In this document: positions 1-51,777 of the stretch, one piece after another
How positions within the stretch are numbered: position 1 is the first letter of the stretch
Layout of the letters: each line of letters begins with the position of its first letter
From: an uncultured Candidatus Saccharibacteria bacterium
Lineage (GTDB): Bacteria; Patescibacteriota; Minisyncoccia; UBA6257; 2-01-FULL-56-20
Direction of reading: 5' to 3'
DNA length: 51,777 nucleotides
NCBI GenBank assembly: GCA_964483915.1
Contig: CAZADL010000003.1
Coordinates: forward strand, 1 to 51,777
Notes under the pieces: generated by a model
The model's database searches: none
Seen by the model: only the letters and a program-made list of their open reading frames with translations
Told to the model about the DNA's origin: nothing
Position numbers and translations under genes: made by a program

Positions 1-60
1 GCGGAGCGCGGCCGCCGTGCGGTCGCGCGGAGCAATCCTTTCAAATCGCGAAGTTTCTAT

Positions 61-148
61 TGGCGGAAAGGGAGGGATTCGAACCCTCGGTACCTTGCGG
101 TACACAGTCTTTCCAGGACTGCCGTTTAAACCACTCACGCACCTTTCC
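61..148 (-). tRNA. tRNA-Ser (anticodon GGA), CCA encoded
   Basis: Hand fold of the reverse complement gives acceptor GGAAAGG/CCTTTCC, anticodon stem CAGTC/GACTG with loop CTGGAAA, a long variable arm, T arm GAGGG-TTCGAAT-CCCTC, and discriminator G followed by CCA. Confidence 0.85.
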
Positions 149-211
149 CCGCCTCAAAGCTTAATCCAAAAAATCTGCCTCGGCAATCTGATATAAGGAA
201 AAATTATCGGC

Positions 212-1123
212 TCATACGCTGCCGCCCATTTTTTGGAGCGCCGCAATTCGCTCAGCGATCGGGGGGTGGGTCATAAATAATTTGTGCCACCATGAGGTCT
301 CACTCCCCTTGAACGGATTGTCGATCCACAGGTGCGCGGTAGAATCCTTCGCTGACTTCATGGGAACGGTATCCGCCTGAATCTTCCGGAGCGCGGAGAT
401 AAGCCCTTCGGGATAGCGCGTAAGGAGCACACTCGAAGCGTCAGCCAACGCCTCCCGGCGCCGCGAGATCGCAAGCTGGATAAGCACCGTGCCGATCGGC
501 GCAAGGATGGAAAGCACGATCGCCACGATAAAGAATATTTCCCCCGCTTCACTATTATTGTTGCCGCGCCGCCCGCCCATGCCGCCAAAGAAAAGTGACC
601 GGAGAAAAATGTCGGCGATGAGCGATATGATGCCGGCCAAAACTGCTGCGACGGTCGAAACAAGGATGTCACGGTTGCCCACATGAGAAAGTTCGTGCGC
701 GAGAACACCCTGCAGTTCCGTTTTATCAAGTTGTTGTAGCGCCCCCGCCGTTACCGCAACCGCGGCGTGCTTCGGGTCGCGGCCAGTCGCGAAAGCGTTG
801 ATCTGCATCTCGGGCGTCATATAGAGCTTTGGCATTGGCAAGCCCGCGGTGATCGTCAAATTTTCAACGATGTTCCAAAGATCCGGATTGTCGGTTTTTT
901 GAATTTCCTGCGCACGGGCGAGAGAGAGCGCAATCTTCGCCGAAGAATAATAACTTATGAGCGCGTAGACGATGCTGAAAATGCCGGCGAACATGATAAA
1001 GCTCGGATCGCCATACGCCATCGTGAGCGAATATCCGAGACCGAGGATTATCACAAAGAACACGGCGAAGAGAAGCCATGTTCGGCGGATGTTTTGAGAT
1101 TGGTATTGATAGAGATTAGCCAT
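212..1123 (-). CDS. htpX: M48-family zinc metalloprotease HtpX
   Basis: The 303-aa ORF has N-terminal TM helices and the HELSHVGNRD zinc motif, with a typical HtpX layout. Confidence 0.9.
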   Translation of the reverse strand: MANLYQYQSQNIRRTWLLFAVFFVIILGLGYSLTMAYGDPSFIMFAGIFSIVYALISYYSSAKIALSLARAQEIQKTDNPDLWNIVENLTITAGLPMPKLYMTPEMQINAFATGRDPKHAAVAVTAGALQQLDKTELQGVLAHELSHVGNRDILVSTVAAVLAGIISLIADIFLRSLFFGGMGGRRGNNNSEAGEIFFIVAIVLSILAPIGTVLIQLAISRRREALADASSVLLTRYPEGLISALRKIQADTVPMKSAKDSTAHLWIDNPFKGSETSWWHKLFMTHPPIAERIAALQKMGGSV

Positions 1124-1144
1124 GGAAAATAGACGACTACTGAT

Positions 1145-1222
1145 GTCGCCCTCGCGGAGGCGAGGGTCCGTGCTTTAAAAAAATAGCGGGAGCACGGATT
1201 CTCCGCCTTTGCGGAGGACGAC
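1145..1222. repeat. Bipartite palindromic intergenic element (divergent member of the GTCATTCC family)
   Basis: Two GC-rich hairpins (GCCCTCGCGGAGGCGAGGGT and TCTCCGCCTTTGCGGAGGA) are separated by an A/T spacer, with partly inverted termini GTCGCC/GGACGAC. It lies between the lemA and htpX genes. Confidence 0.45.
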
Positions 1223-1228
1223 AAAAAA

Positions 1229-1780
1229 TCAGAACTTCACTTGTACCGACTCGCGCTCCGCGTCCGTCATGTCGCCGCCGAAGAAATCCATTTGTTTGAA
1301 ACCGAATATACCCGCGATGATGTTCGACGGGAACGCTTGGATTTTTGTGTTCAGGTCGCGCACCATACCGTTGTAGAACCGGCGCGCTGCTTGGATTTTG
1401 TCTTCCGTGTCAGTCAGTTCGTTCTGTAAGTTCAAGAAATTTTCGTTCGCCTTAAGCTGGGGATAATTTTCCGCAACCGCGAAAAGTGATTTCAGGGCGC
1501 CGGATAAATTATCCTCCGCGCCCGCTTTGGCGGGACCAGTCGCCTGCATTGCCTGCGTCCGCGCCGCTGTCACTTTTTCAAACACACCCGCTTCGTGCGC
1601 CATATATCCTTTCACCGATTCCACCAAGTTCGGAATAAGGTCGTACCGGCGCTTCAGTTGGACATCGATGTCCGAAAATGCTTCCCGCGCCTGATTCCGC
1701 GTGCGGATCAGCCCGTTGAACGCCCCGATGAGCCAGAGCACCACAACCACAACCACCACCCAAATTATTATGGTAATCAT
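1229..1780 (-). CDS. lemA: LemA family protein
   Basis: The 183-aa ORF has an N-terminal TM helix followed by the LemA-like segment IRTRNQAREAFSDIDVQLKRRYDLIPNLVE. Confidence 0.85.
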   Translation of the reverse strand: MITIIIWVVVVVVVLWLIGAFNGLIRTRNQAREAFSDIDVQLKRRYDLIPNLVESVKGYMAHEAGVFEKVTAARTQAMQATGPAKAGAEDNLSGALKSLFAVAENYPQLKANENFLNLQNELTDTEDKIQAARRFYNGMVRDLNTKIQAFPSNIIAGIFGFKQMDFFGGDMTDAERESVQVKF

Positions 1781-1799
1781 GGTTTGAAGTATAGCAGAT

Positions 1800-3416
1800 T
1801 TACCGTTTTCTTTCCAATTTCTTCAACTTGATCTGCGTGGCGCGTTCGGCATCCATGCGCGTCAAGGGCGGATCGCCGCTTTGATTTACAAATTGCATTG
1901 CGCGGCCAAGGCGCGGGTGAACTTCGGTCAGCAAACGGTGCATCTCCTGGCAAATTTTCCGATAACCGGGATGTCCCTGCGGCGACGTGCGGAGCTCCAA
2001 GAGATGGAATGCCTCACGGGCGTTCATAATAAACCGGTAGCGAAGTTTGTGGCCGAGAAGCGTCGCGTATTGTGATTCTTCTTCAAATCCCGCCGCTCGC
2101 AACGATGCCCATAATTTTTCCGAAATCGCGAAACATTCTTTGAATTGCGCCTCGAATCCGGTCTCTTTAATAAGCTCCGGAACATCATAGCCATATTTCA
2201 CGGTGAGGTTCTGCCATTCCCATGCATCCACGATACGGTGGCGTTGGAGGTCGCGGAACGTGCCGTAATCGGCGACGATCTCCCACTTGTAATGTGCTTC
2301 TTCAAGCGCCCGGCCTGGTTTGTGCCGGCGGTTCAAGCGGTGACCAATATACGTGGTGAATGCTTCTTCCTTTCGACTGGCCGGCCACGATGCGATCTCG
2401 CGTCGAAGCTCTGCCTCTGAAAATTCGCTCGTTTCAAAAAACATTCCCGGCAGAAGTTCTCGTTCGTCCTTCGGCGAGTAATCAATAAGTCGAACCTCTT
2501 GGGAAAAATCGTTACTTTCCTTCGCGAGATATTTTTTCACAAATTCACGGAGTTTATGCTTTGTTTCCTCAAGATACATCACCCACGCAAGTCCCCGCTC
2601 CGGCAGATCGGCACGTTTAAGAAATTCACCGATAACCTTGCGGGATTCACGAAGCAAGAGCCGTCCGGTCTCGTTCGATTCCTCGAGCGGATCAGCGAGG
2701 AGCCGCCGCACCATCGCCTCCATCGCCTGCGAAGACGCAACGATGCCGACGGTCGATTTCGTAGCCACCGGCAGGGTCGGCCGCGTGGCATCGCATGCCT
2801 GCGCGCGCGTGGCGCCGAGCCATGCGGTCCGTTCCGTTCTTTCAACCGGTTCCGGATTCTTCTTACGGACGTAATCCGTCACACTGCGGACAATCTCGGA
2901 ATAGAGCGAGAATATTTTATCAAGCGACGTGCGATATCCTTTTTTAAGCTCGTCCGGCAGGTTCCGCGGTGTGAAATATTTGTAATTTCCGTGAGTATCC
3001 TTCTTGTCGTAATAGATGTAACGCGTGGACTGCTCAAGATATGAGGCGAGGCGGCTCCATTCTATTTTTTTGGTGAGCAGGTTGGATGCATCTTCCACGA
3101 CCGTAGCGATCGTGATGAGTTGTTGGACCGAATCATCGCCATACGCCGTAACGATCCGATCAAGAAGATCTCCCGCGCCTTCCTCGCCCGTCGTGGCAAA
3201 TTCGTCAAGATAAATCTCACGCAGGTCGCTCCCGCGACGCGAGAGCCGTGCCATAGCCGCCGCCGCAAGAAGCGGGGACGACTCACTCGTAAACGCATAG
3301 ATTGATCCCTCCGTATCGGTCACTATCTTTTTTAAATGCGCCTCACCTTCCGGCGTGATGTGGATGCTGCCGTCTTCATTTTTCGCGACGTATGGATTTT
3401 GTTTTTTCTCCGGCAT
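1800..3416 (-). CDS. ThyX-like (FAD-dependent thymidylate synthase family) protein, unusually long
   Basis: ThyX-type motifs are spread over about 540 aa: LEQSTRY in the N-terminal half, then DLQRHR and LELRTSPQGHPGYR in the C-terminal half. The start is set at MPEKK (3416) because the longer ORF start (3506) overlaps rnhB. Confidence 0.5.
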   Translation of the reverse strand: MPEKKQNPYVAKNEDGSIHITPEGEAHLKKIVTDTEGSIYAFTSESSPLLAAAAMARLSRRGSDLREIYLDEFATTGEEGAGDLLDRIVTAYGDDSVQQLITIATVVEDASNLLTKKIEWSRLASYLEQSTRYIYYDKKDTHGNYKYFTPRNLPDELKKGYRTSLDKIFSLYSEIVRSVTDYVRKKNPEPVERTERTAWLGATRAQACDATRPTLPVATKSTVGIVASSQAMEAMVRRLLADPLEESNETGRLLLRESRKVIGEFLKRADLPERGLAWVMYLEETKHKLREFVKKYLAKESNDFSQEVRLIDYSPKDERELLPGMFFETSEFSEAELRREIASWPASRKEEAFTTYIGHRLNRRHKPGRALEEAHYKWEIVADYGTFRDLQRHRIVDAWEWQNLTVKYGYDVPELIKETGFEAQFKECFAISEKLWASLRAAGFEEESQYATLLGHKLRYRFIMNAREAFHLLELRTSPQGHPGYRKICQEMHRLLTEVHPRLGRAMQFVNQSGDPPLTRMDAERATQIKLKKLERKR

Positions 3417-3468
3417 AAATTTTATATTGATTACATTGTAACAGAAAATTTTCGCCGTTTTTGTTCCT

Positions 3469-4101
3469 TTATAAAAAGGTTGCTCGATGAACGTCGCATG
3501 GTCCATGTTTTCTCAGCGCCTTATAATGCATTTTCGTGCCGTAGCCTTTGTGTTTCTCAAAACCGTATGCCGGATATTTTTTTGCCAAACGGACCATGAA
3601 GCGATCGCGCGTGACCTTTGCGACGATAGAAGCGATGGCGATTGCTCGGATTTTTTCATCGCCCCGAATGACCGTTTTCACGGTCATTCGCCCTGAGCGA
3701 GCGTAACGAGTCGAAGGGTTTTTTCCACCGTTGCCCAAAAACAACCCTCCGTCGAGAAAGATTCGGGTTTTGGCGGCTAGCGATTTGCGATTGGCGATTA
3801 GTTTTTTATACGCTTTTAGTGCCGCGAGGTTCGCGGCGCGTGAGATGTTCATTTTTTCAATTCGGTGCGGGTAGACACGCGAGACCGCAAATTCAATCGC
3901 CGGGTTTTCCTTAAAATACGCGAGCCACGCCATGCGTTGTTTCGGAGAAAGTTTTTTTGAATCGCGCAGTTTGCCGAGCTTATAGACCTGGGTTCCGGCT
4001 TTCGCCGGAACGACACTTTTAATCAGCGCTGCCGCGACGACGACTGGTCCTGCCAAGGCACCTCGCCCAACCTCATCAATGCCGATTACGCATCTCTTCA
4101 T
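3469..4101 (-). CDS. rnhB: Ribonuclease HII
   Basis: The ORF has the IGIDEVGRGALAGPVVVAA N-terminal motif and DSKKLSPKQR, at 210 aa. Confidence 0.9.
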   Translation of the reverse strand: MKRCVIGIDEVGRGALAGPVVVAAALIKSVVPAKAGTQVYKLGKLRDSKKLSPKQRMAWLAYFKENPAIEFAVSRVYPHRIEKMNISRAANLAALKAYKKLIANRKSLAAKTRIFLDGGLFLGNGGKNPSTRYARSGRMTVKTVIRGDEKIRAIAIASIVAKVTRDRFMVRLAKKYPAYGFEKHKGYGTKMHYKALRKHGPCDVHRATFL

Positions 4102-4904
4102 AGCGAAACGATCCCTCCTTTTTCTTTTAAAAATCCCTCACGCGAAAGCATACTTACCGCTCTTATGATTCGATCTCTTGGTCGCAGGATCGCCTTTTCT
4201 AAACTTTCGACGCGTATCTTTTTGTGGGCGATCATAAGCCGGAGGATCTTCCCGCGAATTTCGCGGTCGGAGCCGGAAAATTTTGATTGCCGCGCATAAT
4301 GCGCGCTCCGGCGATTGGGATTCGTTTTTGCCGTCGCGCCGAGCATCGCGCCGTAGTCCATCAAGGCGAAATACCATGCTCGGGGATTCTTACGGTTGAG
4401 TGTCTCCTCGATAAGTGGCAAAATCTCGCGATCACGAACGCCTTTTCTTATTGAAAAAAAGAAATGAATGAAAACGCGGCGAATGTTGGTCTCAATAAAA
4501 ACATCCGGCTTGTTCCACGAGAACGCGCGAATGGCACCCGCGGTATATGGTCCTACGCCCGGAAGCGATTCAAGGGTTTCTCGTCCTTGCGGTAGCTCCC
4601 CGCCATATCTTTTCATGACGATTTTTGCAAGTGCTCGTACGGCCAGTGCGCGGCGGTTATAGCCAAGCCCTTGCCAAGCATGGAGCACATCGCTTTTTTT
4701 CGCATTCGCGAGCAAATGAAAGTTCGGGAATCTTTTAATGAATTTTTCATAAAAAGTTTGTACCCGTTCCACCTGCGTTTGCTGCAGCATGATCTCTGAG
4801 ATCAGGATCCGATACGGATCCCGCGTAGAACGCCACGGGAGATTCCTGCCTGACGCTCGATAATATTTGGAAATAGTTTTTCGGAATGTTCCACGCGACA
4901 CCAT
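4098..4904 (-). CDS. MutY-like HhH-GPD DNA glycosylase lacking Fe-S cluster cysteines
   Basis: Motifs present are NLPWR, PYRILISEIMLQQTQV, GLGYNRRA, the LPGVGPYTAGAI hairpin-helix-hairpin and FALMDYGA. The 268-aa protein has no cysteine, and its C-terminus looks winged-helix-like rather than NUDIX-like. Confidence 0.7.
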   Translation of the reverse strand: MVSRGTFRKTISKYYRASGRNLPWRSTRDPYRILISEIMLQQTQVERVQTFYEKFIKRFPNFHLLANAKKSDVLHAWQGLGYNRRALAVRALAKIVMKRYGGELPQGRETLESLPGVGPYTAGAIRAFSWNKPDVFIETNIRRVFIHFFFSIRKGVRDREILPLIEETLNRKNPRAWYFALMDYGAMLGATAKTNPNRRSAHYARQSKFSGSDREIRGKILRLMIAHKKIRVESLEKAILRPRDRIIRAVSMLSREGFLKEKGGIVSL

Positions 4905-5093
4905 GCGTCCACCTTAGCATCGGCGACTAAGTTCAACAAGTTTCATGACGGCGACCTCAGCGAAAACGGGCTTCACTTGCGCGAGCAAAGAGAAAAAATG
5001 GCGGGTATCCGTGATCGTGGAGGAAACAAGCGAAGGGTTCTCATTCTGCGCGACCGTGAGTTTGAGTCGCTCAGAATGAAAACCCGACGCCAG

Positions 5094-5123
5094 TTGACAA
5101 AACAAACGATAGTATGGTAGAGT
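5094..5123 (+). promoter_or_regulatory. Possible sigma70-type promoter for the RRM protein gene
   Basis: TTGACA (5094-5099) is separated by 18 nt from TAGAGT (5118-5123). This would give a 5' UTR of about 140 nt. Confidence 0.3.
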
Positions 5124-5264
5124 TTCCCCAATGTAAGTGTTCTTAGTAGGTTTCAGCTTGCGTGCCCTTTTGGGTTCATCTTGAAATTCGAGATTGATTC
5201 CGGGACATAGAGTAAAGAAGCAGAGGAGAAGGAGGTCGGCTTACAGAAAAGCAATCTAAGTTAG

Positions 5265-5579
5265 ATGGCAAAAAAATTATACGTGGGAGGTTTGCCGTAT
5301 TCCACGACGGATGACGAGCTTCGCGAAGCGTTCGCGAAAGCCGGCGCCGTCGCAACGGTCACGATCCTCATGGACAAAATGACGGGCCGCTCGCGCGGTT
5401 TCGGTTTTGTCGAGATGGAGAATGACGAGGACGCCGCAAAGGCGATCGACATGTGGAACGGCCAGGACTTCGGCGGCCGGAAGCTTACGGTCAATGAAGC
5501 AAAGCCTATGGAGCCCCGTGCTCCCCGCTCCGACAACGGTGGTGGTGGCTATGGCGGCGGAAACCGCCGCAGCTGGTAA
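5265..5579 (+). CDS. RRM-type RNA-binding protein with glycine-rich tail
   Basis: It has RNP-2 (KLYVGGL), RNP-1 (RGFGFVEM) and a C-terminal GGGGYGGGNRR tail. An AGGAGG Shine-Dalgarno sequence lies upstream. Confidence 0.9.
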   Translation: MAKKLYVGGLPYSTTDDELREAFAKAGAVATVTILMDKMTGRSRGFGFVEMENDEDAAKAIDMWNGQDFGGRKLTVNEAKPMEPRAPRSDNGGGGYGGGNRRSW

Positions 5580-5596
5580 CGCCGCGTTCGGTACAA

Positions 5597-5630
5597 CAAA
5601 AATCCCAGCCGAGGCGGGGATTTTTGTTTG
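5597..5630 (+). terminator. Intrinsic terminator of the RRM gene
   Basis: The stem AAAATCCC/GGGATTTT is followed by TTTTTGTTTG. Confidence 0.6.
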
Positions 5631-5639
5631 CGTGTCGAT

Positions 5640-5698
5640 AGAGAGATGTCCGTTCTGCGGGACTTGAACTCACAGTCCCGCAGAACGGACATCTCTCT
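5640..5698. repeat. Perfect 25-bp inverted repeat (hairpin) between convergent genes
   Basis: AGAGAGATGTCCGTTCTGCGGGACT (5640-5664) and its exact reverse complement (5674-5698) are separated by a 9-nt loop. Confidence 0.8.
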
Positions 5699-5757
5699 TC
5701 CATAAAAAATCCCCTGTCGGATAAAATATTTTTGAATACCTCACTTAAAGATAGAAA

Positions 5758-6741
5758 TTATTTCCGGAATCCGGAACTGATGATCATATCAAGCAATGTC
5801 GGGAATGGAATTCCGGCGGCAGCTGCTGCCTTCGGCAACAAACTCGCCTCGGTCATTCCAGGAATCGTATTGGTTTCCAAAATATAAAATTTTCCGCCCT
5901 TCAAAATGAAATCCGAACGGGACATGCCACGACATCCGAGCGCAATATATGCTTGCACGGCAAGCTTCTGAATTTCCCCGATCTGCTTCGCGGAAATCCT
6001 TGCGGGCGTAATTTCCAAACTGCCGCCCGTTGCATATTTCGCATGGTAATCAAAAAACAAAGCTGATTGCGGAACGATCTCGGTCGGCGGCAACGCAAAT
6101 GGATTCCCCGCCTCGTCCTCTATGACGCCACAGGTAACCTCTTTCCCTTTTATATACTTTTGAACCATAACTCGCCTGCTCTCACCGAACGCTTTTTTGA
6201 GCGCCGTGGCTATTTCTTTCTTCGTTTTCACGATTGAAACGCCGACGCTCGATCCGCCGTTGACCGGCTTCACGACGACCGGAAGCGAAACGCCGCTTAT
6301 TCGCGCCATCCGTTTTTCAATGATAACATACGGCGGAACGCGCAGACCGATCGCCGAATAGATAACGTTCGACATCTCCTTATCCATCGCAAGCGCAGAT
6401 GACATGACGCCCGCACCGCTGTAGGGCAAACCCAGCCATTCAAGGAGCGACTGGATCCGGCCGTCTTCCCCAAAGATGCCATGAAGCGCGACGAACACAA
6501 AATCAAATTTCTCGCGGCTTATTTTTTGGATGGCGGTGCCGATATCCACCGATTTTTCTTTTCCGAATTTCCATGTCCCGTTTTTCCCGATAATGACAAG
6601 ATGCGCGTCGTATTTCGCCGCATCAAGATTCTTGACGATCATCCGCGAGGTTGCGAGCGATACCTCGTGCTCCGACGACAATCCTCCACCGATTACCAAC
6701 ATTTTCAATTTTTTTCGAAAAGGCAAACGTCGTTTAATCAT
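5758..6741 (-). CDS. ddl: D-alanine--D-alanine ligase
   Basis: Ddl ATP-grasp layout with GGLSSEHEVS, FVALHGIFGEDG and ETNTIPGMT. The alternative start MLVIGGG is at 6702. Confidence 0.9.
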   Translation of the reverse strand: MIKRRLPFRKKLKMLVIGGGLSSEHEVSLATSRMIVKNLDAAKYDAHLVIIGKNGTWKFGKEKSVDIGTAIQKISREKFDFVFVALHGIFGEDGRIQSLLEWLGLPYSGAGVMSSALAMDKEMSNVIYSAIGLRVPPYVIIEKRMARISGVSLPVVVKPVNGGSSVGVSIVKTKKEIATALKKAFGESRRVMVQKYIKGKEVTCGVIEDEAGNPFALPPTEIVPQSALFFDYHAKYATGGSLEITPARISAKQIGEIQKLAVQAYIALGCRGMSRSDFILKGGKFYILETNTIPGMTEASLLPKAAAAAGIPFPTLLDMIISSGFRK

Positions 6742-6815
6742 AATTTCATAATATCAGATGTCGCGGGAAACAAAAAAATGATGTGGTTTTTAAAATTATG
6801 ATAGAATGATGTCAT

Positions 6816-7865
6816 ATGGAAATCGCGCTTTTTGCTGTCATTGTCGTCCTCTTCGCCGTCATCGCATGGCGGTTATTTATGGCGCCAAAACCGAAACAGG
6901 ATAACCAATCGCTTATCCTCCTGCAAAACCAGATGCAGGCAGAACAGAAACAGCTCCAAGAACGGCTCGGTGAGCTCACAAAAATGCTCGACGTGCGGCT
7001 TGGCGATTCAACGAAAACCATGCTCGCGCAATCCGACAAGAGCGTGCAGATCGTGCGCGAGATCACGAGCGAGATTACAAAAGTGCAGGAGGGGCAGAAA
7101 CAGATGATAACGCTGAACGACCAGCTGAAAAACTTGAACGATATTTTGACGAATACCAAGCAACGCGGCGTGCTCGGCGAATATTATCTTGAAACTGTCC
7201 TCAAAAATGTTCTCCCGCCCGGAGCGTACCAACTACAATATCCGTTCAAGGATGGCACGAAAGTTGACGCTGTGATTTTTTACGAAGATCACGTCATCCC
7301 TATCGATTCCAAGTTCAGTTTGGAAAATTACAACCGCTTGGCCACCGCAACGTCCGATAATGAACGTGAACAATACGAGGATGCGCTTCGGAACGATCTG
7401 AAAATGCGCATTGACGAAACCGCGAAATATATCAAACCGGCCGAAGACACCGTGAATTTTGCCTTTATGTTCATCCCATCCGAAGCGCTCTACTACGATC
7501 TTCTTGTAAATAAGGTCGGCTCCGCCGCCGAGCGTGACCTTATTCAATACGCTGCCGAGAAACGCGTCTATCCTGTTTCCCCAACGACCTTCTACGCTTA
7601 TCTCCAGATGGCGCTCCAGGGACTCCGCCAGATCGAGATCAACAGGTCCGCAGAGCAAATCCGAAAAAATGTCGGGGAGCTTCAGAAACATCTCGCGCGC
7701 TATGAAGAATATCTTGAGAAGATCGGTACGCATCTCGCGACGGCCGTGAACGCCCACGCGACCGCTACCAAAGAATTCGGAAAAATAGACAAAGACATTG
7801 TGCGTATTGCCAGCACGGAAAAGGAAACTCTTTCGGGCAAAAAGGAAGACGCCGGCGAAAGATAG
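6816..7865 (+). CDS. rmuC: DNA recombination protein RmuC
   Basis: An N-terminal TM helix and coiled coil are followed by the RmuC nuclease-like core VDAVIFYEDHVIPIDSKFSLENY. Confidence 0.85.
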   Translation: MEIALFAVIVVLFAVIAWRLFMAPKPKQDNQSLILLQNQMQAEQKQLQERLGELTKMLDVRLGDSTKTMLAQSDKSVQIVREITSEITKVQEGQKQMITLNDQLKNLNDILTNTKQRGVLGEYYLETVLKNVLPPGAYQLQYPFKDGTKVDAVIFYEDHVIPIDSKFSLENYNRLATATSDNEREQYEDALRNDLKMRIDETAKYIKPAEDTVNFAFMFIPSEALYYDLLVNKVGSAAERDLIQYAAEKRVYPVSPTTFYAYLQMALQGLRQIEINRSAEQIRKNVGELQKHLARYEEYLEKIGTHLATAVNAHATATKEFGKIDKDIVRIASTEKETLSGKKEDAGER

Positions 7866-7868
7866 CTT

Positions 7869-8777
7869 CTAGTTCTTGAGATAACGCCGGACCGCGATAA
7901 AACTGGAGAATGCGCCGAGCACGACACCGAAGAGCAGGTTATAGAGAAAGAGCGAGAAGAAGTGGGACAAGAAATAATGGAAAAGATTCATCCCGGGGAT
8001 GAAGACATTGAGGTACGGATCCACAACAAAAATAATAGGCGTGGAAATCACGAGCGCGAGAATGGCGGCGATCGCGCCACAGAGCGTTCCTTCCACAACG
8101 TATGGCCCGCGCACGAGCGCGTTTGAAGCTCCCACGACACGCATCACCCCGATTTCTTCGCGGTTTGAATAGATCGCAAGCCGGATCGTGTTGAAAACAA
8201 CCAGTCCCGCAAGAAAAGCGAATACGATCATCACGATCGCCCCGCCGACCTCCACGGTCCGAACGATGCGTGCCAAACGGTCAATGACGCTTTGGTTCTG
8301 GGTATAGCTCACTGAATCGATATACTGCGAAAGATCGCTGGAGTTCAGGTAATCGGCAATGGCGCCGTACTGGCTTGGATTTTTTGCTTTGACATTCAGG
8401 GAAGCCTCGAGCGGATTGGAATCGAGCTCGTTCACCGCCTGCGTAATGGTCGTATCTTGGGCGTGATTTTGTTTGAACGTGGCGAGTGCCTGATCCCGCG
8501 AGATATAGTTCACGCTCTGCACTTCCGGCAACCCTCCAAGCGATTGCTGGATGCTTAAAATCTCGTCCTCGGGCGTATTGGTGTTGAAATAGACGCTGAT
8601 GTCGATCTTATCTTCAATGGACGCGGCTGCGCGGCTCGTCACGACGCCGAAGAAAATAAGCCATGCAAAAACGAGCAGGGCAAGCGTCATAATGATAACC
8701 GTGACCGTTGTGAGCCAGCCGTTCCGCCAAAAATTCTTGAAGCCGAAATGGAAAATTCTGGAGATAATGGTAAACAT
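7869..8777 (-). CDS. ftsX: Cell-division ABC transporter permease FtsX
   Basis: The 302-aa ORF has one TM helix, a periplasmic domain and three C-terminal TM helices. It lies directly downstream of ftsE. Confidence 0.85.
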   Translation of the reverse strand: MFTIISRIFHFGFKNFWRNGWLTTVTVIIMTLALLVFAWLIFFGVVTSRAAASIEDKIDISVYFNTNTPEDEILSIQQSLGGLPEVQSVNYISRDQALATFKQNHAQDTTITQAVNELDSNPLEASLNVKAKNPSQYGAIADYLNSSDLSQYIDSVSYTQNQSVIDRLARIVRTVEVGGAIVMIVFAFLAGLVVFNTIRLAIYSNREEIGVMRVVGASNALVRGPYVVEGTLCGAIAAILALVISTPIIFVVDPYLNVFIPGMNLFHYFLSHFFSLFLYNLLFGVVLGAFSSFIAVRRYLKN

Positions 8778-8783
8778 AGTTGT

Positions 8784-9470
8784 TTATACTAGTATATACT
8801 TTCCTTTTTCTTCGTCGCGGACGATCCTGCCGCGGTCAAGCGTTATCACGCGGCGCTCCAAGCTGTTGATGACTTCTTTGTCGTGTGTCGCGAGAAGCAC
8901 CGTCGTGCCGAGTTCGTTGATCTTTTCAAGCAGTTTGATGATCTCAAACGTGTGAAACGGGTCAAGGTTGCCGGTCGGTTCGTCGGCAATCACGACCTCC
9001 GGGCGATGAACCATCGCGCGCGCGATCGCGACCCGTTGGCGCTCGCCGCCGGAAAGCTGGTGCGGAAAATTTTTCATTTTGTCGCCGAGGCCGACCATGT
9101 CGAGCACCTGTGGCACCAATTCCTCGATCTCACGCTGGGGACGGCCGGAAACTTCGAGCGCGAACGCGACGTTCTCATAGGCGTTCTTGGTGGGCAAGAG
9201 CCGAAAATCCTGAAAAACGACGCCGATATGCCGCCGGAACGAAGGAAGTTCTTTATCGAGCAACTTATTAACCTCATACTGGCCGAAGAAAACGCGTCCC
9301 CTGGTCGGTTTGTCCTCCCCGATCAAAAGCTTGATAACCGTGGACTTGCCGGCTCCGGAACGCCCTGCAAGGGAAACAAATTCTCCAGGATTCACTTCAA
9401 AGGTGACGTCCTCGAGCGCCGTCTGTTCTCCGCCGTTAAATTTTTTCGAAACTCCTTGAAAAACGATCAT
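8784..9470 (-). CDS. ftsE: Cell-division ATP-binding protein FtsE
   Basis: It has Walker A GRSGAGKST, signature LSGGERQR and Walker B VVIADEPT. The start is set at MIVFQGV. Confidence 0.85.
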   Translation of the reverse strand: MIVFQGVSKKFNGGEQTALEDVTFEVNPGEFVSLAGRSGAGKSTVIKLLIGEDKPTRGRVFFGQYEVNKLLDKELPSFRRHIGVVFQDFRLLPTKNAYENVAFALEVSGRPQREIEELVPQVLDMVGLGDKMKNFPHQLSGGERQRVAIARAMVHRPEVVIADEPTGNLDPFHTFEIIKLLEKINELGTTVLLATHDKEVINSLERRVITLDRGRIVRDEEKGKYILV

Positions 9471-9628
9471 AACGATACGTATATCGTACCACGCTCTTTC
9501 TCGGTTTTCAATATGCCAGAAATAAAAAGCGGGTTCCAAAGAAATCTTGGAGCCCGTTAAGAGCTATATTCATCGAAAAAAAACTATTTCTTGCGCTTCT
9601 TGGGGCGCGTCCACCATTCTTTGAGGAG

Positions 9629-9877
9629 CTACAGTTCTACGTTCTCATACTTTTTTCTTTTTGGGAACAGGAGCTTAAACCGAAACAGATTCTGCTTATC
9701 CAGTTGCTCCTGAACATATTGATCGTACTTCGCGGCGAGGATGAGGCGAGCTTCTTCGAAACTGCACGGGAATCCCAAAAGATCGTGATAAGCTTGCTCC
9801 TTATGCTTTGGAACGCGGAGGATGAACGTTCCTTTCTCATGGTATCGTCTCGGTGGCACGTGATGGTTGATAAGCAT
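9629..9877 (-). CDS. Hypothetical protein (82 aa)
   Basis: This is an ORF only, with no recognisable motif. Confidence 0.3.
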   Translation of the reverse strand: MLINHHVPPRRYHEKGTFILRVPKHKEQAYHDLLGFPCSFEEARLILAAKYDQYVQEQLDKQNLFRFKLLFPKRKKYENVEL

Positions 9878-9998
9878 CCGTTACCTTTCTAATCTAATGG
9901 ATTTGAACTGCCTCCATTATTACCGAACTTGCAAAAGAATACAAACGGGAACACATGTTCATAACCCGAGCTTGGTGAATAATGCAATGCATTTTTCT

Positions 9999-10076
9999 GT
10001 CATTCCCGCGCAGGCGGGAATCCAGATTCATTGGATTCCTGGATTCCGGATAGCCCTGCTGGGCTTCCGGAATGAC
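9999..10076. repeat. Bipartite palindromic element (GTCATTCC family)
   Basis: The unit reads GTCATTCCCGCGCAGGCGGGAATCCAG ... CTGGATTCCGGA-loop-TCCGGAATGAC. The termini GTCATTCC/GGAATGAC are inverted repeats. Confidence 0.7.
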
Positions 10077-10141
10077 AATATTCACCAAGCTCAACCCAAC
10101 AACTTGAAAATATATCCTCTTCCTTTTAGGATAAGGGCATC

Positions 10142-10364
10142 GCGCGCTTAGCTCAGTGGTGGAGGACAAAACGAACATCTCGTTTTGTCCGTTTACATCC
10201 CACCGGATTGCCAATATTATTTAAAATATCGGACGGTTAGCTCAGTGGTAGAGCGCTTCGTTTACACCGAAGGGGTCGCTGGTTCGATCCCAGCACCGTC
10301 CACATAGCGAAAATCCGGCGGGATACCGAGTAGGTCCGGGGTCCAATCCCTCGAGCGCGCACCA
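10142..10364 (+). other. Split or disrupted tRNA-like gene bracketing tRNA-Val
   Basis: The 5' part is GCGCGCT-TA-GCTCAGTGGTGGAG (acceptor strand plus D arm). The 3' part is AGGTC-CGGGG-TCCAATC-CCTCG-AGCGCGC-A-CCA, so the acceptor pairing is 7/7. No canonical anticodon arm was found. There is an 11-bp hairpin at 10164-10190, and a 13-bp helix (10197-10209 with 10312-10324) encloses tRNA-Val. Confidence 0.4.
10231..10302 (+). tRNA. tRNA-Val (anticodon TAC)
   Basis: The fold is GGACGGT-TA-GCTC-AGTGGTA-GAGC-G-CTTCG-TTTACAC-CGAAG-GGGTC-GCTGG-TTCGATC-CCAGC-ACCGTCC-A. Confidence 0.9.
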
Positions 10365-10375
10365 CCGAAATAATT

Positions 10376-11431
10376 TCACATCGTTCGCGACACGAAGAAA
10401 ATGACGAGGCCAAGCGCGACGAAGATTGCGGAAATGATCCAAAAGCGCATCGTTACCTGAGATTCGGGCCACCCGAGGGCCTCAAAATGATGATGGATCG
10501 GCGTCGAGCGGAATATCTTCTTCCCGTGGCGTAATTTTTTGGAAGCAACTTGGATGATAACCGAGAGCGACTCAAAAACCAGAATCACCGCGAAAAACGG
10601 CAGAAGGAGCGCCGTGTTCGTGAGCATGGCGACGACCCCGATCGTGATGCCGAGGGACATGGAACCCGTGTCCCCCATCATAAACTTCGCCGGATAAATG
10701 TTGCTCCAAAGGAATGCGAGGAGCGCTCCAATCATGATGCCGCAGAACGCCGCGAGGTCATAGCGGTGGAGCGCGAAAGCAACGGTGGCAAGCGCGAGAA
10801 ACGTAAAAAGTGAGACGCCGCCCAAAAGCCCGTCCAAGCCATCGGTTTCGTTCGCGGAGAATGCCGACGCGAAAATGATAAAAACGAAAATAGGGACATA
10901 CCAGACACTCACTTCAACGTTGCCGAAGAAGGGCACGTTCAAAACATCCCACCCGAGGCGAAAATAGAACCACCAGGCGCCGACCAAAGCCAGCCCCGCG
11001 TAAACGACAGATTTATATTTGACTCGGAGGCCGCCTCCCGGCGCGCCGCCAACGTGGAGCACGCCAAACCAATCATCAATGAACCCGAGGATCGCCGCGA
11101 TCGCGAGAGCCGCAAGCGGCAGATAGGTCTCCGGACGGCTGATGAAATTGAACCAGTGCCACGTGCCGTCAAAAAAAAGGCTCATGATGCCGAAGAACGC
11201 CGCAAGTATAAAAACGGTTCCCCAAATAACGACCCCCGCCGCGGTCGGCACTCCTTCCTTGTTTTTGTGCAATGCGTAGAACACCGGCGCCTCCTTGGCT
11301 TCGCGCAGATGTTTTCCGAACCGATATTTTTTGAGCACCCGAAACCAGATCGGCGTGAGAATGAGCGCCACGACGAACGATATCGTAGTCAGGATGATGA
11401 TCCTTACCGTTTCGGCAATGATGGGGTTCAT
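10376..11431 (-). CDS. mraY: Phospho-N-acetylmuramoyl-pentapeptide transferase
   Basis: A polytopic membrane protein with NETDGLDGL, GDTGS and the HHHFE motif. Confidence 0.9.
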   Translation of the reverse strand: MNPIIAETVRIIILTTISFVVALILTPIWFRVLKKYRFGKHLREAKEAPVFYALHKNKEGVPTAAGVVIWGTVFILAAFFGIMSLFFDGTWHWFNFISRPETYLPLAALAIAAILGFIDDWFGVLHVGGAPGGGLRVKYKSVVYAGLALVGAWWFYFRLGWDVLNVPFFGNVEVSVWYVPIFVFIIFASAFSANETDGLDGLLGGVSLFTFLALATVAFALHRYDLAAFCGIMIGALLAFLWSNIYPAKFMMGDTGSMSLGITIGVVAMLTNTALLLPFFAVILVFESLSVIIQVASKKLRHGKKIFRSTPIHHHFEALGWPESQVTMRFWIISAIFVALGLVIFFVSRTM

Positions 11432-12519
11432 ACTCTGAAATTTTCCGTAAACCAGTTATAGAGCGTTTGCGTATCCGCGAACCGCGTGCCGTCATCCGTC
11501 CCAAGCACGATGACGATGACCGGATGCCCTCCGTAAGAAAAAATGGAAAGGAGATTTCCGTTCGCTTGATCCGTATAACCGGTTTTTCCCCCGATGAAAT
11601 CCGCTTCGCCGGCAAACTCGTTGATGTTTTCCACAGCTACCCGATTTCCCGAGCTGATCTCGGTAACCGTGGCCACGGGCGTCCGCGTAACCGTAAGTAT
11701 CTTTGGATAATCGTCGTAAATCTTTTGCGCAAGGAGCACGAGATCGGCCGCGGTCGACTGGCTTCCGATCGCAAGGCCCGACGGATCCACATAGTGGGTG
11801 TCGACCATTCCCCACGCCGCCGCCCGCGCATTCATCTCGGTTATAAATTGTGTCCGGCCGTAGGCACTCGCAAGGGCTTCCGCGGCAACGTTTGACGACG
11901 GCAGGAGAAGGATTTTCAAAAGATCGGCGACGGTGTACGTATCGCCGATACGGAGCGTCTTTTCTGAAGGATCGGCATTAAAAGCTTCCTTGGTGATCGT
12001 TATTTTTTGAGCAGAACTCAGTTTATCAAGCGCCACGGTCGCCGTCATAAGTTTTGTGATAGAAGCGAGTGGCCAGCGTTCTGCCACATTCTCGCTCATA
12101 AAGCGCGCGCCGCTCGCAAGATCTGCAACAAGCGCTACTTCCACCGCGAGAGAGGGCGACGGAGCGTCGTGGACGCGGGAAAAGGTGGAATTCGCAACGT
12201 TCCCCACGAGGGCGACCGAGACGGCGCCCGTCACGATCGGCGCCGATGATTTTGTCGGCAAGGTCTCTGAAACAGCCCCGGCGCGTGCCGCATTGCTCGC
12301 TCCATCTGCGGGCGACGAAGAGGTTTCTCTCTGGGAAACAACATCCAAAGAAAGCGCAGGGAGAACAAAACGTGGGACCGCGCTGGAGGAAGAAGCCGCG
12401 GCCGCACCCATACTGCCCGTGGCGACGAAATACAGGTGCGGATACACCGCGCGCGAAAAAAGCGCGATAACCACCATAACTCCCACGAAAGCTATTTTGC
12501 CGGAATAATTTTTGGTCAT
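11428..12519 (-). CDS. D-alanyl-D-alanine carboxypeptidase (PBP5-like serine hydrolase)
   Basis: The SITK (SxxK), SSN (SxN) and KTGYT (KTG) motifs occur in order, after an N-terminal TM/signal region and a Ser/Ala-rich linker. Confidence 0.8.
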   Translation of the reverse strand: MTKNYSGKIAFVGVMVVIALFSRAVYPHLYFVATGSMGAAAASSSSAVPRFVLPALSLDVVSQRETSSSPADGASNAARAGAVSETLPTKSSAPIVTGAVSVALVGNVANSTFSRVHDAPSPSLAVEVALVADLASGARFMSENVAERWPLASITKLMTATVALDKLSSAQKITITKEAFNADPSEKTLRIGDTYTVADLLKILLLPSSNVAAEALASAYGRTQFITEMNARAAAWGMVDTHYVDPSGLAIGSQSTAADLVLLAQKIYDDYPKILTVTRTPVATVTEISSGNRVAVENINEFAGEADFIGGKTGYTDQANGNLLSIFSYGGHPVIVIVLGTDDGTRFADTQTLYNWFTENFRV

Positions 12520-13097
12520 GTCGCTCCAAGCTCTTCCGTCGGTCCGTGTTCCGCCATATCGAATACTTTCAAAAGTTCCTGGAATTTTGAGAAGTCGGGA
12601 AGGTCTTCTTTTTGTTGTATACCCAAATGCTTCATGGCGTCAAAGGTAAGTTGGTATAAAAATCCCGCCGCATGCTCCGGATCGGGAGAGCGCTCGACGA
12701 GGCCCCGGATCATGAGACTGCGGAGAATAAGAGACGAGTTCACGCCGCGGAGATATTCGATGCGCATGCGCGAAATAGGGCCGAGATAGGCAATGATCGA
12801 AAGCGCTTCCAGGCTGGCCGGCGTGAGATCTTCGGTCAACTCTTCTTTCACAAAGTTTTCCAGGATCGTATGCCACTCCGGTTTCGTCGCAAGCTGGACT
12901 TTTTCGCGGTCGGCGATAAGCTCGATGCCACGCGGAGAATCGCTCAAATGGCGTTTCAGTTCGCCCGCAAGCGTTTCGGCTTCCCCTTTTTGGATATTGA
13001 GAACCGCCGCGATCTTCTTATAGGTGACCGGTTCGCCGTGTATGAAGAGCAGGGCTTCCAGCGCCGCGATGTTTTTTTCAAGATTTGCCATGGTCAT
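12516..13097 (-). CDS. scpB: Segregation and condensation protein B
   Basis: It begins LEALLFIHGEPVTYKKIA and has a tandem winged-helix layout. It overlaps the scpA stop by 4 nt. Confidence 0.85.
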   Translation of the reverse strand: MTMANLEKNIAALEALLFIHGEPVTYKKIAAVLNIQKGEAETLAGELKRHLSDSPRGIELIADREKVQLATKPEWHTILENFVKEELTEDLTPASLEALSIIAYLGPISRMRIEYLRGVNSSLILRSLMIRGLVERSPDPEHAAGFLYQLTFDAMKHLGIQQKEDLPDFSKFQELLKVFDMAEHGPTEELGAT

Positions 13098-13864
13098 TTT
13101 TTCTTCACTATTATATCAGAAAAAATTCCGTTTTGCGTGAGCGCGACCTGTTCCTCGCGGGCAAGATGCAGGACGGCCAAAAAAAGCAGGATAATATCGC
13201 TGCGAGACATGTTTTTGGAGCGGCTCGATATCTCAATATTGCCTTCCCGCTCGATCCGCGCCAAAACCTCGGCAATTTTTTCTTCGAGCGTCACTATTTT
13301 CCCCGTGATGGTTTTGGTTTCAAGCTCGTATCGTTTGATGGTTTCAAGGATCTGGCCCAAAGCCGCAGCGAGCGCCGGAATCGCCACGCTGCCTCCCGGA
13401 TAAAACACTTTGGCCCGCGCCGCGAGCCCGCCCCCTCGGCCAAGAAAATACGGTCGGCTATACGAATGGTGTCCGTCACGCCATAATTTGAGGACATTGC
13501 GCAGCGCCGGTTTCAAGGATTGATATATTTTGAGCCGCCCTTCCAAATCTTTGATATCCGCCTCCTCTTCTTTGGTGAGTGAGAGTCCCGGCAAGAGATA
13601 TTTGGATTTCAGGAATATGAGTTTGCTCGCTACCGCGATGAAATCAGCGACCAAACGCAGGTCTTCGCGGAAAGCCGCCGCAATTCCATAATCCATTTTG
13701 TCTATGACGTGCGCCGCAGGCCTGATCTTTTTGATATAACGCAAAAAATCTTCCGTGACGTGGGCCATGCTTACCTCACTTACATCCATTTTTTGGGCTT
13801 CAATGAGCTCAAGCAGCTTTTCGAGCGGTCCGCTGAATTTTTCGGTTTTCAGTTCGTAGGGCAT
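13094..13864 (-). CDS. scpA: Segregation and condensation protein A
   Basis: Kleisin N-terminus FSGPLEKLLELIEAQKMDVSEVSMAHVTEDFLRYI. Confidence 0.85.
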   Translation of the reverse strand: MPYELKTEKFSGPLEKLLELIEAQKMDVSEVSMAHVTEDFLRYIKKIRPAAHVIDKMDYGIAAAFREDLRLVADFIAVASKLIFLKSKYLLPGLSLTKEEEADIKDLEGRLKIYQSLKPALRNVLKLWRDGHHSYSRPYFLGRGGGLAARAKVFYPGGSVAIPALAAALGQILETIKRYELETKTITGKIVTLEEKIAEVLARIEREGNIEISSRSKNMSRSDIILLFLAVLHLAREEQVALTQNGIFSDIIVKKK

Positions 13865-13880
13865 GTGAGTTGAGATTCTT

Positions 13881-13921
13881 GAGGTCCGGCCTCTATTTAT
13901 CGAGGCCGGACCTCGATAAAT
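13881..13921. terminator. Overlapping alternative palindromes downstream of the DUF4015-like gene
   Basis: A 13-bp stem GAGGTCCGGCCTC/GAGGCCGGACCTC overlaps an 11-bp stem ATTTATCGAGG/CCTCGATAAAT. The element is related to the one at 44740-44762. Confidence 0.5.
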
Positions 13922-15280
13922 CTATTTTGGGTCGAGTGCCGCAACGGTGTAGTCGTTCGCCGCGTTCCACAACATCCAACCGTCGTAGTATTTATTCGAA
14001 GTTGTCGTATTAAGGGTATCGTAGACCGCCTGCTTTTCCTGCCGAACCATTTCCGCCGTATAGACCGTTCCCGGCGCACCCGTTGGACCGAGGCTGAAAT
14101 CCTGGAGCCAGGGGCGGAGTTTGGTTTCGGAAACTGCGCCGAAATAGAACGCCGCCGCGGATGATGGTTTGGAAGTGGAACTCGGCGTGGAACTTGCCGA
14201 GCTTGCGGGAACCGGCCGGCCCATCGCGACCAATTTCGCAAGCGCGTGCTCAAGCGAATACGCGATCACCTGGTACGGATACGCCGCCGGATATTTATAA
14301 CCGACAAATCCGGACGCGTAGTGCGATGAATAGACCATCGGGCAAACGTAATCGAAATATTGGTACGCGGCCTCGATGACCTGGCCGATGCCCATATCGT
14401 CGTCGCTCACCGTCGTGAGTCCGAACAAGTCCGCCGAAAGTTTCTCGTTTGGAAATGTATCCCGCAAAAATTTGAAATAGTCCGCGATAACCGTCGCCAT
14501 CGGCGTTGTGCCGTCCCACGCCGGGTAATCAATGGCGGCGATCGATCCATCTGACGCGAACCGAACGTAATCAAAGTTTACTTCGTCGAATCCGCGGCCG
14601 AAGGCGTCTCCCGCAATCGACGCAAGGTAATCCCACACCGGACGCTCCGCCGGATCCATCCACGCGAGGCCGTTTTTATCCGTCCAAACCGCGCCGGTCG
14701 TCTTGTTGCGCATCGCCCATTCCGGGTGCGCCTTCGCCAAAACCGGATCCTGGAAATCGGTGATGCGGCCGATCACATAGATACCGTTGTCGTGCAATGT
14801 TTTTATTAAACCGTTGACGCACGGGATTTCGATGTTGTTCTCCGCGCCAGATGCTTTCACCTCGGGAACATCCATCGCGTAGGAAACGTAGCCAGAATAA
14901 TCTTTAATGTCGATCACGACCGCATTGAGTTCAGTGCTTTTGATCAAATGAATGACCGATTGCATCTTGGACGCCGACCCCGCCGACCAGCCGGTAAGGT
15001 AAATCCCCTTCACAACCGATGGCGGATTTACAAGCTGAGGCTGGGGCGGGACGCTGCAACTCACGCCATACTGAAGCGCCGCGGGAAGTCCCACTACTGC
15101 CGTCGCCGACGGACTGGATGAAGGCGCTAAAACGTCTGAAATATATTTTACCGCGAGCGGCAGCACGGGTGTGGCCGAAGAGCGCTCAAAAAGAAAAACT
15201 CCTCCCAAAACAACGAGGACGGCAAGCGAGATGAGAAAAAGTTTCATGGAGAAAGTGTTCTGGAAGGTTATCATGTACAT
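13922..15280 (-). CDS. Putative TIM-barrel glycoside-hydrolase-like protein (GHL/DUF4015-like), secreted or anchored
   Basis: An N-terminal TM helix is followed by VKGIYLTGWSAGS...LNAVVIDIKDYSGYVSY and EVNFDYVRF, typical of the DUF4015-type family. Confidence 0.55.
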   Translation of the reverse strand: MYMITFQNTFSMKLFLISLAVLVVLGGVFLFERSSATPVLPLAVKYISDVLAPSSSPSATAVVGLPAALQYGVSCSVPPQPQLVNPPSVVKGIYLTGWSAGSASKMQSVIHLIKSTELNAVVIDIKDYSGYVSYAMDVPEVKASGAENNIEIPCVNGLIKTLHDNGIYVIGRITDFQDPVLAKAHPEWAMRNKTTGAVWTDKNGLAWMDPAERPVWDYLASIAGDAFGRGFDEVNFDYVRFASDGSIAAIDYPAWDGTTPMATVIADYFKFLRDTFPNEKLSADLFGLTTVSDDDMGIGQVIEAAYQYFDYVCPMVYSSHYASGFVGYKYPAAYPYQVIAYSLEHALAKLVAMGRPVPASSASSTPSSTSKPSSAAAFYFGAVSETKLRPWLQDFSLGPTGAPGTVYTAEMVRQEKQAVYDTLNTTTSNKYYDGWMLWNAANDYTVAALDPK

Positions 15281-15424
15281 TTTAACACTTGAACACTACG
15301 ACATGACGACCCTTGAACATCCTACCTGAGACCATGCTTCGAATCAATTCCATTGGCTGTTCGGAGTTCGCCTCAAAATAAAGCCAGCTTGGTTTGTTTT
15401 AAATTATTCTCTATAATTCGGATT

Positions 15425-16531
15425 ATGGCGCAGGCCCTCTACCGAAAATATCGGCCCAAAAAGCTGGAGGAGCTTCTTGGACAGGAAACCAATGTCCAGA
15501 TCCTCAAAAATGCCGCAAAGACCGGGCGTATTGGCCAAGCCTACATTTTCTACGGGCCACGCGGCACCGGAAAAACAAGCACGGCGCGGCTCCTCGCGAA
15601 ACTTTTAAACTGCGAAAAACGCCGGAGCGATCCCGTATTCGCGGAACTCGGCGAACCTTGCAATGTGTGCGCTGCCTGCCGCGAGATCGACGCGCAAAAT
15701 TCCTTTGACGTTATTGAAATCGACGCGGCCTCCAACCGCGGCATTGACGAGATCCGAAATCTTAAAGAGAGCATCCGCACTTCTCCCGCGTCGGGCGGTT
15801 CGAAAATCTATATCATTGATGAGGCGCATATGCTCACGCCTCAGGCATGGAACGCGCTCCTCAAAACGCTTGAGGAACCGCCAAAACACGCCGTGATTGT
15901 GCTCGCGACCACGGAATATGAAAAATTGCCGCCGACCATCACCTCGCGTGCCCAGCGTTTTATCTTCAAACGGCATTCCAAGGAAACTATCATGAAAAAG
16001 CTTGCGATGGAAGCGAAAACCGAGAAGATAAAAATAGAAGAACGGGCCCTTGAACTGATCGCCGCAATTGCGGAGGGCAGTTTCCGCGACGGGGAATCGC
16101 TTCTTGACCAGATCGCCTCCTTGGGCGGCGCGATCGCGCTCGCGGACGTGGAGCGCATCACGGGCCGCACCGGCCTCGCAAAAATTTCAACGTTCGCCGC
16201 AATGCTTCTGCGGAAAGACCTACCCGCGGCGCTTGGAGAACTCTCCACGCTCACCGATGAAGGTGCGAATCCAGTCCAATTCACAAAGGACCTGATCCAC
16301 TACCTCCGCAAAGTGCTTGCTCTAAAATTGAATCCATCGCTTGAACAAATTTTCGAACGTGACCTGACCAAGGACGAAGTGGCGGCCGTAAAAAAACTGG
16401 GAGAGTCTGCGGACGTCACATTTCTGGTTACGCTCGAAAAATCGTTTATTCGCGCTTATTCCGAAATGCGCTATTCCCCGTTTGCTACGACGCCGCTCGA
16501 GATCGCTCTCGTGGAAAACATACAACCATGA
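15425..16531 (+). CDS. dnaX: DNA polymerase III subunit gamma/tau (short form)
   Basis: It has YRKYRPKK, GPRGTGKTS (Walker A), the CxxCxxC zinc module, IIDEAHML and SRAQRF. Confidence 0.85.
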   Translation: MAQALYRKYRPKKLEELLGQETNVQILKNAAKTGRIGQAYIFYGPRGTGKTSTARLLAKLLNCEKRRSDPVFAELGEPCNVCAACREIDAQNSFDVIEIDAASNRGIDEIRNLKESIRTSPASGGSKIYIIDEAHMLTPQAWNALLKTLEEPPKHAVIVLATTEYEKLPPTITSRAQRFIFKRHSKETIMKKLAMEAKTEKIKIEERALELIAAIAEGSFRDGESLLDQIASLGGAIALADVERITGRTGLAKISTFAAMLLRKDLPAALGELSTLTDEGANPVQFTKDLIHYLRKVLALKLNPSLEQIFERDLTKDEVAAVKKLGESADVTFLVTLEKSFIRAYSEMRYSPFATTPLEIALVENIQP

Positions 16532-16959
16532 ACCTCCCCGAAAAACCGAACGGCGAACGGCGCTTTCTTGACTGGCTCATCGCCGGACTCGGGATTGTCC
16601 TCGCCATTTTGCTGTTTTTCCTGGTGCGGCAATACCAAGTCCTGAGGCGGGAAGCAATCCTCAACGCCCGTGAGTCATGGCTCATGAACGCCATCAAAAA
16701 TCATCCGCACCTTACGGCAGATGACGTAAGCGTCGTAAGCGCGTGGATGACTTTTGATTATGTCAATACATTATTCAACCTTCCGCCCGATTATTTGAAA
16801 GCACAGCTTTCTGTTTTAGATGCAGCATATCCGAAGCTCACCATCAATAAATTCGCAAACGAGAGCCGCGCGAGCGCGTCCTCCATGCTCGCCGCAGTGC
16901 AAGCTGCGATACGGCAATACCTTGCGCAGCCGGTTTTCCAAAATACTTCCTCAACGTAG
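16528..16959 (+). CDS. Hypothetical membrane-anchored protein
   Basis: The 143-aa ORF has one TM helix and overlaps the dnaX stop by 4 nt. Confidence 0.45.
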   Translation: MNLPEKPNGERRFLDWLIAGLGIVLAILLFFLVRQYQVLRREAILNARESWLMNAIKNHPHLTADDVSVVSAWMTFDYVNTLFNLPPDYLKAQLSVLDAAYPKLTINKFANESRASASSMLAAVQAAIRQYLAQPVFQNTSST

Positions 16960-16969
16960 ACCTTGATCC

Positions 16970-17569
16970 ATGGACGTCCTTGCCGCTCTCCTTTCGTGGT
17001 TGCTTCTCTATAAATATGCCGCGCTCTTTGCCATCGTCTATAGCGCATCGCTTCTCCTCCCGCTCCCCGCGAACGCCACGCTCCTTGCAGTCGGCGCATT
17101 TTCAAGCCAGGGCTATTTCAATTTTTTGCTGTCGCTCGTGATCGCGGTTTCGGCGAATACTCTAGGCGACCTCACGGGCTATGCCATTACGCGCAAATGG
17201 GGAGAGGTGATAATGCACGCACTCCGGCTCCATAAATTCCGTTTCTTCGGCCAACTGGCGGAGGAGTTCAGAACCGATGCCGCAATCACCGTTTTTACCA
17301 CACGCTTCGCCAGTTCTTTAAGCACGATCTCGAACTTCCTTGCGGGGCTCGTGGAGGTGCCGTTCGGCACATTTCTTTTTTATGATATTCTCGGAAATTT
17401 CATCGAACCGGGCGCCGCGCTATCGCTCGGTTATCTCGTCGGCAACTATTGGAACGATCTTTCGGGACCTATTGAAACAATGACCGGCGCCGTCGCTCTT
17501 GCAGTCATTATATTCGTCCTCGTCCGTATCTCGCGGAGGATAGCAAGAAAATATGATCACGCGGAGTGA
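16970..17569 (+). CDS. DedA/SNARE-associated family membrane protein
   Basis: The 199-aa ORF has DedA-like topology and the segment GDLTGYAITRKWG. Confidence 0.75.
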   Translation: MDVLAALLSWLLLYKYAALFAIVYSASLLLPLPANATLLAVGAFSSQGYFNFLLSLVIAVSANTLGDLTGYAITRKWGEVIMHALRLHKFRFFGQLAEEFRTDAAITVFTTRFASSLSTISNFLAGLVEVPFGTFLFYDILGNFIEPGAALSLGYLVGNYWNDLSGPIETMTGAVALAVIIFVLVRISRRIARKYDHAE

Positions 17570-17572
17570 AAC

Positions 17573-17911
17573 TTATGCGGATTTTGCCCTCAGTCGTTTT
17601 TCGACTCTCCCAACCCTGATTTTTAACGTAGCAATTTCCGCACGGGAATCAACCGTTTTCAATTGATCCTTAACTTCGTGCAGTTCACCTTCTATGAGAT
17701 CCATACGTAATTCCAAAACATCCATCCGTTGTTCTAATTTGTCCATCCGTTCTTCTAGCATGTCCATCCGTTCTTCTATCCTGTCCATCTTTTGTTCTAG
17801 TTTGTCCATCCGCATGTCCAGCGCGTCGAATCTGATATTGGACTTCTCTGCTTGTTCGAGAAATCCTCGCTGCATTATTTCCGCCAACTTTTCCAAGGTC
17901 ATTTTTTGCAT
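17573..17911 (-). CDS. Coiled-coil protein with six tandem MDxLExR heptads
   Basis: The protein reads MDKLEQK MDRIEER MDMLEER MDKLEQR MDVLELR MDLIEGE. The matching 21-nt DNA periodicity spans about 17720-17825. Confidence 0.6.
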   Translation of the reverse strand: MQKMTLEKLAEIMQRGFLEQAEKSNIRFDALDMRMDKLEQKMDRIEERMDMLEERMDKLEQRMDVLELRMDLIEGELHEVKDQLKTVDSRAEIATLKIRVGRVEKRLRAKSA

Positions 17912-17966
17912 CGTAACTCGATCGTAAAACTGCTTCCCGTAAAGTCAAGAAGTTTTTAATGAATTT

Positions 17967-18518
17967 TTAATCCGGTGGGCGGAGGTGTTTTTGAGACAGG
18001 TTCTCATATGCGCCCAAAACCGGAAGAAGTCCTGCGATCAAAATGATCGCTATAAAAAGAGCATCTTTCCCTAGCCGCGCGCCGATCTTCGCCCTATTTT
18101 CCTTGATCTCCAACGGGGAATATGACAATGCGAGAAGTATGTTCACGCCCTAAAAAACGACGCCGATTGGCACGCTCACGAATATTGAGAGAAGAATACC
18201 GACAACATTGATAAGGAACGTATAGGCGAAAATAAACGTAATAAAACCGTACCTTTCTCACGTGGCCAGTTTTTCGCCACAATCGGTTTCCAGCTTGGTC
18301 CGCGCGAAAATCGAACTGATAAGAAATGGGATGGCAAGCGTAAGCTGCAAAGAGAGGTAGATATTATTTCTGATGAGCTCCGGATTGAGGGCGATAATGA
18401 AAGTGAAAAGTATGAACGCAACCGCAAGAAGACGGAGGTTGATTTCTAGCTTTGATCTTGCCTTCGCCTGGATTATCGGTGCATTGTGCGGCATGGATTT
18501 ATTATATCGTATCGGCAC
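17967..18518 (-). pseudogene. Membrane protein gene interrupted by two in-frame stops (TGA, TAG)
   Basis: A single frame reads 86 aa, TGA (18258-18260), 35 hydrophobic aa, TAG (18150-18152), 60 aa, then TAA (17967-17969). Membrane-protein character continues across both stops. Confidence 0.5.
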
Positions 18519-19332
18519 TCGCGTTCAATTCATAGAAATTCTCGAATAATTTCGCGACGAGGATCGGACCGGTGCCGCCCGGAATGGGAGTATAAAACGC
18601 CAATCGCGAATCGCTCATCGCTAATCGCCGCGAATCAAAATCTCCGGAATATTTTCCATCGAGCGTCCCGTAGCCGAAATCAATAATACCGGCGCTGTCC
18701 TTTACCATGTCCGGCTTCACGAGACCCGCTTTTCCGACTCCTGTGATCACGATGTCGGCTTTTTTTAAAGGAGCGAGGTCGCTCACGCTCCGCAAAAGAA
18801 TCGTTTCTTTCGCCCGCCGCATGATCCAATTTGCAATCGGCCGGCCAACGAGCAATCCAAGACCGACAATCGCAACCGTAGAATTTTCAATTTTTAATTT
18901 ACAATTTACCATTATTTCTATTACGGCCCCGACCGAGGGCGGTAAAACTTTACTGCGGTCTACATAAAAAGCTCCGACGGCGCGTTCCGAAAGCACATCA
19001 ACATCTTTTTCTTTCGGAATCGCATTCAAAACGTAATACCGGTTCAAATGTTCCGGGAGCGGCAATTGAACAATGACTCCGCCGCACGTTGTATGCGCCG
19101 CGATCTTGCCGACGCCGTGCCGGAGTTCGTCGTTTGTGATCTCTCGGGGAAACCGGTAGAGACGGAAATCAATATCAAGCTCTTTCGCTGTTTTTTCCTT
19201 TTGTTTCAGAAAACTCACCGAACTTTTATCATCCCCTGCCAAAACCGCCGCAAGAAATTTCTTGGGTAGGGGTAGGGGTTTCAACCGGCCGAGAACGTCT
19301 GCCGCAATTGCTTTTCCGTCAACGACCTGCAT
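18502..19332 (-). CDS. folD: Bifunctional methylenetetrahydrofolate dehydrogenase/cyclohydrolase
   Basis: A 276-aa ORF with FolD layout: VVDGKAIA at the N-terminus, IVQLPLP, the VGRP Rossmann segment and PGGTGP. Confidence 0.9.
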   Translation of the reverse strand: MQVVDGKAIAADVLGRLKPLPLPKKFLAAVLAGDDKSSVSFLKQKEKTAKELDIDFRLYRFPREITNDELRHGVGKIAAHTTCGGVIVQLPLPEHLNRYYVLNAIPKEKDVDVLSERAVGAFYVDRSKVLPPSVGAVIEIMVNCKLKIENSTVAIVGLGLLVGRPIANWIMRRAKETILLRSVSDLAPLKKADIVITGVGKAGLVKPDMVKDSAGIIDFGYGTLDGKYSGDFDSRRLAMSDSRLAFYTPIPGGTGPILVAKLFENFYELNASADTI

Positions 19333-19407
19333 AATTTCATTGTATCATCGCGCCGCAATATTATCGACACGGCGTGGATGCCCGATAGTGTGGTAAACTA
19401 AAAAGCG

Positions 19408-20718
19408 ATGATCCGATTGAAACAATCCGCTCTCATGTTGGGCGACCTTGTGCTCCTATATGGAGCTTTGTTTTTGACGATTTATCTGAGGTACCGGAGA
19501 ATCGACGAGGAACTTCTGAACGCCCATGTGGCGCCTTTTTCCATCATCTTTATCATCTGGTTGGGGCTTTTTTATGCCGCCGGCTGGTACGACATCCGAA
19601 CCATCAGAAAAAATTTGGTCCTTCTCGAAACAGTGCTCGTTACGCTGCTTCTGGGATTCGGCTTGGCTATCATCCTTTTTTACTCCATTCCCTATTTTCA
19701 TATCACGCCCAAAACCACGCTCGCGATCTTCACGGTATTCTTCGCCTGCTGTGCGTTCTTGTGGCGCCTCGCGGTCGGCGCCGTTATAAAAACGCCGCGC
19801 GAAAAAGTGCTTCTTATAGGAGACGGTTCCGATGCCAAAGAGATCGCGGCGGACCTTGAGTATAATCCTCATCTTGGCTATAAGATCCAATTCCATATAA
19901 AACGTTCCTCGGCCGCGGAGCTCGAAAAACTGGGCGACATCATCACAAGAGAAAGCATTGACACCATCGTCATTCTGGAAACTGAACAGAACAAAAATTA
20001 TGTTGCCGCCCTGCTCTATAAAAATCTCGGGACAGGAGTAGAAATAATCCCATTCGCCGATTTTTATGAAATGGTTCTGGGGAAAGTTCCCTTGGGAGAA
20101 CTCCGCGAAGAATGGTTTTTTGAAAACATCGCGCGACGGCACCGAGGATACAATGTTGTGAAGCGCGGGATCGACATCGTAGCCGCTATTTTGGTAGGAA
20201 TATATTTTGCCGTCTTATGGCTGCCGCTCTATCTCGCGGTAAAACTCACGTCGCGGGGCCCTTTCATGCTCAAGCAAACGAGGGTTGGCAAAAACGGCAC
20301 ACTGTTCACCCACTATAAGATCCGCACGATGTATGAGCGCGATGGCGAAAACAGCTGGGCCGATCTCAGTGGCTACGTGACACCCGTTGGAAAATTTCTC
20401 CGCGCAACGCACATTGATGAACTGCCGCAGCTCTGGAACATTCTGAGAGGAGATCTTTCTCTCGTCGGTCCCCGGCCGGATCTCGCGGATTTTTTTAAAA
20501 AATTGGAGGCGCAGATTCCCTATTATGCGATTCGCACGCTCGTAAAGCCCGGGGTAACGGGATGGGCCCAGACCAACTACCCGATCACGGCCTCGCTCGA
20601 GGAAACCCGCGTGCGCCTATCGTATGATTTGTTTTATCTGAAGCATTATTCTTTTATGATTGATCTCCTTATTGTTTTAAAAACCCTGAAGACGGTCCTC
20701 ACGGCTGCCGGACGTTAA
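19408..20718 (+). CDS. Polyprenyl-phosphate glycosyl-1-phosphate transferase (bacterial sugar transferase, WbaP-like)
   Basis: N-terminal TM helices precede a C-terminal domain with KRGIDI..., FMLKQTRVGKNG, DELPQLWNILRGDLSLVGPRP. Confidence 0.85.
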   Translation: MIRLKQSALMLGDLVLLYGALFLTIYLRYRRIDEELLNAHVAPFSIIFIIWLGLFYAAGWYDIRTIRKNLVLLETVLVTLLLGFGLAIILFYSIPYFHITPKTTLAIFTVFFACCAFLWRLAVGAVIKTPREKVLLIGDGSDAKEIAADLEYNPHLGYKIQFHIKRSSAAELEKLGDIITRESIDTIVILETEQNKNYVAALLYKNLGTGVEIIPFADFYEMVLGKVPLGELREEWFFENIARRHRGYNVVKRGIDIVAAILVGIYFAVLWLPLYLAVKLTSRGPFMLKQTRVGKNGTLFTHYKIRTMYERDGENSWADLSGYVTPVGKFLRATHIDELPQLWNILRGDLSLVGPRPDLADFFKKLEAQIPYYAIRTLVKPGVTGWAQTNYPITASLEETRVRLSYDLFYLKHYSFMIDLLIVLKTLKTVLTAAGR

Positions 20719-20733
20719 ATCACAAAGAACGCC

Positions 20734-21720
20734 ATGAAAAATATTATGGTAACCGGCGCTGCTGGATATATTGGCGGCATCATGATGGACGAGCTGTTGG
20801 AAGCTTATCCCGAAGCGAATATCTTGGGAATCGATTTGCTGCCGATGCCTCCATACTTGCGGAAACAGGGGCGTGTTGCCTGGATCCAAGCAGACCTCGC
20901 GAGAAATGATTGGCAAACAAAAGCGCTTGCGCGAGGGGGGATAGACGCGGTCGTCCATTGCGCGTTCCGGATCCGCACGCCATTCGGCCTGGTTAAAATC
21001 TACGAGAACAACAACCGAGCTGCTTCCAAAAATACTTTTACCTTCGTTTTTGAAAACCAAATTCCATCTCTTGTCTATTTGAGCACGGTTGCATCATATG
21101 GCGCACGCAAGGAAAATATCGGTCGACGCCTGAAAGAAAGTGATCCATTCCTTGAGAATAAGAATCCCTATGGTTATCAAAAAAAACTCATTGAAGAGGA
21201 CTTGGGCAATCTTGTGAGCGCGTATCATCCAAAAACAAAAATCACGGTTTTGAGGTTGAATAGTGTAACCGGTCCTCGGGGCCAAAACTTATCATCCAAA
21301 TTCGGACTTATAACCTTTCTCAAAAAACTGCTTCCTTTTGTGATGGAACTCAACCCTCACTGGGCTCGCCAGTTCGTCCACGAAGACGACGTAGTGGACG
21401 CCATATTCGCTTCCATGACGCGGCATGCCGGAGAAACCCTCGCGGTTTACAACGTTGCGCCAAAACAGTTTTTGGAAACTGGGGACATTGCCCGCGCGCT
21501 CAATAAAAAAATAATTCGCCTGCCGGCGTGGCTCGCCACAACCGGCCTCTTTATCCTCTGGCCAGTGAGCTTCGGCAAGCTGATCCCTGCAAGTGCCACA
21601 AATGGACTCGTGTACCCGATCAATGTTGATGGCACGGCAATCGAAAAAGAACTGAATTTCAAATATCGCTACACCGCCCTTGAAGCGCTCCTCGGAAAAG
21701 TGGGGTGCTACGCGCGGTAG
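20734..21720 (+). CDS. NAD-dependent epimerase/dehydratase (extended SDR)
   Basis: It has the VTGAAGYIGG Rossmann motif and a YGYQK (YxxxK) catalytic motif. Confidence 0.8.
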   Translation: MKNIMVTGAAGYIGGIMMDELLEAYPEANILGIDLLPMPPYLRKQGRVAWIQADLARNDWQTKALARGGIDAVVHCAFRIRTPFGLVKIYENNNRAASKNTFTFVFENQIPSLVYLSTVASYGARKENIGRRLKESDPFLENKNPYGYQKKLIEEDLGNLVSAYHPKTKITVLRLNSVTGPRGQNLSSKFGLITFLKKLLPFVMELNPHWARQFVHEDDVVDAIFASMTRHAGETLAVYNVAPKQFLETGDIARALNKKIIRLPAWLATTGLFILWPVSFGKLIPASATNGLVYPINVDGTAIEKELNFKYRYTALEALLGKVGCYAR

Positions 21721-21726
21721 CGTCGA

Positions 21727-23067
21727 TCATTCGATCCCCGGCACCGGAAATTGCGTCGCAAGCTGTTTCACTTTCTTATGCGTTTCAATGACGAAGGGGT
21801 CTACTGCAATTTTTTTATTGAACTCCTTAATTGCCGCAGCCCGCTCCTCTTTCCCGGCAGGCAATGAAATTCCTTTGAACGTCTTTATGGCTTCCGCGAT
21901 CCATTTCCCGATCTGCTCCATCTCTTTTTCTTTCATACCGCGCGTCGTGATTGCCGGAGTTCCGAGACGGATGCCGCTCGGATAGAACGGCGATCCGGGG
22001 TCGGCAGGAATGGTGTTCTTGTTCACCGTGATGCCGATTGCGGAAAGGACGTTGCTCGCAAACACACCACCGCCGGGCCCGAAGAATGGAGTGACATCTA
22101 TGCGAATCAAATGATTTTCGGTTCCGCCGCCGACGAGTTTCATTCCTTCCTTTAAAAGAACTTCGGCGAGTCGCTTGGCATTGCGAACAATCTGTGCGCC
22201 GTATTCCCGGAATTGAGGAGTGTCGGCTTCCTTGAGTGCTATCGCGATGCCCGCCGTTTGATGATCGTGCGGTCCGCCCTGCAAGCCTGGAAAAACTGCT
22301 CGGTCAATTTTATCTACAAGCTCAGGGTCTTTTTTGAGTCCCCGGTCCGTCACCATAATCATGCCGCCGCGCGGGCCGCGAAGCGTCTTATGGGTGGTCG
22401 TTGTCACGATATGGGCATACGGCACGGGGCTCAGGTGTACACCCGCTACAATAAGACCGGCAACGTGCGCGATATCGGCAACGAAATAGGCGCCGACCTC
22501 ATCGGCGATCTTTCCAAAACGTTCAAAATCAAATTGATGTTCATAGGCCGTGGCGCCCGACCAGATGAGTTTCGGCCGATGTTCTTTCATAAGCCGCTCG
22601 ACCTCATCCATATCGATCAATCCTTCGTGGTTCACGAAATAAGGAACGCTTTTATAGAAGATCGCGGTTGCCGAGACCTTCCAGCCGTGCGTTAAGTGGC
22701 CGCCGTCAGGCAAATTGAGGCCCATGACCGTATCGCCTGGCGCGAGGGTTGCGAGATAGACCGCCAGATTCGCGGGCGACCCGGAATACGGCTGGACGTT
22801 CGCGTGCGGCACGCCGAAGAGTTTCATCGCGCGTTCACGCGCCACGATCTCAACCTGATCGATAAATTCGTTTCCGCCATAATACCGCTTTCCCGGGTAC
22901 CCCTCGGAATATTTATTGGTGAGGATGGATCCCATCGCCTCCATAACCGCGGGGGAGGTATAATTTTCCGACGGAATCATTTCAAGACCTTCTCTCTGGC
23001 GAATTTCCTCGCTTTTCATGAGAGCGTAAATATCACGGTCGCTCTTTTCAATGGCGGAATAATCCAT
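21727..23067 (-). CDS. glyA: Serine hydroxymethyltransferase
   Basis: Motifs IPSENY, YPGKRYYGG and TTTTHKTLRGPRGG (PLP lysine). Confidence 0.92.
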   Translation of the reverse strand: MDYSAIEKSDRDIYALMKSEEIRQREGLEMIPSENYTSPAVMEAMGSILTNKYSEGYPGKRYYGGNEFIDQVEIVARERAMKLFGVPHANVQPYSGSPANLAVYLATLAPGDTVMGLNLPDGGHLTHGWKVSATAIFYKSVPYFVNHEGLIDMDEVERLMKEHRPKLIWSGATAYEHQFDFERFGKIADEVGAYFVADIAHVAGLIVAGVHLSPVPYAHIVTTTTHKTLRGPRGGMIMVTDRGLKKDPELVDKIDRAVFPGLQGGPHDHQTAGIAIALKEADTPQFREYGAQIVRNAKRLAEVLLKEGMKLVGGGTENHLIRIDVTPFFGPGGGVFASNVLSAIGITVNKNTIPADPGSPFYPSGIRLGTPAITTRGMKEKEMEQIGKWIAEAIKTFKGISLPAGKEERAAAIKEFNKKIAVDPFVIETHKKVKQLATQFPVPGIE

Positions 23068-23161
23068 GGATGATTTTTAATTTACAATTTCCAATTCTGC
23101 AATTTACAATGAACAAGATTTTCATTGAAAATTGTTGAATGGTAAATTAAAATTTCTTCTC

Positions 23162-23461
23162 CTACGGTGCAATGAACGGATTCTGCCGCCCCACAGACAC
23201 CGGGCCGGTAGACGAGGGCTCAGGGACATATTGTTGGAGCGCTTGGAATTCGTCGTTGTTCACCACGTCTTGGGGGCTGACATTCCTCGTGGGAAGCGCT
23301 GCGACATTCTTCAGAATTCCGGTCGGCAAAATGATGGCCGAAGGAGGCTGGACAAAAAAGACATAGTAGATGGCCGCGACAACGATCCCCAGCACCACGA
23401 TCCATCCGAAGAATGCGAGGAAGTTGCTGCTCTTTTTTTCTTCTTCAATGACGATTGCCAT
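23162..23461 (-). CDS. Small membrane-anchored protein at the end of the pilMNO-like operon
   Basis: The 99-aa ORF has one TM helix and starts 5 nt after the pilO-like stop. Confidence 0.45.
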   Translation of the reverse strand: MAIVIEEEKKSSNFLAFFGWIVVLGIVVAAIYYVFFVQPPSAIILPTGILKNVAALPTRNVSPQDVVNNDEFQALQQYVPEPSSTGPVSVGRQNPFIAP

Positions 23462-23465
23462 GGAT

Positions 23466-24086
23466 TTATTGCGTTTGATAATAAGTTGCGACCGTTATGG
23501 TATAACTGAACGCATCGCGCGAAAGCGTTGACTTCGCCCCGGGCGCGGCTGCACTCGGCGACGGCTGGAGAGAGATCGCTTTGACGTCAAAAATCCTGAT
23601 GTTGGTTTCTATCTCCGAAAGAAGATTCTTGAAACTTTCATAACTGCCGGACGCCGCGATCCGAAACGTGAAATTGCCGAGGGGTTTCAAGGGTCCGACC
23701 GAAGAAGACGTCGCTGCCGGGGCGGTGGTCACCCGAACCTGCACGGCGGGAGGCGTGACGGCGATGCTTTCTATCGCAATATTGTTGTTAGAAGCGATTC
23801 CTTGAATTTGAGCGAGCGCTCCGGCAATGTCTTCGCCGGACGGCATGGCGAGACCCACGTTCGCAGCACCTTGTGATTCATTTTGATACGTGTTCAAAAC
23901 CGTTTGCACCTGTTTTATAAGCGCGGTCTGATTAGTGAGATAATCCGCTTCGCCAAGCTGTTTGCTCCGCAACGCCTGCATATCACCGTAGGTCGGCTGG
24001 ACAAGATCAAAAAAGAATATAAACGCGGCGACGATAAAGACGAGGGCAAAGAAGACGCTCATGAGCCGTTTGGAACTTTGTTTCAT
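23466..24086 (-). CDS. PilO-like type IV pilus assembly protein
   Basis: The start is set at MKQSSKRLMSVFF (ATGA overlap with the upstream gene). The layout is an N-terminal TM helix, a coiled coil and a beta-rich C-terminus. Confidence 0.5.
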   Translation of the reverse strand: MKQSSKRLMSVFFALVFIVAAFIFFFDLVQPTYGDMQALRSKQLGEADYLTNQTALIKQVQTVLNTYQNESQGAANVGLAMPSGEDIAGALAQIQGIASNNNIAIESIAVTPPAVQVRVTTAPAATSSSVGPLKPLGNFTFRIAASGSYESFKNLLSEIETNIRIFDVKAISLQPSPSAAAPGAKSTLSRDAFSYTITVATYYQTQ

Positions 24087-24733
24087 GGTGTTGTGGTAGT
24101 GGTACTTCCTTGCGTGGTGGTCGCGGCTGCTGGAGGAGCGGCGGCCCCTGACGTTACCGCGGGAGCTGAGACGGACGCGCCGGGTGCCCACAAGAAAACG
24201 GCTGGACGCATCGTGAGCACCATCCCAAAGGTCCAGTTGTTTAAGGAAGGCGAAAAGGTCACATTGGAAAGCGAGACTGCTCCGACTTCCGGTGCGGCTT
24301 CAAAAACAGCAACCTGTTCCGAGATATCGGCGGACGTTTTGGCGGCACCGTTCAGTGTGATTTGGTTCCCGGACGCGAAAACCAAGCTCGTATAGTAAAC
24401 ATTTGCTTCGGTGTTTCGTTCAAGCCACGTCAAAAACTGTGAAAAGAAAACATGGCCCTTGATCAGGAACTGGATATTGCTGATCTGCGAATAAAACGTG
24501 ATGAGGTTCGCCTCATCTGACGGGGAAACTGACTGCCCCACTTTTTGTATTTGACTTTCGAGCGATGAGAGCTCGCCGTTCAAATAGGGCTCGTAGCCGA
24601 ACCGCAGGCCCGCATAAATAAAAATGACAATAAAAAGGATGCTCCCCGAAAAAAGGAGGATGCCCGATGACCAGCCCGGTGTCCGTTCCGACCCATGGCT
24701 CAATTGTTCAACAACTTGCGGGGGAAGTGCCAT
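24083..24733 (-). CDS. PilN-like type IV pilus assembly protein
   Basis: It has a short cytoplasmic N-terminus, a TM helix and a coiled coil, ending in a low-complexity Ala/Thr tail. Its position follows pilM. Confidence 0.5.
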   Translation of the reverse strand: MALPPQVVEQLSHGSERTPGWSSGILLFSGSILFIVIFIYAGLRFGYEPYLNGELSSLESQIQKVGQSVSPSDEANLITFYSQISNIQFLIKGHVFFSQFLTWLERNTEANVYYTSLVFASGNQITLNGAAKTSADISEQVAVFEAAPEVGAVSLSNVTFSPSLNNWTFGMVLTMRPAVFLWAPGASVSAPAVTSGAAAPPAAATTTQGSTTTTTP

Positions 24734-24835
24734 ACGCTAAGTATAACGCGGAAAGAAAAAAGGAGAAAGTTGAAAAGTGGGAGGTTAAAAAATGATTAAA
24801 GAACCTTTGCTTTCCCGGGCTCAATCAGTACTTTA

Positions 24836-25921
24836 TCAGAGGAACTCTTTTATCCCGAGCCCCAGCCCGATCGCAAGCATGGCGTCGAGCTCAGGCACCA
24901 GAGGCTCCATGGATGGCGGGTAGGCAAAGCGTGAGAACGGAGCGATACGCACCGTCGGCAATCCAAAGGAGTGTTCAACGTAAGGAATAATGCCGAGCAA
25001 GTTCGCACCGCCGCCAGCGAGGACTATCCGTTCGGGCTTGCGCGTGGACGGAAACTGTTGCCCGTAGAGGAACTGAGCCCTCCTCACCTCATTCAGTATA
25101 ACATCGAGGAACGGGAGCATGATGGTGGACAACTCGTGGCTCGGGCCGGTGCCAAGAATGCCGCGCTCTTTTTTCAGTTCTTCTGCGCGGATCGGATTGA
25201 TGTTCAAGCTGGAGGCCAAGGCCTGCGTCAAAGACGATCCGCCATAATCGCTCTGCGTCGCCCACACCAGACTGCCCTTCTCCAAAAACACCATGTTGGT
25301 TGAACGGCTGCCGATATCAATAATCATGGTCGGCGTCGGATCGCTGCCCAAGATCCGCGCCAAGCTCAAGCTCTCAATCTCAAGCGCACGGAGCGAGAGG
25401 CCGGCCGAGAGGAACATCGCTTGATATTTTTTTATCTGTTCCTGCGGCACCGAGATCAAAAGTATCTTCTGGTGAAAAAATCCTTTCTCGTCGTCAAACT
25501 CGGCGACCTTCAGCCAATCGAGTGCTACCTCGGAAAGCGGAAGCGGCACGTATTGCTTCGCTTGGTACACGATCGCGCGCTCAATTTCTTTTGGCTCCAT
25601 CTTTGGAAAATCAAGCACCGAAATAAATGCCGAGAAGAGCGGCAGCGATGCGATAATATCCTTTGTCGAAGTGTCCATTTCACGAACGATGGTTTTGAGA
25701 AGTTCCACGATCTCGGTTTCGAATATCTTAAGGCTGCTTGTCTGGAGCGCTTGATTTTCCCGCGCGAGATAGCCGCTGGATTCCAAAATGCCGTAGTTTA
25801 CGACCTCCGGCCGCTCGTCGCCGTTCTTAATTTCGGCAACCTTTATCGATGTCGTACCGATATCCACGCCGAGATAGGAAGGAAAAACACTCGCCTTAAA
25901 AAGATTGAGAGGGTTTCTCAT
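24836..25921 (-). CDS. pilM: Type IV pilus assembly ATPase-like protein PilM
   Basis: Actin-like fold motifs YLGVDIGTTSIKVAE and IIDIGSRSTN. The start is set at MRNPLNLF (25921), and the longer ORF is an upstream run-on. Confidence 0.8.
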   Translation of the reverse strand: MRNPLNLFKASVFPSYLGVDIGTTSIKVAEIKNGDERPEVVNYGILESSGYLARENQALQTSSLKIFETEIVELLKTIVREMDTSTKDIIASLPLFSAFISVLDFPKMEPKEIERAIVYQAKQYVPLPLSEVALDWLKVAEFDDEKGFFHQKILLISVPQEQIKKYQAMFLSAGLSLRALEIESLSLARILGSDPTPTMIIDIGSRSTNMVFLEKGSLVWATQSDYGGSSLTQALASSLNINPIRAEELKKERGILGTGPSHELSTIMLPFLDVILNEVRRAQFLYGQQFPSTRKPERIVLAGGGANLLGIIPYVEHSFGLPTVRIAPFSRFAYPPSMEPLVPELDAMLAIGLGLGIKEFL

Positions 25922-25936
25922 GAGATTAATTATACC

Positions 25937-26626
25937 ATGAAATTTATCGAATTCCTCCTTAAAATCTGCTTCCCTCCGCATTGCCTCGCCTGCGGCACGT
26001 CTCTCGCAAGAGGAGTTATCTGTGAATCTTGCTTCAGGGCAATACCTGTCAACCGGTCGCTCTTTTGCGCGCATTGTGGCGCGCGGGTTCCCGATATAAG
26101 GAAAATCTGCCATAAAGACGCCCACTATCTTTTGGCAGCCGCAGGTTCTTATGATAATCCCGTGCTCCAACTCCTTATCCACCATTTAAAATTTCGCGGT
26201 GTGCGGCGCGCCGCAGAACCGCTCGCTAAACTTCTCGCAAATTACCTCGCGGACTTAGAGCTCAATACAAACGCATTCATCCTCATTCCCCTGCCCCTGC
26301 ACTGGCGGCGCCGGAACGAACGCGGCTTCAATCAAACGGAAGAGATCACGCGATATATCGTAAAACTCCTGCCGCTTCAAGTAAGAACCGATATCTTGGT
26401 GCGAAATCGCCATACAAAACCGCAAACCGAAACCACAAGTGCCCTCAAGCGACGAGAGAATATTCTCGGTTGTTTTTCGGTCGCAAAACCGGACGATGTT
26501 GCGCATAAAAATATCCTGCTCCTTGACGACGTAACCACATCCGGCGCGACCCTTGGGGAAGCGGCGCGCGTTCTCAAGATTGCTGGCGCCCGTAAGATCG
26601 TTGCGCTCACTGTAGCGAAAACATAG
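25937..26626 (+). CDS. comFC: ComF family protein (phosphoribosyltransferase domain, ComFC-like)
   Basis: It has an N-terminal CxxC...CxxC zinc finger (CFPPHCLACG, CAHCG) and a C-terminal PRPP motif LLLDDVTTSGATL. It is divergent from pilM. Confidence 0.8.
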   Translation: MKFIEFLLKICFPPHCLACGTSLARGVICESCFRAIPVNRSLFCAHCGARVPDIRKICHKDAHYLLAAAGSYDNPVLQLLIHHLKFRGVRRAAEPLAKLLANYLADLELNTNAFILIPLPLHWRRRNERGFNQTEEITRYIVKLLPLQVRTDILVRNRHTKPQTETTSALKRRENILGCFSVAKPDDVAHKNILLLDDVTTSGATLGEAARVLKIAGARKIVALTVAKT

Positions 26627-26630
26627 CATT

Positions 26631-26699
26631 GTCATTCTGAGCGACAGCGAAGAATCCTTTTCTTGCTCTCAGAAAGGATGCTTCGTGCCTCAGCATGAC
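26631..26699. repeat. Bipartite palindromic element, GTCATTCTGAGCG variant
   Basis: The unit reads GTCATTCTGAGCGACAGCGAAGAATCC ... GGATGCTTCGTGCCTCAGCATGAC, with termini GTCAT/ATGAC inverted. Confidence 0.6.
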
Positions 26700-26717
26700 A
26701 TATGCTACAATAACCCT

Positions 26718-27185
26718 ATGGCTTCTTTTGAGACACATTGGCAGGCACCAGAATTCGAGTTTCGTCCGAAAAGCGTTTCGTGGTATTGGATGTCCATCAT
26801 CCTCTCTGCCGCAATCATTGCGTTTGCAATCTGGGAGCGAAATTTTCTCTTCGGCATTTTCATCGTGATCGCCGAAATTCTTTTCATAGCGTGGGGCAAC
26901 GAGACGCCTGCCACCGTAAACTTCATGCTCACCGAAAACGATCTCGCGGTCGGCGAAGCAAAGCATTATCAGGTCAAGCTCTTTGAGAGTTTCAGCGTGA
27001 ACGAACTGGATGATGACTGGATCGAACTCTTTTTCACGTTCAAGGCAAAATTCCGGACCGCGCTCAAAATCATGCTGCCAAAAGAAAAGATCGAAGAAGT
27101 CCGCAGAAACCTCAAGCCGACCCTGCGCGAGGTAGAGTTCGAACCATCGCTTCTCGATTCCCTTGAAAAAATCATCGGATTCTAA
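26718..27185 (+). CDS. Hypothetical membrane protein
   Basis: The ORF has two TM helices (WYWMSIILSAAIIAFAIW, FLFGIFIVIAEILFIAW). The start is set at MASFETH. Confidence 0.5.
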   Translation: MASFETHWQAPEFEFRPKSVSWYWMSIILSAAIIAFAIWERNFLFGIFIVIAEILFIAWGNETPATVNFMLTENDLAVGEAKHYQVKLFESFSVNELDDDWIELFFTFKAKFRTALKIMLPKEKIEEVRRNLKPTLREVEFEPSLLDSLEKIIGF

Positions 27186-27203
27186 TAAGGTGAGAAAGTT
27201 CTG

Positions 27204-27275
27204 GCCCTCGTCGTTCAACGGATAGGACGCAAGATTGCGGATCTTGTGATAGAGGTTCGATTCCTCTCGGGGGCA
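27204..27275 (+). tRNA. tRNA-Arg (anticodon GCG)
   Basis: The fold is GCCCTCG-TC-GTTC-AACGGATA-GGAC-G-CAAGA-TTGCGGA-TCTTG-TGAT-AGAGG-TTCGATT-CCTCT-CGGGGGC-A. Confidence 0.8.
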
Positions 27276-28104
27276 CTTGTTTCATCGGTTGCCGCGAGAA
27301 CGAGCCGAAGGCGGCAAGGAAGAGCGTCTCCCGCAAGGTCGGCGATCCCCGTTTCGAGATGCCGCCATGCCTCCCGGGTTTCCCGCCCGTCTGCTTCACG
27401 GCGGGGTCGAGTCCGGCGTAGGCGATGATCTGGTCGATGCGCTGGGATCGTTCCAAAGGCAGGAGTTCGGCCAAGATGTTCGCCGCGAGGAACGGCGTGA
27501 TGCCAGGAATGCTGTCGAGGTACTTCCCGTCGTTGCCGCCGTTCCATTCTTTGATGATGCGCTTCTTCAGGGCTTCGCACTGCTTCACGAGATACGCCGA
27601 GGCGGGGACGGGCGACACCTTCCGGTATTCCTTGAGGTACCGCTCGTGCATGATGAAGTTGGTGGCGATCGCCCGCAGCTTCCAGTAGTGGCGGATGACT
27701 GCTTTCTTCCGCGTCATCTCCTCGGTCTCGACGAAGCGGTAGCCGTCGTTCTGGGAGGCGAGGAAGGCGAGATGCGCCACGTCCACCTTGTCGGTCTTGC
27801 GCTTCCTGATGGAAAGCCGCGCGATCTGTTTGGTATACAGGGGATTCACGACCTTCACGAAAAATCCGCCGTCCGCCAATGTCCGCGCCGCTTGCCCGTG
27901 GTACGGCCCCGTGCTTTCGAGGAGGATGGGTGTCTCGCCGTCCATGCCGCATTTCCTGAAATGGACGACGAACCGTTTGGGTCCTAGACTTGAATGGGGA
28001 AACGCGGCTGGCGGTTCTGTTACGCCGTCTGAGCGTCGAATGCAGGCCACCAGCTCGCGTTTTCCCACGTCGATGCCGATGGAGTAAGGGTGTGTTTATT
28101 CCAT
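27276..28104 (-). pseudogene. IS110-family (DEDD) transposase remnant
   Basis: The frame reads ATG GAA TAA then THPYSIGIDVGK... (DEDD N-terminal motif), ESTGPYH, VNPLYTKQ...RKRKTDKVDVAHLA and the C-terminal domain IPGITPFLAANILAEL...YAGLDPAVKQTGG...ISKRGSPTLRETLFLAAF. There is a premature TAA at codon 3. The usual C-terminal ~50 aa are missing, and the frame runs straight into tRNA-Arg. The region is visibly more GC-rich than its surroundings. Confidence 0.75.
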
Positions 28105-28429
28105 AATTTTTGATATTTTGTTGTCAAAGAAAGAAGAGAAAAGAGAAGAAAGAAACCAGATCGCAGGCCTGTTCGTTTTCGACGCTTTGGAGCGTAACCA
28201 GCAATCGGCGATTGGTATCGGTGCGGAGCGATATTCCCCTGCTGGTTGGTCAAAGCCAAAGGCAAGCGCGATCGTCTCCGCCGATATTATCCCTCTTCTC
28301 TTTCAGAGGATACAGGCAGGTGGTATGCCAAAAGCGAACCGAAACCGCCCCTCTGCCCGCCAAAAAATCCCACGCCAAAAAAATCTTCGGAACGAACCTC
28401 TTTCTCTCCAACCGTGATAATCCTCGATC
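28105..28429 (-). ncRNA. Non-coding region upstream of the IS110-type transposase; candidate IS110 bridge-RNA-like locus
   Basis: About 325 bp have no credible ORF. The region contains a 30-nt all-purine tract (28126-28155), an 8-bp stem AACCAGCA/TGCTGGTT (28196-28203 with 28240-28247) and a CCTCT/AGAGG hairpin. The position matches where IS110-group elements encode their ncRNA. Confidence 0.25.
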
Positions 28430-28828
28430 TCAAGATTCGCCGAACAGACGGAAGTGGTAAACCACGGCGAGATACGCGGCGGCGAAGATAAAGAACGTGA
28501 CAAGTCCGAGGGCGATGGCGACCCTTGCCCCGAACTTCGGCGCGAGGGTCGCGACAACGATCATATACGGCACCCATGAAACGATGGTGCCCACGAGCAC
28601 GAACCACGCGTGCTCACCAACCGCGCCGCCGCCCCTCGATTCGCCGATAAAAACATACGCGACGAGCGTGAAGACGGGCATGAGGGTCGCGAAACCGGAA
28701 AGCAGGCGCAAATTATTTTCCTCGAGCGCGACGATGAGGACGGTGAAGATGCCACCCGTGAGAAAGTAGATGAGATAATTTTTGATCTGCGGCCACATAC
28801 TTTCATTATAGAAAATCTGCGATAACAT
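28430..28828 (-). CDS. Small polytopic membrane protein (132 aa)
   Basis: Only the C-terminal 132 aa of the 292-aa ORF look real (four hydrophobic helices). The upstream part is antisense to the PAP2 gene. Confidence 0.55.
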   Translation of the reverse strand: MLSQIFYNESMWPQIKNYLIYFLTGGIFTVLIVALEENNLRLLSGFATLMPVFTLVAYVFIGESRGGGAVGEHAWFVLVGTIVSWVPYMIVVATLAPKFGARVAIALGLVTFFIFAAAYLAVVYHFRLFGES

Positions 28829-28843
28829 GCTACCATAGAACTT

Positions 28844-29332
28844 ATGGACGCCGTTATCATATTTATCGCCCAGTATTTTTATCTTTTTGCTCTCCTTGTC
28901 GGCGCGATCTTTTTTTTCAGGCAGCCGCGCAATGTTCAGAAGGGCATCGTGGTTTGTGGCATCGTCGTCGCGCCTCTCGCGTATCTCATTTCGCGGATCG
29001 CCGGACATTTCTATAATGATCCGCGACCGTTCGTCGCCGGCCATTTTATCCCCTTGATCGCCCATGCGGCCGACAACGGTTTCCCGTCCGACCATGTTCT
29101 CCTCGCGGGAGCCGTGGCGATGATCATCTGGTTCTTCAACAGAAAATGGAGCGTGATTCTTTGGATGTTCGCCATCCTCATCGGCTGGGCGCGCGTCGCG
29201 AGCGGCATCCACCATGTAACGGACATTGCGGGGAGCGTCGTGATCGTCCTCGCCGCCGGCACGGTATACTTTTTCTCCATAAAACTCGTTGCCGGGAAGC
29301 CGCCTCAAAAATCCGGGAACCCCGCAACATGA
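28844..29332 (+). CDS. PAP2-family phosphatase (undecaprenyl-diphosphatase-like)
   Basis: The PAP2 motifs NDPRPF, PSDH and SGIHHVTD occur in order within a polytopic membrane protein. Confidence 0.8.
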   Translation: MDAVIIFIAQYFYLFALLVGAIFFFRQPRNVQKGIVVCGIVVAPLAYLISRIAGHFYNDPRPFVAGHFIPLIAHAADNGFPSDHVLLAGAVAMIIWFFNRKWSVILWMFAILIGWARVASGIHHVTDIAGSVVIVLAAGTVYFFSIKLVAGKPPQKSGNPAT

Positions 29333-29574
29333 AAATCTTGGGCATTGCGCTTATCGTGCTTACCGTTTTCGCCGTCGTTTTCTGGATATTTTTTTATTAC
29401 TCCGTGCGCGTCGCGCGCGAGACCGTCACCCTGCCGCAGGCAACATCAACCGCGACTTCTTCCACAAAACCACTCTTGAAAGTGGCAACCCCGACGATGA
29501 CCCCCATCAGTTCCCACGGCCCCACCAATGTTCCTCACATCATCGGCCCCTCCGGCCCCCCGCCGAACTATTGA
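29329..29574 (+). CDS. Small membrane-anchored Pro/Thr-rich protein (81 aa)
   Basis: MKILGIALIVLTVFAVVFWIFF is a TM helix, and the start overlaps the PAP2 stop (ATGA). Confidence 0.45.
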   Translation: MKILGIALIVLTVFAVVFWIFFYYSVRVARETVTLPQATSTATSSTKPLLKVATPTMTPISSHGPTNVPHIIGPSGPPPNY

Positions 29575-29663
29575 AAACGGAGAATGGAGAATGTAGAATG
29601 GAGAGACTTTCGTTCTCGTGAGCGAGAGCAAGTCCGCCTTCGTTAAAAACGATGGCGCGACAA

Positions 29664-29735
29664 GCGGGTATCGTATAGCGGCTATTATGTGACCTTGCCA
29701 AGGTCAAGATACGGGTTCGACTCCCGTTACCCGCT
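29664..29735 (+). tRNA. tRNA-Gly (anticodon GCC)
   Basis: Acceptor GCGGGTA/TACCCGC, anticodon stem TGACC/GGTCA with loop TTGCCAA, T arm ACGGG-TTCGACT-CCCGT and discriminator T. Confidence 0.9.
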
Positions 29736-29738
29736 CAA

Positions 29739-29777
29739 CAAACAAAAGAATGCTCCTTGTGAGCGTTCTTTTGTTTG
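29739..29777 (+). terminator. Hairpin directly after tRNA-Gly
   Basis: A 12-bp stem CAAACAAAAGAA/TTCTTTTGTTTG has an inner GCTC/GAGC stem. Confidence 0.55.
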
Positions 29778-29785
29778 CGTGATCA

Positions 29786-29944
29786 TTACGGGAGTCGAAC
29801 CCGGGAAGGGGGTCGGGGAAACGGGAGTTTCCCCGTGTAGGAAGATTGTTGGAAACCGAGAGGTGTCCAAATCGCGGCGGAGCGCTTATTGAAATAAACA
29901 AGCGCGATCAGCCGCGATGGGTTCCACTCCCGTTACCCGCTCAA
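29786..29944 (+). repeat. tRNA-linked element, copy A (inverted T-arm copy, conserved 35-nt core, direct repeat of the tRNA-Gly 3' end)
   Basis: Positions 29788-29803 are the exact reverse complement of tRNA positions 29712-29727. The core at 29803-29837 is 34/35 identical to 38576-38610. Positions 29919-29944 repeat 29713-29738 at 25/26. Confidence 0.7.
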
Positions 29945-29959
29945 GGCAGAAACAGGCCC

Positions 29960-30271
29960 CTATTGATCTACTTTCGGATTAGAATTTTTAAGTAATTTGT
30001 CCGTCTCTTTATTATATACCGCGAGCGTCTGATGCCTTTCCTCGAGAAGCGCCAGATTATGTTCCAGTGTCGGCAAAAGCGAACGCCATTTCTCGGCGGA
30101 CTGCATGAGCTGCGCTCGCCGCGTAATGTCTTTTTCCTTCTTCAGGGTTTCCTCTAAAACCTCTAGGCGTTCTCGGCCACCCTTCATCCTTTTTTTTAAT
30201 TCTTCTATTTGCTGGCTCACATTCTCTGCGATCTCTTGAAAAACAGAATAATTTTCGGGAATCTTCTCCAT
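29960..30271 (-). CDS. Hypothetical coiled-coil protein (103 aa)
   Basis: An ORF with a strongly helical, charged sequence and no recognised family. Confidence 0.45.
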   Translation of the reverse strand: MEKIPENYSVFQEIAENVSQQIEELKKRMKGGRERLEVLEETLKKEKDITRRAQLMQSAEKWRSLLPTLEHNLALLEERHQTLAVYNKETDKLLKNSNPKVDQ

Positions 30272-30390
30272 TGGTTTGTTCTGTTGGGTTATTTATGCGA
30301 CCATTCTCAATCTTATTTTACCAAAAATTTTTGACGATGACGAGTTTTTCGCGAAAAACTTCTTGAATCACCCGGTAAGGATTCTTTTGG

Positions 30391-30396
30391 TATAAT
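30391..30396 (+). promoter_or_regulatory. Extended -10 promoter (TGgTATAAT) giving a leaderless or near-leaderless HTH mRNA
   Basis: TATAAT at 30391-30396 is preceded by TGG, and the ATG at 30403 is only 6 nt downstream. Confidence 0.4.
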
Positions 30397-30402
30397 GAAT
30401 AC

Positions 30403-30627
30403 ATGAGCAAGAAAGAGACGATCTATGGCGTGGATGAGCTTGCGAAATTTTTGAGGGTCACGAGAGCGACGGTACGGGATTGGTGCAAACACGGCAAACT
30501 GCCAGCTTTTAAAATCGGTAAAGAGTGGAAAATTCGGGTGATAGATTTACAAAAGAGCATCAATGGGAAAGTGACGGCGAACCAAGCTAAAAGAGAGAGG
30601 GAGGGCGGGACGCCCCGACTTATCTAA
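30403..30627 (+). CDS. Excisionase-family helix-turn-helix DNA-binding protein
   Basis: ELAKFLRVTRATVRDWCKHGKLPAFKIGKEWKIRVIDL matches the excisionase/MerR-superfamily HTH pattern. Confidence 0.7.
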   Translation: MSKKETIYGVDELAKFLRVTRATVRDWCKHGKLPAFKIGKEWKIRVIDLQKSINGKVTANQAKREREGGTPRLI

Positions 30628-30642
30628 GTATGATTTTAGTTC

Positions 30643-30957
30643 TTACGCTCGGTGCACGCGATCACCTTCGCGGACACGTTGCGGCACTTGGATGCCGATC
30701 TGTTTTCCTTTGGGAGCGATCGTAATGGGTTTATGCTCGTACTGCATGGACTGCGCCGGGTGCTGAAAATCAGTCGTTGCGCCCCGGAAATAGAGCACCG
30801 TGCCCAGTGGCACATTTTCCTTGAACCGGACAATGGCAACGCTGATCTCGTTATAGAAATGCGTGACGACGCCGATCGGTTTATTGTTCTTTTTCTTTTC
30901 TTTCGGCTTTGCCGTTCTCTTCGCGCTTTTCTTTGCTCTTTTTATTTCCTTTTTCAT
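30643..30957 (-). CDS. Small lysine-rich protein with translation-factor-like beta-barrel
   Basis: A Lys-rich N-terminus is followed by IGVVTHFYNEISVAIVRF...LYFRGATTDFQHPAQSMQYEHK, resembling the 'elongation factor-like' small barrel proteins. Confidence 0.5.
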   Translation of the reverse strand: MKKEIKRAKKSAKRTAKPKEKKKNNKPIGVVTHFYNEISVAIVRFKENVPLGTVLYFRGATTDFQHPAQSMQYEHKPITIAPKGKQIGIQVPQRVREGDRVHRA

Positions 30958-30966
30958 AAATAAAAA

Positions 30967-31557
30967 TTATTCAACGCCTAAATTTTTTTCATCTTCTTCG
31001 ATCATGGCCACCACTTTATGAAAGAGCGTTGTGGGGTCAGTGTCGAAGACGACCTTTCCCATGCCGCGATGGGCATCTTCCAGTATCTTTTTTATATCGT
31101 CCGTTGTGCCGCCGGTCCCGACGAGCACGCCTTGCGGTTTGTTGTCTTCAAATGCATCGGTAAATTCATTGAGCGTGCCGATCCTGCCGCCGGCATAGAT
31201 AACGGCATCAGCCGCGCGAGTCAAGATCAGGTTCCGCTCGGAATATCCGCCGCCGACATAGATGATGAGGTCGTGGTAATCAAGCGGCAGATGGTACTTT
31301 TGCACATGCTCGCGCTTGGTAGCGGCGGGAGAGATGCCGATCACGATGCCACCGGCCTTCTTCGCCCCCTTCGCGGCCCAATAGGGTGCGCCGGTCGTTG
31401 CGCCCGTCACGGTGACCATGCCATGTTCCGCAATAAGCCGCCCCAACATTTCAACCTCCGGCATCTCGTTTGGATTCATGAACGTCGTATCCGCAGCGCC
31501 AGAAATTGCAATCTTAAACTTCAATTGATAATCGGAGTTCATAATATGATTCTTCAT
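30967..31557 (-). CDS. LOG/TIGR00725-type (SLOG superfamily) Rossmann-fold protein
   Basis: KIAISGAAD, VTVTGATTGAPYWAAKGAKKAGGIVIGISP and DAVIYAGGRIGTLNEF match the TIGR00725/LOG pattern. Confidence 0.65.
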   Translation of the reverse strand: MKNHIMNSDYQLKFKIAISGAADTTFMNPNEMPEVEMLGRLIAEHGMVTVTGATTGAPYWAAKGAKKAGGIVIGISPAATKREHVQKYHLPLDYHDLIIYVGGGYSERNLILTRAADAVIYAGGRIGTLNEFTDAFEDNKPQGVLVGTGGTTDDIKKILEDAHRGMGKVVFDTDPTTLFHKVVAMIEEDEKNLGVE

Positions 31558-32900
31558 AATTCTACCACCTCTCTGAGCTTCGGCACCTCCGATATAATGG
31601 CGAGTTCATCCCGAATCTTTGCCGCAAGGACTTCGCTTGATTGTTCCTCGCCCTGCACGACAAAAACCTTCTTCAACGTTTTTCGCGCGGTCGTGAGCCA
31701 TGCCAAAAGATGCGGCTCGTCGGCGTGCGCGGAAAATCCCGGAATGTTCACCTTCTTGCACCGTACGGGCACCGTCTCGCCGAAGATCGAGACCTCCGGA
31801 GCGCCCTCCAAAATCCTCCGGCCGAGCGAACCCGATGCCTGGTAACCCACGAACAAAATCGTGCTCCGCGGATCAGGAAGATGCCGCACCTCGTGGTGGA
31901 GGATCCGTCCGCCATTCGACATGCCGGCACCGGCCATAATGATCTTCGGAGGCTTCACGTCATTGATGCGCTTTGACTGTTCGGTGGTAAGCGTAAGCTC
32001 TAACTCCTTAAAGTTCAGAATATCGTCGCCACCGCGCTCAAGGGCTTGGACGTCTTTGTTGAAATAGCTTTCATACTTTTTATAGACCGCCGTGAGTTTG
32101 ATCGCGAGCGGACTGTCGATAAAGACCGGTACGAGCGGAACGCGGCCTTCCTCAAAGAGCTGGTGGAGATAGAACAAAAGTTCCTGCGTCCGCTCCATGG
32201 CAAACGTCGGGATCATCAAGGTTCCGCCGGCCGTGACCGTGTCTTCGATCGCGCGCTCGAGCAGGTTTCTCCGTTCTGCCACGTCTTCATGCACACGGTC
32301 ACCGTATGTTGATTCGATGAGACAATAATCCACCTCCGGCAGCGCTTCGGTCGGCTTTATGATCGGCGCCGGCGAATTGCCGAGGTCGCCGGAGAATACA
32401 ATCGTTTTGCCTTCCGCTTTCACGAGAATGAAGGCCGATCCCAAAATATGCCCTGCATCATAGAGCTCAACCGTAAAGGGGCCGACCGAAACCGGCGTGT
32501 GGTATCTGAGCTTCTGCCACTGCGCGAGAACTTTGGTAATATCATTGTCGGTATAGAGCGGCGACTTTTTTTCACGCGCGGCTTCCGCAAGCAGCAGATG
32601 CTCGGAATCGTAGAGCATGAGATCGGCGAAATCTTTGGTTGCCGGCGTCGCGTAGATCGTGCCGGCGAATCCGGCCTTCACTAAGCTCGGCAGACGGCCA
32701 ATGTGATCCAAGTGCGAATGGGTGATGAAAACCGCCGTGATACTTTTTGCGTCATAAGGAAACGGCTGGAAGTTTTCTTTCTCCGCATAGTGACTCCCTT
32801 GATGCAGGCCACAATCGATCATGATGCGGGTGCCCCCGGATTCAAGAACATAGTTCGATCCCGTCGCTTCTCCTGTTCCACCGTAAAAAGTGAGTTTCAT
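31554..32900 (-). CDS. Metallo-beta-lactamase / beta-CASP family RNA-metabolising hydrolase
   Basis: It has HSHLDHIG (HxHxDH), DAGHILGS, the beta-CASP segment and a C-terminal SAHAD motif, at 448 aa. Confidence 0.8.
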   Translation of the reverse strand: MKLTFYGGTGEATGSNYVLESGGTRIMIDCGLHQGSHYAEKENFQPFPYDAKSITAVFITHSHLDHIGRLPSLVKAGFAGTIYATPATKDFADLMLYDSEHLLLAEAAREKKSPLYTDNDITKVLAQWQKLRYHTPVSVGPFTVELYDAGHILGSAFILVKAEGKTIVFSGDLGNSPAPIIKPTEALPEVDYCLIESTYGDRVHEDVAERRNLLERAIEDTVTAGGTLMIPTFAMERTQELLFYLHQLFEEGRVPLVPVFIDSPLAIKLTAVYKKYESYFNKDVQALERGGDDILNFKELELTLTTEQSKRINDVKPPKIIMAGAGMSNGGRILHHEVRHLPDPRSTILFVGYQASGSLGRRILEGAPEVSIFGETVPVRCKKVNIPGFSAHADEPHLLAWLTTARKTLKKVFVVQGEEQSSEVLAAKIRDELAIISEVPKLREVVEL

Positions 32901-32911
32901 AATCTTCTCTT

Positions 32912-33018
32912 GTCATTCCCGCGCACGCGGGAATCCAGATTTTTTATTCTTTCTCTTTCATTGTATGAGTTTCCGCTTCTTTTTCAAAGCACTGGATCCC
33001 TGCCTCCACGGGGCTGAC
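32912..33018. repeat. Bipartite palindromic element (GTCATTCC family)
   Basis: The unit reads GTCATTCCCGCGCACGCGGGAATCCAG ... CTGGATCCCTGCCTCCACGGGGCTGAC. It overlaps the last codons of the Mur ligase ORF. Confidence 0.65.
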
Positions 33019-34321
33019 GGAGCAACGCGAAAGCTTCCTCAAATTCCTGCCGTTCGTTCCAGGGAATTTTTCCGCCGCTTGAAATATGGATCCAATCCTC
33101 GCTTCCTTTGCCGGTTCCGATCACCACATCTCCTTCGCGCATTTCGAGGACGGCCTGCCGGATTGCTTCGCGGCGATCCGGAATTTTCACGACCTCCGGC
33201 CACGGATGCGGCAGGGTTAAAATGCCCGCTTCAATCTCACTCAAAATATGCATCGGGTCCTCGTTGTAGGGATCTTCATTTGCCAAAAAAATTTTATCGC
33301 AATAATGCGCGGCTATCTTTCCCATCTCCGGCCGTTTCCAAACATCGCGGCCCGTTCGCTTATCGCCGGTCGCGCCGACCGAACCCAAAACACAGATGAG
33401 GCGCGGATGCGGATAATGGGGTGACGGGTCCGGACGAACGGCGCGGTAGGCGGCTTCGAGCGATTCCGGCGTGTGCGCATAATCCACAACGGCTGTGATT
33501 CCTCTTGACCGCACAAATTCCATCCGACCCGGCACGCCTTCAAAGCTTTCAAGCGCTTCCATGATTATTTTCCCTGGAATGCCGATCTCCCGCGCCACGG
33601 CGACGGCGAGCGCCATGTTTTCCCTATTGAAACCGCTCATTAAAAATTTTTTCTCGGGTTCGCCATGAAGCGTGCGCATGGGATTCAACTTCGGAAGATA
33701 TTGTTTGACCCATTCGTCGTCCTTACCATACGTCAACGTTCGCTCGCCCGGCAGGGCATCTTTAAAAAAACGGAAGTTTTCATCATCGCGATTCAAAAAT
33801 ATGGTGCCGCCCTTTTTGAGGACATAGCGCAGGAAGGAAATTTTAGCGTCGCGATAATTTTCAAAGGACCCGTGCGATTCAATGTGCTCCGGCGCGAGAT
33901 TCGTGATCGACCCGATATTCCAGTTGATAAAGCGGTGCCGGTGCGCCGTGACGCCTTGCGACGTCACTTCAATAAGAGCGTACCGGCATCCCGTCTCGAC
34001 CGCGCGCCTCATGAATTTTTGGATATACCCGCGGCCCGGCATTGAATTGCCGAGGTGGTTCTTATCACCTTTCTCGCCGATCTTCACGCGATACGAGCCG
34101 ATGAGCGCCGTTTTTTTTCCGGCGGCTTCAAGGATGGCATTCAGAAGTTCGAGCGTCGTCGTCTTGCCTTTCGTGCCCGTAATGCCGATCACAAAAAGTT
34201 GGCTGCTCGGATGTTTGTGCCGCCGCGCGCCAAGCCACGACCATAAAAAATGATATCCCGAAAATGCCCCGGGGAGGTCGCGGAGAAAGCGTGCAAGTTT
34301 TGAATCTTTCAGGTTGGGCAT
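32984..34321 (-). CDS. Mur ligase family protein (MurE-like)
   Basis: It has the GITGTKGKTTT P-loop and the Mur ligase central and C-terminal domains (DYAHTPESL). The extreme C-terminus is derived from the repeat element. Confidence 0.8.
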   Translation of the reverse strand: MPNLKDSKLARFLRDLPGAFSGYHFLWSWLGARRHKHPSSQLFVIGITGTKGKTTTLELLNAILEAAGKKTALIGSYRVKIGEKGDKNHLGNSMPGRGYIQKFMRRAVETGCRYALIEVTSQGVTAHRHRFINWNIGSITNLAPEHIESHGSFENYRDAKISFLRYVLKKGGTIFLNRDDENFRFFKDALPGERTLTYGKDDEWVKQYLPKLNPMRTLHGEPEKKFLMSGFNRENMALAVAVAREIGIPGKIIMEALESFEGVPGRMEFVRSRGITAVVDYAHTPESLEAAYRAVRPDPSPHYPHPRLICVLGSVGATGDKRTGRDVWKRPEMGKIAAHYCDKIFLANEDPYNEDPMHILSEIEAGILTLPHPWPEVVKIPDRREAIRQAVLEMREGDVVIGTGKGSEDWIHISSGGKIPWNERQEFEEAFALLRQPRGGRDPVL

Positions 34322-34324
34322 GAC

Positions 34325-34906
34325 CTATCTTTTTCCACTCAATATCTTGAGCGCCTCTTTGAGCCGCGCCTCCACGTCGGTGGTTTCCTTGGATACTTTC
34401 GTAAGCGCCTCGCGCGCTTCTTCGCGGCGATAACCAAGATTTGAGAGCGCCTCAATAAGATCGGCATCGGTTTCCATTTTTTCCACAACCGCGCCCGCCC
34501 GCGAGGATCTCACTTTGTTGCGAAGTTCCACAATGATGCGTTCCGCTGTTTTCCTGCCGATACCGGAGGCCTTCGTCAAAAGATCGGGGCGCCCTTCCTG
34601 GATCGCCGCCGAGAGTTCTTCAAGGTCGGCGACATCAATAATAGAGAGCGCCGACTTTGGGCCAACGCCCGAAACGGAGATCAACAGTTCAAAAAACGAA
34701 AGTTCTCCCCCGGAAAGGAAGCCATAGAGTTCCATGGCGTCCTCGCGGACATGAAAGTGCGTGAAAAGCTTCGCTTCGCCGCCGACGGCCCCCATGCGCC
34801 GGATTGTCTGCCCGCTCGCGAAAATTTTAAATCCAATCCCGCCGGCCTCAACCACAAGAAAGTTTTCCCCTTTCAGAACCAGTTTTCCGGCAATACTGTA
34901 GAGCAT
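34325..34906 (-). CDS. ruvA: Holliday junction branch migration complex subunit RuvA
   Basis: MLYSIAGKL..., a VSGVGPKSA helix-hairpin-helix and GIGRKTAERI. It has three-domain length. Confidence 0.85.
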   Translation of the reverse strand: MLYSIAGKLVLKGENFLVVEAGGIGFKIFASGQTIRRMGAVGGEAKLFTHFHVREDAMELYGFLSGGELSFFELLISVSGVGPKSALSIIDVADLEELSAAIQEGRPDLLTKASGIGRKTAERIIVELRNKVRSSRAGAVVEKMETDADLIEALSNLGYRREEAREALTKVSKETTDVEARLKEALKILSGKR

Positions 34907-34998
34907 AAGAATATTATACTCCAAAATGAAACAATCGGAGAATAATTAAGCTGTTTCACTTAAGATATTTTTAATCTTCTCTCCGATACGGTGAGCGA

Positions 34999-35441
34999 AT
35001 GGAAAATCTGATTAAAAGAGATGGTTACGATGACGCGAAGAGAAGGGTGAAAGAGTTTTATGCAAGGATTGGTTCCGTCTGGTGCCCGGCATCAAATGAC
35101 TATGTTTCTTTTAAGAGCGCGGGTCTCCGCCATCTTATCAGAAAAGGAAAAATGCCACGCCCGGAGCGTGACCAGATGAGAAGATTTTTTTCTCTTAAGG
35201 TTTGTGGCGAGCGTATTGGCTGACTCGACAGTTGAAGTCGTTACCGTTAGCGCACCGCCTTGCGTTACGTTTTGGACCGTTATAAAAAGACGGGATAAAA
35301 AAAATTATGAAGGTCGTTATCCGGCAGATCAAGTTCGGGAAGAAACACTTTTTCAGTGTTGACGATCAAAAAATCGTTCGGCAGAATGGCTATGACCATT
35401 CGCAAGTTTATTACCGAAAATCTGAAACTCTTTTAGTATAG
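34999..35441 (+). pseudogene. Conserved-hypothetical gene broken by two homopolymer frameshifts
   Basis: Frame 1 runs to the TGA at 35221. The reading continues sensibly in frame 2 from the T7 run (35185-35191) as ...FWTVIKRRDKK. It continues again in frame 3 after the A8 run (35297-35304) as MKVVIRQIKFGKKHFFSV..., ending at the stop at 35439-35441. Confidence 0.4.
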
Positions 35442-35464
35442 TTTTAAGATTGTTGTCAAGGGTC

Positions 35465-35492
35465 TTGTTATTCCAAGAAACATCGATATAAT
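35465..35492 (+). promoter_or_regulatory. Putative rpsT promoter
   Basis: TTGTTA (35465-35470) is separated by 16 nt from TATAAT (35487-35492). Confidence 0.4.
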
Positions 35493-35542
35493 GGACACAA
35501 ATAAAAGCACGGACCTTCGCCTTCGCGAGGGCGACAAGAAAA

Positions 35543-35797
35543 ATGCCAATCACATCATCCGCAAAGAAAGCGCTCCGGCAGGCCAGGACGCGGCGCGAAC
35601 GGAATATCAAAAAGAAAGACGCTTACAAGAGCGCTGTAAAGATGTACCGTAAACTGATTGCCGGAAAGCAATGGAACGATGCCGAGGCGAAACTCAAGAA
35701 CGTCTATAAGGCCGTTGACAAAGCGGCGAAGACGAATGTCATTGCGAAGAACAAAGCGCGGCGCATCAAATCGCGGCTCGCGAAGATGGCGAAATAG
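35543..35797 (+). CDS. rpsT: 30S ribosomal protein S20
   Basis: MPITSSAKKALRQARTRRERN... is a typical S20 sequence, at 84 aa. Confidence 0.9.
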   Translation: MPITSSAKKALRQARTRRERNIKKKDAYKSAVKMYRKLIAGKQWNDAEAKLKNVYKAVDKAAKTNVIAKNKARRIKSRLAKMAK

Positions 35798-35805
35798 CTA
35801 TCTCT

Positions 35806-35882
35806 GTCATTCCCGCGCATGCGGGAACCCAGGTTGTTATCCCTTTCATAAAACACTGGATCCCCGCCTTCGCGGGGATGAC
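35806..35882. repeat. Bipartite palindromic element (GTCATTCC family)
   Basis: The unit reads GTCATTCCCGCGCATGCGGGAACCCAG ... CTGGATCCCCGCCTTCGCGGGGATGAC. Confidence 0.7.
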
Positions 35883-35936
35883 AATAGATGACAATAAAAG
35901 AGGATCCTAAACTGCCAACTGTGCTATAATGAATCT

Positions 35937-36305
35937 ATGCATTGGCTTTTGAAGTTCGCCATTGTTGTCGCGGGAAACGCGTTTGCGCTCTGGCTTGCGA
36001 ATCTCTATGTGCCAGGCTTCGTGCTTCAAGGCACATGGCTCCAGATCGCTTTCATCGCGCTCGTCCTCGCGCTTTTGAACGGGCTCCTCAAACCGATCCT
36101 CACGCTTGTACTCGGGCCGATTATCGTCCTCACACTCGGCATCGGCGTTCTCGTCGTGAACGCCGTCATCCTTTACGTACTTCCCCTTCTCCTCAATTAC
36201 ATTGACTTTCTGCGGGGAGGCGTTATCATTCAGGACATTCCGGCACTTGTCTACGCAACTCTTATCGTGAGCGTCGTGAACTTCATCATCCACCTTGCGG
36301 CATAA
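35937..36305 (+). CDS. Holin-like membrane protein (DUF360 / phage holin 4_2 family)
   Basis: The 122-aa ORF has four TM helices and a family-typical N-terminus, AGNAFALWLANLYVPGF. Confidence 0.65.
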   Translation: MHWLLKFAIVVAGNAFALWLANLYVPGFVLQGTWLQIAFIALVLALLNGLLKPILTLVLGPIIVLTLGIGVLVVNAVILYVLPLLLNYIDFLRGGVIIQDIPALVYATLIVSVVNFIIHLAA

Positions 36306-36316
36306 AATTTTTTCCC

Positions 36317-36532
36317 ATGGTTGCCGTCATTCAAATTATTCTCGCCGTCATCATCATCTGTCTGATCCTCCTCCAGGAGCGGTCCTCCGGAATGTCGGGG
36401 CTTTTTGGCGGCGGGGGCAATGACGGCTATTACCAGACGCGGCGCGGCATGGAGAAATTCATCTTCACGGGTACCATTGTGGCGGCGGTTATTTTCGTGG
36501 CGCTCGCCGTCTGGCAGCTGTTGGCACGATAA
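36317..36532 (+). CDS. secG: Preprotein translocase subunit SecG
   Basis: The 71-aa ORF has two TM helices and the LLQERSSGMSGLFGGGG motif. Confidence 0.75.
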   Translation: MVAVIQIILAVIIICLILLQERSSGMSGLFGGGGNDGYYQTRRGMEKFIFTGTIVAAVIFVALAVWQLLAR

Positions 36533-36614
36533 TTCACGTGCCGTTTGAATGTTATAGTGTTGTAGTGTTCTCGTGGGCAGTACAACATTAAAACATTCAT
36601 ACCCTGGTATCAAC

Positions 36615-38261
36615 ATGTCTTTTTTCAAGAAAATCTTTTTTGCGTTCACGAAGCAGGAACGCATCACATTCCTTGCGGCCTCGGCCGTCGGCGCCGTAAG
36701 CTTCTGCGCAGTCATGGGAATTTTTATCGCCCGGACAACAACCACCGTACCTGCCGCAGGCGGAGACTATGCCGCGGGCGTCGTCGGACAGCCGGAGTAT
36801 GTGAATCCCGTTATGGCATCATCGGAGGCGGATATGAGCATCGTCAAAATGGTTTATAGCAACATTCCCGACATCGCTGACACGATTGGAACGCCCGACG
36901 GCAAAACGTGGACCGTCCGCCTCAAGGCCGATCTCCACTGGGCTGACGGCGAACGGCTCACGAGCGACGATGTCATCTTCACGGTAGCGAGCGTGGAAAA
37001 TCCCGATGCGGAGTCGCCGCTTGCGGCGAACTGGCAGGGCGTCGTTGCACGACGGATGAGCGAACTCGAAGTACAGTTCACGCTGCCTTCCCCCTACGCG
37101 TTGTTCGGCGACAATCTCCGAAATCTCTACATCATTCCTAAACACATTTTCGGGGACATCCCGCCCGGAAACTGGCGCCTCTCCGACTATAACCTGAAGC
37201 CGATCGGCAGCGGGCCATACCAGTTTGTGTCCTACGACAGGGGTTCGGATGGATTTATTTCTACATATCGGCTCGCCGCACAGAAAAATTCCTTCGGCAA
37301 GCAACCGCTCATCCCAAATTTCACGTTCACCTTTTTCCGCAACGAAAGCGATCTCATAAAATCATTCAACGGCGGCGCAATCGATGGCTTCATGCCGGCA
37401 TCGCCCGAGGATATCGCGACGATCACGCGGCCTTACAATCTTTTCCATTCACGCGCCACGAACTATTATGCAATATTTATAAACCAAAGCGCGAGCGTGG
37501 CATTGGAAGATCCGGCCGTGCGGAACGCTCTCTCCCGCGCCATTGACCGGAACGACCTTGTGGCGAACGCCCTTTCCAATAACGGCGTCCCTGATGGCGG
37601 GCCAATTCCACAAGGCGCCGCGTATTTCTCCCCGTCTGTGGGAATTCCCACGAGCTCATTGGATATCGCAAGTACCACGCTCGACGCCGCCGGCTGGAAA
37701 TTGGGCACGGACGGCAACCGTTCAAAAAACGTAAAAACGACTGCGATTCCGCTCCAGATAGCTCTCACCGTTCCCGATATCGATTTTCTCGTGAAAACGG
37801 CCGAGATCGTTCAGAACGATTGGCAGAATATAGGGGTGTCGACGACGATCACGACCGATTCCCCTGCGACCGTCATGGACGACGCGGTAAACAATCGCAA
37901 TTATGAGGCCCTGCTCTTCGGAAACATTTTGGGGCCAAGTTCCGATCTCTATTCTTTTTGGGATTCTGCCGAACGGTTCTCGCCCGGCCTCAACCTCGCG
38001 ACCTACGGCAACCCGAAAGTTGATGGCCTGATCGAGGCCGCACGAACGACCCTGAACGACGCATCGCGCACAGAAGAACTCGCCAAAGCGGAAAGCTCTA
38101 TTGTCGCCGATGCTCCCGCGATCTTCCTTTACTCCGTGGACGATCTCTATGTCGCAAGTGAGAATGTCTATGGCATCACGACCGGCACCTTGAGCGATCC
38201 TTCCGACCGTTTCCGCGAAGCGCTGAATTGGTATCTGGAAACAACGAGAGCGTTGAAGTAA
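36615..38261 (+). CDS. ABC transporter substrate-binding protein, family 5 (peptide/nickel type)
   Basis: It has an N-terminal TM anchor and SBP_bac_5-like segments (WTVRLKADLHWADGERLTSDDVIF, YNLKPIGSGPY). No permease gene lies adjacent. Confidence 0.75.
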   Translation: MSFFKKIFFAFTKQERITFLAASAVGAVSFCAVMGIFIARTTTTVPAAGGDYAAGVVGQPEYVNPVMASSEADMSIVKMVYSNIPDIADTIGTPDGKTWTVRLKADLHWADGERLTSDDVIFTVASVENPDAESPLAANWQGVVARRMSELEVQFTLPSPYALFGDNLRNLYIIPKHIFGDIPPGNWRLSDYNLKPIGSGPYQFVSYDRGSDGFISTYRLAAQKNSFGKQPLIPNFTFTFFRNESDLIKSFNGGAIDGFMPASPEDIATITRPYNLFHSRATNYYAIFINQSASVALEDPAVRNALSRAIDRNDLVANALSNNGVPDGGPIPQGAAYFSPSVGIPTSSLDIASTTLDAAGWKLGTDGNRSKNVKTTAIPLQIALTVPDIDFLVKTAEIVQNDWQNIGVSTTITTDSPATVMDDAVNNRNYEALLFGNILGPSSDLYSFWDSAERFSPGLNLATYGNPKVDGLIEAARTTLNDASRTEELAKAESSIVADAPAIFLYSVDDLYVASENVYGITTGTLSDPSDRFREALNWYLETTRALK

Positions 38262-38452
38262 TACGTTTGACTTTCTGGCTCGTGCCATGGTACACTCAAA
38301 TTTCACTGAGATCCTCCTCGGCGTTGCCTCTTCCCCTTCTGTCATCCATTCCAAAAAGAGCGTGATTCATGATTCAAGATTTATGATTCAGGAATAAGCC
38401 GTTATTCTTGAATTTGAAATCCTGCATCGTGAATAATTTCGCGTGGGCAGTG

Positions 38453-38536
38453 GCCGAGGTGGCGGAACTGGCAGACGCACTGGCTTCAGGTGCCAGCGAT
38501 CGCAAGATCATAAGGGTTCAACTCCCTTCCTCGGCA
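38453..38536 (+). tRNA. tRNA-Leu (anticodon CAG)
   Basis: Acceptor GCCGAGG/CCTCGGC, anticodon stem CTGGC/GCCAG with loop TTCAGGT, a long variable arm, T arm AAGGG-TTCAACT-CCCTT and discriminator A. Confidence 0.9.
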
Positions 38537-38556
38537 CTTATGAGTAGAACATCGTT

Positions 38557-38691
38557 CCGAGGAAGGAAGTTGAACGGGAAAGGGGTCGGGGAAACGGGAG
38601 TTTCCCCGTGGTGGAGGCCGTTGGAATCAAGTGGTTCTAAAGCGCAGCCCCGTCTTGGCGTGGCGAGCAGTGAAACTCCCTTCCTCGGCAC
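38557..38691 (+). repeat. tRNA-linked element, copy B (inverted copy of the tRNA-Leu 3' half, conserved core, direct repeat of the tRNA 3' end)
   Basis: Positions 38557-38575 are the reverse complement of tRNA positions 38516-38534 (18/19). The core lies at 38576-38610. Positions 38674-38691 repeat 38520-38537 (18/18). Confidence 0.7.
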
Positions 38692-38715
38692 ATCCAAGAA
38701 AAAATATAAAAATCT

Positions 38716-40722
38716 ATGATCAAAAAAATGAATGAACCGGCTGGGTCCAAGGATCGGCCACACATAAAACCTCCCGAGGTCCGCTTTCGGCCGAAGGTAA
38801 GCGAGGAATATCGGGGGAAATCTTCCCGTCCTTTGCGCCATTTTTCGACCGAAGACATCGGACGACAGAATTTTCCCGATAACCGCCCGCACCATTCCCG
38901 TTCTTCTCGCGGCAGCCATAGCCGGCCTCGCAGAATGCCGCCAGGGGCGGCAAGAAAAACCGCCTCCGATAACCGAAAATGGGCTTCGTCGTCAACCTCA
39001 GCACCGCATGGCATAGCAGGACAACTGCGCATCAAATCCTCCGCAGACGAAGCGTCCCGAAAGGAGGCCGTTCGCCTGGTTCCTTTGGGTGGGCTTGAAG
39101 AGATCGGACGCAACTGTTCCTTCCTTGAATATAAAAATGAGATCGTGATCATCGACGTCGGCCTCCAATTTCCCGAAGAAGAAACACCGGGCATCGACTA
39201 TATCATCCCGAACATCTCGTACCTTGAGAAACGGAAAGAAAACATTCAGGCGATCATTCTGACGCACGGGCACTACGACCACATCGGCGGCCTGCCGCAT
39301 GTTCTCGCAAAACTTGGCAATCCCCCGATCTATGCTACCTCCATTACAAAAGCCATCATTGAAAAACGACAGGAAGATTTTCCGAACGCGCCGAAGATGA
39401 ACGTTATCACCGTGAAAGGCGGCGAGGAAATCAAGCTGTCAAACTATTTCACGGCATATTTCTTTGGCGTACCGCACACGATACCGGAGACGACGGGCGT
39501 GCTCCTCAAAACGCCGATCGGCAATGTGGTGCACTTTGCCGACTTCCGCGTAGAATATGATGACGACGGCAACCCGCAGGGACTCGATGAATTCGCTGCG
39601 GTTGGCAAAATGGGCGTGCACACGTTCATGGTGGACTCGACCGCCGCGGAAAAGCCCGGCCACTCCATCTCGGAGAAAACCGTTGAAAAAAATCTGGAGG
39701 AAATTTTCAAGCAAGCGGAAGGTCGCGTGATCGTGGCGACCTTCGCGTCGCTCCTTACCCGCATCGGCGAAATCATCAAGATCTGCGAACGCCTTGATCG
39801 GCGGGTCGCTCTCTCGGGTTACTCCATGAAAACGAACGTGCAGATCGCACAGAACCTCGGTTTCATCAAGGCACATGAAGGAACGATTATTCCGATCGAA
39901 GAGGCGCACAAAATAAGAGACAACAAAATTCTTATCTTATCGACCGGCGCGCAAGGCGAATCGAACGCCAGCTTGATGAAGATCATCACGGGGGAGCATC
40001 GGCATCTCACGATCAAGCCCGGCGACACCTTTGTGCTTTCCTCGTCCGTCATTCCCGGCAATGAACGGAGCGTACAATCAGTGAAAGATAACCTCGCGCG
40101 CCAAGGCGCAATCGTCTACCATTCCGCGCTGGTTGATATCCATTCATCCGGTCATGCGCCGAAGGATGACGTCAAACTGGTCATTGAACTCCTTAACCCA
40201 AAATTTCTTATGCCGATCCACGGCTATTACTTCATGCGCGCCGCAAACGGGATTTCCGCGCGCGAAGTCGGCATTCCGAAAGAAAACATAAAACTGATGG
40301 ATAATGGCCAAGTCGCCGAACTGACCAAAAACGACTTCACGATCACCGAGGAGACCGTGCCGGCGTTTTACGTCATGGTTGACGGTTTGGGGGTTGGCGA
40401 TGTTGAAGAGGTGGTCTTGCGTGATCGGCGGGCCTTGGCGCAAGAAGGTATGCTCGTCATTATCACGACCATTGACCGCGACAAGGGCAAGCTCCTGAAA
40501 AATCCCGACATTATATCGCGCGGCTTCATCTACCTTAAAGAGAATCAAGACATTGTTGAAGAGATACGCAAGCGCGTACGGAACGTTACCCAACGTTTGC
40601 CAAACTATCGCGACATTGAACCGGATTATCTAAAAACCCTCATCCGTGATCAGGTCGGGCAGTTCATCTATAACAAAACCCGCCGCCGCCCGATGATTCT
40701 GCCGGTCATCATCGAGATTTAG
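38716..40722 (+). CDS. rnj: Ribonuclease J with a basic low-complexity N-terminal extension of about 117 aa
   Basis: VRLVPLGGLEEIGRNCSFLEY, HGHYDHIGGLP, beta-CASP and C-terminal domains are present. The core begins near aa 118. Confidence 0.85.
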   Translation: MIKKMNEPAGSKDRPHIKPPEVRFRPKVSEEYRGKSSRPLRHFSTEDIGRQNFPDNRPHHSRSSRGSHSRPRRMPPGAARKTASDNRKWASSSTSAPHGIAGQLRIKSSADEASRKEAVRLVPLGGLEEIGRNCSFLEYKNEIVIIDVGLQFPEEETPGIDYIIPNISYLEKRKENIQAIILTHGHYDHIGGLPHVLAKLGNPPIYATSITKAIIEKRQEDFPNAPKMNVITVKGGEEIKLSNYFTAYFFGVPHTIPETTGVLLKTPIGNVVHFADFRVEYDDDGNPQGLDEFAAVGKMGVHTFMVDSTAAEKPGHSISEKTVEKNLEEIFKQAEGRVIVATFASLLTRIGEIIKICERLDRRVALSGYSMKTNVQIAQNLGFIKAHEGTIIPIEEAHKIRDNKILILSTGAQGESNASLMKIITGEHRHLTIKPGDTFVLSSSVIPGNERSVQSVKDNLARQGAIVYHSALVDIHSSGHAPKDDVKLVIELLNPKFLMPIHGYYFMRAANGISAREVGIPKENIKLMDNGQVAELTKNDFTITEETVPAFYVMVDGLGVGDVEEVVLRDRRALAQEGMLVIITTIDRDKGKLLKNPDIISRGFIYLKENQDIVEEIRKRVRNVTQRLPNYRDIEPDYLKTLIRDQVGQFIYNKTRRRPMILPVIIEI

Positions 40723-40729
40723 CATCTCC

Positions 40730-40759
40730 TATCGGCTCATTCGGTAGAATGAGCCGATA
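40730..40759. terminator. 13-bp hairpin between convergent rnj and the arsR-like gene; shares a 22-nt centre with 41035-41066
   Basis: The stem is TATCGGCTCATTC-GGTA-GAATGAGCCGATA. Confidence 0.55.
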
Positions 40760-40764
40760 ACAAA

Positions 40765-41031
40765 TCAGAGCTGGAAAATAATCACGCGGATAAAATCTTC
40801 CAGTTTCCTTGAAATTTTATAGAACACCTCTTTACTTCGTTGCACTTTATCAAGAATACCAACTCTTTCTAAAAGTAAGAGGTGGCGAGATGCCGCCCGA
40901 AAGGACAGCCCCATTTCGCGCGCGATGCAACCGACATTTGCTTCGCTCACTCGCTTCAGATGGCTGAGTATTGCGAGCCGACGCCGATTTGCTAATGCTT
41001 TCAGATATTTCTCTAATTTTCTTTCGTTCAT
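40765..41031 (-). CDS. ArsR/SmtB-family transcriptional regulator
   Basis: LKALANRRRLAILSHL...VGCIAREMGLSFRAASRHLLLLERVGIL is a winged HTH. The start is set at MNERK, and alternative upstream ATGs at 41046 and 41085 fall in or beyond the palindrome. Confidence 0.75.
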   Translation of the reverse strand: MNERKLEKYLKALANRRRLAILSHLKRVSEANVGCIAREMGLSFRAASRHLLLLERVGILDKVQRSKEVFYKISRKLEDFIRVIIFQL

Positions 41032-41034
41032 GTT

Positions 41035-41066
41035 ATGGTGGCTCATTCTACCGAATGAGCCACCAT
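41035..41066. promoter_or_regulatory. 14-bp-stem palindrome immediately upstream of the arsR-like start; candidate operator
   Basis: The palindrome ATGGTGGCTCATTC-TACC-GAATGAGCCACCAT begins 4 nt from the ATG at 41031. Confidence 0.4.
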
Positions 41067-41106
41067 ATTCTGCCACGCCAAACATTAAATTTTTCTAAAA
41101 TCTTTT

Positions 41107-44100
41107 CTACGCCTTTTTTATTCCGATCCAAATTTTCTGGCCTTCCCATTTTCCGGATTCCTCCGCGTCAAATTTTTCGGAACGTGCGTACGAGATTGTT
41201 TTCGCGCCGATATCGGCCATAAATGTTTTCTCTTTCGTGCGCAGGGCGTTCGCAGCTTCTTCCGGCAAAACCGCGAAGATCGCTATGCGGTCCTTCGGCT
41301 GGAGCCCCGCTTTCTGCCGGAGCTCTTGCGCCATGCGCGCAATGTCGCGCACGATGCCTTCGGCCCGCAATTCCGGCGTGATCGCCGTATCAAGAACAAC
41401 TTCCCCTTTTCTCAATTTCGCACTGAGTTTTATCTCTTTTACATTCACCTCGTCAGCCAAGATTTTCAAAAGTTCTTTGTCGCGGGCAGTTTGCCATGTG
41501 CCCTTCGCAATTTCCATCTTCGCGAGCGGCTGGCGAATCTTAATCCCTACCTCCGCGCGTTTTGCAAGACCCTCGCTCGCAAGTTGGCGCATTTTTTTCA
41601 TACCTTCAAGCAACTTCATTCTCTCTCGAGGAGCCAAAAGGTGGCGTAATGATGGCCATGCTGCAAGGTGGATCGAAGGAGCTTCTTTTGTCATCTGTCG
41701 TTTCCTAAGTAGGCTCTGAAATATCGCCTCTGCAAGGAACGGCATGAAAGGGGCCGCAACCTTGCTTATCGTCAATAAACTTTCGAAAAGCGTATCAAAA
41801 AAAGCTTCATCGTGCCGTTTTCGGCTCCGTCGGAGATACCACGTCGACAGATCGTCAATATAATCTTGAATAGCGCGCGTGGCGTGAACTGTATCATATG
41901 CGTTCAGACATTGGGTCACCGCCTCATTCAATTCTGCGGTGCGCGTCAAAATCCACGTATCAAGAATTGTACACTTTTCACTTCTTTTCTTGTTTTTTTC
42001 TTTTTCGGGAAGATAGGTTGCAAAATATTTATAGACATTCACTAAGAGAAGTTCTACTTTGCGATATACCGCCTCGACGCCTTTTTCTGAAAAATTTAAG
42101 TTGTCTGCCTGCATCACAACAGAATTCATCAGATAGAACCTGATGCTGTCGGCCCCATATTTGTTGATCACAAGCCACGGATCCGGAAAGTTGTTTTTCG
42201 ATTTGCTCATTTTTGAACCGTCCCCGGCGAGGATCGTTCCTGTCGTCACCACGTTTTGAAACGGGGCTTTTTTGAACAAAATGAACGATATGACGTGCAT
42301 CACATAAAACCATGCACGAGTTTGCGCGATATATTCCGCAACAAACTGCGCCGGAAGATGCTTCTTAAAAGTATCTTTGTTTTCAAAAGGATAATGATAC
42401 TCCGCAAACGGCATTGACCCCGCTTCCATCCACGAATCGAATAACTCCGGGGTTCGGCGCATCGTACCGCGGCATTTAACGCATGGCAATGTTATTTCAT
42501 CGATGTATGGTCGATGCATGTCCGCTTCGCCGCCGTCATTTCGTGGAACGATTTCGAAATTAAGCTCGCGAATTTCGGCAAAGCTGATAAAATCGTTGGC
42601 GCGTTTTTCTTTCTCGGCGATCGCACGTTTCTCGCTCCACGCTTCTCCGACAGCGAAAAGCATCCATGTCGGATACTCATGCGTCACGATCAGAATATTT
42701 TTGCCTCCATATTTTTCCTCACAATCCTTCAGGAAATTCCATACGCGGGATCGTACATCCCTGAGGGATTCTCCGCCTTCCGGCCGTTTTTCAAAACGCG
42801 ATTGATAAGTCGGAAACATCTCGGCATACTTTTCGTCGCGGCGACCCATAAGCGTGGGCCCCAGATGGATTTCCTGAAGTCGCTTGTCGAGCACCACCTT
42901 TTCCCCTGTAAAAACCGACGCATCGATCTTTTCCGTTTCGTGTGTCCGCGTCACATCCGAAGCCACGATGATATCGAGCTTCATTTTTTTCTTCGCGAGT
43001 TCTTTTTTAAATTTCTCGATCGATGCCCCAACTTGCTTCCGCCCACGCGGCGTGAGATGTAAATATTTTCGCTCGCCGGAATCAAGAATGTCGAATATGT
43101 TGCTTTCGGCTTCGCCGTGACGCATCACCCAGTAACGATTCTTCGAACCACCCGCCCGAACCGAGAGCTCACGAAGTCCCCCGATCGCTTCTTCCTCACT
43201 GCATTTTTCGCACCTCCAAACCGGCAGAGGGTTTCCCCAGTAGCGGTTGCGCGAGATATTCCAATCCGGAGCCGCTTCAACGCTTTTTTGATAACGGCCG
43301 TATTTCAAGTGCGCGGGGAACCAATTGATCTCTTTTCTGTTTGACGCAATCAGTTTTTGCTTGATTTTTTGGACATTAATAAACCACGAGGGGATGGCGT
43401 TATAGAAAAGAACGTTTCCACACCGCCAACAAAATGGATAGGAATGGGTACTTCTTTCTTTTTTGAAAAGCAGCGGCTTCGGTTTGCGATTCTCCAGGTT
43501 TGAGATCACGAGCGCATCCGCTTTTTTAAAATATTGTCCGCGCAAGAACGTCGGAGCTTTGTCGTTAAAAACGCCTCGGTCGTCCAGCATCGGCACGACC
43601 GGTAATCCGATTTTCATGCCCAAATTATAATCGTCCTCGCCATAGACCACTGCCGTATGGACAATGCCAGTACCATCCGTCGTGGTAACAAAATCCGCGG
43701 GATACACTTTATAAGATTTTTCACTCTTTATTGCGGGGGTATCGAAAAGCGGTTCGTATTCAAGGCCAATGAGATCCATTCCGGAATACTGATAATTTAT
43801 CCTGCCGTCAGCCGCCAGTCCCAGATCCGAAAGCCGATCAACTGCGGCGATCAATATTTCCCCGCCCCGCGAAACTGGTTGGTAGCGTATATCCCGTCCA
43901 ACCGCAAGCGCCACATTTCCGGGTAATGTCCACGGCGTCGTCGTCCACGCCAAGAGATAAACATTCTCGCCTCGCAGATTTATTTTTTCTGGGTTTTTAA
44001 TTTTAAACTTCACGGTGACTGATTCCTCGATAACATCCTTATAGCTGTTATCCATCGCAACTTCGAAATTCGAAACCGGAGTTTCGCATCGGGGGCAGTA

Positions 44101-44700
44101 CAATAAAACTTTTCTTCCTTGATACACTAAATTTTTTTTATAGATTTCCTTAAATGCCCACCAGACCGATTCCATATAGTCGGTATCCATCGTTTTGTAG
44201 GAATCAGCGAATTCAACCCACCGCGCCATGCGACGGATCATTTTATCCCATTCATCGGCATAGCCCAGTACCATGCTTCGGCACGTCTCGTTAAACTTTT
44301 TAATGCCGATTTTCTCAATCTGCTTTTTACCGGAGATACCGAGTTTCCGCTCGACAATTTCTTCAATCGGCAAGCCATGACAATCCCATCCCCACCTGCG
44401 CCGCACATACCGGCCCTGCATTGTCTGATATCGCGGGATGACATCCTTGATGGTGGATGCCAAAATATGCCCATAGTGCGGAAGTCCTGTTGCAAAAGGC
44501 GGACCGTCGTAAAAAGTAAATGGCCTGTTTTTCCGCGTTTGCGACAAACTTTTTTCAAAAATATGATGCTCGTTCCAAAACGCCAAGACCCGCTCCTCAA
44601 GTTCCGGCAGATTGAACTCGCCTGCCAAAAAATCCGGCCGCGGAAAGACAGATTTTTTCTTACTCTTTGGTTCCTGCTTTTCCAGAGATTTTCTGACCAT
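41107..44700 (-). CDS. ileS: Isoleucine--tRNA ligase with an internal histidine-phosphatase-like insertion
   Basis: HIGH (PHYGH), the CP1 editing region, KMSKS and the anticodon-binding region are present. The length is 1197 aa because of an insert at about aa 520-722. Confidence 0.92.
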   Translation of the reverse strand: MVRKSLEKQEPKSKKKSVFPRPDFLAGEFNLPELEERVLAFWNEHHIFEKSLSQTRKNRPFTFYDGPPFATGLPHYGHILASTIKDVIPRYQTMQGRYVRRRWGWDCHGLPIEEIVERKLGISGKKQIEKIGIKKFNETCRSMVLGYADEWDKMIRRMARWVEFADSYKTMDTDYMESVWWAFKEIYKKNLVYQGRKVLLYCPRCETPVSNFEVAMDNSYKDVIEESVTVKFKIKNPEKINLRGENVYLLAWTTTPWTLPGNVALAVGRDIRYQPVSRGGEILIAAVDRLSDLGLAADGRINYQYSGMDLIGLEYEPLFDTPAIKSEKSYKVYPADFVTTTDGTGIVHTAVVYGEDDYNLGMKIGLPVVPMLDDRGVFNDKAPTFLRGQYFKKADALVISNLENRKPKPLLFKKERSTHSYPFCWRCGNVLFYNAIPSWFINVQKIKQKLIASNRKEINWFPAHLKYGRYQKSVEAAPDWNISRNRYWGNPLPVWRCEKCSEEEAIGGLRELSVRAGGSKNRYWVMRHGEAESNIFDILDSGERKYLHLTPRGRKQVGASIEKFKKELAKKKMKLDIIVASDVTRTHETEKIDASVFTGEKVVLDKRLQEIHLGPTLMGRRDEKYAEMFPTYQSRFEKRPEGGESLRDVRSRVWNFLKDCEEKYGGKNILIVTHEYPTWMLFAVGEAWSEKRAIAEKEKRANDFISFAEIRELNFEIVPRNDGGEADMHRPYIDEITLPCVKCRGTMRRTPELFDSWMEAGSMPFAEYHYPFENKDTFKKHLPAQFVAEYIAQTRAWFYVMHVISFILFKKAPFQNVVTTGTILAGDGSKMSKSKNNFPDPWLVINKYGADSIRFYLMNSVVMQADNLNFSEKGVEAVYRKVELLLVNVYKYFATYLPEKEKNKKRSEKCTILDTWILTRTAELNEAVTQCLNAYDTVHATRAIQDYIDDLSTWYLRRSRKRHDEAFFDTLFESLLTISKVAAPFMPFLAEAIFQSLLRKRQMTKEAPSIHLAAWPSLRHLLAPRERMKLLEGMKKMRQLASEGLAKRAEVGIKIRQPLAKMEIAKGTWQTARDKELLKILADEVNVKEIKLSAKLRKGEVVLDTAITPELRAEGIVRDIARMAQELRQKAGLQPKDRIAIFAVLPEEAANALRTKEKTFMADIGAKTISYARSEKFDAEESGKWEGQKIWIGIKKA

Positions 44701-44739
44701 GTCTTATAAAAGTACCAGAAAATCAGTAAAACTTCAAAA

Positions 44740-44762
44740 TTATTGAGGTCGAACCTCGATAA
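44740..44762. repeat. Small palindrome related to 13895-13921
   Basis: The palindrome is TTATTGAGGTCGAACCTCGATAA. It shares GAGGYCGRACCTCGATAA with the 13902-13919 element. Confidence 0.4.
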
Positions 44763-44801
44763 TTTTTGGTGAAAAGTTCTGAAATACGTTAAAATAAGAC
44801 C

Positions 44802-46640
44802 ATGATCGAAAGCGAACTACGCGCTGCTATCAAGAACGCCGCGGCGGAGGCCGATTTCCCCGTCGGCGATAACGACATCAAACTGGAACATCCGGCGCTT
44901 CCCAAGCACGGCGATTATGCCACCAATCTGGCGCTTGCGCTCGCGAAAAAAATCCGCAAACCGCCCATGGAAATCGCGCGGTCCATCGCCCGTGGCATTT
45001 CTTCTCCTCTCGTTGCGAAGGCCGAAGCCGCTGCGCCGGGCTTTATCAATCTCTCGCTCTCCGACAACTTCCTAAAAGAAGAAACGGCACGGATCATAGC
45101 GGCCGGCCCGCGCTATGGCGCACCGCAGAAAAAAAATCAACGCGTGCTCGTGGAGCATACCCAGATCAACCCCAATAAGGAACCGCACGTCGGGCATCTC
45201 CGGAATGCCGTGATCGGGGACTCGCTCGTGAAGATCTATCGCTTGGCCGCCTATGACGTGAAGGCGCTCTATTATCATAACGATGTCGGCCAACAGATCG
45301 CGTCGATCCTTCTCGCCGAGAAAAAAGTTTTTATCCGGCGTGACGGATTTCCGACCACTATGGCCTGGGCATCAGCGGCATATGCAGACGTAGAAAGAAG
45401 AATGGAAGACGAAAAAGAATTAAAAAAAGAGAGGGAGAGAATGCAAATTGAAATCGCGAAACAAACCACGCCGGAAGCTGCGCGTGCCGAGGCACTCACG
45501 CTCGAGATACTTCACAAAACGCTCAACGTTCTCGCAAAACTCAACATTCCCTATGATCTCATCGTCCGCGAGAGCGATATTTTAAAAGGAAACCTCTGGG
45601 AGAAAACGTTCGAACTCCTGAAGACAAAGCCGGCGTTCTATCAGGTGACGGAAGGCGAAAAGAAAGGATGCTGGCTCATCAAGATGCCGGACGCCGAGGA
45701 CAAGATCGTTGTCCGTTCAAACGGCGTACCAACCTATGCCGGCAACGATATCGCGAATCACCTCTGGAAATTCGGCATTCTCCCCGACTTCCGGTATGAA
45801 AAGCTCGATTGGAAAACACAGACAGAGCCGCTTTATATGACGGTCTCGGAAGGCGGCGAAGCGCGGCGCGATTTCACGCGCGCCGATGCCATCGTGAACA
45901 TCATCGACCAGACGCAAACCTATCCGCAGGAAAGCGTCATGGAATCGCTCCGCGTCCTTGGCTTCACAAAAGAAGCGGAACATTACCATCACGTGAACTA
46001 TGGCTTCGTTTATCTTTCGCGGAAAACGGCGGAACAGCTCGGCATGCCGGTCGAGGAAGGCGCCTCGCAGGTGAAGATCAGCGGCCGAAAAGGAATAACG
46101 GTTTCCATAGAAACATTTCTGGAAAAAATGAAGGAGGTCCTCCGCGAAAAATACGGCGAGTACGAATCGCTCGCGGCGGTCGCGACCGGCGCGATCAAGT
46201 TCGAGCTTTTGAAATACAATACTTATCAGGATGTCGTGTTCGATCTCGATGCGGCGCTCGACATTCACGGCATGAGCGGTCCCTACGTCCAGTATGCCGC
46301 AACGCGGGCAAAAAACATTCTTGCGAAATCGGATGGTAAATGGCAAGTGGCAAATGGCAAATGGCCGGCAGCGGACAAACTGCCTGAAGCGGAAAAAACG
46401 ATCCTCCGCACGTTGTATCGTTTTCCTAAAGTTGTCGCGCGCGCGCTCGGCGATTTCGCGCCGCACTATCTCTGTCTCTATCTTTTTGAACTCTCACAAC
46501 TATGGAACTCGTTCTACAATGAGAACCGCATCATCGGTTCGGACCGGGAAGCGGAACGGCTCCTCCTCACGAAGGCCGTGGCGCACGTGCTCGAAAACGG
46601 CTTGGGACTTCTCGGCATCGAATCCCCGGAAAAAATGTGA
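44802..46640 (+). CDS. argS: Arginine--tRNA ligase
   Basis: An N-terminal Arg_tRNA_synt_N-like domain, the HIGH-type NPNKEPHVGHLRN motif and a DALR anticodon-binding C-terminus, at 612 aa. Confidence 0.92.
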   Translation: MIESELRAAIKNAAAEADFPVGDNDIKLEHPALPKHGDYATNLALALAKKIRKPPMEIARSIARGISSPLVAKAEAAAPGFINLSLSDNFLKEETARIIAAGPRYGAPQKKNQRVLVEHTQINPNKEPHVGHLRNAVIGDSLVKIYRLAAYDVKALYYHNDVGQQIASILLAEKKVFIRRDGFPTTMAWASAAYADVERRMEDEKELKKERERMQIEIAKQTTPEAARAEALTLEILHKTLNVLAKLNIPYDLIVRESDILKGNLWEKTFELLKTKPAFYQVTEGEKKGCWLIKMPDAEDKIVVRSNGVPTYAGNDIANHLWKFGILPDFRYEKLDWKTQTEPLYMTVSEGGEARRDFTRADAIVNIIDQTQTYPQESVMESLRVLGFTKEAEHYHHVNYGFVYLSRKTAEQLGMPVEEGASQVKISGRKGITVSIETFLEKMKEVLREKYGEYESLAAVATGAIKFELLKYNTYQDVVFDLDAALDIHGMSGPYVQYAATRAKNILAKSDGKWQVANGKWPAADKLPEAEKTILRTLYRFPKVVARALGDFAPHYLCLYLFELSQLWNSFYNENRIIGSDREAERLLLTKAVAHVLENGLGLLGIESPEKM

Positions 46641-46654
46641 CCGCGCTCTGCGCG

Positions 46655-46680
46655 ATCATCCTGAACGTAGCGAAGGATCC
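46655..46680. repeat. Single-hairpin relative of the GTCATTCTGAGCG element
   Basis: ATCATCCTGAACGTAGCGAAGGATCC can be compared with GTCATTCTGAGCGACAGCGAAGAATCC at 26631. Confidence 0.4.
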
Positions 46681-46701
46681 CTTCATAAAATTAGCCGCAG
46701 C

Positions 46702-47154
46702 ATGACATCCACAAACTTTAAAACCATCGCAGAAAACCGGCGCGCCCGCTTCGACTACGATATCAAAGAGAAATTTGAGGCTGGCATTGAACTCAAAGGT
46801 TATGAGGTGAAAAGCGTCAAGAGCGGGCGGTTTCAGATCGCAGGCGCGCAGGTTCTCGTCCGCCGCGGCGAAGCGTGGCTCGTCAATTCCCACATCCCCC
46901 CGTACCAACCGAAAAACATGCCTGCGGACTACGCCGAAGATCGTGCGCGAAAATTATTGCTCACGAAAAACGAAATAAAGGGCGTCATGGGAATGTTGTA
47001 TGATAAAAGTCAGCGGTTGATTCCCCTGCGCGCATATCTCAAAAACGGCTTTGTGAAGCTTGAACTCGGCCTCGGCCGGCTGCGCAAAAAATCTGACAAG
47101 CGTGAGGTTCTCAAAAAGCGCGCCCATACCCGCGAGATGCGGGAAAGTTTGTAA
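46702..47154 (+). CDS. smpB: SsrA-binding protein SmpB
   Basis: IAENRRARFDYDIKEKFEAGIELKGYEVKS... is typical of SmpB. The start is set at MTSTNF. Confidence 0.9.
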   Translation: MTSTNFKTIAENRRARFDYDIKEKFEAGIELKGYEVKSVKSGRFQIAGAQVLVRRGEAWLVNSHIPPYQPKNMPADYAEDRARKLLLTKNEIKGVMGMLYDKSQRLIPLRAYLKNGFVKLELGLGRLRKKSDKREVLKKRAHTREMRESL

Positions 47155-47161
47155 ATCAAAA

Positions 47162-49648
47162 CTATTTTTCTATGAGATTTCCGTATTTCCGATAGAAATA
47201 TTTCTTTGCGAGCTCAACCGCGAAAAGGTAAAGAGCAACGATGGCAAGGATGGCGATCAGGGGATAGGTCCCGAGGTTTGCAAAACCAATGCTCCTGCCG
47301 AAGCCGGTGAACGGCAGGATCCACGCAATGATGACGGCGCCGAACGTAGAGAGGAGCAATGTCGTGCTCGGCCTGCTCTTCCAAAAACCGGCGCGGCTCC
47401 TGATGAGGTTGACGACCAGCGTTTGTGTCGCGATGGATTCAAGGAACCATCCCGTCTGGAACGTCCCTCCCGCCGCGCGGAGCATAACCCATAAGAACCC
47501 AAAGGTGACAAAATCGAAACACGAGGAGAGCGGCCCGAATATAAGCATAAATTTCTTGAGAAATTTCACATTGAATTTTTTCGGGCGCGTGAGAAATTCA
47601 TCATCTACATTATCGAACGGAATCGCAAGCTGGGACGAATCGTAGAGGAAGTTGTTCAAGAGAATCTGCGGTGCCGTCATTGGCAAAAACGGGAAGACGA
47701 GCGAGGCGACCGGCATACTGAACATATTGCCGAAATTTGAAGAAAGCGCCATCTGGAGATATTTGAACGTATTCGCAAATGTTTTCCGTCCCTCTACGAT
47801 CCCCTCGACGATCTCACGCAGTCCCTTTTTGAGGAGAATGATGTCCGCCGTTTGCTTTGCGACGTCAACCGCATTCTCCACGGAAATACCAACATCGGCT
47901 TCTTTGAGTGAGAGAACGTCGTTCACGCCGTCCCCCATATATGCGACGACGTGACCGTTTTCGCGGAGAACCCGTATGATCCGCTGTTTTTGTTCGGGCG
48001 TCACGCGGAAAAAAACGGTGGTACTTTGAGCGGTGCGCCGCAATTCATCATCAGTGAGCTTCGCGACCTCGTCTCCCCCGATCGCACCCTGAATTCCAAT
48101 TCCGATCTCCTCCATAATTTTCTTTGTGACAAAGAGATTGTCACCGGTCGCAATTTTGACAGCTACATTGATCTTGGCCAATTTTTCCAACGTCTCTTTC
48201 GCGGTCTTTTTGGGCGGATCGAGAAAAGCGAGGAAACCAACAAAAGAAAGAGCTTGCTCGTCCGTCGCGCCGTACGGCGTATGCTTCAATGGTACGTCCC
48301 GAATGCCGACCGCAAGCACACGAAACCCATCTTTACTCAACGCTTCATATTCGGCATTGACCTTCTGCCGCACCGAAGGTGCCAGTTTTTTCTGTTTCGC
48401 AATGCCCCAGAAATCTGCAAATTTTAATATCTCTTCCGGCGCACCCTTCGCGATGAGAACCGTCTTTCCCCGCTTTTTTACAACGACCGATTCTATGCGG
48501 CGCACGGCATCAAACGGGATTTCGTCTACTTTTTCCCAGTCGTTCACATCGATACGTTTATAGTTTTCTATCGCCGCATCAAGCACGCCACGTACGCCCG
48601 TGAGATGTCTGCTGCTCATGAGTCCCCAAAAAAAGGTTTCATCGCTTTCTGCGCCGAAGGGATCCACACACCTCATGAGTGCAATCTTATCCTCGGTGAG
48701 CGTTCCAGTCTTGTCAGTGCAGAGCACGTCAACGCTCCCGAAGTTGTGGATTGCGGCGAGTTTTTTCACGATAACGCCGCCCCGCGACATCGCGAGCGCG
48801 CCTTTCGCCAGATTGCTCGTAACGATCAAAGGCAGAAGTTCGGGCGTGAGGCCGACCGCGATCGCAACAGAGAAAAGAAACATCTGCAACGGATCTTGGC
48901 GGTTGAAGAAAATATTGAGGAGGATGACGGCGAGCACGAGAAATAGCGTCACGCGGAAGATAAATCTGCTGAACTCCTTGAGATTCTTTTCAAACTCTGT
49001 GGGAACGTCCGGTTTCCTTAATTTTTCGGCGATACCGCCGACCCGGGTCCTCGCACCAGTCGCCGTCACAACGGCAAATCCTTTTCCGGAAACGACACTG
49101 GATTCCATTAAAACCGTCCGTGCCGCTGGCATACCAGCTTCTTTCTCTACGGGGACCGATTCCCCGGTGAGCATGCTCTCGTCGACGAAAAGGTCTTTCG
49201 CCTCAAAAAGAATACCGTCTGCCGGAACGATATCTCCCGCCTCAAGCGCAAAGACATCACCCGGAACGATGTCTCGGACGTGCCGCTCTTCGAGCTTCCC
49301 ATCACGCAGAACCGCCGCCGTCACCGTTACTTTCTCACGCAGAGCTTCTGCCGCCTTCGCGGAGCGGTAGGTGTTTATAAAATCAATGAGCGCGCTCCCG
49401 AAAACGATGGCGAGGATAACGCCCGCTTCAAAACGCGACCCCAGTATGCCGGAGATGAGCGCCGCAGCGACCAAAAGAATAAGGAGCGGGCTCCTAAATT
49501 TGGAAAGAAAAATAAAAAGTGGCCGCAGACGTTTCCGCTCCGCAAGCTCGTTCGGGCCGTATTGTCGCAACCTGCGTACGGCTTCTCGCGAAGAGAGGCC
49601 TTTCTCCGAAGTTCCCTGCGCGGCAAAAACGTCACCCTGCTTTTCCAT
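47162..49648 (-). CDS. P-type cation-transporting ATPase (MgtA-like, magnesium-type)
   Basis: TGESVPVEK, CTDKTGTLTEDK (phosphorylated Asp) and MGDGVNDVLSLKEADVGISV are present, at 828 aa. The N-terminus LSSREAVRRLRQYGPNEL resembles MgtA. Confidence 0.85.
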   Translation of the reverse strand: MEKQGDVFAAQGTSEKGLSSREAVRRLRQYGPNELAERKRLRPLFIFLSKFRSPLLILLVAAALISGILGSRFEAGVILAIVFGSALIDFINTYRSAKAAEALREKVTVTAAVLRDGKLEERHVRDIVPGDVFALEAGDIVPADGILFEAKDLFVDESMLTGESVPVEKEAGMPAARTVLMESSVVSGKGFAVVTATGARTRVGGIAEKLRKPDVPTEFEKNLKEFSRFIFRVTLFLVLAVILLNIFFNRQDPLQMFLFSVAIAVGLTPELLPLIVTSNLAKGALAMSRGGVIVKKLAAIHNFGSVDVLCTDKTGTLTEDKIALMRCVDPFGAESDETFFWGLMSSRHLTGVRGVLDAAIENYKRIDVNDWEKVDEIPFDAVRRIESVVVKKRGKTVLIAKGAPEEILKFADFWGIAKQKKLAPSVRQKVNAEYEALSKDGFRVLAVGIRDVPLKHTPYGATDEQALSFVGFLAFLDPPKKTAKETLEKLAKINVAVKIATGDNLFVTKKIMEEIGIGIQGAIGGDEVAKLTDDELRRTAQSTTVFFRVTPEQKQRIIRVLRENGHVVAYMGDGVNDVLSLKEADVGISVENAVDVAKQTADIILLKKGLREIVEGIVEGRKTFANTFKYLQMALSSNFGNMFSMPVASLVFPFLPMTAPQILLNNFLYDSSQLAIPFDNVDDEFLTRPKKFNVKFLKKFMLIFGPLSSCFDFVTFGFLWVMLRAAGGTFQTGWFLESIATQTLVVNLIRSRAGFWKSRPSTTLLLSTFGAVIIAWILPFTGFGRSIGFANLGTYPLIAILAIVALYLFAVELAKKYFYRKYGNLIEK

Positions 49649-49928
49649 AACCCTTATTGTATCTCAGAACCGAATATTTCGAGAACGAACCTCTTCAAAC
49701 GGCTAAGCCGCTTCCCAGAACCTATCTCACGTCTCAAAACTACGCCAGCCCGCATTGCGCGCCATCAACATCATCGGGATATTCGCTTATCATTGCTCGA
49801 TCCATCCCTCTATGACAGGGACCGTCATCGTCACGCAGTAATCGGCGGTCCCCGATTATCAAAAATCACCGAATATGTCGGTGGTTTTTGAGGTAAAAAC
49901 TTGCTCGTTGCCGGCCGCCAAAGCGATC
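49649..49928 (-). promoter_or_regulatory. Long structured leader upstream of the P-type ATPase
   Basis: The 280 nt have no ORF. Two mutually exclusive helices are present (49818-49824 with 49846-49852, versus 49840-49845 with 49852-49857), along with a CACCGA/TCGGTG hairpin. Confidence 0.25.
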
Positions 49929-50861
49929 CTAGTTGCTGTTCCGCTGAACACTGAAGCTGGTTCCGTTATTTCCAAGCGACGAAGGCATCGCTTTAGGAAC
50001 GCCCGATGAATTCACCATGGTGATGGCATCGTTTTTCCAGAGCGAGTTGTTGATGGAACCAGTGTAGCCGTTCAATGTCACTTGGGCGTTCGCGAACTGG
50101 ATCGTGCCGAAATTCGCGAGAGGCAGCACGCCGCCGCTCCAGGGAGCTTCCATGATCCATTCCGCTGATTGGCGCAGAGCGTTTGACTTCTGCGACGTTG
50201 AAAAACTCTTGCCAGTCGTCGTATCAACAATTGACAGTTGGAATTTGTTGCCGGAGAGGTACCGCACTTCGGCATTCATGACGTCTCCCGCCTTGACCGG
50301 TAAATTGATTTTGAAGCTTGGCTTCGGATACATCTCATACCATACATAGTAGCTGGCATGGCCGTTCATACAGTCGTGCTCGGTGCCAAGCTGTTCCACG
50401 GAATTGTCGCTATACCCATCAATGCCCACCCAAGCGGAAGAATACGTGTTCGTACTGCCGCAGGTAAGCGCAGGTACCGTCCAACCGCCCTTCACGTCGC
50501 TTACCGCATTGCTCTGCGGGTTCGTTAGGTTCGTCTCTGCCGCATAACCCGCCCAGTTCAAGCTTGTTCCATTTTTATACCTGATGCGCGGCGCGAACGT
50601 TGCTGAATCAGAGGCGTTTTGGTCAAGCCCATTGTTCAGCTGGGTCACGTCGGCCGAATCCAGGTTCTCTGAGGCGGACATCAAACCCTGATCGTTCGTG
50701 ATAACTGGTTCTGTATTGGTTGTACCGGCCATTGGCTGTCCAGAATTTACCGCCGTGTTGTTTGATCTATTGGCAGTAAAGAAGTATAGCCCGATAAGTA
50801 TGGCGATCACAACGAGCGTTATGGCAATAACTTGTGCCGATCCTTTGTGATTGTTGCTCAT
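49929..50861 (-). CDS. Membrane-anchored peptidase G1 (eqolisin / peptidase A4)-like protein
   Basis: After an N-terminal TM helix come NWAGYAA, SSAWVGIDGY...VEQLGTE and SAEWIMEAP, matching the Gln/Glu-dyad eqolisin fold pattern. Confidence 0.6.
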   Translation of the reverse strand: MSNNHKGSAQVIAITLVVIAILIGLYFFTANRSNNTAVNSGQPMAGTTNTEPVITNDQGLMSASENLDSADVTQLNNGLDQNASDSATFAPRIRYKNGTSLNWAGYAAETNLTNPQSNAVSDVKGGWTVPALTCGSTNTYSSAWVGIDGYSDNSVEQLGTEHDCMNGHASYYVWYEMYPKPSFKINLPVKAGDVMNAEVRYLSGNKFQLSIVDTTTGKSFSTSQKSNALRQSAEWIMEAPWSGGVLPLANFGTIQFANAQVTLNGYTGSINNSLWKNDAITMVNSSGVPKAMPSSLGNNGTSFSVQRNSN

Positions 50862-50872
50862 GTTTGTTTTTA

Positions 50873-51520
50873 TTATTTGTTGTTCCCCTCACCTGTCGAC
50901 GTTGAAGTAGGATGCTGTTCTGCTTTGGAGCTCGAGCTATTCTCTGTTCCGGTTACCGAATGCACCGCGACGATCAGGTTTTTGATTGAGGTCCGGTAAT
51001 CCTTGAGTGCTTGCTGAACCGCCTGCATATCTTTTCTGAACTGGGTCAATGTTTCCTTTGGATCATTGGACGTGCACGAGAAACTGTTCGCATTATTTTG
51101 TGCCTGAGTCACTGGAGCTTGCACGGCTGCCTTTTCCGCTTGAATATCGGAAACAAGATTGGCATAGTTCGCTACGGTCTTGCCCGAAGGAACGACGGTA
51201 TTCGTGTAATAATCTTCCACGCGCTGTGCGATTGCGTCAAACTTATCTTCCATATTTTTTGCGAGATCCGTCAAATGCACCGACCGCTGTTTGATGGCGT
51301 TCTCCCGCGCTTGGCACGCCCGGAGCTTCACGTCCTGCAATCGCCCTTTTGGCGAACTTGTTGCCCGGCTGCTCGACGTCAACGAACCTCCTCCCGACCT
51401 TGGAGGAAAACTCGTCCTGCTCGGCGGCGGTGCCGCCAAGACCGTTATTGTTGAAAAGAGGACGGCGGCTGCAACGGCAGAAAACCAGGCCGCCCGACCC
51501 TTAAATAAAAATTTATTCAC
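50873..51520 (-). CDS. Secreted helical hypothetical protein
   Basis: The 215-aa ORF has a signal-like N-terminus, a Ser/Pro-rich linker and a helical body. Confidence 0.45.
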   Translation of the reverse strand: MNKFLFKGRAAWFSAVAAAVLFSTITVLAAPPPSRTSFPPRSGGGSLTSSSRATSSPKGRLQDVKLRACQARENAIKQRSVHLTDLAKNMEDKFDAIAQRVEDYYTNTVVPSGKTVANYANLVSDIQAEKAAVQAPVTQAQNNANSFSCTSNDPKETLTQFRKDMQAVQQALKDYRTSIKNLIVAVHSVTGTENSSSSKAEQHPTSTSTGEGNNK

Positions 51521-51589
51521 GCCTTATATTATACAGGAGTCAGAAAAACGCGGTCAATATAAGCAAAAACAAGCATATATTCTACGTTG

Positions 51590-51676
51590 CGGAGGCGGCT
51601 GGATTCGAACCAGCGAGGGGATTTCTCCCCTAACATCTTAGCAGGATGCTGCCTTCAGCCACTCGGCCACGCCTCC
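51590..51676 (-). tRNA. tRNA-Ser (anticodon GCT)
   Basis: Reverse-complement fold: acceptor GGAGGCG/CGCCTCC, loop CTGCTAA, long variable arm GGGGAGAAATCCCC and T arm GCTGG-TTCGAAT-CCAGC. Confidence 0.85.
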
Positions 51677-51777
51677 ATTCCTGCCACAAAAGTGTAATCG
51701 AAAACGGCTTAATTTTCAAGAAAATGTATGCGCCCACCCTCTTTTGCACTCTTCGGGCAATTGGTTTTGATTCAAGG

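Follow-up and report, generated by a model that had tools for sequence, protein, structure and literature searches.

Layout of the tRNA-Val locus

The window, i.e., the whole 51,777-nucleotide stretch of DNA that was analysed, is contig C3 of genome G000, a draft of 57 contigs that totals 755 kb and is 97% complete. G000 is an ultra-small bacterium of the CPR/Patescibacteria type and not an archaeon; it encodes a tmRNA, and the genomes of its relatives all measure 0.5-1.3 Mb. Among the genomes used for comparison, G001, G003 and G004 belong to the same genus, and G019 and G023 represent other genera.

The features of the locus are collected in Table 1. An intact tRNA-Val(UAC) gene (the inner gene) is nested here between the 5' and 3' parts of a second tRNA gene (the outer gene), the two ends of which remain complementary, GCGCGCT (10142-10148) pairing at all seven positions with AGCGCGC (10354-10360), beyond which lie the discriminator A and a CCA encoded at 10362-10364. 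These outer strands, the CCA, the perfect 11-bp hairpin, the 13-bp helix that closes over the inner gene, and the inner tRNA-Val(TAC) itself had all been described in an earlier note on this DNA, and each was indeed found in its place. The octamer CGTTTACA (10190-10197), which the same note had treated as a further element resembling the anticodon-loop region of tRNA-Val, is present and does match that region of the inner tRNA, where its second copy lies at 10259-10266; however, it is not a separate element, but the end of the outer anticodon stem together with the loop. Similarly, the outer anticodon arm is, as had been noticed, not canonical as found, but it does exist, and was missed because a palindromic insertion interrupts it. 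The 13-bp helix (10197-10209 with 10312-10324) contains a single A-C mismatch, and by a binomial estimate the chance of 12/13 ungapped complementarity between flanks of 34 and 22 nucleotides is ~1e-4. An Rfam search of positions 9900-10600 at E<=10 returned the inner tRNA and weak unrelated matches, with no intron family among them, and no ORF was found inside the 128-bp insert.

Table 1. Positions of the features at the nested tRNA-Val locus, and of REP-like hairpins, in the window.
Feature	Position	Strand	Remarks
Promoter-like site, outer tRNA-Val	10104..10132	+	TTGAAA-N17-TAGGAT, 9/12 match; ends 9 nt before outer 5' end
Outer tRNA-Val(UAC), 5' part, positions 1-36	10142..10196	+	Acceptor strand, D arm, interrupted anticodon stem, anticodon loop TTTAC; 96% to G001 over 10142-10164
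Perfect 11-bp palindromic hairpin, GGACAAAACGA-ACATC-TCGTTTTGTCC	10164..10190	+	Arms 10164-10174 and 10180-10190
Inserted cassette, 128 bp, between outer C36 and A37	10197..10324	+	Versus uninterrupted G001 gene
Left terminal inverted repeat, ATCCCACCGGATT	10197..10209	+	12/13 complementary to right repeat
Cassette leader, 21 nt	10210..10230	+	Includes TATTAT (10215-10220)
Inner intact tRNA-Val(UAC), no encoded CCA	10231..10302	+	ARAGORN call; Rfam RF00005, 71 bits
Cassette trailer CATAGCGAA, 9 nt, then right inverted repeat AATCCGGCGGGAT (10312-10324)	10303..10324	+	
Outer tRNA-Val(UAC), 3' part, positions 37-73 and encoded CCA	10325..10364	+	Anticodon stem 3' strand, variable region, T arm (G57A at 10345), acceptor 3' strand; 98% to G001, 40 nt
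REP-like hairpins within the window	10002-10021, 32915-32934, 35810-35827, 35860-35879		

The uninterrupted gene and the state of the outer gene

In the sister genome G001, an uninterrupted gene of 75 nucleotides (GCGCGCTTAGCTCAGTGGTAGAGCGACTCGTTTACACCGAGTAGGTCCGGGGTCCGATCCCTCGAGCGCGCACCA) was found, which ARAGORN identified as tRNA-Val(tac). The outer 3' part matched it with an E value of 4.9e-13 and the outer 5' part (10142-10164) with an E value of 8e-4, and the two halves, when joined, were 94.5% identical to it. This match of the outer parts to an intact tRNA-Val(UAC) of a sister genome is a stronger argument against chance than the binomial estimate given above, and on such similarity the outer tRNA-like molecule can be identified as a tRNA-Val(UAC) gene of the resident type. 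The window genes at 7870-9486 and 10374-11554, flanking tRNA-Val on both sides, are syntenic with G001:C6 and G004:C16. Since the intact tRNA of G001 lies at the syntenic locus, G001 presents the orthologous empty site, of which G000 carries the filled allele. Across the insertion point, G001 reads GCGCGCTTAGCTCAGTGGTAGAGCGACTCGTTTAC directly followed by ACCGAGTAGG, and the flanks in the window, ...CGTTTAC and ACCGAGT..., sum exactly to the G001 sequence, with target bases neither lost nor duplicated; therefore, 10197-10324 is an insertion between C36 and A37, bounded by the inverted repeat.

The inner gene is of a different type. Its identity was 70.8% to the joined outer halves and 75.0% to the resident gene of G001, and 87.7% and 86.1%, respectively, to the tRNA-Val(UAC) of G023 and G019, i.e., of other genera. 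G001 has one tRNA-Val(UAC) gene, the second strong match there being tRNA-Val(CAC), and the only intact tRNA-Val(UAC) in G000 is the inner gene. By these comparisons the inner gene is foreign, and since a gene of foreign type is the only intact tRNA-Val(UAC) of this genome, the imported allele would have replaced the resident one. The 28-mer of the inner T arm and acceptor was located in five CPR genomes with a tRNA-Val that shares this 3' part, in which the arms of the cassette were absent; none of these five was identified as the donor, and the same 28-mer had no match in viral contigs.

The outer gene carries several lesions. The palindrome adds ~20 nucleotides (10168-10187) to the outer anticodon stem, on its 5' side, with arms that reuse the native tRNA bases GAC and TCGTTT; the hairpin as a whole is absent from the G001 orthologue and occurs once in G000. 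The other differences from G001 are a missing C25, A21G (10161), and G57A in the T loop; an A at tRNA position 21 is near-universally conserved. When the cassette was removed in silico, ARAGORN recognized no valid outer tRNA-Val, and when the apex of the hairpin was removed as well, the only cloverleaf that it returned was malformed, the D stem being mispaired and the anticodon loop 6 nt long. It is to be noted that the T loop, which the earlier note had considered atypical, does not belong in this list: it reads TCCAATC in the outer gene and TCCGATC in G001, and C55 instead of U55 (TCCGA) is found in 6/40 tRNAs of G000, so that it is a variant typical of the lineage and not itself a defect. 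Judged from the DNA, the outer gene is in all probability dead, i.e., a pseudogene and a decaying shell, not a split tRNA.

Two other genomes with the same synteny, G003 and G004, have a different complete tRNA-Val(UAC) at the locus, of the GGGCGGC... type, and it, too, is flanked by remnants of the outer gene. The upstream remnant, GC(G/A)CGCAA(C/T)GGTAA(G/A)GC, corresponds to the 5' half without TTAGCTC, and the right junction reads ...AAGGGAC/ACCGAGT... as compared to GGGAT/ACCGAGT in the window (common form GGGA-Y/ACCGAGT). Since two distinct inner genes share the right junction, a single site in this gene has been invaded by two different cassettes in members of one genus. Comparison of G003 with G004 shows an inner gene that is identical at 75/75 positions, whereas the outer 3' remnant differs at ~10/36 positions (~28%), and its pairing with the 5' remnant is lost. 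The genus displays three stages, namely the empty site (G001), a fresh insertion (the window), and an old insertion with a decayed shell (G003 and G004). Outer remnants have also decayed in G058; in several relatives the outer halves are still well formed, with 7/7 acceptor pairing in G007 and G059, which could reflect recency, gene conversion, or selection.

Overall, the conservative reading of the earlier note, that a tRNA gene had been destroyed by insertion, is borne out by the intact orthologue at the syntenic site of G001, the outer gene that could not be restored, and the decaying shells of G003 and G004. Of the checks that the note had proposed, the search of sister genomes for an uninterrupted version was successful, and ARAGORN recovered the inner tRNA-Val, and no valid outer tRNA-Val once the inserts had been removed. 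The comparison of sister genomes spoke against a functional outer molecule, the shell having decayed in a pair of genomes that kept every base of the inner gene. The suggestion that the outer molecule might supply a missing isoacceptor did not hold, since its anticodon is the same as that of the inner tRNA (UAC) and it therefore fills no gap in the tRNA set.

Recurrence of the arrangement and alternative readings

At least 10 further nested tRNA loci were found in G000 and its relatives. They comprise nests of tRNA-Val(GAC) in G000:C5, G007, G059, G058 and G003:C46, nests of tRNA-Val(UAC) in G024, G037 and G020, a tRNA-Val(CAC) case in G027, tRNA-Ile(GAU) in G058, and tRNA-Lys(UUU) in G000:C52; in every nest the inner gene is co-oriented with the shell. 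The junction pattern CATTGATCCCNCACC was detected in 22/125 genomes of the family as compared to none for the reversed control, with the proviso that several of its one-mismatch matches fall by chance in coding sequence. The GAC-type nests are without outer positions 36-40, and in any one genome their inner gene is almost the same as the outer one. Extra GC-rich palindromes reside in the D loops of the shells in G059, G037 and G020, the one in the window shell being located in the anticodon stem.

Some of these loci have further features of their own. On the minus strand of G000:C5 (~860-1210) there is a multi-layer tRNA-Val(GAC) locus, broken by runs of N, in which at least two exact copies of the 5' half joined to TCCCGCACCTTTCAGAT, a full tRNA, and at least two copies of CAGGAAAAGGTGCGGGAT joined to the 3' half were recognized; repeated invasion, slippage of a 51-nt unit, or a scaffolding artefact could each have produced this array. 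At G000:C52:113-420, an insert with ACTGTCGG and CCGACAGT at its ends divides the outer tRNA-Lys(UUU) after U35, the outer T loop contains a further insertion, and a 26-nt trailer is common to the inner gene and the outer 3' end; ARAGORN miscalls this inner tRNA-Lys as tRNA-Stop(tta). In G058:C3, the nested tRNA-Ile(GAU), consisting of a 5' half ending in ...CCTGATA, an insert, and a complete tRNA-Ile, lies beside a nested tRNA-Val(GAC), ~150-300 nt downstream of the pattern match. A tRNA-Thr(agt) with a 248-nt intron, reported by ARAGORN at G000:C37:3491-3831, had no tRNA or intron match in Rfam and is probably a false call. ARAGORN also recovered just one CAU tRNA in G000, and neither a tRNA-Asn nor a tRNA-His; those missing may be in gaps or disrupted.

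An assembly artefact was also considered. G000 is a metagenome-assembled draft in 57 contigs, and the related array on C5 has both runs of N and exact repeats, which would agree with an artefact such as a chimera of two strain alleles. Nevertheless, no identical stretch common to the outer and inner genes of the window exceeds 13 contiguous bases, which is too short to deceive an assembler; the sequences of the arms and of the leader are unique; and independent assemblies of other species show the same architecture. We therefore consider an assembly artefact to be extremely unlikely.

The nest could also be a by-product of recombination or replication error among local tRNA-Val genes (gene conversion, unequal crossing-over or fold-back synthesis) rather than the work of a mobile element. 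Such events would suit the GAC-type nests, with their nearly identical inner and outer genes, as well as the C5 array, which could come from slippage of the 51-nt unit of 5' half plus arm, and part of the hairpin at 10164-10190 repeats local tRNA sequence in inverted form. The window, however, offers little room for them: the identity between its inner and outer genes is only 71%, and since G001 has a single tRNA-Val(UAC), there is no local donor; moreover, the insert ends cleanly in an inverted repeat, every target base is retained, and the same junction is occupied in this genus by two different inner alleles. Taken together, local recombination is an improbable source of this nest.

The remaining alternative operates on RNA. 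The insertion lies at or beside position 37/38, the canonical site of tRNA introns, and the earlier note had raised a split or excision-dependent tRNA like that of Nanoarchaeum. One transcript would give rise to two tRNA-Val molecules: RNase P and 3' processing would excise the inner one, and the outer halves, kept in contact by the 13-bp helix and the acceptor stem, would be trimmed and ligated or would serve as a two-piece tRNA. A TCCC/GGGA helix indeed abuts both junctions, the outer acceptor is fully paired and followed by an encoded CCA, the outer halves are well formed in some relatives, and the predicted fold retains the outer acceptor helix, the clamp helix and the hairpin (z -4.85). 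Nonetheless, the means of splicing were not detected: in G000, PF01974 (EndA) had no match at E<=0.1, with control matches in four archaea, and PF01139 (RtcB) had none either, as opposed to matches in 10/14 control genomes. Direct reading of the junctions for a 3-nt bulge, a 4-bp helix and a second 3-nt bulge disclosed no bulge-helix-bulge, and no intron segment near the 3' junction is complementary to exon positions 33-36 (TTAC). On the sense strand, the clamp helix has an A-C and not a G-U mismatch, mismatches of the same kind occur in G003:C46 and G024, and only one of the G-U type was seen among the related helices; although the numbers are small, these types are not what selection at the RNA level would be expected to produce. 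The lesions described above, namely the missing C25, A21G and the 20-nt insertion in the stem, leave no valid cloverleaf after removal of the inserts, and the outer remnants decay in G003, G004 and G058. Furthermore, the GAC-type nests are without outer positions 36-40, and therefore no anticodon loop could be rebuilt from them, and the anticodons of the outer and inner genes of the window are identical. Overall, we regard RNA-level removal of the insert as very unlikely, and the comparison with Nanoarchaeum, set against the decaying sister shells and the lack of EndA and RtcB matches, is not sustained.

Proposed course of events, search for a mover, and known systems

Rather, the locus is most probably a resident tRNA-Val(UAC) gene that has undergone a 'kill and replace' event at the DNA level by a mobile tRNA cassette. 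In the proposed course of events, an ORF-less cassette of 128 bp, consisting of 13-bp inverted repeats, a leader, a foreign tRNA-Val(UAC) and a trailer, would have entered between C36 and A37, inserted at the DNA level by a putative trans-acting enzyme. Since the insert is co-oriented with the resident gene, the inner tRNA would be transcribed from the resident promoter (10104-10132), and possibly from a fusion promoter as well. Ordinary processing of the 5' and 3' ends would then free the inner tRNA, the outer halves serving as leader and trailer to be discarded, and the resident copy, now a pseudogene, would gather damage, i.e., the palindromic insertion, the loss of C25, A21G and G57A.

Upstream of the outer 5' end, G000, G001, G003 and G004 share one promoter layout, the three relatives having been read by eye; in these relatives it consists of TTGGAA-N17-TAGTAT or TAGAAT, 9 nucleotides, and then GC(G/A)CGC. 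This conserved resident promoter fits expression of the inner gene from the putative outer promoter. A second promoter-like site (TTTACA-N17-TATTAT, 10192-10220, 10/12) is formed by fusion of the outer anticodon loop TTTACA (10192-10197) with the TATTAT of the cassette, and is defined by its match to the consensus. A fusion promoter as the general reason for the targeting of tRNA-Val was considered and set aside, as it fits the window but not the other nests that were read by eye. In G003:C28, but not in G004, a ~93-bp insertion with palindromic ends (AACCTGTCTCAAAA...TTTTGAGACAGGTT) lies upstream of the tRNA-Val locus and interrupts the -10 region of this conserved promoter.

The cassette has terminal inverted repeats and lacks coding capacity, and no transposase, integrase or nuclease was found in it or beside it. 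Its arms are single-copy in G000 and do not constitute a dispersed repeat; the arm pattern TCCCACCGGATT-N90-120-AATCCGGYGGGA had no match in the species-representative genomes. A search of metagenome contigs with ACATCCCRCCGGATT gave 120 matches, all attributable to chance, as they had no right arm or tRNA context, and the pattern is too short for such a collection. As the cassette is unique in G000 and unmatched in the genome, metagenome and viral collections, we infer its mobility from the empty site and from analogues.

Such analogues do exist. Intergenic units without a tRNA share the termini of the GAC-type cassettes, TCCC[T/G]CACC.../...GGTG[A/C]GGGA (TCCCTCACC.../...GGTGAGGGA), and each is flanked on either side by one identical four-base sequence (TTGA, TTGA and TTCA). 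One of them, a 136-bp unit with termini TCCCTCACCC and GGGTGAGGGA, lies just upstream of a start codon at G124:C26:~461-600. Comparison of its flanks, ...CATTCA[unit]TTCATATT..., with the empty site of G007 (C5:~213570), ...CATTCATATT..., revealed a 4-bp duplication, TTCA, which marks the unit in G124 as a true DNA insertion; this was the informative pair, the relatives available for the tRNA-less units in G060 and G020 being too diverged. Unlike this unit, the window junction, when compared with G001, has no target-site duplication. No autonomous element or transposase with matching ends was found.

Two kinds of enzymes were considered as possible movers or passengers. G000 contains ~30 REP-like hairpins of the form ATTCC(C/G)GC-N4-GC(G/C)GGAAT, flanked by GTC...CCAG and present in either orientation, and just one gene for a RAYT-like Y1 transposase, at C5:43433-44137 (NCBIfam NF047646, 41 bits, which is below the cut-off). 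Y1 matches were obtained in 22/125 family genomes and in none of the nest-bearing G003, G004, G007, G020, G024, G058 and G059; a RAYT/Y1 enzyme is therefore unsupported as the mover, being absent from most genomes that have nests. Eight small GIY-YIG ORFs were also recorded in G000, three of which adjoin tRNA genes. At G000:C7:24100-24540, an 81-aa GIY-YIG ORF sits between a tRNA-Tyr 5' fragment and a complete tRNA-Tyr, the fragment being 17 nucleotides identical to positions 11-27 and preceded by the hairpin TCCCGCCATGGCGGGA; the two others are beside tRNA-Gln (C17) and tRNA-Trp (C11). No GIY-YIG ORF lies within 1.5 kb of the nested tRNA-Val loci examined, and a GIY-YIG nuclease as a passenger of these nests was discarded, its association in G000 being with other tRNAs only.

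The arrangement resembles several known systems in part. Integrative elements that target tRNA genes (prophages, genomic islands and ICEs) are kilobases in length, encode an integrase, replace the 3' (rarely the 5') part of the gene, and generate direct repeats. As in those cases, the loss to the host is here made good by the incoming DNA, pieces of the old gene are displaced, and the site is in a region, the anticodon or T loop, that such elements often use; in contrast, the present cassette is 128 bp long and ORF-less, brings a whole tRNA, has inverted and not direct repeats, and is flanked by both halves of the old gene. Miniature elements, i.e., MITEs and palindromic elements such as Correia, the Rickettsia palindromic elements and REP/REPIN with RAYT, are likewise short and ORF-less, form hairpins from terminal inverted repeats, and sit inside genes. 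The target-site duplication of the tRNA-less sibling unit in G124 recalls MITEs, and the family of REP-like hairpins together with one RAYT-like gene in G000 recalls REP/REPIN; however, the window cassette is single-copy in its genome and has no target duplication at its junction, and Y1/RAYT genes are missing from most nest-bearing genomes. To our knowledge, no MITE has been reported to carry a functional tRNA that replaces its target.

Archaeal introns with a bulge-helix-bulge (BHB) and the split and tri-split tRNAs of Nanoarchaeum equitans and Caldivirga maquilingensis share with the locus the break near 37/38 and the complementary sequences after the 5' and before the 3' part. The locus differs from them in having no BHB, EndA or RtcB, in forming one transcription unit in a tmRNA-bearing bacterium, in an intervening sequence that is itself a complete tRNA with the same anticodon, and in the defects of the outer gene. 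Group I introns interrupt the anticodon loops of bacterial tRNA-Leu(UAA), fMet, Ile and Arg, and the window similarly has a bacterial tRNA gene interrupted in this loop; nevertheless, no group I core was detected by Rfam, and the 128-nt insert is mostly tRNA, with no apparent self-splicing structure. Lastly, SegB of phage T4 is a free-standing GIY-YIG homing endonuclease gene in a tRNA cluster, associated with non-reciprocal replacement of the tRNA region (PMC2330249). The GIY-YIG ORF between the tRNA-Tyr fragment and the complete tRNA-Tyr of G000 is similar to this type, and filled (G000) and empty (G001) alleles of the same site are reminiscent of homing-endonuclease cassettes, but the tRNA-Val nests examined have no nuclease gene inside or within 1.5 kb. 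In the literature, no description was found of one tRNA gene nested in another in CPR bacteria; the reports that came nearest deal with insertion sequences in rRNA genes of CPR and with T4 SegB (PMC2330249).

Beyond the single locus, and with appreciably less confidence, we would tentatively suggest that the cassette is one of a class of selfish tRNA genes, active and so far undescribed, in CPR bacteria, i.e., small inverted-repeat units that may insert site-specifically into the cognate anticodon loop through a trans-acting enzyme, with the cargo tRNA as the antidote to the damage done, and that may thereby drive rapid horizontal turnover of essential tRNA genes and the build-up of multi-layer nests. 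For annotation, the nests are misleading: G000 shows look-alikes of split tRNAs, one anticodon that was called wrongly, and an intron call that is probably false. Few genes are assumed to be as stable, or as strictly vertical in their inheritance, as essential single-copy tRNA genes, and the locus presents one that appears to have been replaced from within by a foreign allele on a 128-bp cassette. If the cassettes are mobile, each would be a minimal selfish element, the sole cargo of which is the cure for its own insertion, and together they would provide a route for the horizontal exchange of tRNAs in reduced genomes.

Follow-up and report, generated by a model that had tools for sequence, protein, structure and literature searches.

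A gene-less structured element family behind tRNA and other gene ends in Patescibacteria that looks like a new kind of base-pairing-guided mobile element

The window analysed here, a stretch of 51,777 nucleotides, carries on its + strand a gene for tRNA-Gly(GCC) at 29664..29736 (ARAGORN; Rfam tRNA, 59.4 bits). The part of this gene from the T-loop to the 3' end (29713-29738) was found in a direct-repeat search as the first of two copies and is called DR1. It is followed by a spacer at 29739..29787, in which an A-tract, a hairpin and a T-tract (29739-29777; an inverted repeat with arms of 17 nt and 94% complementarity) precede a further 10 nt; a consensus scan gave no terminator call for this hairpin. 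The next segment, named anti (29788..29803), is the reverse complement of the T arm (29712-29727) at 16 of 16 positions. A conserved module, delimited by its fold, a covariance model (CM) match and covariation, occupies 29803..29918, and the second copy of the repeat (DR2, 29919..29944) closes the unit, agreeing with 29713-29738 at 25 of 26 positions. The sole mismatch turns G57 of the T-loop into C in DR2. All these features lie on the + strand, and the inserted unit measures 206 bp.

Within the module, J1/2 (GGGAAGGGGGTC, 29803-29814) leads to helix P2 with a GGGA loop (29814-29822 / 29827-29835), then to J2/3 (29835-29848), to P3b with a GAGA loop (29849-29870) and to P4 (29871-29918). Anti supplies the 5' strand of the closing helix P1 and DR2 the 3' strand; CAAGGC comes directly after DR2, the same flank as after the tRNA-Gly of an empty site described below. 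The predicted fold of the element has an energy of -75.7 kcal/mol (z = -5.75), and the module scores 72.9 bits against the CM. ARAGORN makes no tmRNA or tRNA-like call inside the element, and neither of the window copies contains a credible ORF. Using ARAGORN, Rfam and repeat searches, we found in place every sequence feature that the original prediction had described at tRNA-Gly; the 80 nt which it took for unique sequence are in fact helices P3b and P4.

A second copy follows tRNA-Leu(CAG), whose gene lies at 38453..38537 on the + strand (ARAGORN, Rfam), as do all parts of this element. DR1 is at 38520-38537, and the spacer (38538..38553) is only 16 nt long. Anti (38554..38575, 22 nt) is complementary at 20 of 22 positions to tRNA-Leu, from G53 of the T-loop to the 3' end, an inverted repeat of 22 nt and 91%. 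The module (38576..38673; fold and CM match, 80.4 bits) comprises J1/2 (38576-38587), P2 (38587-38595 / 38600-38608), J2/3 (38608-38619), P3b (38620-38640), P4 (38642-38668) and J4/1 (38669-38673). DR2 (38674..38691) repeats the tRNA-Leu 3' end, 38520-38537, at 18 of 18 positions, and the inserted unit amounts to 154 bp. A promoter-like site precedes the tRNA gene at 38408-38437 and, because the spacer has no terminator, the Leu element is predicted to share the transcript that probably starts there. The window has precisely two occurrences of a 29-nt core, against an expectation of 0 from 100 shuffles, and a CM search of the window returns the Gly and Leu copies only (E = 2e-18 and 1.4e-16).

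The element after tRNA-Gly belongs to a family of structured elements without genes that is widespread in the ultra-small Patescibacteria/CPR bacteria and had not been annotated before. The core is present in at least 118 genome loci, almost all of them in Patescibacteria. One layout is common to many targets, namely a gene end (DR1), a spacer, anti, the four-helix module and a second copy of the gene end (DR2). The spacer holds a terminator-like hairpin in most family members and, occasionally, cargo genes. A same-strand tRNA ends 22-252 nt upstream in 48 of the 118 loci. The family suspected in the original prediction is therefore real: behind at least 16 tRNA species (isoacceptors), the 3' part of the tRNA recurs as an inverted and as a direct copy, each species having its own matching anti and direct repeat. 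The original restriction to tRNA genes was not borne out, since the same layout is carried by tmRNA 3' ends and by the ends of ftsZ, rpoD, rpsI, fusA and metG. Insertions in protein genes are found at 3' or 5' gene ends; in fusA and metG it is the 5' end, and there the element strand is opposite to the gene.

At 35 or more tRNA loci, the direct repeat runs from the T-loop (or the anticodon loop) to the tRNA 3' end. Across loci, the gene-end duplication is 12-83 nt long and stops at the gene end; in two loci, L029 and L052, it extends past the tRNA into the flank or terminator. The arms differ from locus to locus, each copying its own target, and the flanks that follow DR1 and DR2 are usually different. 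Several unrelated module types have this same architecture.

Selection has maintained the single-strand fold of the module, a four-helix junction of about 100 nt on the tRNA-sense strand. Predicted folds place one closing helix and three hairpins around the junction. Four pairs of P3b are changed on both sides in 18-24 of the 42 sequences; the covariation score reaches 0.308, as against 0.101 in shuffles. A tertiary pair between J2/3 and a loop covaries as well (CG 27, UA 11, AU 1). Paired cells make up 97.8% of the total; shuffling lowers this to 87.4%, and sliding the partners to 60% or less. Divergent copies, every one of them behind a tRNA, show covariation in P2, with variants that include GGGAAAAC/GTTTTCCC and GGAGGAAC/GTTCCTCC. 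The changes in P3b and P2 are thus compensatory, as expected of a structured, functional single-stranded nucleic acid. Indirect hints of an expressed RNA are the GNRA-type loops on the + strand of the module, the excess of G.U over A.C and, at the Leu copy, the lack of a terminator between tRNA and element. The 35-nt core noticed originally is conserved, but it is only a part of the four-helix module; the GTTGGAA shared by the two window copies is no motif of its own, being the 5' strand of P3b, the lower four base pairs of which covary throughout the family.

The covariance model, as proposed in the original prediction, describes a covarying fold, and Rfam 15 has no match to it. At the gathering threshold, Rfam 15 finds six tRNAs and nothing else in the window; at E<=10, the element has chance matches only, of at most 23 bits, and a tRNA-free variant and 18 loci have none. 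The classes that did not match include tRNA-like, tmRNA, RtT, HEARO, group I/II introns, self-cleaving ribozymes and ROOL/GOLLD. The phage, plasmid and viral collections that were searched gave no match to the core, and literature searches turned up no published description of the family. Read conservatively, this is a widespread, covarying non-coding family that is missing from Rfam and deserves annotation.

Some more specific readings of the fold were discarded. A T-box-like reading, in which the variable N of GUGGNGGA would read the discriminator, fails as this N covaries with the P3b loop. A G-quadruplex in GGGAAGGGGGTCGGGGAAACGGG was rejected because the G-tracts are lost in divergent copies. 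Analogies with a small ribozyme or a group I intron (hairpin ribozyme loop A/B; a terminal G as omega-G) were set aside by reasoning, as the defining motifs are absent and the complementary segment would pair on the wrong side of the junction. The promoter and terminator of the tRNA-free variant were dropped as proof of an RNA gene: the T-rich box lies within the 5' stem, and the hairpin of the terminator is a repeat of the one at the 5' side, which makes both of them parts of the repeat/stem structure.

Anti is the sole variable, target-matched segment of the element. It is contiguous and terminal, measures 8-22 nt across the family and extends leftwards past the duplication boundary by about 6-8 nt. 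Its complement fits the site in the intact gene better than it fits DR2 in 42 of 48 loci, and so the observation first made at tRNA-Gly, that the inverted copy matches the functional gene and not the second repeat, is a general one. The comparison with a primer-binding site fails: the inverted copy begins in the T-loop, often stops short of the acceptor 3' end, and is equally present at the ends of protein genes. In filled sites anti still matches DR1. This counts against the guided mobile element that we prefer below, given that a guide of the nuclease type would target its own locus.

Empty and alternatively filled sites exist. An empty tRNA-Gly site, of the kind that the original prediction proposed to look for, was found in locus L121; locus L122 is syntenic (ORF166, tRNA-Arg, tRNA-Gly) and has a different module at both tRNAs. 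In all three tRNA-Gly sites compared, the distal copy retains the native CAAGGC flank. Exact look-ups of the proteins of flanking genes, aimed at empty sites, yielded nothing but contigs that break off within the element. At protein genes, the reading frame is preserved in both repeat copies, and the differences between them are synonymous (ftsZ WDIPTFLRRKKK*, metG YLTTTLPYVNADP, rpoD). They are two functional versions of one gene end, and hence not fresh duplications of the target. Tandem arrays and cargo occur in L007, L114, L116, L016, L075 and L076, the rare cargo being a GajB-like helicase, unknown ORFs and a GIY-YIG gene.

Module copies at different tRNAs of one genome resemble each other more than copies at orthologous sites of different genomes, and this similarity begins at TCGAAC and stops at GGTTC. 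The resemblance speaks for mobility, but its limitation to the module counts against a mobile element, and gene conversion alone could explain it. Also against mobility, the element of L036 and L081 has passed by vertical descent through a speciation event, staying at one locus, with the 3' part of DR2 perfectly conserved while anti drifts. Neither an excised or circular form nor a recent transposition event was seen.

No recombinase, reverse transcriptase or nuclease recurs within 3.5 kb on either side of the element in the 118 loci, and none is linked to it in the window. A 222-aa HTH protein with no Pfam or PDB match is found in 4 loci. The window contains an IS110-family ORF (27172-28110). 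Its transposase was rejected as a partner, as the CM finds no module there and tblastn was negative in the other 118 loci.

Our preferred reading, to which we give a probability of roughly 0.55, is that of an ORF-less integrative mini-element that replaces a gene end and may locate its target by base pairing. The unit would consist of a replacement gene end, a spacer, an anti complementary across the insertion boundary and the module of about 100 nt. Entry would take place by recombination inside the terminal segment of the gene, which would be kept intact as DR1 while the displaced native end would become DR2. The target would be chosen by the pairing of anti instead of by protein-DNA recognition, and one conserved module could then serve more than 25 different sites. 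The module itself may be the scaffold for a putative trans-acting recombination activity, most likely as RNA and possibly as folded single-stranded DNA. At tRNA sites, the universal T-loop sequence at both module borders (...TTCGAAC / GTTCGA...) could offer homology for exchange between copies. Both the mobility of the element and the guide role of anti are inferred from comparison of sequences.

A stronger version of this mechanism is possible, but we hold it only tentatively. It proposes a programmable integration that needs no protein gene in the element, with a scaffold RNA of about 100 nt and a guide of 8-22 nt inserting the unit or its cargo at nearly any conserved gene end. The guide would pair with the intact target across the exchange point, and the gene-end copy of the element would match the second strand. 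A putative trans-acting recombinase would supply the activity, or else homologous recombination assisted by the guide once DNA has been taken up.

The alternative that survives best, although we consider it unlikely, is an attachment site of folded single-stranded DNA, comparable to the attC of integrons or the attP of CTX phage, in which the module is a recognition structure and not an RNA. The stem formed by anti and the repeat would recreate the target duplex, for instance in DNA taken up by natural transformation, and a tyrosine recombinase would exchange one strand. The succession of DR1, loop, inverted copy, loop and DR2 would be the expected product of a folded single-strand circle. Units that resemble cassettes, with a terminator or an ORF as cargo, and their tandem arrays beside the target are consistent with this, as are the built-in mismatch (C.C or U.C) that recurs about 6 bp away from the junction, the frequent mini-hairpins of the GCGAAGC type and the use of one architecture by several unrelated module types. 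However, attC sites vary in sequence, whereas the module is deeply conserved and has tertiary covariation. Moreover, the AAC/GTT triplets adjoin the module and not the base of the stem, and an integron-type integrase or attI-like platform was found neither in the window nor recurrently among the loci. A single protein would still need a base-pair readout to act at more than 25 sites.

Quite unlikely, in our view, is a cellular family of structured small RNA genes with a host function. Their terminal helix would imitate the acceptor/T-stem minihelix of the tRNA next to it, so as to be matured or stabilised by tRNA-processing enzymes, and the repeats would be old local duplications held by selection and gene conversion. 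The pairing of the 5' and 3' ends in a terminal helix is usual in stable RNAs, and the homogenisation of modules within genomes resembles that of multi-copy RNA genes. The persistence of the element at an orthologous locus in two species (L036, L081), with its conserved DR2 3' part despite the drift of anti, points in the same direction, and the Leu copy, with no terminator, would share the tRNA transcript. Mimicry of tRNA, however, leaves the copies at protein-gene ends unexplained, including those at the 5' ends of fusA and metG on the opposite strand. Because anti pairs less well with DR2 than with the real gene, the terminal helix is not optimised. Orthologous sites that are empty or differently filled, the presence of cargo genes and arrays, and the two coding versions in the repeats of protein genes, which indicate a foreign origin, also argue against such a family.

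Break repair with no dedicated machinery is a clearly weaker candidate, and we regard it as improbable. Snap-back synthesis and an insertion templated by another copy of the element through T-loop microhomology, at breaks in the classical integration hot spots (T-loops and gene ends), would place an inverted copy complementary to the local target exactly at the junction, where it is found, and anti could in principle be a by-product of such synthesis. T-loop sequences do lie at the module borders of all tRNA copies, and the duplications in L029 and L052 run beyond the tRNA. Repair by-products would hardly show purifying selection on the structure of a module that is conserved across phyla, nor so regular a layout in more than 60 loci. 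The synonymous differences between the repeat copies of protein genes, and the usually unlike flanks of DR1 and DR2, also stand against this origin.

An ordinary attL/attR scar, left behind by an integrase-mediated genomic island or prophage whose interior is gone, is more improbable still. The repeat from the T-loop to the tRNA 3' end and the classical targets (tRNA, tmRNA, gene ends) do recall such scars. Yet the size is uniform, at about 130-190 nt, integrase remnants are absent, the viral, phage and plasmid collections gave no match, and the target-specific inverted copy is left unexplained. One covarying module at more than 25 sites exceeds the specificity of any single integrase, and the original view that this is not a plain scar was correct. 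A mis-joined repeat in the assembly can practically be discounted: short-read contigs of two public runs do stop inside the module, but more than 100 independent assemblies, among them complete genomes and megabase contigs, share the architecture with locus-specific arms.

Taken together, the element looks like a new kind of mobile element guided by base pairing, as judged from its sequence. The genomes of Patescibacteria are tiny, and classical transposons are regarded as scarce in them. If our reading of a gene-end-replacing mini-element is true, they harbour an abundant mobile element that has no gene of its own, spares its host harm through the spare gene end it brings, and apparently chooses its site by base pairing. 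It would account for assembly breaks beside tRNA genes in these genomes and would be a new entry among the catalogued structured nucleic acids that are conserved. Foreign gene ends that stay in place would give a handle on horizontal transfer between CPR lineages. Such an element could also lead to a compact, reprogrammable insertion mechanism.

Islands of tyrosine integrases at tRNA and tmRNA genes, and the integrase-less, att-flanked CIMEs of Streptococcus thermophilus, are inserted between the T-loop and the 3' end of tRNA/tmRNA genes or at protein-gene ends. Like our element, they supply a replacement gene end, so that a gene-end direct repeat flanks the insert, and they accrete in tandem at the regenerated site. 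The repeat typical of these islands, which starts in the T-loop or the anticodon loop and stops at the 3' end of the tRNA, is present at Gly (25/26) and Leu (18/18). The integrase and kb-scale cargo that islands have between their repeats are lacking, the window element being devoid of ORFs. The element is in contrast small (0.15-0.2 kb) and gene-less, has no integrase nearby in 118 loci, and combines one structured module at more than 25 sites with a target-complementary inverted segment. Downstream of tyrT in E. coli, the rtT repeats are 178-bp units that each end in a copy of the tRNA-Tyr 3' end. They too are small non-coding units behind a tRNA, bounded by direct copies of its 3' end, but they are known from a single locus, lack an inverted copy and have no module common to different tRNAs; the Rfam RtT model has no match in the window.

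MITEs and REPINs are likewise short, ORF-less, multi-copy and trans-dependent, with terminal inverted complementarity. Their family-wide terminal inverted repeats and fixed-length duplication are not seen here, where the arms vary with the site and copy the target, and the duplication is a gene end of variable length. Mutagenesis of the type found in diversity-generating retroelements was also rejected, as the differences between DR1 and DR2 are mixed and synonymous, not confined to adenines, and a nearby reverse transcriptase is absent. The published TIGR-Tas system was compared and is unrelated. Integron attC cassettes and CTX attP share with the element a cargo joined to an imperfect hairpin site, arrays beside a fixed platform, a built-in hairpin mismatch and the repeat, inverted copy, repeat topology of the product. 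In the element, it is the stem that changes with the target and the terminal structure that is conserved in sequence, the opposite of attC, and most of the cargo is merely a terminator-like hairpin. The R''/R' (RYYYAAC/GTTRRRY) and L boxes at the stem base and the intI/attI pair of attC systems were not found; AAC/GTT occurs only within the T-loop copy beside the module.

Guided systems provide the closest parallels to the proposed mechanism. In the OMEGA RNA of IscB/TnpB (IS200/IS605), a scaffold stands beside a guide of about 16-20 nt that matches the insertion site of its own element, with a proposed role in homing or retention. That guide is a direct transcript of flanking DNA, its scaffold overlaps iscB/tnpB, and there is no gene-end duplication, unlike the present element, which has an inverted segment and no such neighbours; the HEARO and IS605-orfB models of Rfam do not match it. 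The bridge (seek) RNA of IS110/IS1111 is a structured RNA of a mobile element that sets the site by pairing around the exchange point, and its targets are also short conserved sequences. Bridge RNAs adjoin the gene of a DEDD recombinase and have two internal loops with split guides and no long duplication; our element encodes no DEDD recombinase, has none adjacent and lacks the two split-guide loops, and it has instead a contiguous complement of 8-22 nt at a four-way junction, together with a duplicated gene end of 18-75 nt. In its programmable version, it would represent a new, CPR-specific class of nucleic-acid-guided mobile element beside bridge RNAs and OMEGA.

Six tRNA genes lie in the window, and the described arrangement is present at two. 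The tRNA-Gly(GCC) gene (29664-29736) is followed by a 17-bp A/T-rich hairpin (29739-29777), by the inverted segment anti, ACGGGAGTCGAACCCG (29788-29803), a 16/16 reverse complement of the T arm that adjoins the conserved core, and by DR2, the second copy of the gene end, GGGTTCCACTCCCGTTACCCGCTCAA (29919-29944), which matches 29713-29738 at 25 of 26 positions; this is the layout of the original prediction, present at 29664-29944. The second example it had claimed was recovered as well, with the same parts in identical order at tRNA-Leu(CAG) (38453-38537), where the inverted copy spans 22 nt (91%) and the direct copy is 18/18. The 29-nt core occurs exactly twice in the window, as compared with 0 by chance, and a covariance model built later matched only these two copies across 51.8 kb. 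No comparable repeats were found at the remaining four tRNAs of the window, nor any credible ORF within the element, which had been described as ORF-less.

Both copies have one common predicted fold (z = -5.75 for tRNA-Gly and -2.9 for tRNA-Leu). Anti would pair with DR2 in the closing helix P1, followed by the purine-rich joiner J1/2 (GGGAARGGGGUC), the 9-bp helix P2 with a GGGA loop, the joiner J2/3 (GUGGNGGA), the hairpin P3b with the end ...AACC-GNRA/GNNG-GGUU..., the variable hairpin P4 and the 3' border of the module, GAGCGACG. The GTTGGAA once taken for a separate shared motif is merely the 5' strand of P3b. In an alignment of 42 distinct module copies, the lower four pairs of P3b show double-sided changes in 18-24 sequences per pair, the N of GUGGNGGA covaries with loop nucleotide 4 of P3b (CG 27, UA 11, AU 1, other 3), and paired cells amount to 97.8%, versus 87.4% when shuffled and no more than 60% after sliding of the partners. 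P2 was invariant in the first set because P2 itself was the query; in divergent copies found by the model it reads GGGAAAAC/GTTTTCCC, GGAGGAAC/GTTCCTCC or GGAGGGG/CCCCTCC, and all tRNA-scannable ones among them lie behind another tRNA. Given that the tRNA-sense strand carries GNRA-type loops and tandem G.A pairs, and that G.U exceeds A.C there, it is this strand that appears to fold. The folded form is more likely RNA, its main rival being a folded single-stranded DNA site resembling attC or CTX.

The core had been expected elsewhere, and the P2 20-mer was found in at least 118 stretches of a species-representative genome collection, nearly all of them from Patescibacteria among the matches listed (Saccharibacteria, Parcubacteria-type lineages, Kazan, Uhrbacteria and Komeilibacteria). 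Only the minimal J1/2+P2 motif is present in a few Actinomycetota and Chloroflexota. The actinomycetotal version (L014 2866-2945, L079 2100-2164 and 5875-5945, L023, L061 and L109) is intergenic and consists of a short hairpin, CAGGGAAGGGGGTCTG and an extended P2, with neither P3/P4 nor repeats; one copy lies directly upstream of a LigD phosphoesterase-like ORF. As for a known family, the module was unmatched in Rfam 15 at gathering and permissive thresholds alike, viral contigs, phage records and plasmids gave no hit, and no description of the element was found in the literature searched.

The expected position just 3' of a tRNA held at 48 of 118 loci (at least 118 being listed), where the end of a same-strand tRNA lies 22-252 nt upstream of P2, with at least 16 isoacceptors among them. 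The complement in anti begins at T-loop G53 and extends 9-22 nt 3'-ward, and the identity of DR2 to the tRNA begins within the T-loop, at about positions 59-61, and continues 1-4 nt past the tRNA 3' end. A terminator-like A-tract/hairpin/T-tract usually separates tRNA and anti; this spacer is absent in some loci. Cargo was found in the spacers of L075 (2.2 kb, two ORFs without family match, at 6059-7357 and 5255-5638 (-)) and L076 (3547-5469 (-)), the latter a UvrD helicase of GajB-like type and full length (E = 5.5e-72 against a Gabija model) that lacks a GajA partner. Tandem arrays occur at L007, L114, L116, L038, L092 and L016, and some combine the module with a divergent core or other module types sharing one terminal repeat; L114 and L116 hold additional module types, and between repeat copies 2 and 3 of L016 a small GIY-YIG nuclease gene adjoins a partial tRNA-Pro re-duplication. 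A 222-aa protein with an HTH-like N-terminal region and an LYLGEG motif is encoded 1-3.5 kb from modules at four loci (L018, in two copies, L077, L085 and L116); its sequence is unmatched in Pfam and PDB, and it may be a free-standing homing-endonuclease-like gene.

The complement in anti fits the intact gene (the first copy, DR1) better than DR2 at 42 of 48 loci, equally at 4 and worse at 2, in agreement with the original prediction. Anti also reaches about 6-8 nt left of the duplication boundary, where DR2 has module-side sequence, typically GCGACGTTCGC or ...TTCC, hence the C.C or U.C mismatch that recurs at position 57/58 of the T-loop. The better match to the intact gene and the left extension indicate that anti is complementary to the target in its unoccupied state, across the exchange point. 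Judging from sequence, the gene-proximal junction would regenerate the unoccupied target, which fits the arrays.

A search pattern specific to the unoccupied tRNA-Gly site yielded two metagenome contigs, L121 and L122. The anticipated empty site is found in L121, where CAAGGC and a terminator come immediately after a tRNA-Gly of 91% identity, and none of the contig's five tRNAs has a module. L122 is syntenic with the window (166-aa ORF homologue, tRNA-Arg(GCG), tRNA-Gly(GCC)), and both its tRNAs are followed by a terminator, a short anti, a different module of ~60-100 nt (GCGGGCCGCA...GGTTAGYAARCCGAGAGG) and DR2. This second family (~2070-1880 and 1060-900 (-), GCGGGCCGCA...GAAGGTYTCGAGGTTAGYAARCCGAGAGG) is devoid of the GGGAAGGGGG/P2 core and has the AACCGAGAGG submotif in common. 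CAAGGC follows the distal or native copy in the window, L121 and L122, and the flank of the tRNA-proximal copy differs in both filled alleles (CAAC... in the window, CACA... in L122). At the orthologous tRNA-Leu locus of L036 and L081 the element is present in both, and can therefore persist through speciation. Modules are more similar at different tRNAs of one genome than between orthologous sites, in a block running from TCGAAC to GGTTC with locus-specific spacers; gene conversion via the shared T-loop borders could produce this similarity without transposition.

The restriction to tRNAs did not stand. The order DR1, (spacer), anti, module, DR2 was also found at the 3' ends of tmRNA (L001, L055, L093), ftsZ (L068, L118), rpoD (L049) and rpsI (L054), and at the 5' ends of fusA (L039) and metG (L095), with the element on the strand opposite to the gene in these last two. 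The duplication measures 12-83 nt and invariably ends just beyond the gene end. Both copies at protein genes are in frame and differ almost exclusively by synonymous changes (in metG, 7 against 0 non-synonymous ones within 13 conserved codons), and both ftsZ copies encode ...DIPTFLRRKKK*; each pair thus represents a single gene end in two functional versions. These same differences rule out a fresh target duplication followed by decay. A tRNA-free multi-copy variant, whose 5' hairpin reappears in its own 3' hairpin, follows the same logic. It measures ~220 nt (L030 3709-3926; related in L002, L010, L013, L021, L044, L100 and others), is repeated almost identically many times within a Saccharibacteria genome, and contigs end in it. 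Its 5' hairpin (CCGCAGAAU...AUGAAUGCGG flanking a GC hairpin) is duplicated within the terminator-like 3' hairpin, pointing to a repeated hairpin or terminator as the target.

An assembly artefact is very unlikely: short-read contigs do terminate inside the module, but such ends show only that a repeat fragments assemblies, and over 100 independent assemblies have the arrangement. Two Logan contigs from independent short-read assemblies, with the window's exact flanking proteins, L119 (SRR12217123_751655) and L120 (SRR12217121_345270), both end in the module at model position 15, so that the element systematically fragments assemblies of this organism.

Other genes of the window include an IS110-family transposase ORF (DEDD_Tnp_IS110 + Transposase_20; 27172-28430 (-)), tail-to-tail with the 3' end of tRNA-Arg(GCG) (27204-27276), in which codon 3 is an in-frame TAA; ~320 nt of non-coding sequence lie upstream, the expected bridge RNA position. 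At the syntenic tRNA-Arg of L122 its place is taken by a small module that has anti and DR2. A class I tRNA synthetase of isoleucyl type (1197 aa; 41107-44700 (-)) has a His_Phos_1 (histidine-phosphatase) domain inserted between its catalytic and anticodon-binding parts. In a 568-aa ORF (1800-3506 (-)) the ThyX (Thy1) domain is confined to residues 340-531, and the ~340 residues N-terminal to it match no family.

Taken together, an integrative element would enter the terminal segment of a gene and bring a replacement end. More than 25 sites are not explicable by a single protein specificity and are explicable by base pairing, which favours a guide-plus-scaffold element, a reading to which we give a probability of about 0.55. 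No partner enzyme was found in the window or recurring beside the loci, nor any excised form of the element. Entry at the terminal segment and the replacement end recall classical tRNA/tmRNA-integrating islands; unlike these, the element has no gene of its own, measures 0.15-0.2 kb, has a single conserved, covarying module across more than 25 different sites and carries a target-complementary segment. It shares its topology with integron cassettes, the logic of a guide next to a scaffold with bridge RNA and OMEGA systems, and gene-end repeats and accretion with integrase-less att-flanked elements, but it lacks a defining feature of each. In our assessment the element is of a new kind.

Follow-up and report, generated by a model that had tools for sequence, protein, structure and literature searches.

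Described systems closest to the element

In the CTX-phage type of integration (IMEX), XerCD joins a folded, single-stranded attP(+) to dif, the chromosome dimer resolution site, and the integrated form reads hybrid site, spacer, inverted site, body and second hybrid site. The element described here, found in a window of 51,777 nucleotides (the whole stretch of DNA that was analysed), has this same integrated order. As in the CTX-phage type, a stem of two inverted copies would imitate the target, a short unpaired heterology lies by what would be the crossover, and no integrase gene of its own is needed. CTX-type elements use dif, whereas the targets found for the present element are the ends of many genes (tRNA genes, rpsI, rpoD, rplL and 23S rRNA); its body is a non-coding core of 70-150 nt instead of a phage genome, and its arms change with the target. 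The substrate in CTX-type integration is a single-stranded circle; for the element, a forward-strand bias of DNA-type mini-hairpins would be an indirect sign of such a form.

Integron attC sites are likewise diverse, imperfect hairpins that act as the folded form of one strand, are recognised by structure and belong to very small mobile units. The element differs in having no R''/R' consensus in attC polarity and neither intI nor a cassette array, while its core lies outside the hairpin and its arms come from the neighbouring gene. RYYYAAC ... GTTRRRY core sites were not found at the hairpin base, and integrase neighbours were also absent; the base reads 5'-GTTC...GAAC-3' at tRNA targets alone and is unrelated at other targets.

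Att sites of the T-loop type, the sublocation used by tRNA-targeting tyrosine integrases, typically have direct repeats that start in the T-arm and reach the 3' end of the tRNA, and their upstream copy keeps the tRNA intact. The element carries such a repeat, which begins in the T-arm or T-loop and restores the gene up to its 3' end. It differs in that no integrase gene lies inside it, only 110-270 nt separate the repeats, an extra inverted copy is present, one core serves many tRNAs, and some targets are not tRNAs.

MITEs and the IS200-IS605-derived PATEs are short, non-coding, multi-copy and hairpin-rich, as the element is, and are mobilised in trans, as it may be. The tRNA-linked element has neither fixed terminal inverted repeats nor a short target-site duplication of constant length. 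Many near-identical dispersed copies per genome occur only in self-contained relatives termed type M, which have a hairpin at each end and the termini TTTAWT...TTTATT/TTTAC; one Taylorbacteria MAG (MHSB01) holds at least six.

Guide RNAs of mobile elements (IS110 bridge RNA, IscB/TnpB omega RNA, homing crRNAs of CRISPR-associated transposons) also set a target-complementary segment by a structured scaffold and land at tRNAs or gene ends. The element differs from them in lacking an effector gene and any Rfam match, in the long, variable complementarity to its own flank, and in its second sense copy. IS110 bridge RNAs lie in the non-coding end of an element with a DEDD/Tnp_20 recombinase; the sole such gene in the window (27172-28098) adjoins no core. 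Finally, initiation signals and origins of single-stranded DNA phages and rolling-circle plasmids are, like the element, orientation-specific, non-coding and strongly folded as single-stranded DNA with GNA/GNNA mini-hairpins (PMC13037366), but the element consists of chromosomal insertions with target-derived arms and has no replicon. Its architecture, a structured core with inverted and direct arms derived from the target, is matched by no catalogued element class.

Organization of the tRNA-Leu/RNase J copy

Copy B occupies 138-154 bases between a tRNA-Leu gene and the RNase J gene (rnj), and all its parts lie on the forward strand. The host gene is an intact tRNA-Leu(CAG) at 38453-38537 (ARAGORN; Rfam ends it at 38536, 51.8 bits) whose 3' end is copied in the element. 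The copied part, segment A (38516-38537), extends from the T-loop to the 3' end of the tRNA and forms the 5' strand of a long hairpin, H1. The tip of H1 is the 16-nt segment B, TTATGAGTAGAACATC (38538-38553; sequence and DNA fold), and the inverted arm (38554-38575), the reverse complement of A, closes it and directly abuts the core. The two strands are 91% complementary over 22 nt in a repeat search, and the helix appears in both RNA and DNA folds. About 100 relatives have an inverted arm in the same position and with the same logic.

The core opens with a purine-rich strand, J1 (GGGAAAGGGGT, 38576-38586), whose columns are nearly invariant in a 64-sequence alignment. Then come the 9-bp hairpin P2, CGGGGAAAC-GGGA-GTTTCCCCG (38587-38608), seen in the predicted fold; a second purine-rich strand, J2 (GTG-GNGGA, 38609-38620), with invariant G34/T/G and GGA columns; and the covarying hairpin P3, TTGGAATC-AAGT-GGTTCTAA (38621-38640), a variant of the family form xxAAACC-loop-GGTTTxx. 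J1 and J2 are conserved strands rather than variable guides of the kind that an IS110 bridge RNA carries, for target and donor, in two internal loops. The variable region P4 follows (38641-38669), in a form that folding and copy comparison place in copy B alone. The second tRNA 3' segment, A' (38670-38691), contains a heterology at 38672-38673 (GA against TC in the T-loop) and an exact 18-nt repeat at 38674-38691 that equals 38520-38537 at 18 of 18 positions. This 18-mer and its inverted copy have no other matches in the window, where shuffles expect 0.02. The inverted arm is less well complementary to the distal repeat (18 nt, 89%).

From the end of the distal repeat to the ATG at 38716 there are 24 nt. 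The open reading frame that starts there (38716-40722) has the Pfam domains RNase_J_b_CASP and RNase_J_C, and its MIKK... start is kept in relatives; it lies outside the element and is probably transcribed through it. The positions of the tRNA and its inverted arm, the distal repeat, which is far beyond chance, and the 24-nt distance had all been given in an earlier note on this DNA, and each is borne out by these searches. The spacer B' (38692-38715) is probably native, as it aligns weakly with the tRNA-Leu/rnj spacer of the related genome L005 at a marginal score, reached by 35 of 1000 shuffles. For segment B the corresponding score is reached by 77 of 1000 shuffles, which does not back nativeness.

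Copy A in the same window

A sister copy lies on the same strand behind tRNA-Gly(GCC) and covers 29664-29944 by tRNA, repeat and fold searches. It comprises the tRNA (29664-29736; ARAGORN), segment A (29711-29727), a segment B with a terminator-like hairpin (29741-29779), the inverted arm (29788-29803), J1 (29804-29813), P2 (29814-29835), P3 (29849-29870), P4 (29871-29918) and an A' with one T-loop substitution at 29925 (29919-29944). The 35-nt core at 38576-38610 recurs just once in the window, at 29803-29837 behind the tRNA-Gly, with one mismatch where shuffles expect none, and a core profile finds copies A and B only. The copies have diverged, with cores 62% identical overall. They had been thought to share the core alone; they do share it, and they also share the consensus of the second hairpin (TTGGAA..., 38621-38640 and 29849-29870). 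The closest relatives by the PAP2 gene are at most 75% identical and not syntenic, and they offered no empty site for copy A. An excisionase-family HTH_17 gene stands 460 nt past copy A.

Presence and absence in relatives

In the closest relatives, whose RNase J is about 80% identical, tRNA-Leu(CAG) stands at the same position with no element behind it. The element is absent upstream of rnj in L001, L003 and L005, where the core profile gives no match either. Judged by this comparison, copy B is an insertion, because the relatives keep the tRNA-Leu in place without it. Conservation of the tRNA-Leu/rnj region, proposed as a check, thus failed to appear in genomes of the same synteny. Lack of conservation in related genomes had been named as evidence against the element itself; the tRNA-Leu/rnj locus is indeed unconserved, but the element is strongly conserved at other loci, and the two together give it the look of a mobile insertion.

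Downstream of the tRNA-Leu promoter, a search of the forward strand up to the rnj ATG revealed no further promoter-like site and no terminator-like one. With this and the 24-nt gap, the suggestion that copy B could belong to the 5' UTR of RNase J is probably right, and the leader of rnj probably contains the element. If RNase J is affected at all, this is probably a by-product.

A family at gene ends across Patescibacteria

A family scan with one genome per species, counted over the matches listed, found at least 120 loci that match the core; about 116 of these are true members, nearly all from Patescibacteria. By comparison of these genomes, the family is Patescibacteria-wide, with sites that are filled in one genome and empty in a related one. 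Several family loci per genome are common. Among the matches listed, a same-strand tRNA lies just upstream in 58 loci, with 16 tRNA identities represented, and an opposite-strand tRNA in two. The tRNA 3' end is repeated in 52 of the 58, the repeat ending 111-270 nt past the tRNA; in about 20 of these 52 the exact repeat begins 15 nt before the tRNA end, and in most others within 12-25 nt of it. The targets include nearly every tRNA type. The link to tRNAs, once taken as specific, does not hold for the whole family, since members also stand at the ends of rpsI, rpoD, rplL and 23S rRNA. Tandem arrays, core-less units, decayed copies and duplications of the whole hairpin also occur, and one locus (L073) has a core without arms that takes up the 85-nt spacer separating tRNA-Tyr from tRNA-Thr.

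All members follow one plan: the gene end with segments A and B, the inverted copy of A, the core with J1, P2, J2 and P3 in that order, a variable hairpin, and an altered copy of the gene end, A'. The inverted arms measure 13-25 nt and the direct arms 15-100 nt; repeat lengths across loci run from 8 to 100 nt. The arms are copies of the target: they differ from target to target and equal its sequence. The heterology in A' is systematic, 1-4 nt long and near its start. Many loci have a terminator-like hairpin between tRNA and core, and the position of segment B is elsewhere taken by a terminator-like or a GCGAAGC-type mini-hairpin. At many loci a single unbroken palindrome, running through the tRNA's terminator, makes up the hairpin.

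Near-identical cores can have different arms behind different tRNAs. Cores 93% identical lie behind tRNA-Glu and tRNA-Arg in one assembly, and cores 94% identical behind tRNA-Arg and tRNA-Met in two assemblies, each pair with differing arms, so the arms appear to be re-tailored per site. The earlier view of a modular element instead of a duplicated locus is thereby strengthened, one core recurring at about 116 loci among the matches listed with arms that match the local gene. The family is an undescribed, large set of tiny non-coding insertion elements in CPR/Patescibacteria, and a literature search found no description of it.

A proposed route of insertion

The reading we favour, tentatively and somewhat short of calling it probable, is that copy B is a small, non-coding, non-autonomous mobile insertion that acts as a folded single strand and leaves intact the genes at whose ends it settles, which are conserved, highly expressed and mostly tRNAs. 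More likely as DNA than as RNA, the sense strand would fold so that the inverted arm and the gene-end copy form a stem imitating the target. Recombination or strand transfer would then take place just 3' of the heterology, which in tRNAs is the T-loop/T-stem boundary. The order A, B, inverted arm, body, A' would be the remnant of one strand exchange between a hairpin and a duplex target; to our knowledge this layout is known only from the CTX-phage attP(+) integrated at dif. A putative enzyme would act in trans, and at tRNA-Leu/rnj the position in the rnj leader would be a side effect.

Arms that change with the target are not accounted for by a carried CTX-type hairpin site alone. The arms would have to be rewritten from the new target at each move, perhaps through fold-back or template-switch copying, a route proposed because the hairpin so often forms one continuous palindrome through the tRNA terminator. 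Targets without a common sequence would also be hard for a sequence-specific tyrosine recombinase. Since no recombinase, transposase or reverse transcriptase lies consistently near the element among the loci listed, the mechanism rests on topology and analogy. It is possible, though we would not expect it, that the element is a protein-free, homology-programmed integration module: trans-acting machinery, possibly of the host, would read the folded core, and the nucleic-acid arms, taken from the target at each move as a direct and an inverted copy, would set the landing site.

Folding, and a small RNA as an alternative

Predicted folds of copy B contain both of the alternative long helices that had been proposed, in which the inverted arm pairs either with the distal repeat or with the 3' half of the tRNA. 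The two are not equal for the family: the inverted arm fits the upstream copy better in 82 loci and the downstream copy in 14, so that the pairing with the upstream gene end is the best kept. P3 is 96.2% paired and shows 77 double changes where shuffles give 22.8 (0 of 500 reached the count), and P2 has compensatory variants in diverged members. RNAalifold on a MAFFT alignment recovered P2 alone, as loop-length differences misalign the 3' strand of P3; the covariation of P3 was measured by an explicit stem search with a gap-free sub-alignment. A pseudoknot that pairs the P2 loop with the 3' region suits one subfamily, with TCCG loops (CTCCGG / CCGGAG), and was dropped as a general feature.

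Such covariation, together with the conserved junction strands, would also be expected if the core were a small structured RNA gene, co-transcribed with tRNAs or other highly expressed genes, with arms serving as processing stems for tRNA- or RNase III-type machinery; such an RNA would have its own function, cellular or selfish, and its spread would be secondary. We regard this as unlikely. In its favour, RNA folds are stronger than those of shuffles (z = -2.7 to -4.6), GNRA-like loops are common, the element nearly always shares the strand of its upstream gene (the 58 same-strand against two opposite-strand tRNAs among the matches listed), the arm-less core of L073 sits in a tRNA-Tyr/tRNA-Thr spacer, and copy B is probably transcribed in the rnj leader. 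The loops themselves point the other way. The first and last bases of the P2 loop are G..A or Watson-Crick in 109 of 119 cases; the loops include GGTA, GATA and GGCA, and in 45 the ends are Watson-Crick, leaving 2-nt loops that are not feasible in RNA. The forward strand has 96 C-GNA-G mini-hairpins, where shuffles give 39 +/- 6 and the reverse strand has 30. They point to DNA: mini-hairpins of the GNA and GNNA kind have an extraordinary stability in DNA that they largely lack in RNA (PMC13037366). Furthermore, the terminator-like hairpin splits tRNA from core in many loci, arms from protein genes cannot mimic a tRNA, no Rfam family matches, and the distribution is patchy, with arrays, decay and bursts. 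Arm mismatches show a weak forward-strand excess of G.T over A.C (28 vs 19 and 14 vs 9). The GNRA-like loops and the arm-less L073 core fit an RNA product equally.

Searches for known families and partner genes

Against Rfam 15 (4227 families), only tRNAs pass gathering scores in the whole window, and with E relaxed to as much as 5-10 the two copies and one type M relative again gave only tRNAs. The best non-tRNA matches were miRNA-like hairpins about 60 bits or more below gathering scores (E about 0.04-0.06 or worse), and ten non-tRNA loci gave rRNA and tRNA only. All-against-all clustering of the open reading frames within 3.5 kb of 124 cores produced housekeeping clusters alone (SecA, S9, DnaX, ABC ATPase, RF2 and others). 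With an integrase, the HTH_17 protein or the IS110 protein as query, jackhmmer gave no match in the vicinity of other copies.

These results bear on the idea that the 13-25-nt inverted arm, standing 5' of a scaffold, is a guide that directs an RNA-guided enzyme in trans (IS110-type, IscB/TnpB-type or like those of CRISPR-associated transposons) to the neighbouring gene end, for homing or retention. RNA-guided transposons are known to home to tRNA genes, and to conserved genes at their 3' ends; here too the layout is guide then scaffold, the guide is complementary to an adjacent conserved gene end, the arms are programmable across targets, and an IS110-family transposase remnant lies by a tRNA-Arg in the same window. 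We nevertheless consider such a guide rather improbable. No effector gene lies within 3.5 kb at the roughly 116 loci among the matches listed, the window's IS110 protein retrieves only itself with jackhmmer, and the scaffold matches none of the 4227 Rfam families. A guide whose target is in its own locus would expose that locus to its nuclease, guide length and register vary, and A' and the DNA-type loops are left unexplained. The IS110 remnant itself (27172-28098) is truncated, lies 1.6 kb from copy A and adjoins no core. No second copy of the tRNA-Arg end was found beyond it, and a 12-nt inverted match was judged to be chance.

There is little to recommend ordinary integrase relics, in which the direct repeats would be attL and attR of a prophage or island since deleted and the core leftover arm-site DNA. 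The T-arm-to-3'-end repeats and the excisionase-family gene beyond copy A are in keeping with it, but about 116 loci among the matches listed, at many targets, share the same compact unit of 110-270 nt with covarying hairpins, and none has a tyrosine recombinase within 3.5 kb. Relics would decay independently instead of keeping a common core by an inverted arm, and a hairpin pattern scan of 2.9 million viral contigs returned no match.

Several other candidates were set aside. These were a solitary CRISPR-like repeat, a TIGR array, whose 36-nt box C/D unit differs (PMC12045711), hammerhead or HDV-like ribozymes, for which no Rfam model matched, an SRP-like GGAAGG motif, a Shine-Dalgarno or CsrA sponge (J2 is not always GGAGG), and a retron ncRNA, since inverted arms are present but no reverse transcriptase appears among the neighbour clusters inspected. 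A group I intron, which would have a P1 with a U.G pair at the splice site and a P3-P9 core with a G-binding site, was also rejected: Intron_gpI gives nothing at E<10, the arm pairing is without U.G, and the core is about 70-90 nt. A 12-nt identity to what we take to be Tetrahymena P4/J4-5/P5 is a lead only. A T-box or rnj leader was dropped on absence in L001, L003 and L005 and the lack of any T-box or other leader family match.

That the host uses the two mutually exclusive helices, 24 nt before the rnj ATG, as a cis-regulatory leader coupling tRNA-Leu status to RNase J expression is very improbable and, from the comparative data, largely refuted, as relatives lack the element in the same intergenic region, the family adjoins unrelated downstream genes and also stands before convergent ones, and no leader family matches.

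Implications

Much of bacterial diversity belongs to the CPR/Patescibacteria, and very little of their mobile DNA has been charted. The small insertion elements favoured here form a family of more than 100 loci among the matches listed, placed by essential genes. Their units mimic tRNA 3' ends and other gene ends, and can thereby mislead the annotation of tRNAs, att sites and pseudogene fragments; they can also give a gene, rnj for example, a leader with long hairpins. If the arms are written from the target, the family would represent a new route of insertion, site-specific yet reprogrammable, that leaves the target gene intact, of mechanistic and potential engineering interest. Should the homology-programmed module prove true, it would be a natural means of retargetable insertion behind any tRNA or conserved gene without damage, unlike those based on transposases, integrases, CRISPR or bridge RNAs, and it may be tied to the uptake of single-stranded DNA in naturally competent CPR bacteria.

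Two copies of a tRNA-linked element

The window carries two copies of one element, each behind a tRNA gene. In copy B, which follows tRNA-Leu(CAG) (38453-38537), a 22-nt inverted arm at 38554-38575 is 91% complementary to 38516-38537, a 35-nt core occupies 38576-38610, and an exact 18-mer repeats 38520-38537 at 38674-38691 (0.02 such matches expected from shuffles). Copy A, behind tRNA-Gly(GCC), has the same layout, with an inverted arm at 29788-29803, a distal repeat at 29919-29944, and the only other window copy of the core at 29803-29837 (one mismatch; shuffles expect none). The ATG of an ORF with RNase J domains lies 24 nt past the copy B distal repeat. Everything the earlier note had read from the copy B sequence (inverted arm, 18/18 repeat, recurring core, 24-nt distance to the ATG) is thus present. 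Folded as RNA, copy B reaches -62.2 kcal/mol (z = -2.7), consistent with the core anatomy, and copy A -76.3 kcal/mol (z = -4.5). A family profile matches both copies and nothing else in the window.

The window also encodes two beta-CASP ribonucleases, RNase J (38716-40722, +) and a second Beta-Casp/RMMBL protein (31554-32900, -); the placement of each gene about 1.6 kb or less from one element copy is probably coincidence. Named relatives of this RNase J come from Patescibacteria/Paceibacterota.

A folded core and its family

The core consists of a purine-rich strand (J1), a 9-bp hairpin (P2), a second purine-rich strand (J2) and a covarying hairpin (P3), with optional variable hairpins between J2 and P3 and also past P3. 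Across 64 aligned members, near-invariance extends over J1 (GAAGGGGGTC), P2 and the beginning of J2 (GTG-GNGGA). P2 is fixed by the search pattern itself, so its independent test comes from diverged members found by profile, which carry the compensatory pairs GGGAGA/TCTCCC, GGGAAAAC/GTTTTCCC and GGAGGAAC/GTTCCTCC. P3 (xxAAACC-loop-GGTTTxx) is paired in 96.2% of cells in 39 gap-free sequences, and its 77 double changes compare with 22.8 +/- 5.2 in shuffles, none of 500 reaching that number; pairing collapses in every slid register.

Scanning one genome per species (185,579 species) with GGGGAAAC-N4-GTTTCCCCGTG matched at least 120 loci. Four are chance hairpins in other phyla (Leptolyngbya, Vreelandella, an actinomycete and another cyanobacterium) with 17-21 bits against the core profile. 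The remaining matches score 31-63 bits and come from dozens of MAGs, complete chromosomes included. Host labels among the matches listed are Parcubacteria/Paceibacteria, Jorgensen-, Taylor-, Niyogi-, Kaiser-, Lipton-, Nomura-, Wolfe-, Uhr- and Moranbacteria, Minisyncoccia and many 'Saccharibacteria', with two contigs labeled Gammaproteobacteria and Bacteroidetes and up to six loci per assembly. These matches indicate a large family confined almost entirely to CPR bacteria. The same hairpin pattern has no match in 2.9 million viral contigs, no Rfam 15 family matches the element, and a full-text literature search found no description of it; the family appears to be undescribed so far.

Common anatomy and targets

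Comparison of the loci points to a general formula, A-B / rc(A) / core / A'-B', where A-B denotes an intact gene's end (A) with the hairpin tip that follows (B), rc(A) is the inverted arm (IR), A' is a second copy of A, and B' is the sequence after it. Among the matches listed, a same-strand tRNA ends 14-190 nt before P2 in 58 of 124 core occurrences, spanning sixteen amino-acid identities, and only two neighboring tRNAs lie on the opposite strand. The tRNA 3' end is repeated in 52 of these 58 listed loci, the repeat ending 111-270 nt past the tRNA and its exact identity usually starting 15 nt from the tRNA end, within the T-loop. At tRNA loci the inverted arm directly abuts the core and carries, in reverse complement, the T-loop, the T-stem's 3' strand and a part of the acceptor strand that varies. 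The same layout is found, again among the matches listed, at non-tRNA targets: the final 20-85 nt of rpsI (in five genomes), of rpoD and of rplL, a 23S-5S spacer hairpin lying downstream of the 23S 3' end, and unidentified sequences that precede secA. One listed member alone is without inverted arm or repeat: at L073 (574-656), an arm-less core fills the 85-nt tRNA-Tyr/tRNA-Thr spacer of a four-tRNA cluster.

Among the matches listed, the inverted arm matches the upstream copy of A better in 82 loci and the downstream copy better in 14, and A' departs from A in a short heterology a few bases past its start (38672-38673 in copy B, 29925 in copy A). At tRNA loci this heterology changes the conserved T-loop positions 55-58 (GTTCGAT to GTGAGAT or GTGAAAC, TTCG to TTCC, TTCGA to TTCGC) or inserts a GCGAAGC mini-hairpin; in the group upstream of secA, GGAGCTC becomes GCGTGCTC.

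Insertion between tRNA-Leu and RNase J

Three relatives (RNase J 80-81% identical) share the order SecG, solute-binding protein, tRNA-Leu(CAG), a HIT or GrpB gene or nothing, RNase J, IleRS. The core is absent from this site in all three, where an ordinary spacer or another gene follows the tRNA. Against the spacer of one of them (L005), the 24 nt past the copy B distal repeat align weakly (score reached by 35 of 1000 shuffles) and the 16 nt directly after tRNA-Leu do not align. By this comparison copy B is an insertion rather than a conserved leader. A reading as a tRNA-Leu/RNase J regulatory element finds no support apart from likely read-through into rnj: rnj is probably transcribed through the element, since the sole promoter-like site precedes the tRNA and no terminator-like site was found on the + strand up to rnj. 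The two alternative helices suggested in the earlier note do both appear in the predicted co-transcript fold, where the inverted arm captures the tRNA 3' half and the distal copy takes up the tRNA 5' strand; both would be harmful to tRNA maturation.

Neighboring genes have peculiarities of their own. In RNase J, an N-terminal extension (38716-39100) of about 100-130 residues precedes the metallo-beta-lactamase domain, as it does in relatives of 630-710 aa. IleRS (41107-44700, -) contains an inserted histidine-phosphatase domain (His_Phos_1, residues 524-683) kept in relatives, including L001 and L003 of the three above. In L003 (2226-2355), the usual tRNA-Leu(CAG) is present as a 29-nt 5' fragment directly 5' of a different, complete tRNA-Leu(CAG); the fragment looks like a displaced 5' end after gene replacement.

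Evidence for mobility and re-tailored arms

Mobility is visible as presence/absence polymorphism, the element being in the copy B locus and missing in relatives. At L053 and L055, two different cores stand in series behind one tRNA; insertions have thus accumulated at a single place. Some units duplicate the whole A-B-IR hairpin (L030: 100 nt at 97%). Relatives termed type M are self-contained, 240-300 nt long and bounded on both sides by a hairpin of their own; at least six near-identical copies occupy unrelated sites in one Taylorbacteria MAG, and three other MAGs hold several. The arms are fitted to each site: in assembly JBBTTA01, the core behind tRNA-Glu and the one behind tRNA-Arg share 93% identity over 85 nt, each with arms matched to its own tRNA, and L109 (tRNA-Arg) and L118 (tRNA-Met) are 94% identical. 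This confirms and greatly widens the modular reading of the earlier note, and it means that simple inheritance along with the core does not account for the arms.

Two loci, L030 (1600-1625) and L032 (oriented, +100 to +125), keep the whole A-B-IR hairpin with only GGA(AA)-(A)CGAC in place of the core, as if everything between the first and last few bases of the core had been excised. Two type M copies (L050 and L079, Taylorbacteria MHSB01) contain a nested second small element, about 105 nt long (GGGACTGTTGCCGAAT...ATTCGGCAACAGTCCC), which recurs elsewhere in the MHSB01 genome; the flanks of L018 and L095 have it too.

RNA or folded DNA

An RNA role is suggested by the shared orientation of element and upstream gene, many GNRA-like loops, the arm-less core between two tRNAs at L073 and the likely read-through at copy B. 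For DNA speaks the terminator-like hairpin between tRNA and inverted arm in many loci. Loops closed down to two bases are possible in DNA and impossible in RNA. The 4-nt P2 loop, with examples such as GGTA, GATA and GGCA, has G..A ends in 64 of 119 distinct members, Watson-Crick ends in 45 and others in 10. Mini-hairpins of the form C-GNA-G (all four N) number 96 on the + strand, while the - strand has 30 and shuffles give 39 +/- 6. In DNA, GCGNAGC/GCGNNAGC mini-hairpins show exceptional stability, in RNA a much lower one, and they are markers of single-strand initiation sites (PMC13037366). Arm mismatch types weakly favor the + strand. We favor the view that the element acts as a folded + strand of DNA.

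Proposed mechanism and relation to known systems

The folded single strand would make one strand exchange with the duplex target, leaving the order A-B-IR-body-A'. The stem of that fold, in which IR pairs with the copy of A carried by the element itself, would imitate the target, and replication would complete the event. The same route takes CTX phage into dif and is conceptually that of integron attC sites; the A' heterology beside the start of exact identity would be the counterpart of the central, unpaired part of hairpin sites of this kind.

Within 3.5 kb of the cores of the scanned loci, there is no enrichment for a recombinase, a transposase or a reverse transcriptase. The window itself contains a truncated IS110-family transposase (DEDD_Tnp_IS110 and Transposase_20; 27172-28098, -) overlapping tRNA-Arg(GCG) (27204-27276, +). 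It has no ATG/GTG/TTG start before its GIDVGK motif, its frame runs antisense into the tRNA gene, and a 330-nt non-coding stretch beside it (28099-28430) occupies the expected bridge RNA position. A 74-aa excisionase-family HTH_17 protein (30403-30627, +) lies 460 nt past copy A in a window without integrase; on L126, a contig with a 75%-identical PAP2 gene, HTH_17 is directly followed by a tyrosine integrase. Neither the IS110 remnant nor the excisionase-family gene shows a link to other family members. The long ORF at 28430-29308 (-) is probably spurious, and the real gene there is that of the window's PAP2 phosphatase (28844-29332, +), with about 190 homologues at E <= 1e-20.

Among known systems, the element shares its topology with CTX-type integration, its repeat position (starting in the T-arm at tRNA loci) with T-loop att sites, and its hairpin style with single-strand initiation signals. 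Likeness to IS200/IS605-style palindrome-associated elements is confined to type M relatives (end hairpins, TTTAWT...TTTATT/TTTAC termini). Unlike MITEs, it has neither terminal repeats that are fixed nor a target duplication of constant length; unlike Xer-dependent elements, its target is not dif; it lacks the integrase of integrase islands and the effector gene and Rfam match of bridge/omega RNAs; and it does not qualify as an integron cassette, group I intron or retron either. Its broad kind is rated as a non-autonomous site-specific insertion element.

In many loci (L061, L094, L109, L075) a single uninterrupted palindrome makes up the hairpin, starting at the T-loop, passing through the acceptor strand and ending at the apex of the terminator-like hairpin of the tRNA. 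This continuity, with arms that change with the target, does not fit a site simply carried along. The arms may instead be written by fold-back copying or by quasi-palindrome correction through template switching. That such arm-writing, homology-programmed targeting represents a mechanism categorically new in kind is less likely than not. Since the arms change with the target and the palindrome looks like fold-back copying, the reading to which we commit is that this family would be a trans-mobilised, single-strand-folding insertion element with target-templated arms.

Follow-up and report, generated by a model that had tools for sequence, protein, structure and literature searches.

The window, i.e. 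the whole stretch of 51,777 nucleotides of DNA that was analysed, carries on its minus strand an ileS gene (41107..44700) whose open reading frame of 1197 amino acids encodes a type-2 isoleucyl-tRNA synthetase (IleRS) with a nested domain. The protein scored 803.5 bits with the ileS model TIGR00392 (cutoff 621.4), and Pfam detected a split tRNA-synt_1 domain, Anticodon_1 and DUF5915; PF19302 covers residues 1101-1196, a DUF5915-type C-terminus as in type-2 enzymes, in place of the zinc-binding C-terminus of type 1. Assignment to type 2 follows from bit scores of 719 with T. thermophilus IleRS (1ILE) and 680 with 8C8V, versus 294 with the type-1 enzyme 1FFY. The top PDB matches by sequence and fold were 1ILE, 8C8V and 8WND, all type-2 or eukaryote-like, with E-values of 8e-215 for T. 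thermophilus IleRS and 7e-203 for Priestia megaterium IleRS2, and target-normalised Foldseek TM scores of 0.8-0.9. Scores with the MupA/MupB mupirocin-resistance models (NF000257 and NF000258; 693 and 679 bits) were far below the cutoff of 1900. In public annotation such proteins appear only as "class I tRNA ligase family protein" or "isoleucyl-tRNA synthetase".

Like T. thermophilus 1ILE and P. megaterium IleRS2 (8C8U/8C8V), the window enzyme has the HIGH and KMSKS signatures, the CP1 editing domain and the CP3 zinc knuckle, and it has the anticodon-binding and DUF5915 C-terminal domains in common with both. All features given below are on the minus strand, and the conservation of synthetase motifs refers to 81 homologous sequences. 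The HIGH signature reads HYGH (residues 75-78, 44467..44478), with H75, Y76 and G77 invariant and H78 at least 90% conserved. The Thr-rich motif TTTPWT of the CP1 editing domain occupies residues 253-258 (43927..43944), and the editing-site stretch W252-L259 (TTTPWTL), H348 and D357 are invariant. The FDSW motif that opens the second Rossmann half (residues 754-757, 42430..42441) is likewise invariant, as are K830, S832, K833 and S834 of the KMSKS signature (residues 830-834, 42199..42213). The zinc knuckle of CP3 has both of its Cys pairs, CEKC (residues 497-500, 43201..43212) and CVKC (residues 740-743, 42472..42483), and C497, C740 and C743 are invariant. The initial annotation had described HIGH, KMSKS and the zinc-knuckle cysteines as intact, and both the translation and the homologues agree with it. 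The full-length AF2 model had a pLDDT of 87.9 and a pTM of 0.82, with 10-residue blocks within the insert averaging 82-96. The gene probably encodes a working housekeeping IleRS of an uncultured, ultra-small Patescibacteria (CPR) bacterium.

A histidine phosphatase domain nested in CP3

In the alignment with 1ILE, query residues 26-516 match T. thermophilus residues 5-480 and query residues 727-1047 match residues 489-818, so that about 210 residues of the window IleRS stand where the T. thermophilus enzyme has about 8. The insert thus delimited, a branch-1 histidine phosphatase followed by a return linker, spans residues 517-726 (42523..43152). The comparison with insert-less relatives gave the same picture, the segment between query positions 489 and 760 being 272 amino acids long in the window IleRS versus 63-97 in those enzymes; the insertion of about 200 amino acids in place of a short linker, as first proposed, is therefore real. 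The range noted at that time (42535..43143) translates to residues 520-722, from KNRYWVMRHGE to VPRND. The site, placed at first in the Rossmann half preceding KMSKS, can be defined more closely: as read from the sequence, the insert is part of the CP3 subdomain and separates one Cys pair of the zinc knuckle from the other. A zinc motif is also present in T. thermophilus CP3 (PMC7191050). In yeast IleRS, D527 and W529 line the tRNA-A76/reveromycin pocket, which is also lined by the CP2-3 linker ARDWNVSRNRYWG corresponding to query residues 477-489 (PMC7955072). D755 and W757 of the window enzyme were equated with ScIleRS D527 and W529 by motif, and proximity to the tRNA pocket is accordingly to be read as based on sequence topology together with these two studies (PMC7191050, PMC7955072). 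The C-terminal 45 or so residues of the insert (a helix at 690-700, a short strand and a PRNDxGE motif) return the chain to the HRPYID segment of CP3. An assembly chimera was ruled out, since more than 250 independent sequences, drawn from many assemblies, share the junctions; the GC content runs through the insert without a break.

The Pfam profile His_Phos_1 (PF00300), which had been named beforehand as the test of the initial annotation, matched residues 524-683 (42652..43131) with an E-value of 2.6e-24 and 86.4 bits against a cutoff of 21.7, and the insert scanned alone reached 91 bits (E-value 1e-25). The four motifs quoted at the outset were found at residues 524-530 (WVMRHGE), 581-589 (SDVTRTHET), 608-614 (LQEIHLG) and 669-677 (ILIVTHEYP). 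Modelled alone, residues 513-727 gave a pLDDT of 90.9 and a pTM of 0.89, and the insert is predicted to fold independently, which the initial annotation had put forward as a point to check. A Foldseek search with this model returned 279 PDB matches at E-values of 0.001 or lower, the best 50 being histidine phosphatases or cofactor-dependent phosphoglycerate mutases (dPGMs) without exception. The leading matches were PspA (4IJ6), the hydrolase 6S2Q, PhoE (1H2E) and GpgP (4QIH), and mycobacterial hydrolase 1 and HFP are named among the top matches (TM 0.6-0.7, 20-26% identity).

The catalytic Arg/His/Arg/Glu/His set claimed from the sequence is present and almost invariant among 261 homologous domains, which are otherwise 23-48% identical to the window's insert. 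In the AF2 model, a strand (522-527) precedes the RHG motif (43114..43122), which comprises R527, the predicted phospho-acceptor H528 and G529; R527 and H528 each occur in 259 of the 261 domains, the two exceptions being alignment gaps. The phosphate-pocket Asn position of the RHGxxxxN motif is taken by N534 (43099..43101; Asn in 220 domains), the second phosphate-pocket Arg, in the SDxxRT motif, by R585 (42946..42948; Arg in 260), and the second phosphate-pocket His, in the THE motif, by H674 (42679..42681; His in all 261). E610 (42871..42873), in the L-x-E-x-x-x-G motif, is the predicted general acid, with Glu in 247 domains and Asp in 11. Residues E644 and R652 are kept in 258 and 256 domains, respectively. 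Profile score, the R527/H528/R585/E610/H674 set and the alpha/beta fold all place the insert in branch 1 of the histidine phosphatase superfamily (His_Phos_1).

The description "phosphoglycerate-mutase-like" holds for the fold only, since the dPGM equivalog models NF038349 (61.4 versus 225), TIGR01258 (17 versus 81.7) and NF002339 (27 versus 316) all scored far below their cutoffs. The same applied to the NCBIfam models for PspA (49.5 versus 350), CobC (48.4 versus 162.9), SixA (19 versus 74.5), GpmB (35.7 versus 261) and the RNase H/acid phosphatase PRK07238 (59.7 versus 326). As the insert passed the cutoff of no NCBIfam equivalog model, no substrate can be assigned from sequence. The insert most resembles the small phosphomonoesterases (PspA, PhoE, GpgP and CobC) and less so the phosphoglycerate mutase equivalogs. 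With PspA (4IJ5), PhoE/YhfR (1H2E), CobC (6NRU/6E4B) and GpgP (Rv2419c, 4QIH) it shares the fold and the full R-H-N-R-E-H set, and its size of about 200 amino acids is similar to that of small-cap phosphatases; the cap region that separates the acid Glu from the GES motif (residues 611-643) is short. Unlike these free-standing enzymes, to which it is 20-26% identical, the window domain is nested in another enzyme; conversely, unlike 1ILE, the window IleRS has a separate enzyme domain of about 210 residues in CP3.

Distribution and recurrence among related synthetases

The phyletic survey called for by the initial annotation detected PF00300 in all 120 of the closest homologues of the window IleRS. 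A GTDB scan with the full-length IleRS alignment, whose patterns were specific to this type of IleRS, identified the insert in 36 of 80 loci, a sample among the matches listed and not a census, the carriers being Paceibacteria-type and Peregrinibacteria-type genomes. Roughly half of the best 150 representatives of 50%-identity clusters align across the insert in one stretch. The insert diverges faster than the IleRS core: at the locus L001 the core is 68% identical to the window IleRS and the insert 48%, and in the Paceibacteria group the values are 43-55% and 27-43%, respectively. In a neighbour-joining tree of the core, the insert-bearing enzymes were non-monophyletic; the tree is weak because the distant loci, with or without the insert, are only 42-55% identical to the query. 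The CP3 junction sequences are common to insert-bearing IleRSs, and the CP3 insert may have arisen either by a single gain with loss or by several gains.

The domain is not confined to CP3. His_Phos_1 occurs at no fewer than four different sites in related IleRSs, sometimes in two copies: the CP3 of Peregrinibacteria-type enzymes contains two such domains, and further nested domains lie on either side of KMSKS, before it in the stretch that starts at FDSW and after it in the stretch that leads to the anticodon-binding domain. In a neighbour-joining tree of the phosphatase domains, the grouping largely follows the insertion site. As far as these sequences indicate, the same kind of domain has been acquired independently at several IleRS positions by related lineages. 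Nested domains of other kinds, namely NUDIX, GNAT, P-loop kinase or serine hydrolase, occur in some related IleRSs, and their catalytic motifs, NUDIX boxes included, are intact. In one relative (P0188), His_Phos_1 is found together with a P-loop kinase-like domain whose Walker A motif is intact. NCBIfam already records IleRSs with a nested GNAT domain (NF040702), and GNAT-bearing relatives were also seen here; the window IleRS does not belong to that family (275.8 bits versus a cutoff of 1999), and Pfam detected no acetyltransferase domain in it.

The genes beside insert-bearing ileS are ordinary housekeeping genes, those for ArgRS and GlyRS, and a recurrent open reading frame of 195 amino acids. 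Neighbourhood clustering of the 80 ileS loci recovered syntenic housekeeping genes only and gave no functional hint. A search of the literature for a description of an IleRS-histidine phosphatase fusion found none.

Possible roles of the nested phosphatase

We consider it probable, at roughly 70%, that the insert is a catalytically competent, small-cap phosphomonoesterase of the PhoE/PspA/CobC/GpgP type, coupled physically to a working IleRS. The loop between the Cys pairs at the tip of CP3 has given way to a branch-1 histidine phosphatase that is predicted to fold on its own, and in which H528 would attack the phosphate, yielding a phospho-histidine intermediate. The phosphate would be held by R527, R585, H674 and N534, E610 would protonate the leaving group, and water would then free the phosphate. 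Because the same kind of domain occurs at at least four sites, sometimes in two copies, in related IleRSs, selection appears to favour a physical, stoichiometric coupling of phosphatase and IleRS and not one exact geometry. The data show the insertion and its boundaries, the class of fold, the conservation of residues, the wide distribution and the recurrent acquisition; from them we infer a catalytic activity, a retained IleRS function and a class of substrate which, as a working guess, would be either a small molecule of nucleotide type that bears a phosphate or a phosphate at a tRNA terminus, met at or near the synthetase.

Alternatively, the nested phosphatase could be directed at the tRNA: it would strip the 3' terminus of tRNA-Ile of a phosphate and so permit charging, as an end-healing or anti-toxin step built into the synthetase; the targets could be a 3'-phosphate, an opened 2',3'-cyclic phosphate or a pyrophosphate added by a toxin. 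The insert is indeed anchored between segments matching the lining of the yeast tRNA-A76 pocket (query 477-489 and D755/W757), other relatives contain nested NUDIX domains whose NUDIX boxes are intact, and the pairing of His_Phos_1 with a P-loop kinase-like domain in P0188 recalls the kinase-phosphatase enzymes of RNA end healing, of which T4 Pnkp is an example. However, the insertion site varies, one of the sites adjoining the anticodon-binding domain, and with at least four of them a set orientation relative to the CCA end cannot be a requirement. Nor is the insert consistently basic (median pI 6.4, 10th-90th percentile 5.4-9.4), so that a nucleic-acid-binding surface gains no support. No ligase or toxin genes recur beside ileS in the 80 loci, and we know of no histidine phosphatase that acts on tRNA ends. 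Taken together, we regard this role as unlikely.

A module without catalysis seems quite unlikely. The domain could be a pseudo-enzyme that senses a phospho-ligand and regulates IleRS, a dimerisation or scaffold element, or neutral ballast. CPR proteins have many lineage-specific insertions, many branch-1 histidine phosphatases are dimers, and tandem copies occur in Peregrinibacteria-type enzymes; a phospho-ligand sensor would, moreover, keep the same conserved residues. Against this, nearly all 261 domains keep not just the phosphate-binding Arg residues but the nucleophilic His and the acidic Glu/Asp as well, the other nested domains retain their catalytic motifs too, and repeated gain at different sites would not be expected of neutral ballast. 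The "degenerate structural module" that the initial annotation had offered as an option is thus disfavoured by the conservation of the catalytic residues.

Aminoacyl-nucleotide antibiotics are detoxified by the GNAT MccE and the serine peptidase MccF, and in GltX and TrpS the KMSKS-type loop is a target of HipA/HipT kinases, which phosphorylate it. The nested domains could protect IleRS itself by inactivating an inhibitor (e.g. a phosphorylated mimic of isoleucyl-adenylate) or by undoing a modification (e.g. a KMSKS serine phosphorylated by a HipA-type toxin kinase), and every type of domain nested in this IleRS lineage does belong to a small-molecule- or protein-modifying class with intact motifs. 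This is nevertheless highly improbable: the support is purely circumstantial, the window protein matched no PADLOC defence model, no kinase or toxin gene recurs next to ileS in the 80 loci, and we know of no such inhibitor or kinase for these organisms and can name no natural IleRS inhibitor with a phosphomonoester.

In the most far-reaching reading, the CPR IleRS would be a platform on which a toolkit of small enzymes docks so as to act at the synthetase itself, often a histidine phosphatase, and otherwise a NUDIX, GNAT, P-loop kinase or serine-hydrolase domain. This reading is speculative and unlikely. The jobs of such a toolkit might include the repair or un-blocking of tRNA-Ile ends, the undoing of toxin-made modifications and the destruction of antibiotics that mimic isoleucyl-adenylate. 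If true, the nested phosphatase would amount to a new kind of aminoacyl-tRNA synthetase quality-control or self-defence activity with a status comparable to that of the CP1 editing domain.

The CP1 editing domain and the leucine-specific domain of LeuRS are, like the present insert, extra folded domains in a surface loop that leave the catalytic body intact; unlike the known class Ia accessory domains, the one described here is a phosphatase, and it is not known to have any connection with the proofreading of amino acids or tRNA. Few enzymes are as highly conserved or as well studied as the aminoacyl-tRNA synthetases, and new catalytic domains in their core are rare; earlier domain insertions, e.g. 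the editing domains, proved central to the fidelity of translation. Here, a bacterial radiation with minimal genomes retains an apparently active phosphatase within an essential synthetase. Its independent gain at several positions by related lineages argues that isoleucine charging is functionally tied to a dephosphorylation step of which we found no earlier description. The substrate could reveal a new connection of translation to nucleotide or RNA-end metabolism, or else a new mechanism of self-protection in organisms that are not yet culturable alone.

The synthetase and its CP3 insertion

The window's ileS ORF (41107..44700, minus strand) translates into a 1197-aa type-2 IleRS, in which Pfam detected tRNA-synt_1 in two stretches (the best at aa 38-514), Anticodon_1 (aa 914-1060) and DUF5915 (aa 1101-1196). 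Notwithstanding the interruption by the insert, the protein scores 803.5 bits against the NCBIfam ileS equivalog TIGR00392 (cutoff 621.4), and it falls short of the NCBIfam exception models for MupA/MupB and GNAT-containing IleRSs. The motifs HYGH, KMSKS and TTTPWT (CP1 editing), as well as H348, D357 and the zinc cysteines, are conserved in the query and 81 homologues, and nearly all of these residues are invariant (H78, at least 90% in the 81 homologues); the intactness of HIGH, KMSKS and the zinc cysteines reported in the initial annotation is thus upheld. The AF2 model of the full-length protein (pLDDT 87.9, pTM 0.82) superposes on the type-2/eukaryote-like IleRSs 8C8V, 8WND and 1ILE with target-normalised TM of 0.8-0.9. 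From these comparisons and the model, the synthetase portion looks functional.

Alignment to T. thermophilus IleRS matched residues 26-516 to 1ILE 5-480 and residues 727-1047 to 1ILE 489-818, so that approximately 210 residues (aa 517-726, nt 42523..43152) are found in place of approximately 8. The equivalent of query residues 489-760 measures 63-97 aa in insert-less relatives, versus 272 aa in the query. The initial annotation had proposed an internal insertion of about 200 aa at 42535..43143, and the alignment confirms it; that range corresponds to aa 520-722 on translation, where all the proposed motifs were found. An assembly artefact was rejected as the source of the insert. The insert is flanked by CEKC (497-500) and CVKC (740-743), the two halves of the zinc knuckle, which is part of the CP3 subdomain in T. 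thermophilus IleRS (PMC7191050). On the N-terminal flank, the CP2-3 linker APDWNISRNRYWG (477-489) corresponds to a yeast segment lining the tRNA-A76/reveromycin pocket, and on the C-terminal flank FDSW (754-757) is the counterpart of yeast D527/W529, which belong to that pocket too (PMC7955072). Going by these matches, parts of the acceptor-end pocket anchor the insert on both sides.

The nested histidine phosphatase domain

The HMM search planned beforehand gave a significant His_Phos_1 match at aa 524-683 (Pfam, E 2.6e-24; 86.4 bits, cutoff 21.7). Modelled by itself with AF2, the segment aa 513-727 reached pLDDT 90.9 and pTM 0.89, and its best Foldseek matches were the PspA phosphoserine phosphatase (4IJ6, 4IJ5), a mycobacterial hydrolase (6S2Q), PhoE (1H2E), a riboflavin-pathway histidine-family phosphatase (9MMH) and GpgP Rv2419c (4QIH), followed lower in the order by TIGAR and dPGM/BPGM (TM 0.6-0.7, identity 20-26%). 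The same protein set was obtained from a PDB sequence search. Profile match and predicted fold identify the insert as a complete histidine phosphatase domain. None of the NCBIfam equivalogs tried (dPGM, PspA, CobC, SixA, GpmB) came near its cutoff; the description "phosphoglycerate-mutase-like" therefore stands for the fold and not for equivalog membership, and the sequence gives no substrate. A bona fide phosphoglycerate mutase was rejected, as the dPGM score is nowhere near its cutoff.

Residue conservation was analyzed in 252 IleRS sequences, whose 261 homologous domains were aligned to a profile of the insert. H674 is present in all 261 domains, R585 in 260, R527 and H528 in 259 each, E644 in 258, R652 in 256 and N534 in 220, whereas position 610 is E in 247 and D in 11. 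The two apparent R527/H528 exceptions are alignment gaps, and P0206, the one inspected, has VRHGD. The insert diverges faster than the IleRS core: the sampled GTDB locus L001 is 68% identical to the query in the core versus 48% in the insert, and the Paceibacteria group 43-55% versus 27-43%. A catalytic set frozen amid such divergence is, as far as sequence can tell, the signature of an enzyme and not ballast; the degenerate structural module considered initially is disfavoured by it.

Distribution and recurrent domain capture

PF00300 was detected in all of the best 120 homologues in the database, which share 52-79% identity with the query and are assigned by source name to Minisyncoccia, Paceibacterota, Pacebacteria, Jorgensenbacteria, Liptonbacteria, Doudnabacteria and Patescibacteria, among others. 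In an exhaustive search of 50%-identity clusters, about half of the best 150 representatives have an alignment that runs through the insert without a break, the full-length ones measuring about 1100-1270 aa. Among the matches listed in a sample of GTDB species representatives, 36 of 80 IleRS loci carry the insert, with Paceibacteria/Parcubacteria-type, Nomura-, Taylor-, Wolfebacteria and Peri/Peregrinibacteria labels and, in many cases, a coarse "Saccharibacteria" label attached to a third-party (TPA) assembly. The remaining 44 lack it, among them Magasanik-, Doudna-, Gottesman-, Falkow- and Staskawiczbacteria, DPANN archaea, spirochaetes and Latescibacteria. Insert-bearing enzymes share the junctions N-x-Y-x-x-M-R-H-G-E ... 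P-R-N-D-x-G-E-x-D-x-H-R-P-Y-I-D and are not monophyletic in an NJ tree of the IleRS core, which is too uniformly conserved to decide; the CP3-site insert may have had a single origin followed by losses, or several origins. In L020, an insert-bearing Paceibacteria-type IleRS, all four zinc-knuckle cysteines are absent (WRNPKSG ... LFDTDG), which indicates that an enzyme with the phosphatase domain can do without the zinc site.

The most informative of the new results is recurrent capture. Peregrinibacteria/Peribacteria-type IleRSs of 1465-1487 aa (L044, L045, L060, L069, P0210) carry two tandem His_Phos_1 domains within a roughly 450-aa CP3 segment (in L044, an ORF of 1487 aa, about aa 525-975); the second domain, which has a canonical RHGxxxWN motif, follows the LHKxxD segment. 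The zinc-knuckle cysteines are lost in these proteins. In other related IleRSs, His_Phos_1 lies between FDSW and KMSKS (P0243, P0226, P0257, P0244, P0247) or, at about aa 700-1070, past KMSKS and abutting the anticodon-binding domain, a site distinct from the window's CP3 site (P0224, P0183, P0231, P0242, P0147, P0257, P0244). In a domain tree the copies cluster mostly by insertion site, the post-KMSKS domains forming their own branches, a pattern consistent with the domain having been acquired separately and then inherited vertically. Related metagenomic IleRSs also pair His_Phos_1 with other nested enzyme domains with intact catalytic motifs: NUDIX with canonical boxes at the CP1 start (P0182, aa 226-343; P0206, aa 270-396), GNAT (P0243, P0226), a P-loop AAA_18 kinase-like domain with Walker A GACGAGKT (P0188, aa 747-863) and a PF06821 serine hydrolase with a GHSLG motif (P0242, aa 562-734). 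P0226 is as long as 1859 aa, and a long insertion in P0264 (1397 aa) matches nothing in Pfam.

Genomic context and proposed activity

The window ileS neighbourhood (RNase J, an ArsR-like regulator, ArgRS, SmpB) offers no functional clue, and those of relatives are likewise ordinary (ArgRS, GlyRS, a recurrent unannotated 195-aa ORF). The RNase J homologue (38716..40722, plus strand) has beta-CASP and RNase J C-terminal domains and, upstream of the metallo-beta-lactamase domain, a very basic, Ser/Arg/Pro-rich N-terminal extension of about 120 aa. A small ArsR/HTH_20-like regulator (40765..41085, minus strand; 23.4 bits, below the Pfam cutoff of 27) directly follows ileS on the same strand, starting 21 nt beyond the ileS stop, and is possibly co-transcribed with it. 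The SmpB ORF as listed (46294..47154, plus strand) shares about 350 nt with the 3' end of argS (44802..46640), and its SmpB domain begins only at aa 145; translation probably begins further downstream, or else SmpB has an unusual N-terminal extension. The ORF at 49929..50861 (minus strand) matches Peptidase_A4, an eqolisin-type glutamic peptidase family (E 1.2e-36). Members of this family come mostly from fungi and are uncommon in bacteria.

Most likely, judging from the evidence above, the protein is a working IleRS with a covalently coupled, catalytically competent phosphomonoesterase. In the superfamily mechanism, as in dPGM and PhoE chemistry, a phospho-histidine forms transiently; by analogy, H528 would take up the phosphoryl group for a time, the phosphate would be bound by R527, R585, H674 and N534, and the acid would be E610. 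The variable insertion site among lineages seems to reflect selection on co-localisation or co-expression with IleRS and not on one fixed orientation, and makes a diffusible small molecule, or a large flexible substrate such as tRNA, slightly likelier than a protein loop held in a precise position. A phosphatase directed at the tRNA end, next to whose pocket the insert would be anchored, is unlikely; charge analysis found no consistent basic character in the insert domain. A non-catalytic sensor or scaffold, set against the near-invariant catalytic residues, is quite improbable, and a self-protection activity highly so, the window IleRS matching no defence-system model.

Full-text literature searches turned up no account of a fusion between IleRS and a histidine phosphatase, and public records name such proteins "class I tRNA ligase family protein" or "isoleucyl-tRNA synthetase". 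Extra nested domains are already known in class Ia synthetases, CP1 editing being an example, and the curated NCBIfam IleRS-with-GNAT model is a known parallel of a domain nested in IleRS. The fusion is real and widespread, and its nested phosphatase is probably enzymatically active.
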